Assembly: GCF_009914755.1 (NCBI RefSeq)
Contig: NC_060928.1
Strand: one strand, 5' to 3'
Length of the DNA stretch: 64,000 bases
DNA from: the human T2T-CHM13v2.0 reference genome, Homo sapiens
Part shown: piece by piece, positions 1-64,000 of the stretch
Position numbering within the stretch: position 1 is the first letter of the stretch
Layout: the number at the start of each line of letters is the position of its first letter
Made by a program: the position numbers and the translations under genes
Notes under the pieces: model-generated
Told to the model about the DNA's origin: nothing
The model's input: only the letters and a program-made list of their open reading frames with translations
Database searches by the model: none

Positions 1-974
1 GCCGTCATCTCCACCTGAATGTTCTATCTTGTTTTATCTGTGATTTTTCTCTTGCTTTATTACCTTAAAGAGCCCCTGGCTACTCTCTAATGAGAGAAAA
101 TCAGGTTTCTATAGCCCAGGTCACCCTCTATTGCTTGAAGGTAGGAAGAAGAAAGTTCATTGGAAGGTAAAAAACAACAACAACAAAATCTAGCAGACCA
201 AATCTCCTTAACATCCTATTGTAATTACCAAGAATTGCCTGTCTGATACTAAATTTTATTTTTGCTTGACCAAAATTAAAAAAAAAAAAAGAAGAAGAAG
301 AAGAAGAAATAACAACAGTATAATATTTCCCCTTGGGGAATTAGCCTTATCTTGGTATTCTCTATCTCTCCTGTGATCTCTAAATGCTGACAAATCTGCT
401 AAACAACAAGCCCTGGTGTTTCCTTCTGAACCCCCAAGTTATTTCCTTACAGCAGTTGGCCTGGGGCAAGGTTTTTCAATCAGTGTCAGCTTCAAGCCAG
501 CAGCTTGCATCCTACTGCAAAATTTATGGAGCATGTTGATGAGAACAATGTGGCTGCCCGGGAAGATGACTGGGAATTGGCAGAGGAGTTTTGTAGGTCT
601 GAGCTCTGCAGCTGGGCCATTGATTGTTCCTTCATCTGGTTGGACTTCAAAAGGTTGCATGCCTCGTTATCTGTTTTGCACTCCTAACCAAAAGCTACTT
701 TGGGAGCACAAGATTCCGCTTAAAATACGTTAGTGTTTTCCACAACCCATCTCCGCTTTACAGAGATCACTCCTTTTCCAAGCTTCAAGTTACTAGCGTG
801 ATAGGGGAGAGAAGAGAGTGAAGTATTTGACTGGTTAGGTACCTGATTTGTCTTGATGCAAATGACCAGGAGGTAAAAGAATGGGGTGTACTGAATGGTA
901 GCAAAGCATCTGGCACACTGCCTACCATATAGTATACGCCAAGTGAGTACTTGGAGAGGAAATTAAGTGTAGAC

Positions 975-1150
975 TCTGGATTTAAATTCTGGCACTATTC
1001 CTTTTCAGCTGTGTGGATGTTAGCAGGTACTTAACCTGCTAGTGTCTCTGTTTTCTTAGCTAAAACAATATTAATGCTTCCTAGGAATGATTTAAAAACT
1101 GTGTGAGAAAACGCATGCACATTCTTATAAGTATACATAGCTAGTGCTAA
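975..1150 (+). mobile_element. MIR SINE fragment (decayed)
   Basis: Resembles the MIR core (ctggatttaaattctggcact...gctgtgtg...ttagcaggtacttaacct...tctctgttttctt); boundaries approximate. Confidence 0.55.
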
Positions 1151-1337
1151 ATTCGTGTATTTGCTGAAGAAGAACAACAAATAGAAAAAATTGATTCTAG
1201 CCACGTTGAAGGTCCATTTTCCCTCATTCTTCAAATAATATTTGAGATATGGGTAGAAATACCCACACTTTTTTATAGCCATTGCATCCCTGAAAGAAGG
1301 TACCTAAGAGAAAAAAGATCTGTCTTCTATGCAAACT

Positions 1338-1497
1338 ATATATATATGGTGTTTCTGTGTGTCTTTTATATATATATATCTCACATGTGTCATATACATA
1401 CATCTCACATATATATTATGTTGTGTATTTAGTATATGCTATGTTATATGTTTCTATATATATAAACATTTATTTCTTATATGTAATACATATAAAT
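1338..1497. repeat. TA-rich low-complexity tract
   Basis: Degenerate (TA)n/(TATG)n runs. Confidence 0.75.
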
Positions 1498-2128
1498 CTG
1501 ATTTTTTAGGTATAGACACATTGCATTATACAATATTTTATGATAACTTATTTTTAAGTCTACTTTTGATACTTCTGCTAAGTGAAATTGGTATGTTTGT
1601 AGAAAGGAGAATAATTTAAAATCTGAGTGTCTAGATTGTGGTTATATTTGTGTTAGCTGCCTGAGAGCTGACGTTGTGATATAACCTGGTTTTGAGAGTG
1701 TTTCATTAACTGGCTTTTCAGGAGACTATTTCATTTGGTTCAAAATATTATTTTCTGAGAAATACATTCTGGCTTTCTGATTCAGCGTGAAGGTGGAAAC
1801 CATCAGAGTTTAAACATAAGATAGGTGGGGATAGTGAAAGATTTTACTTTATAATTTGCTTGGCTCATATTATCAGTGTGAGTTTGCAATTCAGTTTTTG
1901 GTTAGTTGATTTAAATTCAGGTCTTCTCAGAAATAAACTGATGAAAAACCATGAGAGTTATTGATCATCTTCAGTGATATATACAACAAAGCAGTCCAAG
2001 GAATCTTTAGATGTGTCCAGATGCAGTCAGTTCTGATTAGATACATGCTTTGTCCAAATTATAAATCAAAAATGTCATCTGCATGTAGTAGAAATGGGAG
2101 AGGGGTTGGAATCAGATAGAGCTAGATT

Positions 2129-2491
2129 TGTTCTTGCTAAAAACTGAGTCACCCTGTGGCCCCAATTCATATGTTGAAATCCTAACCCCTGATGTGATAG
2201 TATTAGGAGGTGAAGCATTTGGGAGGTGATTGTTCACAAGTGCTCATATATGGGATTAGCGCCTTTGTAAAAGAGACCCCGAGAGCACTTCCTTGCCCTT
2301 TCTACCATGTAAGAACACAGCAGCAAAACATGACCTATGAACTAGGAAGGAAACCCTCAGCAAATATCAAATCTGCAGGCTTTTTGATCTTGGACTTTCC
2401 AGCCTCTAGAACAGTAAGAAATAAATTTCTGTTGTTTAGAAGCTACCCAGTCTGTGGTATTTTTGTTATAGTGGCCAGAATGAACTACGAC
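2129..2491 (+). mobile_element. MaLR solo LTR (MLT1A/MLT1A0-like)
   Basis: MLT1 motifs aattcatatgttgaaatcctaaccc, gatcttggactttccagcctctagaacagtaagaaataaatttctgttgttt; TG...CA ends. Confidence 0.8.
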
Positions 2492-2678
2492 AATTCTTAA
2501 CTTCACCATTTGCTGGCTGGTGACTCCAAAGTTTTAGATTTTTGAGTTTCCTTGTTTATACTTAGTGACCTTAGTATTATCTCTCTAAACCTCACTTTCT
2601 ATATAGAGATAATTATACCTCCTTGCTGTTGAGTATTCAATGAAATACTGCTTGAGAAATTAGCCAAATAGTCAACTT

Positions 2679-2827
2679 AAAATGCTAAATGACGAGTTAA
2701 TGGGTGCAGCACACCAATATGGCACATGTATACATACGTAACATACCTGCACATTGTGCACATGTACCCTAAAACTTAAAGTATAATAATAATAAAATAA
2801 AATAAAATAAAGAATTTAAAAAAAAAA
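2679..2827 (+). mobile_element. Short L1PA4-like 3' end with A-rich tail; inverted twin of 5885-6030
   Basis: aatgctaaatgacgagttaatgggtgcagcacacc...ccctaaaacttaaagtataat plus tail; no TSD visible. Confidence 0.9.
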
Positions 2828-5800
2828 GAACTACAGCTGTCAGTATCTACAATCTTAGTCTGGACTATGCAGACTTGTACACAATATATATGTGTTTCCC
2901 TGGCACAGTATCTGTAGTGAGATTAACAAAAAGATCATTTGTAGGATTTACATTAGATAACCTGAAGTTAAAAATATTCTACATATTCTAGTATCCTGGT
3001 ATTCACAGAAAATTAATTAAGTCAAATTAATAAGGGAGCCAGATATTTCTCATTAAAGTCAGCAATTTAAAACTTTAAAAATAACATCGTTTTCAACCAT
3101 ATATAGGAGAAACAAAATTTACTGACCTCATTTGATTGGTTATCTATTTTTGTAAGTCCCTGAAGTAGCAAACAATTACTCTTGTCAGTTTTTGTTACAG
3201 TCTTGGAAAGATCTAGGGCAACCCTTTCTCATTTTTTTTTTCTTTCTTCAACATGTTTAAATGCAGACGACAAGGACACTTCACAGGCTTATGCCAAAAA
3301 CATCAATCGCTTTTTAATGAGGCCATCACCCTGAGTAGGTCATGGAATATTAAAAAAAAATGAACATATTGCTGTCATTGGGGATTGTCAGTGGGGCTGA
3401 AGGGTATCGATGAGGAAACACAATACCAGGACACAATACACTGAACTGCCTACTTTTCAAAAGGCAGTTAATTAGAAAATGCTATATGAACGACCCTTGC
3501 CCATGTCCTTGGTGCACTCAAGTTATGTCTGTGTGAATAAGAGAACCATGCTCTGCTTTCCTCAACAGAGGACTAGTTGGCTGAGACACATGACCAGGCA
3601 TTATCTACACAGTCAATTGGGAGAATTAAAAGGTCATTCATTCAATAGGAAAGATTTCCCTTTTAGTGGCCCTGTCTAGCTGGGAGATTATCATCATGAA
3701 TGAGCAAGAAGGAGAACAATAGTTTGTGAGAACCTAGATCCAATCAATGAGAATACTGAGGAAAAGAAATTGAAAGATAAGATAAGGTGTTACTATAATG
3801 ACATTTAAGCTCTTCATCTTCAGCTTCTCATTTGCTCCTCTAGTCCCATCTTTCACTGCTCACTATTACACAGTTAGTGCAGAAGCAAGATAGAAATTGC
3901 TTATTTTCCTGTTTACACCTCCTCTATTTCATCTGCAGGCCATCGCGCATGTTGTTTACTTAAACTGGGACATCCTCTTGCTTATCCTGCTGGAAAATGC
4001 CTATTTATTATTCAAGTCTGTTCATGTGCTACCACTTGTGTAAAGCTGTTCTGACTCTTTCAGCCGAGCAGTGCTGGCCCATTGTGGAGATCTGTGGCAA
4101 AAATGATTATGACTGTCTACCAAATTTCCATTAGCAAGGTGTTTTCTCTGGGAAGCAGCTTCTTAAGGAGGAACTGCAATTTTCAGATTCCCTGTAATCT
4201 AGGTGGAATCCTTTAATTAGCCTTTGCCATAGACTGTGAGCCGAAATCATATGCATTACTTTTTGCTTAAGATGTTTAGGAAGTTGTTGTAACCTTTTCC
4301 CACATCTTCCATCTGAATACAGAGACTGAAAGAGTATAGGAGATGCCTGAGGAAGAATAAGAGTGAATAATACATAGAGGAAAACCACCTTTCTGCTATC
4401 TGGGAACACCTGCATCCAAGCTATTAAAATATAGAACTCATTAGTTTTACCGTGTAGGATTTCCCTTAATAAGGTGATATACAAGACTTAGGTTAATACA
4501 CATATGCCATAGAACTGGCATTTTAAAACTGATTAGTTACTTCTTTGCACACCTTCTTCTTTAGTAGACTTAGGAAACATGTCTTGTTACTTTTGTAGCT
4601 CAACTGCCTAGCAAACTAGTCACACTGTACAGGGATACAATAACATAGGATGAATTAATGATGATCTCGTAACTACTCTTTAATGAGAACCTTTACTGCA
4701 CAGCAGCATATGACATTTATCTCCTTTAAATCTGCAACATCTGTGCAGTGAGCACTAAAATCTATGTTTTCCAGAAGGTCATAATCGTTTATTCATCTGA
4801 GTATACATTGATTCCTGATGCTATACCATACAATTTCCAAGGACCAAAGACAAAACCATGAAAAGAGAGGTGTTTTTTGTTGTTTCAAAGTCTATAGTTA
4901 ATACAGTTCATTCAGTTACAAATTTTGTCTTCAGTGTTGCTGGGGACACTTTTTAAAGCATAGATCTCCACTGCTCTGTAAGTTCAGAGTCACATAGTCA
5001 TACAACATATTCTCCAAAGCCAGTGCTGTTTCTGAAGTAAAGAATTATCAGGTTTTCTTTTGTTCTGTGAAAAACGTTGACAGTGAGGTCAGTCGATGGG
5101 GCTTTTTAGCTGTCATAATTTGTTTTCAAAATTATTTTTTGTTCAAAAAATGTATGAAGTCATTGCTATATATTGATATAGTGAGAAGAGTTCCCAGTGT
5201 ATTAGTCTTGGTGTTGAAAGAACCAGTTTATTATGTAAATTTTAATTGCATTCTTTTCTTGTAAATAAATGTTTACAGGTGACCTTCATGTCTACAAAAC
5301 TAACAAATGGTATAGTACCTAATTTCTACCTTGCCCAGGTCTATGCAAGCTCATAATGCTATTCCTGCACCCATGTAATAAACTTCTTTTTGCTTGGAGT
5401 CTGAAATTCAATTGCTTAACAGATAAAATTCACAGCACAAGGTCAATCATTATGGATGATACTAGTTTGAAGCTAAGCTTTCTCCTTGTCTTTGTTTGGT
5501 ATCAGCTGAATTTCTCTGTGACTGTAAATCTTATCAATACCCATCCAAAGAAACTAGCTTGAAGAATAATTGAGAGTGCATTTGGGCAATGAACACACAA
5601 AGCTTTTTGTACTTTGAGTAAATTTCAAAGAGTGAATAGCAAATATCTCATTTCAACAGGTAAGTGCAAGCATTTATATAGTAGGGTAGACTGCAGATAT
5701 AGGCTCTTTCATCAAAAGTCAGGGAAGATGGTTCCAGTAGCTGCAACTCCCCAGGAAAAGAAATATAACATAGTCTTTATGAGTACAGGTAGCTCAGTGG

Positions 5801-5884
5801 CTTCTGTCATTCGCAACTAATGAAATTCAAATTATAAAAATCATCATTACAAGACTTAAACATGATAATGGATGGGTAGTTCTT

Positions 5885-6030
5885 TTTTTTAAATAAATTC
5901 TTTATTTTATTTTATTATTATTATACTTTAAGTTTTAGGGTACATGTGCACAATGTGCAGGTTTGTTACATATGTATACATGTGCCATATTGGTGTGCTG
6001 CACCCATTATCTCGTCATTTAGCATTTTTT
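5885..6030 (-). mobile_element. Short L1PA4-like 3' end with tail, part of an L1/tRNA chimeric insertion within a MIR
   Basis: Reverse complement of the L1 3' UTR end; the whole insertion is flanked by ggatg(g/t)gtagttctt at 5870-5884 and 6066-6080. Confidence 0.92.
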
Positions 6031-6032
6031 AT

Positions 6033-6070
6033 GGCTCGTTGGTCTAGGGGTATGATTCTCGCTTAGGATG
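6033..6070 (+). pseudogene. tRNA-Pro(AGG) 5'-half retropseudogene (tailless, 3'-truncated)
   Basis: GGCTCGTTGGTCTAGGGGTATGATTCTCGCTTAGGATG matches the human tRNA-Pro 5' end from nt 1 through anticodon AGG (6065-6067); the T-arm and 3' acceptor strand are absent. Confidence 0.92.
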
Positions 6071-6256
6071 TGTAGTTCTTACCTACAGTGACTGGATGCG
6101 TATTGAGTTCTCAGTAAATGTTAACTTTAACTATTATCCTATAATACATTGTAAAAATGTAACTTTCTAACATATTAGAAATATATCAGATGAGATTGAG
6201 CAATATTTCAGGACTTCTGCTATTGAATACAAACATTCAAAATTTCCCAAATCCTA

Positions 6257-6619
6257 TAGGTGGAGTGTCCCTGATCTGAAATGCTTGGGACCAGATGTGT
6301 TTTCAGATTTCAGATGTTTTCAGATGTTGGAATATTTACACAGACATAATAAGATGTCTTAGGAATGAGCCCTAAGTGTAAACACAAAATTCATTTATGT
6401 TTCATATATGCCTCATCCACATAGCATAAAGGTAATTTCATACAATATTTTTAATAACATTGTGCATGAAACAAAGTTTTGACGGCATTTTCACTGTGAC
6501 CCATTATATGAGGTCAGGTGTGAGATTTTCCATTTATGGGTTCATGTTAGTGTTAAAAAAGTTTCAAATTTCAGATCATTACAGATTTCAAATTTTTGAA
6601 TTTGGGATGCTCAATTTAT
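6257..6619. mobile_element. TcMar-Tigger non-autonomous element (Tigger4b/MER46-like)
   Basis: Decayed TIRs aggtggagtgtccct ... gggatgctcaattt, internal aaatgcttgggaccaga; about 360 bp. Confidence 0.75.
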
Positions 6620-9600
6620 ATTATCAGGGTTCCTGAGTCTTACTTGATTCATATGCTACTACCATGAACAGAAGTTTCTCTGAGGAGCATTATGAAAGGG
6701 TAATGCCTGAGCATCTGCTGCATGGCAAAGCAGGGGAGATGAGCTTCTCTGCAGAGTCTGTAACAATGTCTTTGTTAATTGTTTTCATCAATTTGGAAGA
6801 AAGACTTTTTGACATATTTAATCTTCACTTTTTTTTTTGCTATAACAGCCTTATATATACCTTATTTCTTGAAAAGGAAAAAACAATTTCTGTTAGTCAA
6901 ATTATTCACAGATCTGCTCAGTACTATCTATAACATCTTAACAGTGTCTCAGTAAAGGTATTTTTATTTTTGACTCTAAGAAATAGTTTCCATTAACTCA
7001 AAATAATAATAATGAGAGAGAAAAAAGAAAGAAAAGAAGGCAAAGGAGAAAGGAAGAGGAGAAAGAGAGGAAAAGGAAAACGCAATTACAGTAACAACAA
7101 AAAGAAGGAGAGGAGAAGTGAGGAATATGTCAATGAGAGTATTTTTTTGGAGAGTCTAAGTAAAACCATCTTTGAATTACTTTTTCCATTGCTTGAAGCT
7201 TTTATGTGGTTAAAGTCAGATCATCATTTTTCTCAGGAAACAAGAGGCTACAATCAAAAAAAAAAATTTGATATAGGTAGAAAATGTTCAACTAAATTAA
7301 ATTCTATGATAATTAATGAACCTTGTATATATTCAATATCCTATGAAATATAAACAAAAGTGTACAATTCCTCAAAGAAAATAGAGTGGATTTTGAGTCA
7401 CAATTAGGTTCAAAGCCTAGCACCTACTTATGACTTTCCCTTAGGAAAGTGACTTTAACTGATTCTCTTTCCATCTAATGGGAGTAAACTTGCCTATTTT
7501 ATAGATTCGTTTTAGAGAAAAACCAAACAGTGCATAACAAACACCGAGCAGAAGGCCACACAAATAGCAGATTTGCCAGATATTTTAGTTTTTTTTCTGC
7601 CCACCTTCAAGAAACTTGACTTTTCATTGGGACAATGTGGCATGAACATATTATTTCCTTAACCATCTATCAGGCTATCTGGGATTATGGAGCAATGTAA
7701 GCTACTCAGATAGGAAGTTACTCAGAGAACTCATGAGAAGGACAATGCTGGGGCCTTATGAAAAAGCAGGGATTGGGGTTGGTTGCTGAAAGGAAAAGTG
7801 GGAAAGGCTTTGCTAAAAGAGACACTGGTGTTTTAAGGAGCGGCAATGGAATTGGAGGTGACTGAGGAAAGAGGAAGAAGGAGCTAACATTTTTTAATTG
7901 CTATAGTTGAAGAGTTTCATATACAGCTTCTTTGGCAGGATGCTTGACTCAGCTGGTGAAAAGAAGAATGTCCTCCCACAGAATACAGTAAAATCCTCAT
8001 ACAGGAACCAAGGAGAGGGGAAGGATTCTGTGGACTTTTGTTCCTGGAGGAGCCTGCCTTCTTGAGGCCAGATCATCACACCCTATAATTGGGAGAATCT
8101 GGACATAGGACAAAGGGAGCTACATCTATATTCCTTTGAAGACAATGGTCAGGATTTATAACCATTTATTGTTTCTATTTTTTAGTCATGATGCTGAGCA
8201 CCTCATAGTATTTACCATTAATCCTCACCACATGCTACAGGGTAGGTATTTTTAATTAATTGGTAATTAAATATAGAAAATTGATGATATAAAAGTTTAA
8301 TAACTGAATAACTTGATCAAGTTTCCAAAGTTGTAATTGGCAAAGTCAATGACTTGAGATTTCCCCAACCCAGGATTACTAAAATTTCATTTTCTTGGGT
8401 GGATGGCAAGATGGCCGAATCGGAACAGCTCCAGTCTACAGCTCCCAGCAAGATCAATGCAGAAGGCAGGTGAGTTCTGCATTTCCAACTGAGGTACCTG
8501 GCTCATCTCACTGGGACTGGTTAGACAGTGGGTGTAGCCCATGGAGGGCGAGCCAAAGCAGGGTGAGGCATTGCCTAACCCGGGAAGCAGAAGGGGTCAG
8601 GGAACTCCCTCCTTTAGCCAAGGGAAATTATGAGGGGCTGTGCCATGAGGAATGATGCATTCTGCCCCAAATACTATGCTTTTCCCAAGGTCTTCACAAC
8701 CTGCTGACCAGGAGATTCCCTTGGGTGCCTACCATGACTGGGGCCCTGGGTTTCAAGCACAAAACTGGATAGCCATTTGGGCAGACACTGAGCTAGCTGC
8801 AGTTTAATTTCATACCCCAGTTGTGCCTGGAATGCCAGCAAGACAGAACCGCTCACTACCCTGGAAAGGGGGCTGAGGCCAGGGAGCCAAGTGGTTTTCC
8901 TCAGTGGATCCCAGCCCCAGCAAGCTAAGAACCACTGCCTTGAAATTCTCACTGCCAGCACAGCAGTCTGAAGTTGATCTGGGATGCTTGAGCTTGGTGG
9001 TGGGAGGCACATCTGCCATTACTGAGGCTTAAGAAGGCAATTTTCCCCTCACAGTGTAAGCAAAGCCTCCAGGAAGTTTGAACTGGGTGGAGCCCACTGC
9101 AGCTCGGCAAAGCCGCTGAAGCCAGACTACTTCTCTAGACTCTTCCTCTCTGGGCAGGGCATCTCTGAAAGAAAGGCAGAAGCCCCAGTCAGGGGCTGAT
9201 AGATAAAACTCCCATCTCCCTGGAATAGAGCACTTTGGGGAAGGGGTGGCTGTGGGTGCAGCTTCAGCAGACTTAAAAGTTCCTGCCTGCCAGCTCTGAA
9301 GAGAGCAGTGGATCTCCCAGCACAGTGCTCAAGCTCTGCTAAGGGACAGATTGCCTCCTCAAGTGGGTCCCTGACCCCTGGCCTCCTGACTGGGAGGCAG
9401 CTCCCAGCAGGGGTTGACAGACACCTCATACAGGAGAGCTCTGGCTGGCCTCTGGCAGGTGCCCCTCTGGGAGGAAGTGTCCAGAGGAAACGAACAGGCA
9501 GCAATCTTTGCTGTTCTGCAGCCTCTGCTGGTGATACCTAGGCAAACAGAGTCTAGAGTGGACCTCCAGCAAACTCCAGCAGACCTGCAGCAGAGGGGCC

Positions 9601-9727
9601 TGAATGTTAGAAGGAAAACTAACGAACAAAAAGGAATAGCATCAACATCAACAAAAAGGATGTCCACTCAAAAACCCTATCAGAAGGTCACCAACATCAA
9701 AGTTCAAAGGTAGATAAATCCATGAAG

Positions 9728-10758
9728 ATGAGGAAAAACCAGTGCAAAAAGGCTGAAAATTCCAAAAGCCAGAACTCCTCTTCTCCTCCAAAGGATCACA
9801 ACTCGTCGGCAGCAAGGGAACAAAACTGGATGGAGAATGAGTTTGATGAATTCACAGAAGTAGGCTTCAGAAGTTGGGTAGTAACAAACTCTTTCAAGCT
9901 AAAGGATCATGTTCTAACCCAATGCAAAGAAGCTAAGAACCTTAAAAAAAGGTTAGAGGAATTGCTAACTAGAATAACCAGTTTAGAGAAGAACATAAAT
10001 GACCTAATGGAGCTTAAAAACACAGCACAAGAATTTCGTGAAGCATACACAAGTATCAATAGCTGAATCGATCAAGCGAAAGAAAGGATGTCGGAGACTG
10101 AAGATTAATTTAAAGGAATAAAGCATGAAGACAAGATTAGAGAAAAAAGAATGAAAATGAATAAACAAACTTCCAAGAAATATGGAACTATGTGAAAAGA
10201 TCAAACCTACGTTTGAATGCTGTATCTGAAAGTGATGGGGAGAATGGAACCAAGTTGGAAAACACTCTTCAGGATATTATCCAGGAGAACTTCCAACTTC
10301 CCCAGCCTAGCAAGACAGGCCAACATTCAAATTCAGAAAATACAGAGAACACCACTAAGATACTCTTTGAGAAGAACAACCCCAAGACACATAATCACCA
10401 GATTCACCAAGGTTGAAATGAAGGAAAAAATGTTAAGAGCAGCCAGATAGAAAGGTCAAGTTACCCACAAAGGGAAGCCCATCAGAATAACAGTGGATCT
10501 CTCTGTAGAAACCCTACAAGCAAGGAGAGAGTGGAGGCCAATATTCAACATTCTTAAAGAAAAGAATTTTCAATCCAGAATTTCATATCCAGCCAAGTAA
10601 GCTTCATAAGTGAAAGAGAAATAAGATCTTTTACAGACAAGCAAATGCTGAGGGATTTTGTCACGACCGGGCCTGCTTTACAAGAGTTCCTGAAGGAAGC
10701 ACTAAACATGGAAAGGAAAAACTGGTACCAGCCACTGCAAAAACATACCAAATTGTAA
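9728..10758 (+). pseudogene. L1 ORF1 remnant with stops and frameshifts
   Basis: ORF pieces 9722-10066, 10192-10416 and 10217-10450 match consecutive parts of ORF1p. Confidence 0.88.
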
Positions 10759-10821
10759 AGACCATTGATGCTATGGAGAAACTGCATCAACTAACAGGCA
10801 AAATAACCAGCTAGCTTCATA

Positions 10822-13800
10822 ATGACAGGATCAGATCAACACATAACGATATTAACCTTAAATGTAAATGGGCTAAATGCCCCAATTAAAAGACAGACTG
10901 GCAAATTGGATAAAGAGTCAAGACCCATCAGTGTGCTGTATTCAGGAGGCTGAACTCACGTCCAAAGACACACATAGGCTCAAAATAAAGGGATGGAGGA
11001 ATATTTACCAAGAAAATGGAAAGCAAAAAAAAAAGCAGGGGTTGCAATCCTAGTCTCTGATAAAACAGACTTTAAACCAACAAAGATAAAAAAAGACAAA
11101 GAAGGGCATTACATAATCATAATGCAACAAGAAAAACTATTCTAAATATATAAGCACCCAATACAGGAGCACCCAGATTCATAAAGCAAGTTCTTAGAGA
11201 CTTACAAAGAGACTTAGACTCCTACACAACAATAGTGAGAGACTTTAACACCCCACTGTCAATATTAGACAGATAAATGGGTCAGAAAATTAACAAGGAT
11301 ATTCAGGACTTGCACTCAGCTCTGTACAGGGTGGACCCTATAGACATCTACAGGACTCTCCACCCCAAATCAACAGAATATATATTCTTCTTAGCACCAC
11401 ATCACACTTATTCTAAAACTGACCACATTATTGGAAGTAAAACACTCCTTAGCAAATGTGAAACAAAGGAAATCATAACAAACAGTCTCTCAGACCACAG
11501 TGCAATCAAATTAGAACAAAGGATTAAGAAAATCACTCAAAACCACACAACTATATGGAAACTGAACACCTGCTCCTGAATGATTACTGGGTAAATAATG
11601 AAATTAAGATGGAAAAAAAGAAGTTCTTTGAAACCAATGAGAATAAAGAGACAATGTACCAGAATCTCTGCGACGCAGCTGAAGCAGTGTTTAGAAAGAA
11701 ATTTAAGCACTAAATGCCCAAAGGAGAAAGGGGGAAAGATCTAAAATCAGCACCCTAACAATACAGTTAAAAGAACTAGAGAAGCAAGAGCAAACAAATT
11801 CAAAAGCTAGCAGAAGACAAGAAATAACTAAGATCAGAGCAGAATTGAAGGAGATAGAGACATGAAAAACCCTTTAAAAAAATCAATGAATCGAGGAGCT
11901 GGTTTTTGAAAAGATTAACAAAACAGACTGCTAGCCAGACTAACAGAGAAGAAAAGAGAGAAGAATCAAATAGACACAATAAAAAATGATAAAGGAGATA
12001 TCACCACTGATCCACAAAAATACAAACTACTATAAGAAAATACTATAAACACCTCTACACAAATAAACTAGAAAATCTAGAAGAAATGGATTAATTCCTG
12101 CACACATGCACCCTCCCAAGACTAAGGAAGGAAGAAGTCAAATTTTTGAATAGACCAATAACGTGTTCAGAAATTGAGGCAGTAATTAATAGCCAACCAA
12201 AAAAAGCCCAGGACCAGACAGATTCACAGCCAAATTCTACCAGAGGTACAAAGAGGAGCTGGCACCATTCCTTCTGAAACTATTCCAAACAATAGAAAAA
12301 GAGGGATGCCTCCCTTGCCAGGTCTGTCTCACAGACCCTGGCCGAGAAATGGATAAAAGGAGTACTCAGACACAGGTATGCTGTGAAAGAGCAGCTAGGG
12401 GACTGCCGGCACTAGGGGCCGAAGAGAGTTAGCAGTCCTGATAAGCCAGAGCTGCTTGTATTTATTCAGTACTGGTATAATGTCAAAGGCCTGTAGCCAA
12501 CACAATATGTGGGTAATTAACATGGTCGTCCTCTCTTACAGGGAGCAGTCTTGCACGTGGATGATCAAAGGTCAGTCTCCAGATGACATAAGTAATAAAC
12601 TTATCTAGATAGATTTCTTTACACTCCCTTGTTACCTACTCCTCGCCCTTAGCCTCAGGGTAAGAGAATTAGCTGCCTTCAGCTTTAGTCTCTCCCAAAG
12701 CTTTTGCAAGACTTTCCAACATTTCAAGAAGGTTTGTGTCTTTCCTTACAGCTTCTCCCACCACCCTGACTGATCTCTTACACCCACTAACTGATTTTAT
12801 GAGGCCAGCATCATCCTTATTCCAAAATCTAGCAGAGACACAACAAAAGAAGAAAATTTCGGGCCAAGATCCCTGATGAACATCAATGCAAAAATACTCA
12901 ATAAAATACTGGCAAGCCAAATCCAGCAGCACATCAAAAAGCTTATCCAACACAATCAAGTTGGTTTCATCTCTGGGATGCAAAGCTGGTTCGACATACA
13001 CAAATCAATAAACGTAATCCATCACATAAACAGAACCAATGACAAAACCACATGATTATCTCAATAGATGCAGAAAAGGCCTTGGATAAAATTCAACACC
13101 GCTTCATGCTAAAAACTCTCAATAAACTAGGTATTGATGAAATGTATCTCAAAATAATCAGAGCTATTCATGACAAACCCACAGCCAATATCATACTGAA
13201 TGGGCAAAAGCTGGAAGCATTCCCTTTGAAAACCGGCACAAGACAAGGATGCCCTCTCTTACCACTCCTAGTCAACATAGTGTTGGAAGTTCTGGTCAGG
13301 ACAATCAGGCAAGAGAAAGAAATAAGGGGTATTCAAATAGGAAGAGAGGAAGTCAAATTGTCTCTGTTTGCAGATGACATAATTGTGTATTTAGAAAACC
13401 CCATCATCTCAGCCCAAAATCTCCTTAAGCTGATAAGTAACTTCAGCAAAGTCTCAGGATAGAAAATCAATATACAAAAATCACAAGCATTCCTATATAC
13501 CAATAATAGACAAACAGAAAGCCAAATTATGAGTGAACTACCATTCACAATTGCTACAAAGAGAATGAAATACCTAGGAACACAACTTACAAAGGATGTG
13601 AAGAATCTCTTCAAGGAGAACTACAAACCACTGCTCAAGGCAATAAGAGAGAACACAAACAAATGGCAAAATATTTCATGCTCATGTATAGGAATAACCA
13701 GTATCATGAAAACGGCCATACTGCCCAAGGTAATTTATAGATTCAATGCCATCCCCATCAAGCTACCAATGACTTTCTTCACAGAATTGGAAAAAACTAC

Positions 13801-15091
13801 TTTAAAGTTCATATGGAACCAAAAAGAGCCCACATTGCCAAGACCATCCTAAGCAAAAAGAACAAAGCTGGAGGCATCACACTACCTGACTTCAAACTAT
13901 ACTACAAGCCTACAGTAACCAAAACAACATGGTACTGGTACCAAAATAGATATATAGACCAATGGAACAGAACAGAGGCCTCAGAAGTAATGCCACACAT
14001 CTTCAACCATCTGATCTTCGACAAACCTGACAAAAAGAAGCAATGGGGAAAGGATTCCCTATTTAATAAATGGTGCCGGGAAAACCGGCTAGCCATACGC
14101 AGAAAACTGAAACTGGATCCCTTCCTTACATCTTATACAAAAATTAACTCACGATGGATTAAAGACTTAAATGTAAGATATAAAAGCATAAAAACCCTAG
14201 AAGAAAACCTAGGCAATACCATTCAAGACATAGGCATCAACAAAGACCTCATGACTAAAACAGTAAAATCAATAGCAACAAAAGGCAAAATTGACAAATG
14301 GGTTCTAATTAAACTAAAGAGCTTCTGCACAGCAAAAGAAACTATCATTAGAATGAACAGGCAAGCTACAGAGTGGGAGAAAATTTTTCAATCTATCCAT
14401 CTGACAAAGGGCTAATATCCAGAATCTACAAGGAACATAAACAAATTTACAAGAAAATCAAACAACCACATCAAAAGTGGGTAAAGGATATGAACAGACA
14501 CTTCTCAAAAGAAGATATTTATGTGGCCAACAAACATATGAAAAAAAGCTCATCATCATTGGTCATTAGAGAAATACAAATCAAAACCACAATGAGATAC
14601 CATCTCACACCAGTTAGAATGGCAATCATTATAAAGTCAGGAAACAACAGATGCTGGAGAGGATGTTGAGAAATAGGAGCCCTTTTACACTGTTGGTGGG
14701 AGTGTAAATTAGTTCAACCATTGTGGAAGACAGTGTGGTGATTTCTCAGAGATCCAGAGCCAGAAATACCATTTGACCCAGCAATCCAATTACTGGGTAC
14801 ATACTCAAAGATTATAAATCATTCTACTATAAAGATACATGCACACATATGTTTATTGCAGCACTGTTCAAAATAGCAAAGACTTGGAACCAACCCAAAT
14901 GCCCATCAATGATAGACTGGATAAAGAAAATGTGGCACATACACACCATGGAATACTATGCAGCCATAAAAAAGGGTGAGTTCGTGTCCTTTTCAGGGAC
15001 ATGGATGAAGCTGGAAACCATCATTCTCAGCAAACTAACACAGGAACAGAAAACCAAACACTGCATGTTCTCACTCTTAAGTGGGAGTTGA
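10822..15091 (+). pseudogene. L1 ORF2 remnant (EN/RT/C-terminal), multiple disruptions and an LTR insertion
   Basis: atgacagga start; ORF fragments at 11277, 13052, 13529, 13813, 14373 and 14849 align to ORF2p. Confidence 0.88.
12316..12782 (-). mobile_element. Solo LTR, LTR22-like (HERV-K22/HML-5)
   Basis: Minus strand starts TGTAAGAGATCAGTCAGGGTGGTGGGAGAAG...GGAAAGACACAAACCTTCTTG and ends ...CAGACCTGGCA; L1 ORF2 resumes colinearly; imperfect 6-bp TSD ctccct/cccact. Confidence 0.8.
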
Positions 15092-15309
15092 ACAATGAGA
15101 ACACATGGACACAGGGAGGGGAAGGAACATCACACACCGAGGTCTGTCAGGGGGTGGGCGGCTAGGAGAGGAATAGCATTAGGAGAAATACTTAATGTAG
15201 ATGACCGGTTGATGGGTGCAGCAAACTGCATGTCACGTGTATACCTATGTAACAAAACTGCACATTCTGCACAGGTATTGCAGAACTTAAAGTATAATAA
15301 AAATTATTT

Positions 15310-15665
15310 TTAATTGTCATACAGTAAAATGAGTCTTTTTTATTTTGATAAATTAACTATAAATTTTAAAACATGTATAGATTTGTGTAACAGCTCTATA
15401 GTTAGTATTCGGAACAGTTCTCCCTCACCTCCAAAAATTCACTTGTGCTATTCATTATGATCATCTTCTAAGCTCTGGTACAATATTACACAAATACACA
15501 ATTGTTTGAGATTGACTAGCTTCTTTCATTAAGCATAATGCCTTTGAAGCCCATCCAAGTTATTGTATATATCAACAGTTTGTCCCTTTTTATTGCTGAA
15601 TAATATTCTATGGCATCAAAATGCCCCCACATATTATTTAATCTATTCACTCACTGAAGGCTGTG
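15310..15665 (-). mobile_element. Old L1M (L1MC/MD-like) 3' fragment
   Basis: agcttctttcattaagcataatgcctttgaagcccatccaagtt...ttttattgctgaataatattctatgg. Confidence 0.6.
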
Positions 15666-15849
15666 AATCTAGATTCATTTAATATTTCCTGTCACCAAGA
15701 TAAGGAGAGTCTTCCATAGCCTTTAAGAAATTTCTGTATCTCACTAATAATTTAGAATGTTGATTTTTTTCTCTGTCCTACATTTTTCTTTTCTAATATG
15801 CTATCTCTTCTTTATCTTCTTATGCAAATAAATAAGTAATGTGATATAT

Positions 15850-16080
15850 TGGTTAGGGGTACAGCTTCTGGAGCCAGATTTCATAGGTTGAATTTCGACT
15901 CTACAACTTGCTCATTGTACAACATTTGCATGTTACTTAATTTTTATGGACTTCAGCTTTTCCATCTGTAAAATAAAGATAATAATTTCTACCTGTTAAT
16001 TTTCTTAAGATTAAAAGAAGTAGTACATGCAAACTTTTTGAAAACTGCTAGACACATAATTTTACTTAAAAATATTAAGT
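15850..16080 (+). mobile_element. MIR fragment
   Basis: ggttaggggtacagcttctggagccaga...gttacttaa...cttcagcttttccatctgtaaaat. Confidence 0.65.
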
Positions 16081-17433
16081 ATCCCCATACTTCTATAATT
16101 GGACATAATTAAAATAATATATCAACAAATTTCAAACCATAATTTTATATGTGTATACATATAGGTACTTAATAGGTTTTAGTTGAGCTTCCAGTGTTAA
16201 ATACTAACCATAAGGCCTAAAATTAGGTATGTGACAGGTATAATGCTTGCAGGGTAGACAGATCATGGGAAAATTCATCAACACCACCTGGAAAACTGCT
16301 GTGGGAACTAATGATAAGGAGTTTTAAATGTTATATTGGAATTTCTTGAACTAACTACAGTTGAATTTTCAGCAGCAAAATATATGCACTGATTTTTGTT
16401 GCAGTTTGACAAAAAGGACCCAACTGCAATCCCAGTTTATATATTCCCATGATCCTTCCTTTTTCAGAGGAGAAAAGAAAGAATGTGTGATTATAAAAGC
16501 AAAGAACCCTCCATTTTTCCTGCTCATTGTTAAAAAATACTGTTTTTATTTGTTTTTTTGGACATTGATCTTTTAGAAATATTTATATTTGCTTTTTCTT
16601 CTTATTCAGAAGGGCAAGGGTAGGCTCAGGGTTTTGTGCAGAGATAATATTAAGTGTTTGATATTTAACCAAAGCTTACACAAATCTGTTTGGATCACTA
16701 ATATGTTGTGATTACAGTGAAAATCTGTTAAGATACAGATTTTCCTTGAATGTCCAAGTGCCTCTGGCTTATAAATAAAGCCACAACATTTAATCTGAGC
16801 ACTTTTGGAATAAGATGGAAAATGACAAATTTACCCTCCTCCTGAAAACAAACAAAATTAAAACTGTCTTCTCTCATCTCCTCAAAGAAAAAAAACAAAT
16901 ACAGACAGAAATAAAATACACTGCCACACATATATAACACAAAAGTCATAATCCGTGGTGACTCTTCTTCACAAAGACAAAAGTACATATATTCCTTTAT
17001 CCGTGTCCTCTTTTTTTCTGGCACAATTTACTTAGGATTTGTCATATGCTTTCACAAATTTTTCTGTTCTAATGGAATGCCATTTGTCTACCTTGGACTA
17101 TAGAACTCTTGACATAGTCTATATGCCTATCTGTGTAAGCTATGACCATATTCTCCAATTTACATGACTCTTTTTGATATGTGACATTGTCATTTATCTC
17201 CTCTGACATTTTCTTTGGCTTATACATTTTCTTTCTTTTTTTTTTCTGCCATTTCTTCTGCAACCACTCTTAAGAAAACCAGATAAACATTGTAATTGGA
17301 TTTGAATGTCTTCCACTAATATTTCTGTTAATTTCTCCCTTTTCCATATCCTATTCATTTGTATCAAATATATTTCTAAGTCACTTCTTTCTCATACCTC
17401 TGCTCAAAAGTCTATTCCTTCCCCATATCTGTT

Positions 17434-17794
17434 TGTATTAGTCTGTTCTCATGCTGCTGATATAGACAAACTGGAGACTGGGTAATTTATAAAGAAAAAG
17501 AGGTTTAATGGAATCACAGTTCCACGTGGCTAGGGAGGCCTCACAATCATGGTGGAAGGCAAAAGCCACGTCTTACAGGGCAGCAGACAGAGAGAATGAG
17601 AACCAAGCGAAAGGGGTTTCTCCTTATAAAACCATCAGATCTTGTGGAAGTTATTCACTACAAGGAGAACAGTATGGGGGAAACTGCCTTCATGATTCAA
17701 TACTCTGTCACCAGGTCCCTCCCACAACACATGGGAGTTATGGGAGCTACAATTCAAGTTGAGATTTGGGTGGGGACACAGCCAAACCACATCA
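17434..17794 (-). mobile_element. THE1 (B/C-like) MaLR solo LTR
   Basis: tgtattagtctgttctcatgctgct ... gagatttgggtggggacacagccaaaccacatca; perfect 5-bp TSD ctgtt at 17429-17433 and 17795-17799. Confidence 0.92.
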
Positions 17795-18039
17795 CTGTTC
17801 CATGTATAGTCTGCCAACAACTTATATGATAGCAAGTCCTATCTCATTATTGTTTCAGTAAAACATTTGTAGTCATCCTTAATTCTTGCTTTGTCTTTAT
17901 ATCTACTTGTACACCAATCAATCAGATAATAATTTTTTTCTCTTAATTGATAATATTGAGAAGGCAAACTATTCTGACTTCTCAACTGCTACCTCCTTGT
18001 GGATTAACCACAACACTTCATGTATGTATAACTGCATAG

Positions 18040-18530
18040 ATTGTTCCAAATTATCCTAAAACTGTGTGACTTTAAAGCAATAGCTTATTTTTCTGCATTA
18101 TTATTTGGGTTGAGGTGGCTAGCTGAATGGTTCTCACTAAGGCCTTTCAGGCAGTCAGTTGATGCATGAGCTCAAATGTCCAAGACGGCTTACTCCCTTG
18201 GCTGGCAGTTGGTGCTGGCTATTGAAAGAAGCTCAGCTGGGACTGTCCACTGGACTGTCTACATACGGACTTTCCATGAAGCTTGGTTTTCTAACAGCCT
18301 GGGGGCTAGTTTCTAAGCTGGAGCTTCCCAAGAATGAGTTTCAAGAGTCTTAGTTCAAAGTTGCAGGACTTCTTATGAAGTCCTTCTTCAACTTCCATTT
18401 CATCATACAGTCAACCCCAGATTTAAAGGTAGAGGAATGAGACTCCACTTCTTAATAGTGAAGACCAGCATGTGCATGACACAGGGTAGGAAGTAATTGG
18501 TGATCACTTTGGGGACTCTTGGCCATAGCC
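18040..18530 (-). mobile_element. Old MLT1 MaLR LTR (MLT1J/K-like)
   Basis: gctggcagttggtgctggct...ctctccatg-like motif, ccagatttaaaggtagaggaatgagactccacttcttaat. Confidence 0.55.
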
Positions 18531-18569
18531 TCTCACTTTTCTCTTTGTTTCTATCTTTGCCCTCTTTCA

Positions 18570-18960
18570 CTCTATTATTGCTGAGTCCTCAAGAGTAGTC
18601 GTTTCTATACACCCCAGATTATGTTAGTCCTTCGTTCAAAACCCTGCAGTGGCTCCTCATTTCATCTGAAGGCCAAAGTCCTTAAAATGACCTAGGATAC
18701 CATTCACACTTTGGCTCCCTGTTACCTCTCTAAACTTATTTTCTATGACCATTCTGCTTTAGCCACACTGGCTTCCTTATAGCTTTTCTTAAACAATTCA
18801 GATATTCTTCTGAACAAGGACATTTTCATTGACTATTTCCATTGTCTGAAATGTTCTTCATTCAGCTAACTATATGATTATATCCCTCATCTGTTGCAAG
18901 CCTTTGTTTAAATGTCACGTTCTCAAGGAGGTCTAACTTGAATATCCAATTTGGAATTGC
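18570..18960 (+). mobile_element. L2 LINE fragment
   Basis: ttcaaaaccctgcagtggctcc...aaagtccttaaaatgacct...tagccacactggcttcctt...ttaaatgtcac. Confidence 0.6.
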
Positions 18961-19012
18961 AACTCCATCCTAGGACAGGGGTTCCCAGTTTAAGGTAGGA
19001 TGCTTCCTTAAT

Positions 19013-19130
19013 TTCTTTTTTTTTTTTCTTTTTTTCATACAGAATTTCACTGTCACCCCGGCTGGAGTGCAGTGGCATAATCTCGGCTCACTGCAACCTC
19101 CCCCTCCTGGGTTCAAGTAATTCTCGTGCT
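19013..19130 (-). mobile_element. 5'-truncated Alu (right-arm end)
   Basis: Poly-T followed by ggctggagtgcagtggcataatctcggctcactgcaacctcc. Confidence 0.85.
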
Positions 19131-21244
19131 TTAATAGGGACCTTGATTTGTTGCATGGTCTGATGCATTTTTGCTCCTCTGTAAGCCATTAGAGGTGAGT
19201 TTTGGAGAACAATAATTTTGAATAACATTGAAAATCTAAGAATAATTTTGGCTTGGTTTTGAAGGACATCTCATTATTTGGCATTGTATGTACCTGGGCT
19301 GTATTCTGAGTCACCTGTACCTGTACTCGGCTGCTGTCTCACTGAAGAGCTCTGTCAGCATTACCATATCTGAAGAGATTTAGCTCCCTTAACATGTTCT
19401 ACATTAGTCAAGCACCTTATTTCCTCCATTCCTTGCCCCACTGTAAGAAATGTCCTCTGCTCTTTTCAGCATTTCATTTGTTTTCAAATGTCTTCTCAGC
19501 TTGTATCCTTCTTTCTGTCCCTGCTCCACGTATCCGTGTTACAATTTCCCATTGTTAATGTAGTCAGTTTCATGGGAATATCTTTTAATACAATGGTCTG
19601 AAGCTCTTGCAAGAGGTCCTTTGGATCAAAACAGCTTTCAAAATAGTACCAAAATCTTATTTGTATTTCATACTCTTGTTCTATAAAAGGGCAGCGTTAA
19701 ATTCAGATCTGTTGATAAATTAGGTTCTGCAGTGCATCACAGGATATCATATCCTGTGGTTTCCAAATAGGGTAAAAAAAATCACACTCATGTTTTCCAA
19801 ATAGTGTGGACAAAATAAGAAAAATAAATACATCGCAAACTTGGGTTAAAAAGTATAATTGCAAAGCCAGGTAAAAAAGTTCTAGTGTGAAACTCTGAGA
19901 AACAGACTACTAAAATGTTTTCTTTAGTCAAAGAAATTCCAGCCCTAATTATTAGCACCTAATCATGATACTTCAGCTGATGGGTGTGATTCCTGATTGG
20001 ACCATTGTCAATGATATATGAGGTGTTAGACTGAGAACAAGGTTAAGACAAGGTGTCAACTGCCACATTTGGAATAGATTGAACTCTCCTTCCCAGCCCT
20101 ATTGTTAACAGCCCCTTAACACCTTTTTTTATACTGCCTAGGCCTGGGAGGAGTAATTTGGAGGCCAGGTAAGACAGTACAGCTGGAAGTACTTGTCTAC
20201 TGTACACATAACCTTCTTCATACAAAGAGTTATGCTGTACTCTAAAGAGACTTGAATTCTGCTGGATGAACCATTTTATCCATTTAACTACAGCCCCCCT
20301 CTCCTTTTGAAAACTACCCAACCACACAATAATTCAAGGAAACAATTGAATCAAATACATTGATTAAATACCTCTTTTACAGACATACTGAGAGATCCTA
20401 TATCAACAAATTACTGAGATATCAAACACAAACAGGACCTAGGCTTTAAATGGCTTTACCAGAAAAGATAATGGAATTATACTAAATAAACCAATTTTAA
20501 TTTAAAGGGCTTCTTGTAAAATCAACTATTCATATTTGCAAGGTGACTTAAGTGGTACATGAGAGAGGCTGTAATCTAAAAAGAAGAAAACAAATCTACT
20601 TCTTACACTAAGGGTGTATGTATCACCCCAGCTGCCCTGGTTCAAGGCTATGAAAGAAGGAAAACATTAAGGGACTATAGAAAGAGCCTTGTTTCCGGAG
20701 GTGCTGAGAGCCAGCAGATGGGAGTTCAATACTAGCCCTGACACCAGCCAAAAGTGCTCCTTCACTTCTGTAGATGCCATTTTCTTTGACTATAAGATTA
20801 GGAAAAATCGAATCTCCCATGCAGATCTGAAAATCCTATGGCTTTAAGTAAATATGTAATTTTAAGCCCATAGATGTGGTGGAAATGCCAGCTGCAGGCA
20901 CGTGTCCTCTGAAGCATATCAGTCTGCGATGAGGGGCTCTCTTTTGAACTAAGTTGTCGCTCCGATTTCTGACTGTCTCCCAGGCCCTGTCCCTGCAATC
21001 ATTCAAAGAACAGACTCCCTCAACTGTGCAATACAAACGAAAGAGAAGTGACAGGCACTCAGAGGTCTTGGCCACCAACATACGTTCTTGTGGGACAGTG
21101 CCACAAACCTTCAACCCTTACAGCCACAAGGTCAACAAATCAAGTAAAAAGAGGTGGATGCATCTACGTAATCAAAGATATGACTGGCTAACACTTTTAT
21201 AAGGGACCATAAAGGGAAAGGAGAAATTTGGTGATCTAAAATTA

Positions 21245-21660
<416 letters not shown>

Positions 21661-23898
21661 TCAATGTATTCATATTAATCACACGAATTCTTTAGAATGC
21701 ATTTTGACATAACCTGACCCCATAGAAACCTTATTGTATGTTAGTCTTAGTTTAAATGTTTTCATGCAATATGTGACTGATATTTTTAATCAGAACCACA
21801 TTCATTTGTGTACCCTAAATCCCCTGAAGCCCTCATTAAAAATGAAAAGTCTTCTGTCTAATAACTCTTGAGGTTGTTGCATTTCACAAGCTCACCATTA
21901 CCTCTTCCTGAATTTTATTTTCCTGCTTGGTCAACAGGAACTGTTTGCTGCCTTTGGATTTTTCAGGTCCCCAAATATGTCTAAGGTAAAAGTTGGCACT
22001 GAATTCTAAGCTAGATTTGCCACTTGAGATCCTGGGTGAGATGAAATAATCTGCTAAGATAATAATACTCTCATAATCTCCACTTATTAAACTGTCAAGT
22101 GTGGCAACAGTCTTTGTTAGCATTTGCTCTTTTTACTTCTTTTCTAGTAGTCAGCAATGAAAGTTCCCTCCCACCTCCAACGCATACATATAAGTTTATC
22201 ATTACTTCTATTTCTTATGGGAGGGATTGTAAAATTTTTTTTTGCTGAGATACTTATGTCAGTTTTTAAGAAAAATACATATATCAATATATGAGGCATT
22301 TGAAGTGTTTTTCTTTCTGTGTGCTGGTGTAAATTAGTTGACTCCTTTTAATCTTCTGTATTTACCAAACAATTTTATGTTCATATACATTATTTACAAG
22401 GTTTTCTCTAGTTTCCCCAGAAGTCTTAAACATGTATTCATATTTATTGCTGAAAAATTATCTAAATAGCCATCAATGATGCAGATAGTTTTGGTAGTTG
22501 GCATAGGTCTTCACACAAAGTTGAAAGTTAGTGACAGAGTTTGCAATTCAGAGGTGAAAGAACTGGCAACTAACAGCAAAAATGAGGATGTTTTTAGATA
22601 GGCATGATCAGAAACATCCTTCTTCCTTTGCCTTCCAATTCATCTCAGGTTAATGACATTAATTCCACAGGAAAGAGTGTGTCTGCCATCTCAATAGTTA
22701 AAAGAATTAGCTTGACTTCCAAGGGTAGCTGCACAGGAGTACCAAGCAATAAAGAGCCTGGGAGCTGGGAATGAGAAACAATTAGAGAACACTTCATTAA
22801 TGCTTAATGATGCGGAGCGGGCACACAGCAAAGCTGATTGTGTGCTCTGTCTTAGCCAATGATGCTCACACAATGCCAGGGTGGTGTTATAAATGCCTCT
22901 GCTCTATAGGCTATGGATGAAAGAAGGCAGAAGATAAAATTATCTGGGGAAACTTAGTATGACAATTTGGAGAGAAACCAGAAAATGACCACTGTGGATT
23001 CTACTGCCAATCTCAGTGCAGGGTTAGAACATTTTATATACTTTTCATATTTGGTTCTCTAAGCCTAATTCCTAATAGGCATGGCTAAATCCCACTGAGG
23101 ATTTCTGTTCCTAATAATGCATTAAGCATCTCAGTTGGAAGGTCCCATAAAGCATTTCCCCCTGCTTTTTTCTCTATCACACTGTGGCGAAAAAGGATTA
23201 AAAAAACACTGCACAGGTGCAACTTGCAGCTGTTGAGGGTAAACTCTGTTCTAGTATATTAATTTATATCCCACCAGGGGAATTGAAGAATAGTTTAGTT
23301 CCCATAAAAAGAAAAAAAAAATTGTCTTCATCAAAGAAGAAAGAAATTTCCCATCCAGATTACAAAATTATTCCTGGTCAAAGGGGCCTTTATAAATGCA
23401 ATTTCCTAATCCAATCAAAAGACCACAAAAGTAAACAGGGAATTTCTCTGCTTTGGTTTAAAATTGTTTGTTTAAAATTACATGTGTGTGTGTAGGTATA
23501 TACACATATATAAATATATTATAGACACTAGTGTATGAATACATATAAAACCCCAAGAAGCCCCATTTTAGTAAAAGTTTAAGTCGTTAAAGATAATCAA
23601 GCCAGACCTATGCCATCATAGTCTTTCACTGTGCTTAATTCCTGCAGCAAAATAAAAATTAATGACAACATATACATTTATATTACACAGTGATTTTTCA
23701 AAAAGTAAATCACATATTGTGTATCCCTACTATAAAAAAAGAGGCTTTATCTTCTTTACTTCCTATAACTTCATCTAAAGCTGTGTATGTTTACCACTAG
23801 TGTTCAAAACTATCAAAACTATGACCACTGAGGTATAAATTTTAAACTATTAAATGAAGACTCACATAAGCTCAGTCTGGTATAGTGGAAATAGCAAT

Positions 23899-24068
23899 AG
23901 AAAAAAAGAAAGAGAAAAAAAGAAAAGGAAGAAAGAAGGAAGGAAAGGGAAGGGGAAGGAACGGAAAGAAGGAAGGAAAGGAGGGAGGAGGGAAAAAGAA
24001 GGGGAATGGGCAGAGAAAGAGGAAGAGGAAAAGGAGAGAGAGATGGGAAGAGAGCAGGGGAGGCAGAG
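23899..24068. repeat. Purine-rich (GAA/GGAA) low-complexity tract
   Basis: Almost pure A/G tract. Confidence 0.85.
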
Positions 24069-25455
24069 GCCTGTTATATTGACCCTCCCATAATTACTGG
24101 CTCCAGGATGATTTTTAACTACTGGAAGTTTCATTTCCTTCCAAATGGACAATAGTTTCTAACTTGCTTACCTTCCAGAATCATCATAGAAATTCACTAA
24201 AATAATCATCAAAACCCTATTGTAATCTGTAAAGAATTATGTGAGCCTATTATGCTCTTTGTAACCCAGATCATCCTGTCCTTTGATATTTTCATAAAAT
24301 TATTTTGGTTCCTCTATCATGCCTTGTGAAAATCCGTTGCTTCTATAAAATTTGTGTAGCTGCTACATATTTATGGTCACTTACATCTCTGTGTTCTTGT
24401 GGTTTACACTAAACTCTCTACCTAATTGGTGTCAATGATTCTTGTGGCCATTCTCTTCTCTTTGACCTGACTCAGAGTGTAGATGAAATTCCTTATTATT
24501 CACGAAGTATTAGCCATGCAGGGCATGTTTTCCACAGAATCTGGCATTCAGCACCTATAATGCTTTGGCCTTTCCTGGCAGGGTGAATTCTCACGCCTCC
24601 TATTTCTTTATCCAGCTTCCACTAAGTTATCTCCCTGTATTTTCGTTTTCTCTCTTCCTGTCTCTCAGCCGCCCCCAATTTAAAGTTTATTTTTTATAGA
24701 GCCATATATCTGTTACTGCTTTATATTCTCTTCTAAACAAGGACGTGTGAGAAGCTGAAGGGCATCTCAATTTTAGCGCCCAAAATGGAAAATAGAAACA
24801 AACAACAACAACAACAAAACAACAACAAAAAATGCTTTCTAGAAAAAGATGGTGGTCCTCCATTTTGGATAGAAAAACTGATTTAAAATGTTTCATACAA
24901 TGTTTTAGTTGCCCATTCATAAATCTAGAAATCACAAGTATATGGTGCTTATATCCTAATATCCTCTTACAAACATGATCCTTTGTCCTGTGGAACTCAG
25001 AAACACCACTGAGGTTCTGGTTGATACACTGCTGCTTTCCAACCCTGGAAGACTGGGATTGGCACAGCAGACAATACCTCTTTGCTATCTACATCTTGTC
25101 TTAGAATGTAGGGACTAAGGCAAGAATGAGAAACATTGCATTAATTCTTTCGCTGAGTATATACCAGTGCGTTGGGCTCTTTAATGACTGCTCAGAATAC
25201 ACACATGATGGCTTTTGTAAAGATGACACTCTAGTGAAAGAGGCACAGGTCAATAAATAAGTGAAGGAAAGTTTAACCTCTTACTTGGTTGAAGTATAGT
25301 TGAGGCTTTGTGAGAACACACAAGAAGGTCTCAGTGTACAGCTGAGCTTACGAAAGACTTCACAAGGAGGGAGCACTTTAGATCTGCCTTGAGAATAAAC
25401 AATTTAAAAGGTGGATAAGTAAAAGGCCAGAAAAGTCACTCTAGGAAGGAGGAAC

Positions 25456-25820
25456 TATAGATAGACATCTATTATCATATTATATCCATAGATATAATAA
25501 TACATAACATTATATTATTATATAACATTATAATACTATAATGTATATTATAATTATATATAATATACAATATATAATATAATTATACATAGTAACATAA
25601 TATTATCTATCTATAATATTACCTATCATGTCTTATCTATATATTACAAATATAATTGTAATATATATATAGATATTTATATATCATATATAAATATCTA
25701 TCTATATATAGAGATAAATACCTAATTAGATATTAGATATTTAGATAATTAGATAGATATTTAGATAATATCGATATATGGAATGTTACAATTATATTTA
25801 ATATATAATCATAGATAATT
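25456..25820. repeat. AT-rich (TA)n-derived low-complexity region
   Basis: About 360 bp of degenerate TA/TATC/TAGA repeats. Confidence 0.85.
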
Positions 25821-26159
25821 TTAGAAATAAATGCTACAACTAAAGTAAAAATTGTAATTTTCTATTAATATTTTACATTAAATTACATGATTATGTAATT
25901 CCATATACTTCTCTAGTATAGAGAGTTTTAAAGTATTGTTTACTAGTGTATCTTTAATGTCAATTGCAGTATTTGTCACGTAGAAGATACTAAATATTTG
26001 ATTAATTGAATTAAGGGGTAAGTGAAAAATCTCCTTCCTCCCTGGGCCCCATTCACCCAGTTCTTACACCACTCTAATAGGAAACTATTATTTTGGGTTC
26101 TATGTACATTCTCACAGAGCTGTTAGGCAGAAAAAAGCAATGCATAATGCTTGTTTGTT

Positions 26160-26386
26160 CAATTTTTGACAACTTTGTTAAGGTATAATTGGCATACAAT
26201 ACATGATACATGTTTAACATGTATAATTTCATAATTTCTGACATAAATACGTCCATGAAACCCTCCCACAATCAAGAGAGTAAACATATCCATCAATCTC
26301 AAAAGCTTCCTTGCACTCCTTTGTCATCTCTCTCTCCTGCCCTCCCATGTCACTCCCACCTCCATCCCCAAGCAACCACTGATTTG

Positions 26387-26390
<4 letters not shown>
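26160..26390 (-). mobile_element. Old L1MB-like 3' end, split by the L1HS and resuming at about 32476-32625
   Basis: aactttgttaaggtataattggcatacaat...ccccaagcaaccactgatttgcttt|atgttactgtagattagttt reads colinearly across the L1HS. Confidence 0.7.
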
Positions 26391-26417
<27 letters not shown>

Positions 26418-26664
26418 CTTTTTTTTCTTTTTTTTTTTTTTTTTATTTTTTTTTTTTTTATTATACTCTCAGTTTTAGGGTACATGTGCACATTGTGCAG
26501 GTTAGTTACATATGTATACATGTGCCATGCTGGTGCACTGCACCCACTAATGTGTCATCTAGCATTAGGTATATCTCCCAATGCTATCCCTCCCCCCTCC
26601 CCCGACCCCACCACAGTCCCCAGAGTGTGATATTCCCCTTCCTGTGTCCATGTGATCTCATTGT

Positions 26665-30517
<3,853 letters not shown>

Positions 30518-30556
30518 TCATTAGTTGATGCAGTTTCTTCCTAGTCTCGATGGTCT

Positions 30557-31573
30557 TTACATTTTGGCATGATTTTGCAGCGGCTGGTACCGGTTGTTCC
30601 TTTCCATGTTTAGTGATTCCTTCAGGAGCTCTTTTAGGGCAGGCCTGGTGGTGACAAAATCTCTCAGCATTTGCTTGTCTATAAAGTATTTTATTTCTCC
30701 TTCACTTATGAAGCTTAGTTTGGCTGGATATGAAATTCTGGGTTGAAAATTCTTTTCTTTAAGAATGTTGAATATTGGCCCCCACTCTCTTCTGGCTTGT
30801 AGGGTTTCTGCCGAGAGATCCGCTGTTAGTCTGATGGGCTTTCCTTTGAGGGTAACCTGACCTTTCTCTCTGGCTGCCCTTAACATTTTTTCCTTCATTT
30901 CAACTTTGGTGAATCTGACAAGTATGTGTCTTGGAGTTGCTCTTCTCGAGGAGTATCTTTGTGGCGTTCTCTGTATTTCCTGAATCTGAACGTTGGCCTG
31001 CCTTGCTAGATTGGGGAAGTTCTCCTGGATAATATCCTGCAGAGTGTTTTCCAACTTGGTTCCATTCTCCACATCACTTTCAGGTACACCAATCAGACGT
31101 AGATTTGGTCTTTTCACATAGTCCCATATTTCTTGGAGGCTTTGCTCATTTCTTTTTATTCTTTTTTCTCTAAACTTCCCTTCTCGCTTCATTTCATTCA
31201 TTTCATCTTCCATTGCTGATACCCTTTCTTCCAGTTGATCGCATCGGCTCCTGAGGCTTCTGCATTCTTCACGTAGTTCTCGAGCCTTGGTTTTCAGCTC
31301 CATCAGCTCCTTTAAGCACTTCTCTGTATTGGTTATTCTAGTTATACATTCTTCTAAATTTTTTTCAAAGTTTTCAACTTCTTTGCCTTTGGTTTGAATG
31401 TCCTCCCGTAGCTCAGAGTAATTTGATCGTCTGAAGCCTTCTTCTCTCAGCTCGTCAAAATCATTCTCCATCCAGCTTTGTTCTGTTGCTAGTGAGGAAC
31501 TGCGTTCCTTTGGAGGAGGAGAGGCGCTCTGCGTTTTAGAGTTTCCAGTTTTTCTGTTCTGTTTTTTCCCCAT
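30557..31573 (-). CDS. L1 ORF1p, 338 aa, open
   Basis: Full ORF MGKKQNRK...QNHAKM with REKG, ARR and YPAKLS motifs intact. Confidence 0.95.
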   Translation of the reverse strand: MGKKQNRKTGNSKTQSASPPPKERSSSLATEQSWMENDFDELREEGFRRSNYSELREDIQTKGKEVENFEKNLEECITRITNTEKCLKELMELKTKARELREECRSLRSRCDQLEERVSAMEDEMNEMKREGKFREKRIKRNEQSLQEIWDYVKRPNLRLIGVPESDVENGTKLENTLQDIIQENFPNLARQANVQIQEIQRTPQRYSSRRATPRHILVRFTKVEMKEKMLRAAREKGQVTLKGKPIRLTADLSAETLQARREWGPIFNILKEKNFQPRISYPAKLSFISEGEIKYFIDKQMLRDFVTTRPALKELLKESLNMERNNRYQPLQNHAKM

Positions 31574-32475
31574 CTTTGTGGTTTTATCTACTTTTGGTCT
31601 TTGATGATGGTGATGTACAGATGGGTTTTCGGTGTAGATGTCCTTTCTGGTTGTTAGTTTTCCTTCTAACAGACAGGACCCTCAGCTGCAGGTCTGTTGG
31701 AATACCCTGCCGTGTGAGGTGTCAGTGTGCCCCTGCTGGGGGGTGCCTCCCAGTTAGGCTGCTCGGGGGTCAGGGGTCAGGGACCCACTTGAGGAGGCAG
31801 TCTGCCCGTTCTCAGATCTCCAGCTGCGTGCTGGGAGAACCACTGCTCTCTTCAAAGCTGTCAGACAGGGACACTTAAGTCTGCAGAGGTTACTGCTGTC
31901 TTTTTGTTTGTCTGTGCCCTGCCCCCAGAGGTGGAGCCTACAGAGGCAGGCAGGCCTCCTTGAGCTGTGGTGGGCTCCACCCAGTTCGAGCTTCCCGGCT
32001 GCTTTGTTTACCTAAGCAAGCCTGGGCAATGGCGGGCGCCCCTCCCCCAGCCTCGTTGCCGCCTTGCAGTTTGATCTCAGACTGCTGTGCTAGCAATCAG
32101 CGAGATTCCGTGGGCGTAGGACCCTCTGAGCCAGGTGTGGGATATAGTCTCGTGGTGCGCCGTTTCTTAAGCCGGTCTGAAAAGCGCAATATTCGGGTGG
32201 GAGTGACCCGATTTTCCAGGTACGTCCGTCACCCCTTTCTTTGACTCGGAAAGGGAACTCCCTGACCCCTTGCGCTTCCCAGGTGAGGCAATGCCTCGCC
32301 CTGCTTCGGCTTGCGCACGGTGCGCACACACACTGGCCTGCGCCCACTGTCTGGCACTCCCTATTGAGATGAACCCGGTACCTCAGATGGAAATGCAGAA
32401 ATCACCCGTCTTCTGCGTCGCTCACGCTGGGAGCTGTAGACCGGAGCTGTTCCTATTCGGCCATCTTGGCTCCTC
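31574..32475. promoter_or_regulatory. L1HS 5'UTR: internal sense promoter, antisense promoter, CpG island, YY1 site
   Basis: High CpG density; intact CAAGATGGCCG on the minus strand at about 32458-32468. Confidence 0.85.
32029..32244 (+). CDS. L1 ORF0 (antisense, 71 aa)
   Basis: MAGAPPPASLPPCSLISDCCASNQRDSVGVGPSEPG...RHPFL from the ATG at 32029. Confidence 0.85.
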   Translation: MAGAPPPASLPPCSLISDCCASNQRDSVGVGPSEPGVGYSLVVRRFLSRSEKRNIRVGVTRFSRYVRHPFL

Positions 32476-33482
32476 CCACTGATTTGCTTTATGTTACTGT
32501 AGATTAGTTTATATTTTCCAGATACACTGGTTTATTTTACTCAGCATAATTATTATGAGCTTCATTCTTGGTGTTGCATGTCCATTCCTTTTAATTACTG
32601 AGTATATTCTATATTAGTGGAGATCCATTTGAGGGTTTTACGCAATTGGATGAAATTCTTATTTTACATGTGTTAGGTCCTAAATGAGCTGAATCTGATT
32701 CTATCTTTAGGCTAATCTCCTACTACTCTTTGATCTTCTTTATAGAAGTATTAGAATATCTTTTGTTCCACAAACTATGTTGGTTAAAGGGCTCTTATCT
32801 TTCCATATGCCAATCACTATGCTTAGAACAAAAAACTCCCTGTTTATGTGATACATGCCTATTTATCGTTCTGAGCTCAGCATTTGAGTACCTTTTAAAA
32901 TGCTTTCTCTATCTATGATCGAGATATTCTCTTCTATGTTGCCTCAGGATTGTACTGTCATCTCCTTTAATTGATTACACTCTATACTCATTATTTGTTG
33001 GCCCCATGTGCTTATTCCCTACTAGAATACGAGTTTTTTGAGATTCATACCATGTCATGGTTATTATTTTTTATAAACATTTAGCACAGTGCAATAATTA
33101 CAATTGATATAAATATAATTTTGTTGAACTTGCATTGAGATTATAATTTGGTTGGAATGAATGAAATAGAAATCTTGGAATTGCTTCTTTTCAAGCCCTG
33201 GAATTAAATAGAAGTGACAACAAAGATGACTTTTAGTGAATCATATCAGTGTAATTACCAAACAGACGGAGGCTCTCTTTGGTTGTTCTCAGTTTAGGAG
33301 CGTGAAGGCAGAGGCTGGCCATGCACACATGGCAGACCCACAATCCTCCACAGTCATGAGAATCAATACTGGTGGATTGATGATACTCAGTTACTTATTT
33401 TTAATCATACGTGAATAGTTTATTTTCTTTAGATGTTGTTAGCTCAAACAAGATTATTTGAGTGACTCTCATGAAATAAGTA

Positions 33483-33822
33483 CAGTCATGCACCTCAAGA
33501 CAACATTTTGGTCAAGAATGGACCACATATATGAAGATGGTCCCATAAGATTATAATAGCATGTTTTTATTGTATTTTTTCTATGTTTAGATACACAAAT
33601 ACTTACCATTGTCTTACAGTTGTGTAGAGTATTCAGTACAGTAACATGCTGTGCAAGTTCATAGCCTAGAAGCAATAGGCTATACCCTATAGCTTTGGTG
33701 TATCATGATGGAATATACTATCTACATTTGTGTAAATATACCGTATGATGTGCACACAAAGACAAAATTGCCTAGCGATGCATTTTGCGGAACACAACTT
33801 CTTCATTAAGTGACGCATGACT
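33483..33822. mobile_element. Tigger3a/MER7-like DNA transposon
   Basis: TIRs cagtcatgc...gcatgact with TA flanks; about 340 bp. Confidence 0.85.
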
Positions 33823-34572
33823 ATACCACAGTTTTTTAAACAGGTATTTTACCACATACTTAATCAATTAACAGTACACAGATACAACAAAGTAGTAATT
33901 TTTAAATGTGGTGGTTCTGCCCTAATAAGAAGCATTTGATAGCCAGGGGTATTTATTTATTTATTTGTTTAGGCCTGGTGATGACAACATTTACTTATTG
34001 TGGATAATGAATAGAGACAGTAAACATTCTACATTCTTGGGCCAGTCCTCTGTGAGGAAAAATGTTCCTGCTCCCAACCTTAATAATTGTGAAACACTGA
34101 TATCAAATAATAAGGGAATAATTATGAGGACATGCTTAGAAAAATTATCTTGGTACTGATTCTTTTTCATTGCCAGGTTCTGCTTCCAATGTGTGTCTTC
34201 TTCGGGGCTCTGTGTAAATGCCCAATCCAAAGGCTAATGTCCTGGGCACTTTCTTGTACCAATAATGTTATTTGAAATGCAGAAAGTCTTCGAGGTCTCC
34301 ATATGCAAATTCTTAAACCTCAGTTTTGATGGCATAACTTTCCTCAATAATAATACTTCCCTTCTTAAGCTATTTCTGCCTTTATTTGTAATTTCAAAAA
34401 CACGTGAAGATGACAGAATTACCAAAGTCCTCTAATTCTGTGAAAATGCTGCCTGGGAATTTCTGTGCATTTCTTGCTTACAGGCCGCTGCAATGGATAG
34501 GGTTTCATGGTGCTCCAGAGACTTTTTTCTCAGGAAATAGAACTGCATTTTCTCAATTTAAAGATACTTTAT

Positions 34573-34592
34573 ACACAAACACACCACACATA

Positions 34593-34632
<40 letters not shown>
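34573..34632. repeat. (CA)n microsatellite
   Basis: Direct observation. Confidence 0.95.
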
Positions 34633-34633
<1 letters not shown>

Positions 34634-35894
34634 TTATTTATTTCAGGATTTTGTATTTACCTTTATGGGCTAGTAATTCCTTATCTGTGAATAGTAATAA
34701 TGATAAAGCTATCATTAAATTTACATTTGTCCTAAAATGAATTGCATTTGAGAATTAGAGAAATGCGTTACATCGGGAATGAGTGTTGCCTATAGGAACA
34801 TTCTATTTGACCTCTGTTTGACCTCATGACTTTGGACTTGAATGTCTGAGAACAGATGTCTAAAGCAATATCTGTGTTCATCTGTCCATCTGTCTGTCTG
34901 TATGTATGTTCAGGGGTTAGCTCGGTACCTGGTATGTATTAATACTAGACACTTCATAATCGATAACTACTATTATTAATTTCACCCATTTCTGGCCTCC
35001 ACCTTCCAGCTTGTACACAAGTTGAGCACACTTACGTACATAAGCATAGAGCTTGGACTGATTGGCACTCTGGCAAACTCCCCCAGTGCTGTGTGTCTTT
35101 TTGCCCCTCTCCCAGTTTTGTCTCTGCCTGCTCTCTTAGATTGTTAATATCCACAGGGAACTCAGATGCCTGTGTCTAGTGCATGCAATAGAGGCAGTCT
35201 CCACAGAAACATTAGGATACAGAGCTGAAAAGGCCTCCCTTCCCCTTGACATCTTTTTCCTTTCCTCTCTTCAAGCCAACACACTGGTTGTACAAGTATA
35301 GATACATTTACATACTGACCGTTTCAGCAGTGACACTCGAAAAACAAAAGCAAACAAAAAACAGTGAGAGATTTGTGTGTACAATGCAGAAGGAAGTCAA
35401 GGAAGCCTTCAGCGTAGACATGGGTCCTCCTACTGTGATTTGTCCCCCCAGTGTTGCCTTGGGTAAACTGGCTTCTTTACTGCTGGTGTCACAACAAATT
35501 TATTTGCAGTCCAAATCCAGCCTGAAAAGTTAAGAGCCTGAACAAAAATTAAGTTGTGAATAATGAATTTTTTTTCCAATTTAAAGGACTAAATTTCAGT
35601 TTGTGTTTAAATATTAGGAGATCTGGCACTGATAATCTTATTTTGTCTTGGCAATGATCGCCTTTACTTACTAGCAACTGCCCTATTTTAATTACCCACA
35701 ATTCCCATCAATATCCATTGTTATACATCAGGGCTGCTTCACTTATTTACATTATCATCTGTCTGCTCATGTAAATAGAAGGTAGCAGTAAATAGTCCAG
35801 ATTAAAACATGTATTTGTAAAGGAAGTGTTTCTTAATTAGCAAGGTAACTCAGCTTTCTCTAGATTCAGTGCTCTCATTATTAATTCTAAAGAG

Positions 35895-36078
35895 CAATGT
35901 TTCTTGGGGTGTACCTCCAGTATACACTTGGTCAAAAGTTCCTCGGGTGCTTATTAAAATGATATTTCCTGGGTCTCAACCAGGACTAATAAATCAAAAT
36001 ATCTGAGAGTAAGGCCTAAGAATCTGAATGTTAAACTCACTCCTAAGATAACTGCACACTCAAATTTAAAGGCTGCTA
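35895..36078. mobile_element. MER5-like hAT fossil
   Basis: gtgcttattaaaatg..atttcctgggtc...aatcaaaatatctg...cctaagaatctgaatgttaaac. Confidence 0.55.
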
Positions 36079-36111
36079 TCATCTAAAATCCTTTTAAAAT
36101 TGACTCTCTTC

Positions 36112-36722
36112 CATTGCTCTATGGCTTCACCTTGCCCGCTGCCTAGAGAGAACCTATTTACCAAGACAGGAGAATTGCAATAGAGAAGAGTAATTCACAC
36201 AGAGCTGGCTGTGTGAGAGACCAGAGTTTTACTATTAATCAAATCAGTCTCCCCGAAGCAAGCATTCCGGGATCAGAGTTTTTAAAGATAATTTGGGGGG
36301 TAGGGGCTTGGGAGGTGGGGAGTGTTCATTGATCAGGTTGGAGATGGAATCATAAGGGGTCGAAGTTAGGTTTTCTTAATGTGTTCTGTTTCTGGGTGCA
36401 ATGGCAGAACTGATTGGGCCAGATTACTGGTCTGGGTGATGTCAACTGATCTATCGAGTGCAGGGTCTGCAACATATCTCAAGCACTAACCTTAGGTTTT
36501 ACAATAGTGATGTTACCCCCAGGAGCATTTTGGGGAAGTTCAGACTCTTGGAGTCAGAGGCTGCAAGTCCCCTAAACTGTAATTTCTAATCTTGTGCGAA
36601 TTTATTAGTCCCGCAAAGGTAGACTGGTCACCAGGCAAGAAAGGGGTCTTTTTGAGAAAAGGCTGTTATCAATTTTGTTTCAGAGTCTAACCATGAACTG
36701 AATTCCTTCCCAAAGTTAGTTC
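36112..36722 (-). mobile_element. LTR8-like ERV1 LTR, 5' end missing
   Basis: ttcaccttgcccgctgcctaga...gaattgcaatagagaagagtaattcacacagagctggctgtg...ctgaattccttcccaaagttagttc. Confidence 0.8.
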
Positions 36723-36724
36723 CC

Positions 36725-37937
36725 ACCATATCCAGCACCACGGTATTCCAAACAGCATTGCCTCAGACCAAGGCACTCACTTTATGGCTAAAGAAGTTCA
36801 GCAGTGGGCCCATGCTTATGGTATTCACTGTGGTATTACCATGCTCCCCATCATCCTGAAGCAACTGGAGTGACAGAACGGTGGAATGGTCTTTTGAAGT
36901 CACAATTACAATGCCAACTAGGTGACAATACTTTGCAGGGCTGGGGGCAAAGTTCTCCAGAATGCTGTGTATGTTCTAAATCAGCATTCAAAATATGGTA
37001 CTGTTTCTTCCGCAGCCAGGATTCATGGTCCAGGAGTCAAGGGGTGGATGTGGAAGTGGCATCACTCACCATCACCCCTAGTGACCCACTAGCAAGACTT
37101 TTGCTTCCTGTTCCCATGGCATTATGTTCTGCTGGCCCAGAGGTCTTAGTTCCAAAGGAAGGAACACTGCCACCAGAATACACAACAATGATTCCATTCA
37201 ACTGGAAGTTATGATTGCCACCTGGACACTTTGGGCTCCTCCTGCCTCTAGGGCTAAGAAGAGAGTTACAGTGTTGACTGGAGTGATTAACCCAGACTAT
37301 CAAGATGAAATCAGACTATTACTTGCAACGGAAGTAAGGATGGATATGTCTGGAATACAGGAGATCCCTTAGGGCATCTCTTACTATTACCATGCTCTGT
37401 GATTAAGGTCAATGGGCAACTGCAACAGCCCAATCCAGGCAGGACTACAAATGGCCCAGGGCCTTCAAGAATAAAGGTTTGGGTCACTCCAGCAGTTAAA
37501 AAACCATAACCAGCCCAGGTGCTTGCTGAAGGCAAAGGGATTACAGAATGGGTAGTACAAGAAGGTAGTTATCAACACCAGCTACGGCCATGTGACCAGT
37601 TGCAAAAATGAGAACTGTAATTGTCATTAGTATTTCGTCCTTATTTTGTTAAGAATATGTTTGTGGATGTATACACTTGTACTAAGAAAATATCTTCATT
37701 TTATTTCTTTTCTTTTTTCTTTATGATGAGATATAAGATTTATTGACTTCATATCAGCATTTAAGTCTTGTTAACTTTATGTAATATCATTTAGGTTAAT
37801 AATTAGTGCAATTCTGGTTGTACAAAGGATAGCTATATTATGTTAGACATAATTATGACCTTATTATTGCCTTTTTTGGAGATTAAGTAGGATTTCAGGA
37901 ATTGTGTATAAATGCCAAGTTGACAAGCAGTGGACTT
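36725..37937 (+). mobile_element. HERV-L/ERVL internal remnant: integrase 3' part plus dUTPase
   Basis: Translates to ASDQGTHF, HHPEATGVTERWNGLLK (integrase) then EVLVPKEG..., GVINPDYQDEI (dUTPase); no env; ends at an MLT2 LTR. Confidence 0.88.
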
Positions 37938-38500
37938 GTGATGGTTAATATTAGATGTCAACTTAATTGGACTGAAGGATGCCTAGATAGCTGGTATTGT
38001 TTCTGGGTGAATCTGTGAGGGTGTTGGCAGAGGAGATTGACATTTGAGTCAGTGGACCAGGAAAGGAAGACCCAACCTCAATGTAGGTAGGTACCATCCA
38101 TTGTACTGCCAGCAAGGCTAGAACAAAGCAGGCAGAAGAAGGTCAGATAATCTGGCTTGCTGAGTCTTCTGGCTTTCATCTTTCTCCTGTGCTGGATGCT
38201 TCTGTCTGTTCCCCTGCTCTTGGACATCAGACTCCAGATTCTTCTGCCTTGGGACTCTTGGACTTACACCTGTGGTTTTTCAGGGTCTCTTGGGCCTTTG
38301 GCTGCAGACTGACAGCTGCACTGTTGGCTTCCCGCTTTTGAGGCTTTTGGACTTGGACTGAGACACTACTGGTTTCTTTCTCAGTTTGCAGATGGCCTGT
38401 GGTGGAACTTTGCCTGTGATCCTGTGAGCCCAATAAACTTCCTTTCATATATACATATATTCCATTAGTTCTGTCCCTTCAAAGAACTTTGACTAATACA
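37938..38500 (+). mobile_element. MLT2 (MLT2B-like) 3' LTR of the ERV-L
   Basis: tgtgatggttaatattagatgtcaactt ... attagttctgtccct...tgactaataca. Confidence 0.88.
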
Positions 38501-39841
38501 GCATCCAAAAAAGTTCTAATATCCAGGATCTATAACTTAAACAAATTTACAAGCAAAAAGCAAACAACTTCCTTAAAAAGTGGGCAAAAGACATAAACAA
38601 ACACTTTTCAAAAGAAGACATACATGTGGCCAGCAAGCTTATGAAAAAAATGTTCATTATCACTAATCATTAGAGAAATGAAAGTCAAAATCCCAGTGAG
38701 ATACCATCTCACACCAGTCAGAATGGCTATTATTTATTTTGGCTATTAAAAGTCAAAAAATAACAGATGCTGGTGATAGATGCAGGAGGCAGATAAGGGA
38801 GGATCCCAGAGAATCTCTGACCCACCCCACGAGAGTTTACATCAGATGCTTTTGTGCAGATGAGGAAACCTGCCCAAGGCCTTGTGTGGGCATCCACAAT
38901 GGACTTGGGCCCGCCTGCGCACTGCGAGAATGGAGTGGAATCACTGGGAATTCACGCCTTATGCAGCGGGGACGAGCCTGGCCTCTTTAGCTTGTGTGTA
39001 GTTGTCTGGAATTCAATCTGTGAGGTGGGAGACTGTTGGCAGGACCTTGTTTTTTCACCGAGAGCTTTCTTTTAATAAACTCCATTCTCCTTACCTTTTG
39101 ATATGTCTGCATGCCTCATTTTTCCTGGTCATGTGACAAGAATCTGGATTTTAGCTGAACTAAGGAGCAAAAAATCCTGTATCACTTACAAGGTTGTGGA
39201 GAATATGGAATGCTTATGCACCGCTGGTGGTAGTGTAAGTTAATTCAGCCATTGTGGAAAGCAGTGTGGCAATTCCTCAAATAACTTGAAACAGAATTAC
39301 CATTCAACTCAGCAATCCATTTTTGGTTACATCCCCAAAGGAATAAAAATTGCTCTACCCTAAAGATACAAGCATATTTATCTTTATTGCAGCACTATTC
39401 AAAATAGCAAAGACATGGAATTAACCTAAATGTCCATCAACAGTAGACTGGATAAAATTTGGTGCATATACACCAAGGAATACTATGCAGCCATAAAAAA
39501 GAATAAGATCATGTCCTTTGCAGAAACATGGATGGAGCTGGAGACAACAATCCTAGGGAAAGTAACACAGGAACAGAAAAACAAATACCACATGTTCTCA
39601 CTTATAAGTGGAATCTAAACAACAAGAACACATGAAAACCAGGAGGGGAAAACAGACACTGGGGCCTACTTGAGAATGGAGAGTGAGAGGAGGGAGAGCA
39701 TCAGAAAAAATACCTATAGGGTACTGTGCTTATTACCAGGGTTATAAAATTATCTGTACACCAAACCTCTGAGACATGCAGTTTACCTATATAACAAACC
39801 TACATATGTACCCCTGAACCTAAAATAAAAGTTAACAAAAA
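38501..39841 (+). mobile_element. L1PA15/16-like 3' portion (ORF2 end + 3'UTR), interrupted by MER61
   Basis: ORF2 C-terminal similarity (EYYAAIKKNKIMSFAETWMELE); 3' end gtacccctgaacctaaaataaaagtt. Confidence 0.85.
38774..39184 (+). mobile_element. MER61-like ERV1 solo LTR
   Basis: tgatagatgcaggaggcagataaggga ... aataaa ... tagctgaactaaggagcaaaaaatcctgtatca; L1 is colinear on both sides. Confidence 0.8.
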
Positions 39842-40187
39842 TCAATTCTCCTTGGGTGACACTGACTTTAATGAATGTTCTTTTTGTTATCTTGTAAAGG
39901 TTCTGAAATTAACTTTTTAAATTTCTGGATTATCTCTGGGGGAGGGACACCTCAAGGTCTTTCAGTTAAATTATTACAAGCACTTTCTCTTCTTTGTGAC
40001 ATAATCATCATTGTCAGTTTCATCATCATCTTTGTTCTAGTATATACCCATTTCTTTAGAAGAATTTCCTATCCAGCCTCAACCTTGATATAGTGCTGCT
40101 ACCACTAAGGATATATATAAAGTACCACTGCCCAGCAGTGCAGTGACAGCCAGATTGTACATCTTAGTTTGAAAATACTTTAGTAGA

Positions 40188-40416
40188 GAGTTGTTCTCGA
40201 CTGGGGCAAATTTTCTTCTCTAAAGAATATTTGGCAATGTCTGGAGATATTTTTGGTTGTCTTATGATGGGAGGCAGGGAGTGGGTGCTACTGACATCTG
40301 GTGGGTAGAAACAGCAGGGATGCCATTATAACCATCCCACAATGCACAGAAAAGCCCCCAAACTGAAGAATTATCCAGCTCAAAATGTCAAAATTGCTGA
40401 GCTAGGGAAAGCCTGC
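40188..40416. mobile_element. MER20 hAT fossil
   Basis: atttggcaatgtctggagatatttttggttgtc...gaattatccagctcaaaatgtcaa. Confidence 0.85.
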
Positions 40417-40619
40417 TTTAGAATTTTCTTTCAAGATTGAAATGCTCTAGAAGCCAGAAACATCTACTTTTGCCCATAGTTCCACTTGTAAGTGACAGCA
40501 GCTGAAAACCATCCTGGATCTTGGGATACAGGGACATGGGAACTTGAGATGTGGGACTGGACAACAATCCCTTCAGTGGTCCTCTGTCACACAGAGTTTA
40601 TAAGTCAAAGTCCTTACCC

Positions 40620-40806
40620 TGTGGTCCTTAAGCATTAGCATACATCAGAATCCACTGAGGGTTTGCTAAAACACAGATTTCTGGACCTTATCTGTGGGGT
40701 TTCTATTTCGGAGGGACTGAGGGGTTGCCAAAAGTTTGCATTTCTTAAAAGTTATTTGGAAGTGCTGATGCTTCTGGCCTAGGGACCACAGTTGAAACAC
40801 CACTGC
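40620..40806. mobile_element. MER5A-like hAT fossil
   Basis: catcagaatc...ttgctaaaacacagatt...gctgatgcttctggcctagggaccaca...accactg. Confidence 0.75.
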
Positions 40807-41629
40807 CTTAGCCTGTTCCTCTGAGCCTGGTCTCAGTCTGTCCTTGGAACATTTTTAACTGTCATCAAGCGTCTGCAGCAAAGTCAGATGAAATTCCTCC
40901 TTGATTTCTGTTTATATCTGCCATTGATTTGTTTATTTGTTTGCTTACTTTTACATTGGATCCATAATTCTTTTCCTTTTGTTCAGAATGGCTTCTATTG
41001 CCAGTTTTCCACAATAACTCCTTCAAAGAAAATAGTGCCAGAAGAAACAAAATATGCAAATGAATAAGCAAGAAACAAAAAATCTCTGGTCTTTTCATTT
41101 AACTGTCTTATTACTGTTGATATAGTAACTGGTAGAATCTTTGTCTTCATTTGGTTAGAGGCAAATTGACATCTAACTATACCATGAATTCTGATTTGCT
41201 GATTTTATGTATGCCTTTCTTGCTTTATTTATTTATTTATTTTTGCTCATTAATATTTTTTAAACCCTGGTTTCTGCACCTCGTTATTTTTTAATTTTGT
41301 TGCATAAAAATTTTTATAAAGAATTTTAAATCTTTTGGAAAACAAGGCAAGATATAAATAATGAATTACACATCCTTCAGGGACTTTTAAAAATGCTACC
41401 ACACATACAAGAAATTTCCTGCTCTCATATTCTTAAAATAATATTGTAATGATGCTCTGTTCTGAATTCCCTTAGAATATTATTCATGCCCCTCATGTCA
41501 TGACTTTTTATGTTTTGATGTTTTAAATAATGCAGTATTTGATAGCTTAGTAGAAAATATGCAATGTAAATAGAAGTCAAGACACATAGCAATAGAACAG
41601 AAGTCCCTGAGTCCACCTTCTAACTTAAG

Positions 41630-42240
41630 TAATTTACTGTTACAAACACTGCTGAAGCCATCCTTGACATGTGTCCTTGTCTCATAAGCAGGAATTTCTG
41701 TAGGGCTGATTTAAAACTGTATAGTTGAGTGGAATTTCCACATTGTAAGGTACGTGTACAATCATTTTTACATGATACCCTGAATTGTTTTCCTAAGTGA
41801 ATACACCACCTATACTTCTCTTAGCTTCAGGAGATAGTTATTCTTTCTTTCGAGCTTTACCAACACTTTGATAGACTCTTATTTCTTAAATTTTGCCAAT
41901 ACATCCAAAGGTGCAAAACAGTACTTCATCATGGTCTATCTTTGACTGAGTCTTTTTTTTTTTTTTTTTTTTTTTTTTACCTATCATGTTTCTGCCTGTG
42001 AAATACTTATTCTTGCCTTACAAACTTTTCAGCTGGGTTGTATGGCTTTTCCCCATTGAATTTTGTATGTATGTTTGTTTATTTGTTTGTTATGATAAAC
42101 TCTGGAGAGAAATATGTACAGTTATATAAACTGCAAATTTCTTCATGTCATCTTGATGAACAGAAGTTCTTAATTTTAATATAATTGAATTTACCAATCT
42201 TTACTTTTATGCTGAATGGGTTTTGTTTGTTTTAGAAAAT
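41630..42240 (-). mobile_element. Old L1ME-like fragment
   Basis: ccaacactttgata...ttttgccaat; tcttgatgaacagaagttcttaattttaat. Confidence 0.55.
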
Positions 42241-44327
42241 ACCTGGTTATACAGATCTTCAATATTTTTGTGTAGATCTACGGATTTAGCAAGTCTTTGA
42301 AGTCATTAGAATCTATCATGGAGATTCTAACATGCATTAGAATAATGAAAGTCTGCGATGAAGCAAATAAAGAAATCTCTACAATAAATATGGGTAAAGG
42401 AAATGGCTCTTATCAGTAATGTATGTTAAGGATTTCCCCCCTGGAAGAATGAGAGATAATAAATTGGAATTTTTTTTCTATATAGTTTATCAGGCAATCA
42501 TCAAACATAAGATATGAGTACATAAGAAATGAGAAGGATTAGTGGTTGGGATAATAAGAGTGCTGTGTTTGGAATGTTGCTTATAAAAATGAGCCTTGTA
42601 GAGAAAAGTTCAGTCAAGCAGGCATTGAAAGGAAATATTAGGGGGAATTTAGTTTAAGTGGAAACACTGAACAGAGATTTCGTTTCTTTAGCTCAAGACC
42701 TATTCAAATCCCTCTACATTTCACAGAGTGAGTAAAACCCACTCAACCTTTCCAAAGGATTATGGTGTTCAGAAATTCTTAACAATGACAGAGAAAAGAA
42801 AAGGGGCTGAAATTTGTCTTGCTTCCAAGAAAGGAGAAAACTTTGACTCCTACACCAGGGGCATTATCCTCTGCCACTTACGTGAGTGAGTAGATGTCAG
42901 ATGCTAAAGGGTAAACTGTTAAAGAAAAGAAAAATACCATACTCGTTTAAGGATGAGAAACCTCAAGTTCAAAATGTGGTACCAGGGACCCAACTACAGT
43001 GTCTTCAATTACTTTTTGAATTTCTTGTCCTCTCTGGGCCTCAGTTACACTGTCTGTAAAATGGATGAACTGGGAGCGTATCGTTCCTTCTGGCTGTAAC
43101 ATGAAACTACTCTTAATAAAAATGCATCTCCCAGCCTGTAATGATCATTGTTTTGCTTTTGGCTTGACTAGCATCTACACTCTTTTCTTAAAATAATGAT
43201 TTAGATTTAATTTGGGAATTGACTGCCCCATTCTGTGTTCATCATAACAGAAATAACTTAAGTGTAGACACTGATGTGTACACTGTACCCCAACATGTGG
43301 TATATGTCTGGCACATGATAGGTGTGTAATACAAATTTGCTAAATATTCGTTGAACAGTGTATTTCAGGTGGGGCTCCATTTTCCACTTCTGAGGAGAAG
43401 GCTGACCCAAGTCTACCTGATAAAAAAAATTTGATGTTTTGGTTTTGTTTTGTTTCTGTCTTTTAAAGGGATGAGTATGTGAGCTAAGTAGGTCTGATGT
43501 GGTTCAAATGTAGGATTCTATTAGCACTATTAAGATAGAATACTCTATTTCTCCTAAATTTGAAGATAATTTCAAAGATTCACTATAAGAAACCTGAGAA
43601 CTTTAGCCAACTCACAGGAAGACAGAACTAAAAAGAGGAGAGAGAAGGAAGAAAGAAGGGATGGAGGCAGAGGAGAAAAAGAGAGAAGAAAGAGAAGGAA
43701 GAGGGAATTGATGATATAGAGCAATGCATGATGTTATAATTTGAACACCTAGATACCTATCCCCAAAGCAAGAGATATCTCACGGACTTTTCAGTTAAAA
43801 GTGGCACTAAATTCTCTAGTCTGTTTAAACCTTTTTGATTTTCTATAATTTGGATTTTTAAAAAAAATCTCAATTTCTTAGAAAACACTTGGGAACCAAG
43901 ATGAAAGTAAAATGCTTTCATTTGAGAAAGGAAAATATTGCAAAGTTTAATAGATAATAACTGACATGAAGAAACTTTTAAATCAATGTTTTATTACAAA
44001 AACAATTAGACTTTGGATCTGGGGGTTAAATAAAACTGCACGCAAATCCCAATTCCATTACATACAGGCAGTGTAGCCCAGTGCAGTGCCTAGCTGCACA
44101 TAGAAAGTGCTTAATTAATTATGCAGAATGAATAAGCCAATCGACAAATAAACTTGGCAAGGATCCATAACTCTCCTGTAGAACGGGTTATAAAAATGAT
44201 AATAGTGCATTGTAACCTGAATGTTAAGCACCATGCAATTCCTGAGCACATATACAACAATAGCTTCCCTTCCCTACTTCATAGAGATGAAATTGAGTGA
44301 AAATTAACATATCTACAGCAAGCTCAA

Positions 44328-44445
44328 AATAAGAGACAGAGAGAGAGAAAGAAAGAAAACAAAGGAAGAGAAAGAAGAAAGGAAGGGAGGGAAGGAGGGA
44401 GGAGGAAGGAAGGAAGGAAGGAGGGAACTAAGAAAGCAAGCAAGC
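44328..44445. repeat. (GGAA)n-like purine tract
   Basis: Direct observation. Confidence 0.8.
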
Positions 44446-47400
44446 CCATTGCCTCCGAACATACTTGTAGCAATACAACTAAGCTCAGTGTTTGTGGAAA
44501 GGAGTTTGCATATAATCCTAATACTATGTTCAACAATCTTCTAGAAATGCCATCTACCCTTCCCAGCAGTTCACCCTGAGTCAGCGTCAGTTTCTTTATG
44601 TAGGACTCAGAGCAAAAACAACATTATCACATAGAAGTAGGATTCAGATTATCTGCCATGGGAGAAGTTGGTTTGATATTTCATCTACAGACTTCATCTG
44701 TATACACTTCACCATCCTTTATGGGTGAGCAATGAGGCAGCATTTGCTGTGCTGCATAGAAAATTAAATAGTCTACAGACTGATAAGATCAAAAGCAAGG
44801 AGCTAAAGTGCAAATAGTTACTAGAGGTGTTAAATAAAGTGACATGCTAATTAATATATACACATATTTGGGATACATTTATAGAAGAGTATTGCATGTA
44901 GGGTGTTGCTTTGTGTGTGGATTTTGGCAATAAGTTTGTTTTATCATTTTCTGCTTGTAACCCATGTTTCTGAATTATTTTTAACAAAGCAGTTGTAAAA
45001 TTGCAAAGTGTAGATGTGTCAATGTGCTTTAAAAATAGCCTGTCTTGGAACTGAAAATATATGATTAAGAAAATAAAACCAGACTTGTAATAGAATGAAG
45101 TTGATTTAGAAGATTTTAGCAAGCAGGCTGGGATAGACAAGCATCCTCCGTTTCATTCTATAAATGACACAGAGAAGCAATGAGAAAATTGTTTCCTGAA
45201 GTGGCAGGCCAAGTCTTCATTCATGCCTGTACCATCGGGAAATTTATCTAGGTACATAAATGCCTTGTGGGGAATTAGGAGTAGGCCAGGAGGCAATGCC
45301 AGACCCCGGTTTAGTGCTTCTATCTATATAATTCTTCTTACAATACCAATAAGTGTCACTAAAACCCATCACAATTACCTTGCACTCTTTAAAATGACAA
45401 GTCTATGTTTTAGAGAACTATTTCTTCAAATATGGTCCAGGGACAGCCTCCCTCACAATCATTTAGAATGCTACTTTAAATTGCAGTTTCTGAGTTCCAC
45501 GCCAAGCCTGTGTCACCTCTGGTACTGCCCTGAGGACAGCTGCAGTGGAAAATTTGTAACTTTAAAACCATTATCAGAGGAAATATGATGCAGTGCTGTG
45601 TAGTGATTAAGGAAAAATATTAAAACCAACTTTTCGGGGGTTTGAAGTCAGGTTAACGCTGTGAAACATTGAGCAAGTTACTTAACTTCATTACGCCTCA
45701 GCTCCTGGTCTTTAAAATAGGCACAGGTACAGATTATATAATAATACCGACATTACACATATATTATGAAAATTAAGTAAATCAATAGTGTAAGCAGTTT
45801 AGAGAAGTGCTAAGAACTAAACACATATTAAAATTAATTTGGAATTTGCCACATAAGAGAATTCTATTAATCCAAACAGTTTTCCCATTCTCTCCCATTG
45901 CCTCATAGTATTTTCTTCATTTTGATTACAAGCTTTCTGAGTTAAAAGACTATGTTGATTTGTTCACTCCCTTACACAGTTCCTGAGATATTACACTGTA
46001 ATTTTTAAAGTTTGATTCATTTTAATACTGTCCTTTTCCCTTGTTAGAACCAAAGGCAAAGGAACAATGTTTAAAAGCTTTCCATCTCATAAAAAGTTAA
46101 CCTTAGCATCTTAGACCAAAAAAAGGTTGTGAACTCTTCAAACACAGAAAGGTTTTAGATTGTATTAGAACTATTTTTATGCAACATAGGCTTGTGTTTC
46201 TTTATCTCATTGTTGCTTTTCTTTTTTATTTTTTTAACATAAAAATAGAAGGTCTCTCATAGTCTCATCTCTGCTTGCCTTCCCTCATCGGTTGCTATGG
46301 CCCTCCATTTTTGGGCTAAGCTCCAGGCACGTTGAAGTACTTCTATTTTCTACCAAGTGCCATGAGCTCTCTTAGCTGAGAGTCACTAAACATACTGCAA
46401 TTTCTACCTGAAAAACCTTCCCCAGAATCTTCCCCTTCTCTGTTCTAAATGGTTTCTCAGTGGGTCTGGGTTTCTGTCAACTCCATGGAGCATCTTGCTG
46501 ACAGGAGCCTTCTCTCATTCATCCCTAAGTCACCAGTGCCTGGTAGAGGGCACATTTCTATTGAAGGAAGGAAGGAACAAGGGAAACTGCAGCCTATGAT
46601 TCTTCCAATTTGCTTGCATTCTCCAGTGGAGCATCTGCATGAATATTAATCCAGATTGTTACCCACCAGACACATGACTCTGGATGTGCTACAGGCAAGA
46701 CTGGATAGATAGAAAGTGACCAGGCTGAAGAACATTCAACCAGGGAGAGCATTCCAAGAAAGCCCTACAGAAGCTCCAAGGCTTCACCTAAGCTAGCCTC
46801 TATAGTCACTCTACCACACTTCTATTGCACTGTCTCTGTTGCGGGCTAAGGTCAGGGCCAGCCCAGATTCAATGGAAGGGGACTACAAAGAGCATGCATG
46901 AATACAGGATTCTTGATTCATCAGTGAGGAGGGGGAAGATCTTTTGGAGGCAACACATCAGACTCTTGCTCATCTTTTTCTGCCCCTTCAGATATGTCAA
47001 AGAGAAGAGGAAGTGTGTCATGTGAAGACTAAAGAAACTTTTAGATCTGCTCCATCTGGGTTCACAGCCTGACTCCATCAATGACCAGCCACGTTATATA
47101 TATATTTTTCCCTGATACTATCTCTCTAAGGGAATTGACAATACCTGCTGATATTGTAGGGTTATTGTGAGAATTAAAAATAAAATGGGAACAGCTTTTG
47201 CTGTAAAGTAGACCGTGGGCAAATGGTGGTTATTGTTCACATTATTTTCAAAATCTAAGAAATAAAAACTTATTTAACATGAGAAAGAGACGAATCACAA
47301 GATTTCACCTATTTCCCCCTCTAAAAAAATCTCTAAATCAGCTCCACTCTGAATGTCATTAAACAGCATAAGAATATATATTTTCACCTCAGTTTCAATT

Positions 47401-48342
47401 TATTTTATATACAGGCAGCCCTTAAGTCTAAGATAAAATCAATAAAGTTTAAATGCTTTATTGATTTCAATCTACCAACAACAGTGAGTAGCCAGAAACT
47501 TGCAAATATTCTTTATCCAGATGAATTGTTAATAATACAGATTACCAAAAATATTTGGTCTTTAAATCATAAAATTACATGCCTTTTGCTAACTCATGAA
47601 AATGCCTTGCCTATCTAGAACTTCTGCACCCATCAGCTTTTACAATTTTTTTATGAGAAAATATTGGTAATTCTTCTTCTCCCTTTATTTTTTCAGGAAA
47701 TTTAGATCTGAGATTAAGTGACTTGACCAAATTCATTCCACAAGTTAATGGTAGGGAGAGGATTAGACTATGTCACTAATTGAGTTTGTGACACTGTTGC
47801 TAGAGTTCAAACTGCTATACTAGCTCCTTCCAGATGTTTCCAAAAGTAAACAGACAGTGCTTTGCAAGGCACCATTCTACTTTAGCCATCAGGTATTATA
47901 TTTTGATTAGATAAGCAAGTAAAAGTCTTGGGAAGACAAAAGGCAAGAGCACATTCTGATAGCATTTCTGAGTTAAATCAGAATCACCGACCCCTGAAGA
48001 AGGTTTGTTTTGAGCCTTATGGCAAGATGAATTTCCGATAATTCAGTGTTCCTCAAAGCTAGCAAAAATGTTCATACGTCAACTAATGTAAATCTCCTGT
48101 TCTGGAGCAAAATCCACATACACTTCAATACAACAATAGAACTTTCTCTTTTTAAAATAGCTAGCAAAAAGTTTCTCTTGGTTCTGTTCATAACATAGAT
48201 CATGACATATCTAGTCTTGTATCTAGAAAACACTTTCTTTGCCATCTTTCCCAGTTTTCTTCTTCTAAATATGGAGAAACAGAAATTCAAAGTCCTTGCC
48301 CAGTACTGTCTCCCAGCGTTAACTTTACCTCCAGTCACTACT

Positions 48343-48675
48343 TGATATGGTTTTGCTGTGTCCCTACCCAAATCTCATCTTGAATTGTAGCTCCCATAAT
48401 TGCCACATGTTGTGGGAGGGACCTGGTTGGAGATAATTGAATCATGGGGGCAGTTTCCCCCCCCATGAGATCTGATGGTTTTATAAGGAGAAACCCTTTG
48501 CACTTGGCTCTCATTCTCTCATCTGCTGCCATGTAAGACGTGCCTTTTTCCTTCTGCCATGATCGTGAGGCCTCCCCAGTCATGTTGAACTTTAAGTCCA
48601 TTAAACCCCTTTTTCTTTACAAATTACCCAGTCTTGGGTATGTCTTTATCAGCAGTGTGAAAACGGACTGATAGA
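48343..48675 (+). mobile_element. THE1 (C-like) MaLR solo LTR with a small internal deletion
   Basis: tgatatggttttgctgtgtccctacccaaatctc ... cagcagtgtgaaaacggact; TSD ctact/ctacc. Confidence 0.9.
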
Positions 48676-50077
48676 CTACCACATATTTCCTGGCTGCACT
48701 ATAGACTCTATCAGGCACTCCCTAAAATGTTTTCAATGTATATTAATAATATCCATCTAAATGTTATAGTATCAATATATCAACAATGTCTGAGAGTTTT
48801 ATAAAGACAGGAGCCATCTTTTCATCTTTAATTCCCAGTTCCTCTCACGTTGTTTGCTAGATAGAAGACATTCAGAACATGCATGCTAATTGAAAGAATG
48901 GAGAATGCCTGAAGTTGTACCTCAACCTTACTACCAGTAGAAAAGACAAATAATTCTATCTGTACAGCTGAAATTTTTACATATGAAGGCGTATCGTGAG
49001 GAACTGACTTCTCAGGCAAAATAAACCCTCTGACCAAATAGGTCATCATTATTAAGAAATCCCTCCTTTTGGGGGCACAGCTTTTAAAAGCAGCAGGGTG
49101 GTGGGGTTTCTTCTGCATCCTGCTTATGTGGTTAGAGATCTGTAAGAGGGCTAGATTGTCTTCTATGTGGAAGGAAGTGCTGCATCTTCTCCCTGCATTT
49201 TTCCGGAGTCATGCTCAGGGTTTAGTGGTCTTTCAAGAGCACGCTCTCCCTTGGCTGGCTCCATTTTACTCCATTCTCTCTAGGACCGGTGGATAAGTTC
49301 TTATCACATGACAATGGCAAGTAAGATTGCAACTGGAGGTCAGAGAGGGGAATGAAAATAAAATGTAGGATCAGAAAGGAAAAAAAAAAACATCTTTTGT
49401 CATTATGACCTGAACCACTGAAAAAGTGAAAAACAGCTCTGTTAACAACCAGAGTGAAGTGTTTGCAGGAGAACATAAATAATGCTCACACAAGGCAAAG
49501 CCTACGACCACACTGACCATGTTTGGATGAGATATAGACAAGGCTCCTCATGACCACAAAATCGACAATGATTAATGTGAAATTCTGCAACTAAGTGTCC
49601 TCATCTCCTGATGTATGCTGTCTTTTTCAAGTGATGGTTGCCCCTGTATGTATGGCAATTCAAACCCCACTTTATTTCTCCTGCCTCTTAGATAAAATCT
49701 GCTATGATTTCCAGTCATTAAATTCTCACTTTTTGATTAGCTCTTAATACAAACTGGTTCCACTTTCCCCAATCCTGCTTAGAAACCTCTAACCCAAGTC
49801 CAAATCCTATAAGAAGCTTCTCCCAATTCTCCCTTTCTACCTAGGTTCCCCTTGGGTGCATTCTTTCTTCCTGCAGCAGGCTGAATAACTTAAACCTTCT
49901 TAAACAGCAGTTCCAGGGACATTTAGAGGTGGGTTTCCACACTGTGTTCTCTATGTCACACCTCATTCTCCAATGGTGATAGCAGTTCCACATCATGGGG
50001 TTCTGGGTCCTTGCCTAGCTATAAATCAAAATTATACATGCTTTTCTACAGGATTTTTGTGCTTCACAGTATATCTC

Positions 50078-50902
50078 CTATCTTACTTGGCTCAGGCTGC
50101 TTTAAAAAAAGAACATGGTAACCATCATTGTACTCTTTATCTACTTAAATTCAATTGTTTTAATTTTTAACTTCCACAAATAAATGAGAACATGTGAAGT
50201 TTGTTTTTGTGTGCCTGGCTTATTTCACATATCATAATGTCCTATAGTTTTGTTCATGTGGCTTGGAAGGGTAGTTAGGGGTCGGGGGAAGTAGAGATGG
50301 TTAATAGACACAAAAATATACTTAGAATGAATAAGATATAGTATTTGATAACAAAACACTGTGACTACAGTCAACAATAATTTGTTGTACATTTTAAAAT
50401 AACTAAGAGTATAATTGAATTGTTTGTGATTCAAAGAAAGGATAAATGCTTGAAGTGATGGATACCCCGTTTACCTTGATGAGATTATTATGCTTTGCAT
50501 GTCTGTATCAAAATATCTGATTTGCCCCATAAATATATATACCTTATGTATCTACAAAAACTAAAAAATGTGCCATGGACTGGGTGGCTTCTAAATAACA
50601 GAAATGTATTTCTCCCAGTTCTGGAGGCTGGAAGTTAGAGAACAGGATGCCAGCATGGTTGAGTTCTGGTGAGGACACTCCTCTAAGCATCAAACTGCCA
50701 AATTCTCTTTGGATCTTGACATGGTAGAAGGAGAGCTGGCTAGCTTTCTAGTCACTTCTTAGAAGGACACTAATCCCATTAATGAGGGCTCCACCCTCAT
50801 GAAATAATTATCTCGCTAAAGTGCAATCTCCGAATACTATCAGTTTGGGATTAAGGCTTCAGCATATGAATTTTGGGAGACACAAACTTTCAGTATATTG
50901 CA
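50078..50902 (-). mobile_element. MLT1A-like LTR split by the L1MA insertion
   Basis: tcaggctgctttaaaaaaag..catgg | actgggtggcttctaaataacagaaatgtatttctcccagttctggaggctgg ... catatgaattttgggagacacaaac. Confidence 0.75.
50117..50568 (+). mobile_element. 5'-inverted L1MA (L1MA2-like) 3' fragment inside an MLT1 LTR
   Basis: 50117-50259 is antisense L1MA and 50260-50568 is the sense 3' end; the two pieces are adjacent in the consensus. Confidence 0.78.
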
Positions 50903-51746
50903 GTCTCATTCGTTGAAAAGTTGATGAGAAAAAAGACGAAATTGGTGATATTCAGAATCAAACAGCATCCTGAACTGTAAGGATCAGCAGTTTCTTTCCA
51001 TTTGTCCTGCTTTTCATTCTTCTGTCTTTGGTTGGGAGGACCAGATTAAGAACTTTAGAGGTGGAATACCCTAAACATATTCCTGTTTCCTTTTATTTGT
51101 TGCTGCTCAGCTCTTTCCACGAGCACTTGCTTAGTCTGAGTATCAGTTAATCAGCCCACGCTGCTGTACAAATTGAGAGGAATTTTGCTAATACTGCTGT
51201 GGTAAGGTCATATCCTCCAGACTGGGGGATAAAATAGGACAGAGCAAAACGCTCCACTTGACCTTGGGCCTAAGCTACTGCACCTTTTTAACTGTGAAGC
51301 ACTGTGTGGACCTGAGGCATGTGTTTTTGTGTGTGTGGAGGGAGAAGAGAGATTATTTGATACTTGATTAGCCACTGACAAAATGATTTGATTGTAAATA
51401 GAAGGGAAAGGGAGTGAACGTGAGATTCTGAATCTGTGATTCTGCAGCTACATGTTGAAAACATACTTCAGAAGGCATTTTGTGTATCAGCAAAGGCAGA
51501 CATTAACCAAATATTCAGAATAATATGTGATTAGTGCTTGTGGGCACATAACAGAAACTAGAGCAAAGGGATTTAATTTAGGGCCTCCCAGGGACATGTC
51601 AGGTGAGATACAGAAAATAGGTAGAAGTTCTACCTATTTACTTTTTAAAAAAACTTTTGCCTCATAAAAAGGCTGAGGGTACACACAGCCTATGTGGTAG
51701 TCAACAAGCAAGGGAGGGCTTTGAGGGGAGGAACAGAGAGTAGCTT

Positions 51747-52071
51747 GCTCTGGTCAGAATGTTATGTCCCCACAAAATTCATATGTTGAAATTCTCACTC
51801 CCAAGGTGATAGTATTAGGAGGTGGGGCCTTTGGAAGATGATTATGTTGCTGGGGGGCACCTCATGAATGGAATTAGTGCCTTTATTAAAGAGGTGCCAG
51901 AGACATCTCATACCTTCGACAATCTGAGGACAGTGCAAGAAGGTGCCATTAGTGATCCAAAAAGTAGACACGAAATCTGCCTTGATCTTGGACTTTTCAG
52001 CTTCCAGAACTATGAGAATAACCTACCCAGTGTATGATATTTAGTTATAGCAGCCTGCACACACGAAGGCA
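51747..52071 (+). mobile_element. MLT1A/A0-like LTR
   Basis: aattcatatgttgaaattc...ttgatcttggacttttcagcttccagaact. Confidence 0.75.
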
Positions 52072-52252
52072 AAGCTCCATCACATGAACAACGAGGCATA
52101 CTTCCTTAGGATAATGCTGAGCCGTGGTAAGGAACATAGACCCCCTTGGTACAGTCCAAATACGAAAACCTTTTGGATAAGGGAAGAAGGCCTCTTACTC
52201 ATCCTCATTTTACTCTCTATCAAAAAAAAAAAAAGGATTTTGCACCGAGTCC

Positions 52253-52283
<31 letters not shown>

Positions 52284-52958
52284 TCTCCCCCTATGCTCGT
52301 CAGCTGTCACATGTCTACTCTTCTTACCTACAGTATTCTTCTTCTCTCCTCATCCCTGGGCTGGTTTCTGACTGCTTGATGCTGGTGTGCCCCCTGTATC
52401 GTAGGTTTGAAATCTCACCTGGTATTTCTCTTTGGTCTCACCTTGCTTGGCCATTCTGGAGCCCTCCAAATGAGATTAGTGTCCTAAGCATCATAGTCAT
52501 GCTCACTGATGCTCAGGATATGTGAGCAAGGCAGCATTCCACATGTGACTTGGGAGTTGAGAGAAATTACTGAAGTGCTCTGCACCCCTGTAAAATAGCT
52601 ACAAAAATCATCCTTTCACGTAATGTTATTGTAAGGATGAACTGAATTGTTTTTTTGTAAAACAATTACAATAATAGCTAGCACATAGTAAGCACTCAAT
52701 AACTGTTATCTCGAGTCATCTGTGAAACAAATCTTTCATTCTGTGCCTGCTCAACATCCATTACCACTTTAGAGAATATTTTTCTCCACTTTAAATCCTT
52801 GGCCTGGTCCTACATCATGATTGCAGGTGAAGACACTTTCCCTAGATCTGGCCAGTTCAAATCGTAATGATTCACTAATGAATGGACCTGACCAACTTGA
52901 AATTAATGAAACTCTACTCTTGGCTTTTTGCCAAAACTGCTAAGAAAAAGAATGCCCT

Positions 52959-53248
<290 letters not shown>

Positions 53249-55681
53249 AAGAAAAAGAATTCCCTGTCTACATTGGCATTGCTAGGTGGAGTGGAATATA
53301 AATTCACCAAGACAGGATTCCCTTCCTGAGAATGAAACTATACAACAAAGCAGACCTGAAGGATGGAGACCAACAGATTCTGACTACCTGTCAGCACTTG
53401 CAAACACCTAAGCAGACATTTCATTTACATTATTTGTTAAGTTAGTGAAATCCCGTGTCTGAGTTTCTTGTCAGTTTAAGTGAGATGTCTTATGTCCAAA
53501 AGAGCTCTAGCTGTCTGACTTCAACCAAAAGCTTTTTGATTTGTGGGATGCTCAAGGAGAGATGGGTGTATGTACAGTGTTCCATAAATTGACCTGGGGG
53601 AACACTGCTGAGCGCAGTTATTATTGATGCATACATTTTATATTCCTTCACAAAGGAAATATCTTTCTCTTCTCACATCAGCTTTGGTCTGTGGCCCTAA
53701 TAACTCACAGTTCCAACTTACCAGAAACCTCTGCTTCTGTTATCCCTCATGTCCTGGGCCCTTTTGTTCTCTTGGGTTATGCTAACTTCTCTAAGTTAGT
53801 ATTTATGCTTCCATTTCAGGCAAAGAAATCCTCACCCTTTGTACCCATTTCCAGTTATATTTCTTCCTTGTTCCTTGCACTCTACCGCACTAATTTAATC
53901 TTTCTCAGATCAAAGGAGAAAAATGTTTTATTCAAACTTCAACTAAGACAACAGAAGGATAGTTTTGGCCACCAGAGAGGCTGAAAATGGACTGAAAAGG
54001 AAAACAGGAGCATTAAGCAATACTAAAAATACAACCAGAATCAGTAAGAAGAAACCACTGATATAAGTGAAATGAAGAACAAGATGGGCAAGGTATGTCA
54101 GTGCATTATGGAAAATTAAATAAGACATCCACCTTAGATTTCTGCTATAGTGAAAATAGAAGAAAATGCATTCATCAAAAAGGTAGACATACTTGAAGGT
54201 GGGCAAATGAATCCAGAAACTTGTAGCACTGAAATCAGAATCAGTCAAATTAGCAGTTGTATTTTTGTCCACTCTGTTCAGAGACTAGTGAGAAGAAAAG
54301 TCTTGCTTTATCTACATAACTTCTAAAAGGATACACAAAGGCTGAGTTTTCCTTCATTAAGAGCTATGGAGTCATTCTGACCTCACTTTGATTCCCTGCT
54401 CTTTCACCTACTAACTGCATGACTTTGGAGAATGTACTAGACCTCCTTGGCAATCTACATGTATAATAGAAAAATGATTGTCATCATTGCCTGACTCTGA
54501 GGGATGTTATCAGAACTAAACATGACACTGAATATGAATATATTTTCCAAATAATGAAGTACCAGAAACATAGTAATTATGGATTTTAGTAGTATTATAA
54601 TTACTGCTATTATTGGGTGGTACAACAATCAAAGCACAGAATCAAAAGATTTCAATGAATCTCTATCAGGCAGATTGTTTCATATCTCTCTGTGTTAGTG
54701 GGCACATTCTTTTCAAAATGACAAAAACAATGCATTAGAAATTTGAATCACTTTTTTTCCCAAGGGGAAGGTACTGAGTTTATGATGATTGATTGTGACC
54801 TTGAAAACATAATTATTTCAATGGTGCTGAAAATGCAATTTATTCTTTTCTGTATTTAGGACAGGTGGAGGAGTTTCACACTGATGTGCAGAAATAGTGA
54901 GAAGGCACCTGCAATTCAAAATAAATGTGAGACCATTGTAGATCCATAGAGCTAATTCTCTAACTGTGCCTTGCAAATAGGTTCAAATGTGCATCTTTAA
55001 AGTATCCACATTTTTGATCATATAGGTTATTTATTATTGAATTTTGTCAACCAGTAAAGTAAGAGAAAAATCAAAGGGATCCCTATGCCTAAGTATTTCC
55101 ACCTCAGTTTGATGTGACCCCACCAGAGATCTTCCACGTTACAGACTCCAAAAGACTGAGAGAAAAATAAAAATTTTCAATCCTTACTATATAGTATAAG
55201 TACATTATTTCAGACATTTCAGGGTAGAAAGTGTAAGTCCAATATTTACTGGATTTCCCTTCTCAAAGTTAACAGCAACTATTTTGGGTCTGAGGTTTGT
55301 ATTTATAAATTTGAAACACTAATACATTCTTTGCAGACTCATATTTGTAATGAGCTCTATACATAATAGATGTTCAGTATGTGGTAATTATTATTAGTAG
55401 TACTTCCAAAACTGAGAACCAAAAAGACATTATCTAACGTTGTATACCTCTGACCTTTACGTAAACTAGAATGTGATTTACTTTTGTAATCTTGCAATAA
55501 AGAGTAGTACTTCTTCTTGTTGTCTTAAGGTGCTATACAATCTGACTCTACCTAACATATCCAACTTCAGAGTCTCTGTGCGTTTTCATCTAGTCCATTC
55601 ACTTTGAAGCATGGGACTTCCTTTAACACAGACCCCTGAGCTCCTATCCATTCCATGCCCTGCACATTCCTGACTCAATGA

Positions 55682-56101
<420 letters not shown>

Positions 56102-56178
56102 ATCTTTATGTCTCCTTTAGGAACAGAAAATGGTGAAGTGAAAACAATCAACTTTTTAGAAGGTAGAATAGGGGTCAG

Positions 56179-56727
56179 TGTGAGAGATAGAATAATGACC
56201 TTCCAAAGATATTCATATCCTAATTCAAGGACCCTGTGAATCTTTATATTACATGGTGAAGGGGAATTAAGGTTTCAAATAAAATAAAGTCATTAATAAA
56301 CTGACTTTGGGATGGGAGATTATCGAGACAGGCCCAATATAATATCACAAGAGTTATTAAATAGAAGAGGGCAAGAGATACTCTCAAAAGGACGATCATG
56401 AGGGTCCTTAAAAATGGAAGAGGAGGCCAGAAGAATCAGCGTCAGGGTGATGCGTCATGAGAAATGATTGATCTTTGCTGGTTTCAAAGATGGAAAGGGG
56501 CAATGAACCCAGTAATACACGTGACTTTTAGAAGCTGGAAAAGACAAGGAAATGGATTCTCCTCTAAACTCTCCAGTAAGGGATGCAGCCCTTATATCAC
56601 CTTGACTTTAGCCCAGTAAGATCTGTTTGTGACTTCTGACCTCAAGAGCTGTAAGACCTAAATCTGTGTTGTTTTAAGCTATCAACACTGTGGTAATTTG
56701 TTATAGAAGCAACAGCCGACTTACACA
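56179..56727 (+). mobile_element. MLT1D-like LTR
   Basis: agaagctggaaaagacaaggaaatggattctcctcta...gacttctgacctc...gtggtaatttgttatag. Confidence 0.75.
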
Positions 56728-56729
56728 GC

Positions 56730-56925
56730 AATTTTTTTTCTGTAAAGGGCAGTTAAAAATATTTGACACTTTGCAGGCCACCCTGTCTTTTGTCACAACT
56801 ACTCAGCACTGCTATTGTAGTGTGAAAGCAGTCACAGACAATACACAAATAAATGGATATGGTTGTGTTCCAATAAAACATTATTTGTGGCAGGCTGGAT
56901 TTTGCTTGTGGGCCATAGTTTTCAG
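56730..56925. mobile_element. MER58A-like hAT fossil
   Basis: ttttctgtaaagggc...tcacaactactcagc...ggttgtgttccaataaaac. Confidence 0.75.
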
Positions 56926-57036
56926 AGTGCCATTGAGGTTTTACCGTGACCTGAATTCCAGAACCTTGAATCTATGACCTAGCTATTTAATGTTTTTGAG
57001 CCTTAGTTTCCTTACATGAACAATGGAATCGCTTAT

Positions 57037-57465
57037 CTGTGTCAGAGATAGTTAGCTGTGTCCAAAAATTCATGCTCCCCTTTCCATAATGAAAGTTGTG
57101 CCTGAGAAGTGACTACCCTGCCAAAACTATCTTTCCTGCATTTTTCGTAGTTTATTACAAGTACAACCTTCTAGCCATGGGGATGTAAGCCCAGGTAATG
57201 GGTATCCTTCCCATGTTTCTCCATATCAACTCTCCTCCAGGAGTTTTTCTCCACTGGTTGTAATGGAGGTTACCTAAAAAATGACCTTGAATGTTACATT
57301 TTAAAAATGGAAGGCCTATGTTCTTTGGTCCCTCAGTGACTGCATGGAAGACAGGTGCCCAGCCTAACTATTTACTTATCCAAAAACACAATGTGAGCAA
57401 GACATAAACTTTCAATCCTTTTGAGTCATTACATCCTCTCAAGTCTAGTGCACTCTAAATAATAC
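57037..57465 (+). mobile_element. Old MLT1 LTR fragment
   Basis: ggtccctcagtgactgcatgga...atgtgagcaagacataaacttt. Confidence 0.45.
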
Positions 57466-59346
57466 TCTATGTTTAGAGTTGTAGTAAAGATTAGATAAAA
57501 CATGTAAAATGCCATACATGACACATGGGATAGTACTAAAAATATTAATTATACAGTTCCTTATTTTTTGTCATCCAACACTCTATTCTGCACTTTACAA
57601 TATTAGTTTACTCTGGGATGCTAATCTTATATCCATAATTTCACAAGGAATATTGTCCTCAATTTTTGAGTCAGCATGATATAATATTTAAAAAAGAAAG
57701 GCTTTGAAATTTGTTACATTGAGTTTTACTCCTGCATCTCCCCATCCCCCCAAATCCTTACACTTTAATTTAATTTCTATTAACCTTTATCTTATCATAT
57801 GTAAAATGATATTCAATAAATGACAGATGGCTATTATGTTTAGCTCTTCTATGTGCATTAACATCTGTCAAGGTTTCAGTAGAAGTCAGTAAATACTTAC
57901 TGAGTCATTCATTTATTTATCAATAATTCAACATCATGAAAGTTTTATACAGTATCTGAAAAACACTATCATATCTGTTTAATTCTTTTGTGATGTATTG
58001 TGGCAGTGTAACAGAAATGTCAGTTTTAAAAACAGCCAAGCATGAAATCAATGGAGAAAAATGATAACTTTGAGGTAGAAAACTTAGGTAGAGAGCTTCA
58101 TGGTCCTATACATACTAGCCATAAGACCACATTTTTGATAGTTGTTCTTATATAGTCTCCTAACTTCAATTTTCACATTCTTAACGTAGAGAAATCTGAT
58201 AGTTGTAGAGAAAATTAAAGCAAATGTACAACAAATTCTAACATAGAATCTGGTGCATGGTAGATGTTCAATAAATGATTTTTACCATTATTGTTATTAT
58301 TAAGGTTGAGTTACATATGCTTGAAAATAATCATTTTTAAGATTGGTCCTCATTATCACTATTCACAAAACTATACTGTGTGGCTGATATTTTCTAAATG
58401 CTGAATTCAAAGTCCTTGTTCTTGGAGTTGAAGCAATCCCATTGCAACATGCTAAACTTTGCAAGAGAGTAACAGGCTTGACTTGTACGTATTGGCTAAG
58501 TCCTTAAGATGATAAATGATTTTCATTAAAATTCACCGCACTGTATGTAAACCCAAATACTGTACACAGTTAAATATTCTGATAAATCAAAAGAGTCTAT
58601 GTGAAAGCTGAATACAAAATAGAGGTCATTTGAAAAGTGAGACTGGTTAATTAGTTTATTTGCATATATATTTAAACATTCTGTTTAGTTATCCATCAAG
58701 CAATCAAGGAAATGTAAATCACTGTTTCATGTTAGTTTTATATTATCAGACACTACACAACCCTGGCACTATGAAAGCCATAGATCATTACCAACAATAT
58801 TTATTGAACCATCACAGTCTGCATAGGAAAATAAATAACCCGCTGTGCCAATAATGTCAAGAGTCTCAAGAAAGTTCTTTCCTTCTTTCTGGATAGATCA
58901 AGGCCACATTTTTAACCTCCTCTCCTGCAGAGACACCAGACAAATCCTTAGTTCTAGTTTTTCATTCTTTCCACACTACAGGTCTCAGTGTCCATTTTCT
59001 TTTATGATACCTGTATCTAGAGTATCTAGCATCACTCTGATCTGTGTTTTATTTCCAGGGCTGTCATTCCTCCATTTTCCAAGCTCCAATTTTATCTTTT
59101 TCTTCATAACAATTGGCCATCACCTTAGCAGTTCCTATCTTCCAAACATCAGTCACACTGCTTCTTTATTGCCTCTGTCAACTTTCTTGGAAGGTCTTTA
59201 ACACTTTAACAACAATACTTCCAAAGTGGTCATTGCTAATCTTTACCTATGACATCCTATTTTCAGGAAATGTGTACATGAGTAGCAAATTCAAAAGCCT
59301 CTAGGACCAGAGTGAAGCCAGTTAGGGATCTTCTATTAACTCCCCT

Positions 59347-59482
59347 AAATCCTCTATTAGCTCTCCTAAAATAATTTCATATATGAACATATTCTTATTA
59401 TATCTACATATTTGATTGTTAGTTTCACTAGTTAAACATTCATAGGTTGGAAGTTATTTCCTCTCAGAATTTTTGAAGCACT
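59347..59482 (+). repeat. About 135-bp direct duplicate of 60504-60639
   Basis: Colinear match by eye; offset 1157 bp. Confidence 0.88.
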
Positions 59483-60503
59483 GCATTTTGCATATTATAC
59501 TTGGGAATACTATTCATTTGCACAAATATATATTGTCTGTTCTATTTTTCTAGAAAACATATTTTTCTAATCTTTATTCCTTGCCAATTAAATTATGTTT
59601 TTATTAACTTACATTTACATGTCTCAGGATGTCATTTATTACAAAAAATCGTCGTAAAGAAAAATAGTGTTTTTCTGTCCCAAATTTTTCACTCCTAATT
59701 CTTTTTCCCCCAAATAAAATACTTTTAGTAAATTTACCTGTTCCTTTTGAGATTTACATGTATATTTATTAAGAAGATTCTTATATTACCATTTTAATTA
59801 TTCTGTTTTCCATTAATATTCTATTCTGAAAGTGGAGTGTTCAGCTTTTCTACTCTTTCCCAGGATCTGCAGTCACATCTTCCATATATATTTTGAGCAA
59901 TGGTTTTCAAATAGCATGTATCAGAATCAGCTGGAAGGCCTAATGAAACATAGATCGTGGGCGTCATTCTTGGAGTTTCTGATTCAGTCCTTCTGCAGTG
60001 GGTCCCAATGGTTTGATTTCAAATCAGAGCAATGTTGTGATCACAGCTTCTCACGTGGTCCCAACACTAATATTCTGGGACACATTATGAACCACTGAAT
60101 TTTTGTTGAATCATTATTTATAAATGATGCGATTTGCTGTTGTTATTTTAATGACCCAAATATTATTCAGACTTGTGCCACACAGTGTACTGTAATTCTA
60201 TTTCTATTATTCTGCAATATTTTCTTATTCTTGTAGTTAATTTTTTTCTATATTTTTATTTCCAAACTCTCCAATAGAACTAACATTAATCAGTGTTCAA
60301 AGATATTCAATAATATAGCAATTTATTAAATATATTTATATTTGCCTTATTCCAGCTGCTGGCTCTTTAGACCTTTATCACAACTTTTTGTTCAAAACAC
60401 CCATGTTTTGAACAATTTTCCTTGCCTCTCTCATGGATCAGATCTTCTGTTTCCTGGGTTGTATTATTTGCTGTTTCAGTTTTTGCTTTCATTTTGCCAC
60501 AGA

Positions 60504-60639
60504 AAATCCTTTATTAGCTCCCCTAAAATTAGTTCATATTTGAATATGTTCTTATTATTTCTACATAATCGATTGCTAGTTTCACTAGTTATAAGTTCAT
60601 AGGTTGGAAATTATTTCCTCTTAGAATTTTTGAAGCACT
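60504..60639 (+). repeat. Second copy of the ~135-bp duplication, within an old L1M fragment
   Basis: cataggttggaaattatttcctcttagaatttttgaagcact, continuing into gtgttgctgttgagaa. Confidence 0.85.
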
Positions 60640-60724
60640 ACTTCATTTTCTTCAGCAACAGTGTTGCTGTTGAGAAACCCGATACCATTTTTATTATGGA
60701 AACTTTGTATATGGTGTGGCGGTG

Positions 60725-60725
<1 letters not shown>

Positions 60726-60782
<57 letters not shown>
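60726..60782. repeat. (TG)n microsatellite, long and uninterrupted
   Basis: Direct observation. Confidence 0.97.
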
Positions 60783-60788
<6 letters not shown>

Positions 60789-63459
60789 AGGGTGTTATAT
60801 CAGTGAAAAGTTCTGGCATTGTAAACCCAGGAAAAGTATGGCAGAGACTTATAGAGTTGTCAGATAAAAATAACATAAAATGGCAAAACCTCTAAGTTGC
60901 ATAAAAAGAAAATATATTTCCTGAGAGATGTACTATTTCTCTAGCAGAAGAGTATTGCTGGCTTTGCTTGTTTGTGTGCGTGCGTGTGTGTGTGCATGCA
61001 TGTGTGTGTGTGTGCTGGATGCCTTCCAATTCTCCAGACTCATGTCCCTTCAAGAAATATGTCCCTGATCCCCTGTAACCCCAGTGAAGCTGTTCATGAC
61101 AAAATCCTGTTACTACTTCTAGAATGGGTGAATGATTCATGCTGGCTGACGAAGCAGTGTTCCTATATACCAAATTTAGGAATGTGTACATGACCCCACA
61201 TGACCAATTTATTGGTGTGTAGAGATTAGAAGAAAGTCTTCTTTCGAATGGGTTTGAAAGATAGGGAGATTATGAAGTTCCTGCTGCTGTTTGTCAATAC
61301 GCTTATTACAGAGTCTTTCTGAGAAGAAAGCAAAATAGAGACAATCAAAGACAAAAATTCAGTTCTGATAACATATTTGAGTCACGGAATCCATTCCTGC
61401 CCTTCCTGATATATGACAACAAATTTCCCTTTTACTTAAATATGCAGATCATTTTCTGACAAGTTGGAATAGATAAAGCCTGGAAGAACGTGCTTTGCAT
61501 CCACTAGGTGGGTGAGTCATTTACGCCATTAAACAGAATATTTGATATACTTGAATTTTATACTTGTAAACAGCAAAATTGTAAAAGGATCAAAGTGGCT
61601 CTTAGTAGCATGTTCCAAATGTTTATTTATAATTCACAAAACTTTTCTAATACCTGTATAAAGTCAAAGCTGAACTGATAAGTGATGTGGTGTATGTGTA
61701 TGGTAAACTACGGAGGTTTTTAACAATTATTATTACTCTTGTAGTTGTTACTATAGTTTTTATTAATATTACTATAATTGTAATGCCGCTGATTTATTAG
61801 TCTTCATGCATTCCATTGGTTAGAGCTTATGAGATATTGATCAGTGTATCTATTGTCACGGTGCTTTATTGTACCATCATTTATTAATATGAATAATACC
61901 ATCATATAAAGCAAATTGTATAACAGACCATTATATTTCTGGAAAGTTTTATCATAACTATTCGCAATGCCACATGGACCCTATCGTTGCTATTATTCTG
62001 TTGAACATTTAATGCCTCTACTTTGTATGCCTTGCCTCTTATCCCCTTCAATCATAATCTCACTTTAATTGACTCTTCTCTAGCAAATACAAACATTATC
62101 TTCCTTACTCCCGGAATTAATAACTTCTCTGATGGCTTATCATTTTTTTGTTCTCCAGTGCACCTTTTCCAATTAAAATGGAAATTAAATGGAACTGAAT
62201 ACGACAACCAAAATCATACATGTAGCATATGGTGAATTTGGATTTCATTGAATGCTAAATAGAATTATTTATATGTGAAACTTTTTCTTACTTATTGTTT
62301 CCCATATATATAGAATTGTGGGAAATATATATATTATATATGCTATATTTATAAATATATATGTGTGTGTGTGTATAATGCCCACAAATATAGTATTGTG
62401 GAATATATATACATAATATATAAAAATATTTATATGGGAAACAATAACTAATATTGATAGACAGTATCTATCTACCTGCCTACTTGTGTGGGCATATAAG
62501 TAGGTAGTAGATAGAGAGATACTGGAAGGCTTATTATTTACTAACATTTTTTTTTCTCAACCTTAAATTTTCTATTCCATTTTAGCTGGCAATTTAATTT
62601 TTCTCTTGTTTACTTATATTTGTTTTTATGTGATGCAATCTTTCTTGTTTCAATAGAATTCTTAGTTCTACCACTTTTGTGTTTATTTAGCTTCACTTAT
62701 GACAACTCAAAGGCTGCTGAAGTATGCTTCATTTGATCTGCCAATGTCCTTCTCACTGCCCCAACAATTCCCCTCCTATGAACAGGATCTTATTGCCTAA
62801 TCTTTTGATATTCCTGTCCGCAGGATCAGTGAGGCTTTGACCCCTGAGCCAATCTTGACCAAGGAAAGATGAAGATAAACTACTTTAATATAGGCTTATA
62901 TACTTCCAGGCTGAATAGGGTACTAATAGTAGGTCATGCTACTGTATCTGGGAGGTCATTGACATCCCCTGAAGGTCCTCCCCATTTCCCTTACTTTCAC
63001 CTTGGTTAGAGGGCATATGAACCCAGAGTTGACTTTGGGACATTGCATTGCCTCCAGTGGCCAATTTTATAGCCTAGAACTTTAACATTTTCTTTTCTAC
63101 ATTTCAAAATAACTTTTGCTCTAACCCATTCACCTTTATATATCCATTATTACTTTTTACTTATTTTTATTTGAAAAAAGTAATTTATGGGCATTATTAA
63201 TAAAATGAAAATATAGACATGGAAAAAGAATACATTAAAATCACCAGTAGTTCCAGTATATGAAAGAAACATTATTTAACATTTTGGGGGATATTCTCTC
63301 CCTTTTAAAAAAACTTTATGTCCCTAAAATTTGTGGCATACAATTTAAAAAGAATAATAATTTAAAAATTCAGTTTATACAGCATATAATTTTTAGTTAA
63401 TGGCTTTCATCTTTTCATAATATATTATGAATATTATCTTGAATCAAAGAATAATCTCC

Positions 63460-64000
<541 letters not shown>

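What the first reader, a model, noticed from the sequence alone, without database searches (positions are those of the whole stretch)
5870..6080. Head-to-head L1/tRNA-Pro chimera inside one TSD: twin priming on two different RNAs
Seen: the 15-bp TSD ggatg(g/t)gtagttctt (5870-5884, 6066-6080) encloses an L1 tail plus 3' end on - (5885-6030), a 2-nt linker, and the first 38 nt of tRNA-Pro(AGG) on + (6033-6070). The tRNA starts exactly at mature nt 1 and its last bases (GGATG) are the first bases of the right TSD. The empty site reads ttctt/ac, an L1 endonuclease-like site, and removing the insertion restores a MIR. Known: twin priming yields inverted 5' segments from the same L1 RNA; U6/L1 chimeras are same-orientation template switches; tailless tRNA retropseudogenes are primed by target complementarity. 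Inference: the top-strand nick primed on the L1 poly(A), the bottom-strand nick (3' end ...catcc) primed near the tRNA anticodon loop, and the two cDNAs were joined. The tRNA could have been full length or an anticodon-cleaved 5' half. I cannot say whether this class is already catalogued.
Basis: partly seen in the sequence, partly recalled or inferred. Interest (0 to 1): 0.85.

Follow-up and report, generated by a model that had tools for sequence, protein, structure and literature searches.

The report
L1 and tRNA-half joint retro-insertion
A short LINE-1 tail and the first half of a proline tRNA were pasted head to head into one target site, a kind of retrotransposition scar catalogued in 2025-26 that does not list this locus; an odd inverted partial copy lies 3 kb away.

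Summary
A 15-bp target-site duplication (5870-5884 / 6066-6080, 14 of 15 identical) encloses three pieces. They are an antisense L1 3' end with its A-rich tail (5885-6026), a 6-nt filler (6027-6032, not 2 nt), and tRNA-Pro(AGG) from mature nt 1 (6033 onward). The tRNA matches all AGG genes for 35 nt and one chr16 gene for 38 nt. A chrX paralogue of the flanks carries one uninterrupted copy of the site. The geometry fits priming of the L1 RNA from the EN-like nick TTCTT/AC and priming of the tRNA from the reciprocal 3' end ...CATCC.

The class is already in print. Law & Burns (Cell Genomics 2026) list 21 tRNA/L1 chimeras, mostly nt 1-37, antisense, and attributed to twin priming. This locus is not among them, so it is a new member of a known kind.

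Two things are new here. First, an inverted 157-bp copy of the L1 arm lies 3 kb upstream (2679-2835). It includes 10 nt of the TSD and stops 2 nt past the L1 5' end, so it may be a copy of the integration intermediate. Second, tRNA position 34 reads A, not the G expected from inosine, so the template was not deaminated.

The parts
5870..5884 (+). Left copy of the 15-bp target-site duplication (GGATGGGTAGTTCTT). Its 3' end is the EN-like first-strand nick TTCTT/AC.
   Evidence: single copy in the chrX paralogue
5885..5913 (-). A-rich L1 tail, seen as T-rich on the + strand: T6 AAATAAATTC TTTATTTTATTTT
5914..6026 (-). 5'-truncated L1 3' UTR end, 113 bp. It differs from the other L1 copies compared at only 2 positions (5989, 6010).
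6027..6032 (.). 6-nt filler 'ttttat' between the two cDNA-derived arms. The first 2 nt are shared with copy A. It matches no tRNA-Pro gene leader.
6033..6067 (+). tRNA-Pro(AGG) mature nt 1-35. Nt 1-33 (6033-6065) can only come from the tRNA. GG at 6066-6067, or GGATG to 6070 for the chr16 A37 gene variant, overlaps the right TSD.
6066..6080 (+). Right copy of the TSD (GGATGTGTAGTTCTT). It keeps the ancestral T at its 6th base.
2679..2835 (+). Copy A, an inverted partial copy of the L1 arm (L1 sense on +). It comprises 'aa', then the same 113-bp L1 end with the same truncation, the same unusual tail, and AAGAACTACA, which is the reverse complement of the last 10 nt of the TSD. It has no tRNA, no TSD of its own and no poly(A) after the flank piece.

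Best explanation
This is a fossil of one LINE-1-mediated insertion that used two RNA templates.

1. ORF2p nicked the + strand at TTCTT/AC. That 3' end primed reverse transcription on the poly(A) end of an L1 RNA, giving the antisense L1 arm 5885-6026.
2. The staggered second break 15 bp upstream left the reciprocal 3' end ...CACATCC on the - strand.
3. That end paired with 2-5 nt at GG(G/A)UG in the anticodon loop of tRNA-Pro(AGG), or at the 3' end of a 5' tRNA half. It was extended to tRNA nt 1.
4. The two cDNA ends were joined with 6 nt of filler.

The result is a head-to-head L1/tRNA-half chimera inside one 15-bp TSD. It belongs to the antisense tRNA/LINE-1 chimera class of Law & Burns 2026.

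Shown: the anatomy, the single-copy empty site in a paralogue, the start at mature nt 1, and the overlap of the tRNA end with the TSD.
Inferred: the order of steps, that both arms arrived together, and the nature of the tRNA template. The template was probably a nuclear tRNA or 5' half that was 5'-processed but not deaminated, because position 34 reads A.

The insertion has no evident function. No gene is annotated in the window.
For: - TSD of 15 bp, 14 of 15 identical, found twice against 0.02 expected.
- The L1 tail abuts the left TSD and the tRNA abuts, and overlaps, the right TSD.
- The chrX paralogue has one uninterrupted copy of the site, followed by AGGTACAG.
- The tRNA piece is the only truncated copy among 19 exact genome matches to its first 32 nt. 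It starts at nt 1 and matches no gene's 5' leader.
- The T-rich, EN-like nick is on the L1 side (TTCTT/AC). The tRNA-side break (CATCC/ATTAT) is not EN-like, as expected for a reciprocal end.
- Published class: 21 tRNA/L1 chimeras. By my count of Table S3, 16 of 21 are antisense and 9 of those 16 end at nt 36-39. TSDs are 9-19 bp in all 8 loci examined for TSDs. Among the 6 antisense loci of those 8, the annotated tRNA end overlaps the TSD by 1-5 nt in 5.
- In experimental L1 insertions, 5'-inverted (twin-primed) events keep discrete 12-18 bp TSDs, and 71% have at least 2 bp of microhomology at the 5' junction (passages of PMC11702581).
- A lone tRNA-Pro(AGG) nt 1-35 copy with its own 16-bp TSD ends at the same nucleotide (L056). 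This fits a recurrent 5'-half-like template.
Against: - No orthologous empty or half-filled site could be examined, so joint arrival rests on anatomy alone.
- The EN motif is imperfect (TTCTT/AC against the textbook TTTT/AA).
The perfect 5-bp pairing needs the single chr16 A37 gene.
- Position 34 is A. Mature A34 tRNAs are nearly all I34, which reads as G (PMC4446420 passages). A cytoplasmic angiogenin-type half of a mature tRNA is therefore not the simplest template.
- The inverted copy A, sharing 10 nt of the TSD, is not predicted by plain twin priming. The history has at least one further step.
Confidence: 0.75

Rival explanations
1. Copy A came first. The L1 arm of B was reverse-transcribed from a read-through transcript of locus A, or copied from its DNA. 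Priming would have used 10 nt of complementarity between the nicked target ...TGTAGTTCTT-3' and AAGAACUACA just downstream of A's A-run. The tRNA arm was still added at the reciprocal end.
For: A and B share the truncation point plus 2 nt, the tail, the variant at 5989 and the 10-mer. Target-complementary priming over 2-18 nt is described for tailless retropseudogenes. An AATAAA lies 24-26 nt upstream of the CA at the end of the 10-mer.
Against: The chrX paralogue shows that the 10-mer is native to the B site. A's identical flank would therefore have to be a chance match within 3 kb. By my estimate that has a chance of roughly 0.006-0.09. B's cDNA would also have had to stop exactly 2 nt beyond A's L1 boundary. 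A has no TSD or EN-like site of its own, and its flanks show no other similarity to B's.
Confidence: 0.1
2. There were two sequential insertions. Either a tailless tRNA-Pro 5' fragment landed first with the 15-bp TSD and an L1 later dropped in exactly between the left TSD and the tRNA, or the L1 landed first and the tRNA fragment later landed exactly at its 5' junction.
For: Lone TSD-flanked tRNA-Pro 5' fragments exist (L056, L055). Tailless tRNA retropseudogenes are common.
Against: The second insertion would need no TSD of its own and would need to hit a junction to the nucleotide. The EN-like nick is on the L1 side, not the tRNA side. Only one TSD pair is present.
Confidence: 0.07
3. This was endonuclease-independent capture of nucleic-acid fragments at a chance double-strand break. 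The L1 and tRNA pieces would be filler joined by end joining, and the 15-bp repeat would come from fill-in of a staggered break.
For: There is a 6-nt filler at the internal junction, and both junctions of copy A are blunt with no TSD. Templated insertions and other complex outcomes are reported at L1-induced breaks.
Against: The poly(A)-side junction sits on a T-rich EN-like site, and the TSD length is typical of ORF2p (12-18 bp). The tRNA end overlaps the TSD in the way seen in the catalogued class.
Confidence: 0.05

Closest known systems
tRNA/LINE-1 chimeric insertions (Law & Burns, Cell Genomics 2026, PMC13174262; bioRxiv 2025)
   Same: A 5'-truncated L1 with a poly(A) tail. A tRNA piece that starts at nt 1 and ends in the anticodon loop (class norm nt 1-37). 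The tRNA is antisense to the L1. One TSD of 9-19 bp surrounds both. The tRNA end overlaps the TSD by a few nt. The proposed origin is twin priming, possibly on tRNA halves.
   Different: This locus is not in their Table S3. That table has no tRNA-Pro entry and no chr4 entry among its 21 loci, and nothing turned up at the approximate hg38 position. It also has an inverted partial copy 3 kb away. The paper does not discuss microhomology or base modifications (0 occurrences of either word).
Classical twin priming / L1 5' inversion (Ostertag & Kazazian 2001; not read here, known from citations and from recall)
   Same: The reciprocal 3' end primes a second reverse transcription. The TSD is intact. 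There is microhomology at the TSD/inverted-arm junction. The two cDNAs are joined internally.
   Different: The second template is a tRNA, not an internal part of the same L1 RNA.
Tailless tRNA retropseudogenes (Schmitz et al. 2004, recalled; Noll et al. 2015, PMC5322556, passages read)
   Same: 5'-complete tRNA copy truncated at its 3' side in a loop. No A tail. The target is complementary to the last 2-18 nt of the annealed RNA. L056 is such a lone copy of the same tRNA ending at the same nucleotide.
   Different: Here the tRNA piece has no TSD of its own. It shares one with an L1 arm and was primed from the non-EN-like reciprocal end.
U6/L1 and other same-orientation chimeras (template switching, or RtcB ligation: Moldovan et al. 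2019, PMC6789731, seen only in a search listing)
   Same: A small RNA fused to the 5' end of a truncated L1 inside one TSD.
   Different: Those chimeras are in the same orientation as the L1. This one is inverted, which neither a template switch nor RNA ligation can give (text to Figure 7).

Membership tests
Antisense tRNA/LINE-1 chimera (Law & Burns 2026) | L1 3' end with a poly(A) tail at one end of the insertion | tested here: met
   5885-6026 aligns to L1 3' ends, with the T-rich tail next to the left TSD
Antisense tRNA/LINE-1 chimera (Law & Burns 2026) | tRNA fragment within a few nt of the L1 5' end, starting at about nt 1 and ending in the anticodon loop | tested here: met
   nt 1-35 (or 1-38), 6 nt from the L1 end
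Antisense tRNA/LINE-1 chimera (Law & Burns 2026) | tRNA oriented opposite to the L1 | tested here: met
   tRNA on +, L1 on -
Antisense tRNA/LINE-1 chimera (Law & Burns 2026) | One TSD of at least 7 bp enclosing both pieces | tested here: met
   15 bp, 14 of 15 identical, found twice against 0.02 expected; single copy in the chrX paralogue
Antisense tRNA/LINE-1 chimera (Law & Burns 2026) | ORF2p endonuclease motif at the poly(A)-side nick | tested here: inconclusive
   TTCTT/AC here and TTCTT/AG in the paralogue. T-rich but not TTTT/AA.
Antisense tRNA/LINE-1 chimera (Law & Burns 2026) | Both pieces arrive at the same node in multi-species alignments | not testable with these tools
   No primate genomes were held. 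Only a human paralogue served as an empty-site proxy.
Classical twin priming | Both arms copied from the same L1 RNA | tested here: not met
   The inverted arm is tRNA-Pro, not L1
Classical twin priming | Discrete 12-18 bp TSD and microhomology at the junction of the TSD with the inverted arm | tested here: met
   15-bp TSD; GG (2 nt) or GGATG (5 nt) shared between tRNA and TSD; norms
Tailless tRNA retropseudogene | 5'-complete, 3'-truncated in a loop, no A tail, target complementary to the RNA end | tested here: met
   definition
Tailless tRNA retropseudogene | Its own TSD directly flanking the RNA-derived piece alone | tested here: not met
   The left TSD copy lies beyond the L1 arm
U6/L1-type same-orientation chimera | Small RNA in the same orientation as the L1 | tested here: not met
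   Opposite orientation

The most novel reading that the evidence does not exclude
Copy A (2679-2835) is a molecular fossil of the unresolved integration intermediate. Its limits are the 3' end of the first-strand L1 cDNA (2 untemplated nt past L1, before the filler and tRNA) and a point 10 nt into the 15-nt TSD gap. That is exactly the span of a nascent second strand, or a copy of the primary RT end. It would have been captured by blunt end joining at a second break 3 kb upstream during the same event. If so, A shows directly that the L1 cDNA existed as a separate, finished molecule before it was joined to the tRNA cDNA. It would also be a germline example of the templated insertions now seen at L1-induced breaks in cell models. 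Independently, A34 in every TSD-flanked tRNA-Pro(AGG) retrocopy seen here would mean that ORF2p samples immature, non-deaminated nuclear tRNA.
Probability: 0.3. Interest if true: 0.65.

Novelty: new member of a known kind. Interest (0 to 1): 0.38.

Why it matters
As a class this is no longer new, so the main value is confirmation. An independent, tool-free reading rediscovered a chimera type catalogued in 2025-26, at a locus that catalogue does not list. This suggests that catalogues relying on RepeatMasker annotation and alignment filters under-count such events.

Two details could sharpen the mechanism.
- The tRNA positions that overlap the TSD, and the unedited A34, bear on which tRNA species ORF2p copies: a nuclear, immature tRNA or a cytoplasmic half.
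- The nearby inverted copy with part of the TSD may record the state of the first-strand cDNA before the insertion was resolved.

Both ideas can be tested with primate T2T assemblies and with existing de novo L1 insertion data.

Tried and rejected
- ARAGORN and Rfam at E up to 10 do not see the half tRNA. Only weak snoRNA-like chance hits appeared. Identity was settled by exact matching to genes instead.
- The filler is not a pre-tRNA 5' leader. None of the 18 genes has 'ttttat' upstream.
- The tRNA 3' half is absent from the window at up to 3 mismatches.
- A and B as independent insertions: rejected. Truncation at 'tagcatt' followed by TT occurs at only 6 genome sites including A and B. A and B alone also share the 5989 variant, the tail and the 10-nt flank.
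- A larger inverted segmental duplication or inversion: rejected. The flanks beyond the 157 bp show no similarity (z of 2 or less in all 12 comparisons). B's two flanks are contiguous in the chrX paralogue.
- A third source locus carrying tail plus flank: not found. The 22-mer tail motif occurs only in A, B and one chrX L1, which differs from B at 4 of 113 compared positions and lacks the flank. The 16-mer TGTAGTTCTTTTTTTT is unspecific: 107 hits against 47 in the control.
- An empty-site proxy for A: none. A's left flank matches only itself.
- The search with B's right flank did not complete and was not needed.
- The foldback and hairpin models of PMC11702581 were worked through by hand. The junction of the cDNA 3' end with inverted upstream DNA resembles their chr5 example. 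No version reproduces both A and an intact B without an extra copying step.

Full report
**What is there.** On the + strand the window reads as follows:
- GGATGGGTAGTTCTT (5870-5884);
- a T-rich run and the reverse complement of an L1 3' end (5885-6026);
- 'ttttat' (6027-6032);
- GGCTCGTTGGTCTAGGGGTATGATTCTCGCTTAGG (6033-6067);
- overlapping the last two bases of that, GGATGTGTAGTTCTT (6066-6080).

The 15-mer with one degenerate position occurs exactly twice in 64 kb, against 0.02 expected from shuffles.

**The L1 arm.** It aligns to the window's other L1 3' ends and to L1 copies fetched from the genome. Its homology ends at 6026 ('tagcatt'), where other copies continue 'aggtatatc'.

**The tRNA arm.** The window belongs to a searchable human assembly, G000, and lies on chr4. 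The first 32 nt of the tRNA piece occur 19 times in that genome. Eighteen are full-length 72-nt tRNA-Pro genes with AGG, CGG or TGG anticodons. The nineteenth is this truncated copy. ARAGORN calls two of the genes tRNA-Pro(agg).
- The match to the AGG genes is 35 of 35 nt.
- One chr16 gene (L018) has A instead of G after the anticodon.
- None of the 18 genes has 'ttttat' upstream, so the copy begins at mature nucleotide 1.
- ARAGORN and Rfam do not detect the fragment. The 3' half of the tRNA is nowhere in the window.

**Empty-site evidence.** No primate genomes were available. However, the flanks have a paralogue on chrX (G000:C23:115,024,410-115,025,242) at 84-87% identity to window 5758-5884 and 6066-6453. 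In it the two flanks are contiguous through a single GGATGTGCAGTTCTT, followed by AGGTACAG. Three things follow.
- The 15-mer was single-copy before the event.
- Everything between the two copies is insertion.
- The ancestral sixth base was T, as in the right TSD.

I could not confirm that the flanks are a MIR, because no repeat library was held. The resemblance is only my recollection.

**Mechanism.** The L1 tail abuts the left TSD, so the first-strand primer was the + strand 3' end ...TTCTT at a nick TTCTT/AC. This is T-rich and loosely like the ORF2p site TTTT/AA (established knowledge). The staggered second break 15 bp upstream leaves the - strand 3' end ...AAGAACTACACATCC. On that strand the next bases are the antisense of tRNA nt 35 to 1. 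That is what extension of this end on a tRNA template would produce. The primer's last bases pair with GG (2 bp) of the common tRNA-Pro(AGG), or with GGAUG (5 bp) of the chr16 variant. The break on the tRNA side (CATCC/ATTAT) is not EN-like. This argues that the L1 arm, not the tRNA, was primed at the primary nick, and it argues against a free-standing tRNA retropseudogene that an L1 later invaded. The two 3' ends were then joined with 6 nt of filler. A template switch or RNA ligation would put the tRNA in the same orientation as the L1, which is not seen.

**Comparison with print.** Four literature searches were run. [quoted passage not shown] I read passages of the main text and the tRNA sheet of Table S3.
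- They report 21 tRNA/LINE-1 chimeras in hg38 as a new type. The tRNA parts are typically half-length (1-37 nt highlighted) and predominantly antisense to the L1.
- TSDs are 9-19 bp in all eight loci examined, and six of the eight have an EN motif.
- They propose twin priming and possibly tRNA halves.
- By my count of the sheet, 16 of 21 are antisense, and 9 of those 16 end at nt 36-39.
- Among the six antisense loci with TSD coordinates, the annotated tRNA overlaps the TSD by 1-5 nt in five. In the held text some TSD cells sit one row off, and I matched them by coordinates.

The present locus has every anatomical feature of this class. It is not in the list: no tRNA-Pro entry, no chr4 entry in the tRNA sheet, and nothing at the approximate hg38 position. 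That position I derived from the offset of the neighbouring 5S/L1 chimera. The paper does not mention microhomology, inosine or modification.

Other papers support the parts of the model.
- Passages of Noll et al. 2015 (PMC5322556) describe tailless tRNA retropseudogenes truncated in loops, with targets complementary to the last 2-18 nt of the RNA.
- Passages of a 2024 preprint on L1-induced rearrangements (PMC11702581) report that twin-primed insertions keep 12-18 bp TSDs and that 71% have at least 2 bp of microhomology at the 5' junction. They also report templated insertions and foldbacks at ORF2p breaks.

**New observation 1: an inverted partial copy (A).** Window 2679-2835 carries the same L1 fragment in the opposite orientation, 3.05 kb upstream. 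The arms are 93% alike over about 150-158 nt.
- The L1 bodies differ at 3 of 113 positions. A has two private changes and B has one. Both share one change, at 5989, that is absent from all seven other L1 copies compared.
- They share the same truncation point plus the next two bases ('tt').
- They share the same unusual tail (...AATAAAATAAAATAAAGAATTTA, then an A run).
- They share the 10 nt next to the tail, TGTAGTTCTT. This is the last 10 nt of B's TSD and includes the ancestral T.
- Beyond these limits the flanks are unrelated. A has no tRNA, no TSD and no EN-like site.

Truncation at this L1 position followed by TT occurs at only four other genome sites. Those lack the shared variant, tail and flank. 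A and B are therefore not independent insertions.

The chrX paralogue shows that the 10-mer is native to the B site, so information flowed from the B site to A. Otherwise A's flank is a chance match that guided priming, which is the first rival.

A's limits are suggestive. One is 2 nt past the L1 end, just before the filler and tRNA. The other is inside the 15-nt TSD gap. This is the span of a second-strand copy of the primary RT end before resolution. My odds, all inference:
- about 45% that A was made from the integration intermediate or in the same event (within this, I put 30% on the full specific account given as the novel case);
- about 25% that it is a later small inverted duplication whose ends coincide by chance;
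- about 15% that A is the source of B's L1 arm;
- about 15% something else.

The counts of private against shared changes fit an early split but do not prove one.

**New observation 2: position 34.** The fragment reads CTTAGG, with A at the wobble position. According to passages of Torres et al. 2015 (PMC4446420), nearly all mature A34 tRNAs carry inosine there. Inosine reads as G, and editing is already partly present on precursors. The template was thus not deaminated, or, less simply, the A is a filler base and the tRNA ended at U33. In that case the isoacceptor would be undetermined, since nt 1-32 are common to all three.

A scan with the first 26 nt at up to 3 mismatches gave 29 hits. Besides genes, they include the following.
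- L056 (chr14): a lone nt 1-35 copy with a 16-bp TSD, ending at the same nucleotide. Its TSD shows no complementarity to the next tRNA bases, which favours a pre-cut 5' half over internal priming.
- L052/L053 (chr2, one event later duplicated): a full-length copy with a 12-bp TSD and what looks like a 3' trailer.
- L051 (chrX): nt 1-56, with no clear TSD.
- L055 (chr14): a Pro-TGG nt 1-38 copy.

All AGG-type copies keep A34: three TSD-flanked events including this one, plus L051. The sample is small, but it points to immature nuclear tRNA as what ORF2p copies. That sits awkwardly with cytoplasmic angiogenin halves of mature tRNA.

**Verdict.** It is a new, uncatalogued member of a class published in 2025-26, not a new class. 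Joint arrival of the two arms, and the origin of copy A, need primate orthologues, which these tools do not hold.

Noticed in passing
L056 (G000:C14:69100860-69100885, minus strand): A lone tRNA-Pro(AGG) nt 1-35 copy (...CGCTTAGG) flanked by a 16-bp TSD, AAAAAGAAATAGACTT, with 4 nt of filler at its 5' side. It ends at the same nucleotide as the window's fragment and also has A at position 34. Its TSD start is not complementary to the next tRNA bases.
   Followed up: partly
L049 (G000:C3:4235701-4235726, plus strand): tRNA-Pro nt 1 to about 29 (2 mismatches) runs directly into antisense L1 ORF2 sequence. The L1 part matches position about 4240 downward of the window's full-length L1 at 90% identity for at least 1.5 kb. 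This geometry differs from the finding: the tRNA is sense and lies ahead of an internally truncated, inverted L1 arm. It could be another chimera type or two separate events.
   Followed up: partly
L051, L052/L053, L056 and window 6065: Every tRNA-Pro(AGG)-derived retrocopy seen keeps A at wobble position 34, although inosine would be copied as G. L052/L053 also carries what looks like a 3' trailer (AACTTTT). This suggests unprocessed or immature templates.
   Followed up: partly
window 5758-5884 and 6066-6453; G000:C23:115024410-115025242: A roughly 515-bp unit around the insertion site has a single chrX paralogue at 84-87% identity. The paralogue is itself interrupted by about 317 bp that looks Alu-like. 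What the unit is (small segmental duplication, old repeat or retrocopy) was not determined. The paralogy does not reach copy A.
   Followed up: partly
L020-L025: Six genome L1s are truncated at 'tagcatt' followed by TT. Three of them (copy A, L022, L023) continue with AAG before diverging. This may be chance or a junction preference.
   Followed up: no
L028 (G000:C23:34866515-34866536): A longer chrX L1 shares the 22-nt tail motif TAAATTCTTTATTTTATTTTAT with A and B. These are the only three exact genome hits. It differs from B at 4 of 113 compared L1 positions and lacks a new A run after the motif. The relationship is unclear.
   Followed up: partly
window 26377-32480: A roughly 6.1-kb antisense L1 with a very long, interrupted poly(T) (about 26390-26460). 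It served only as a reference for L1 positions.
   Followed up: no
PMC13174262 Table S3, tRNA sheet: In the held text, the TSD columns of several rows carry coordinates that belong to the next locus. For example, the chr5:86372886 row lists chr6 TSD coordinates. Anyone reusing the table should match TSDs by coordinate.
   Followed up: no
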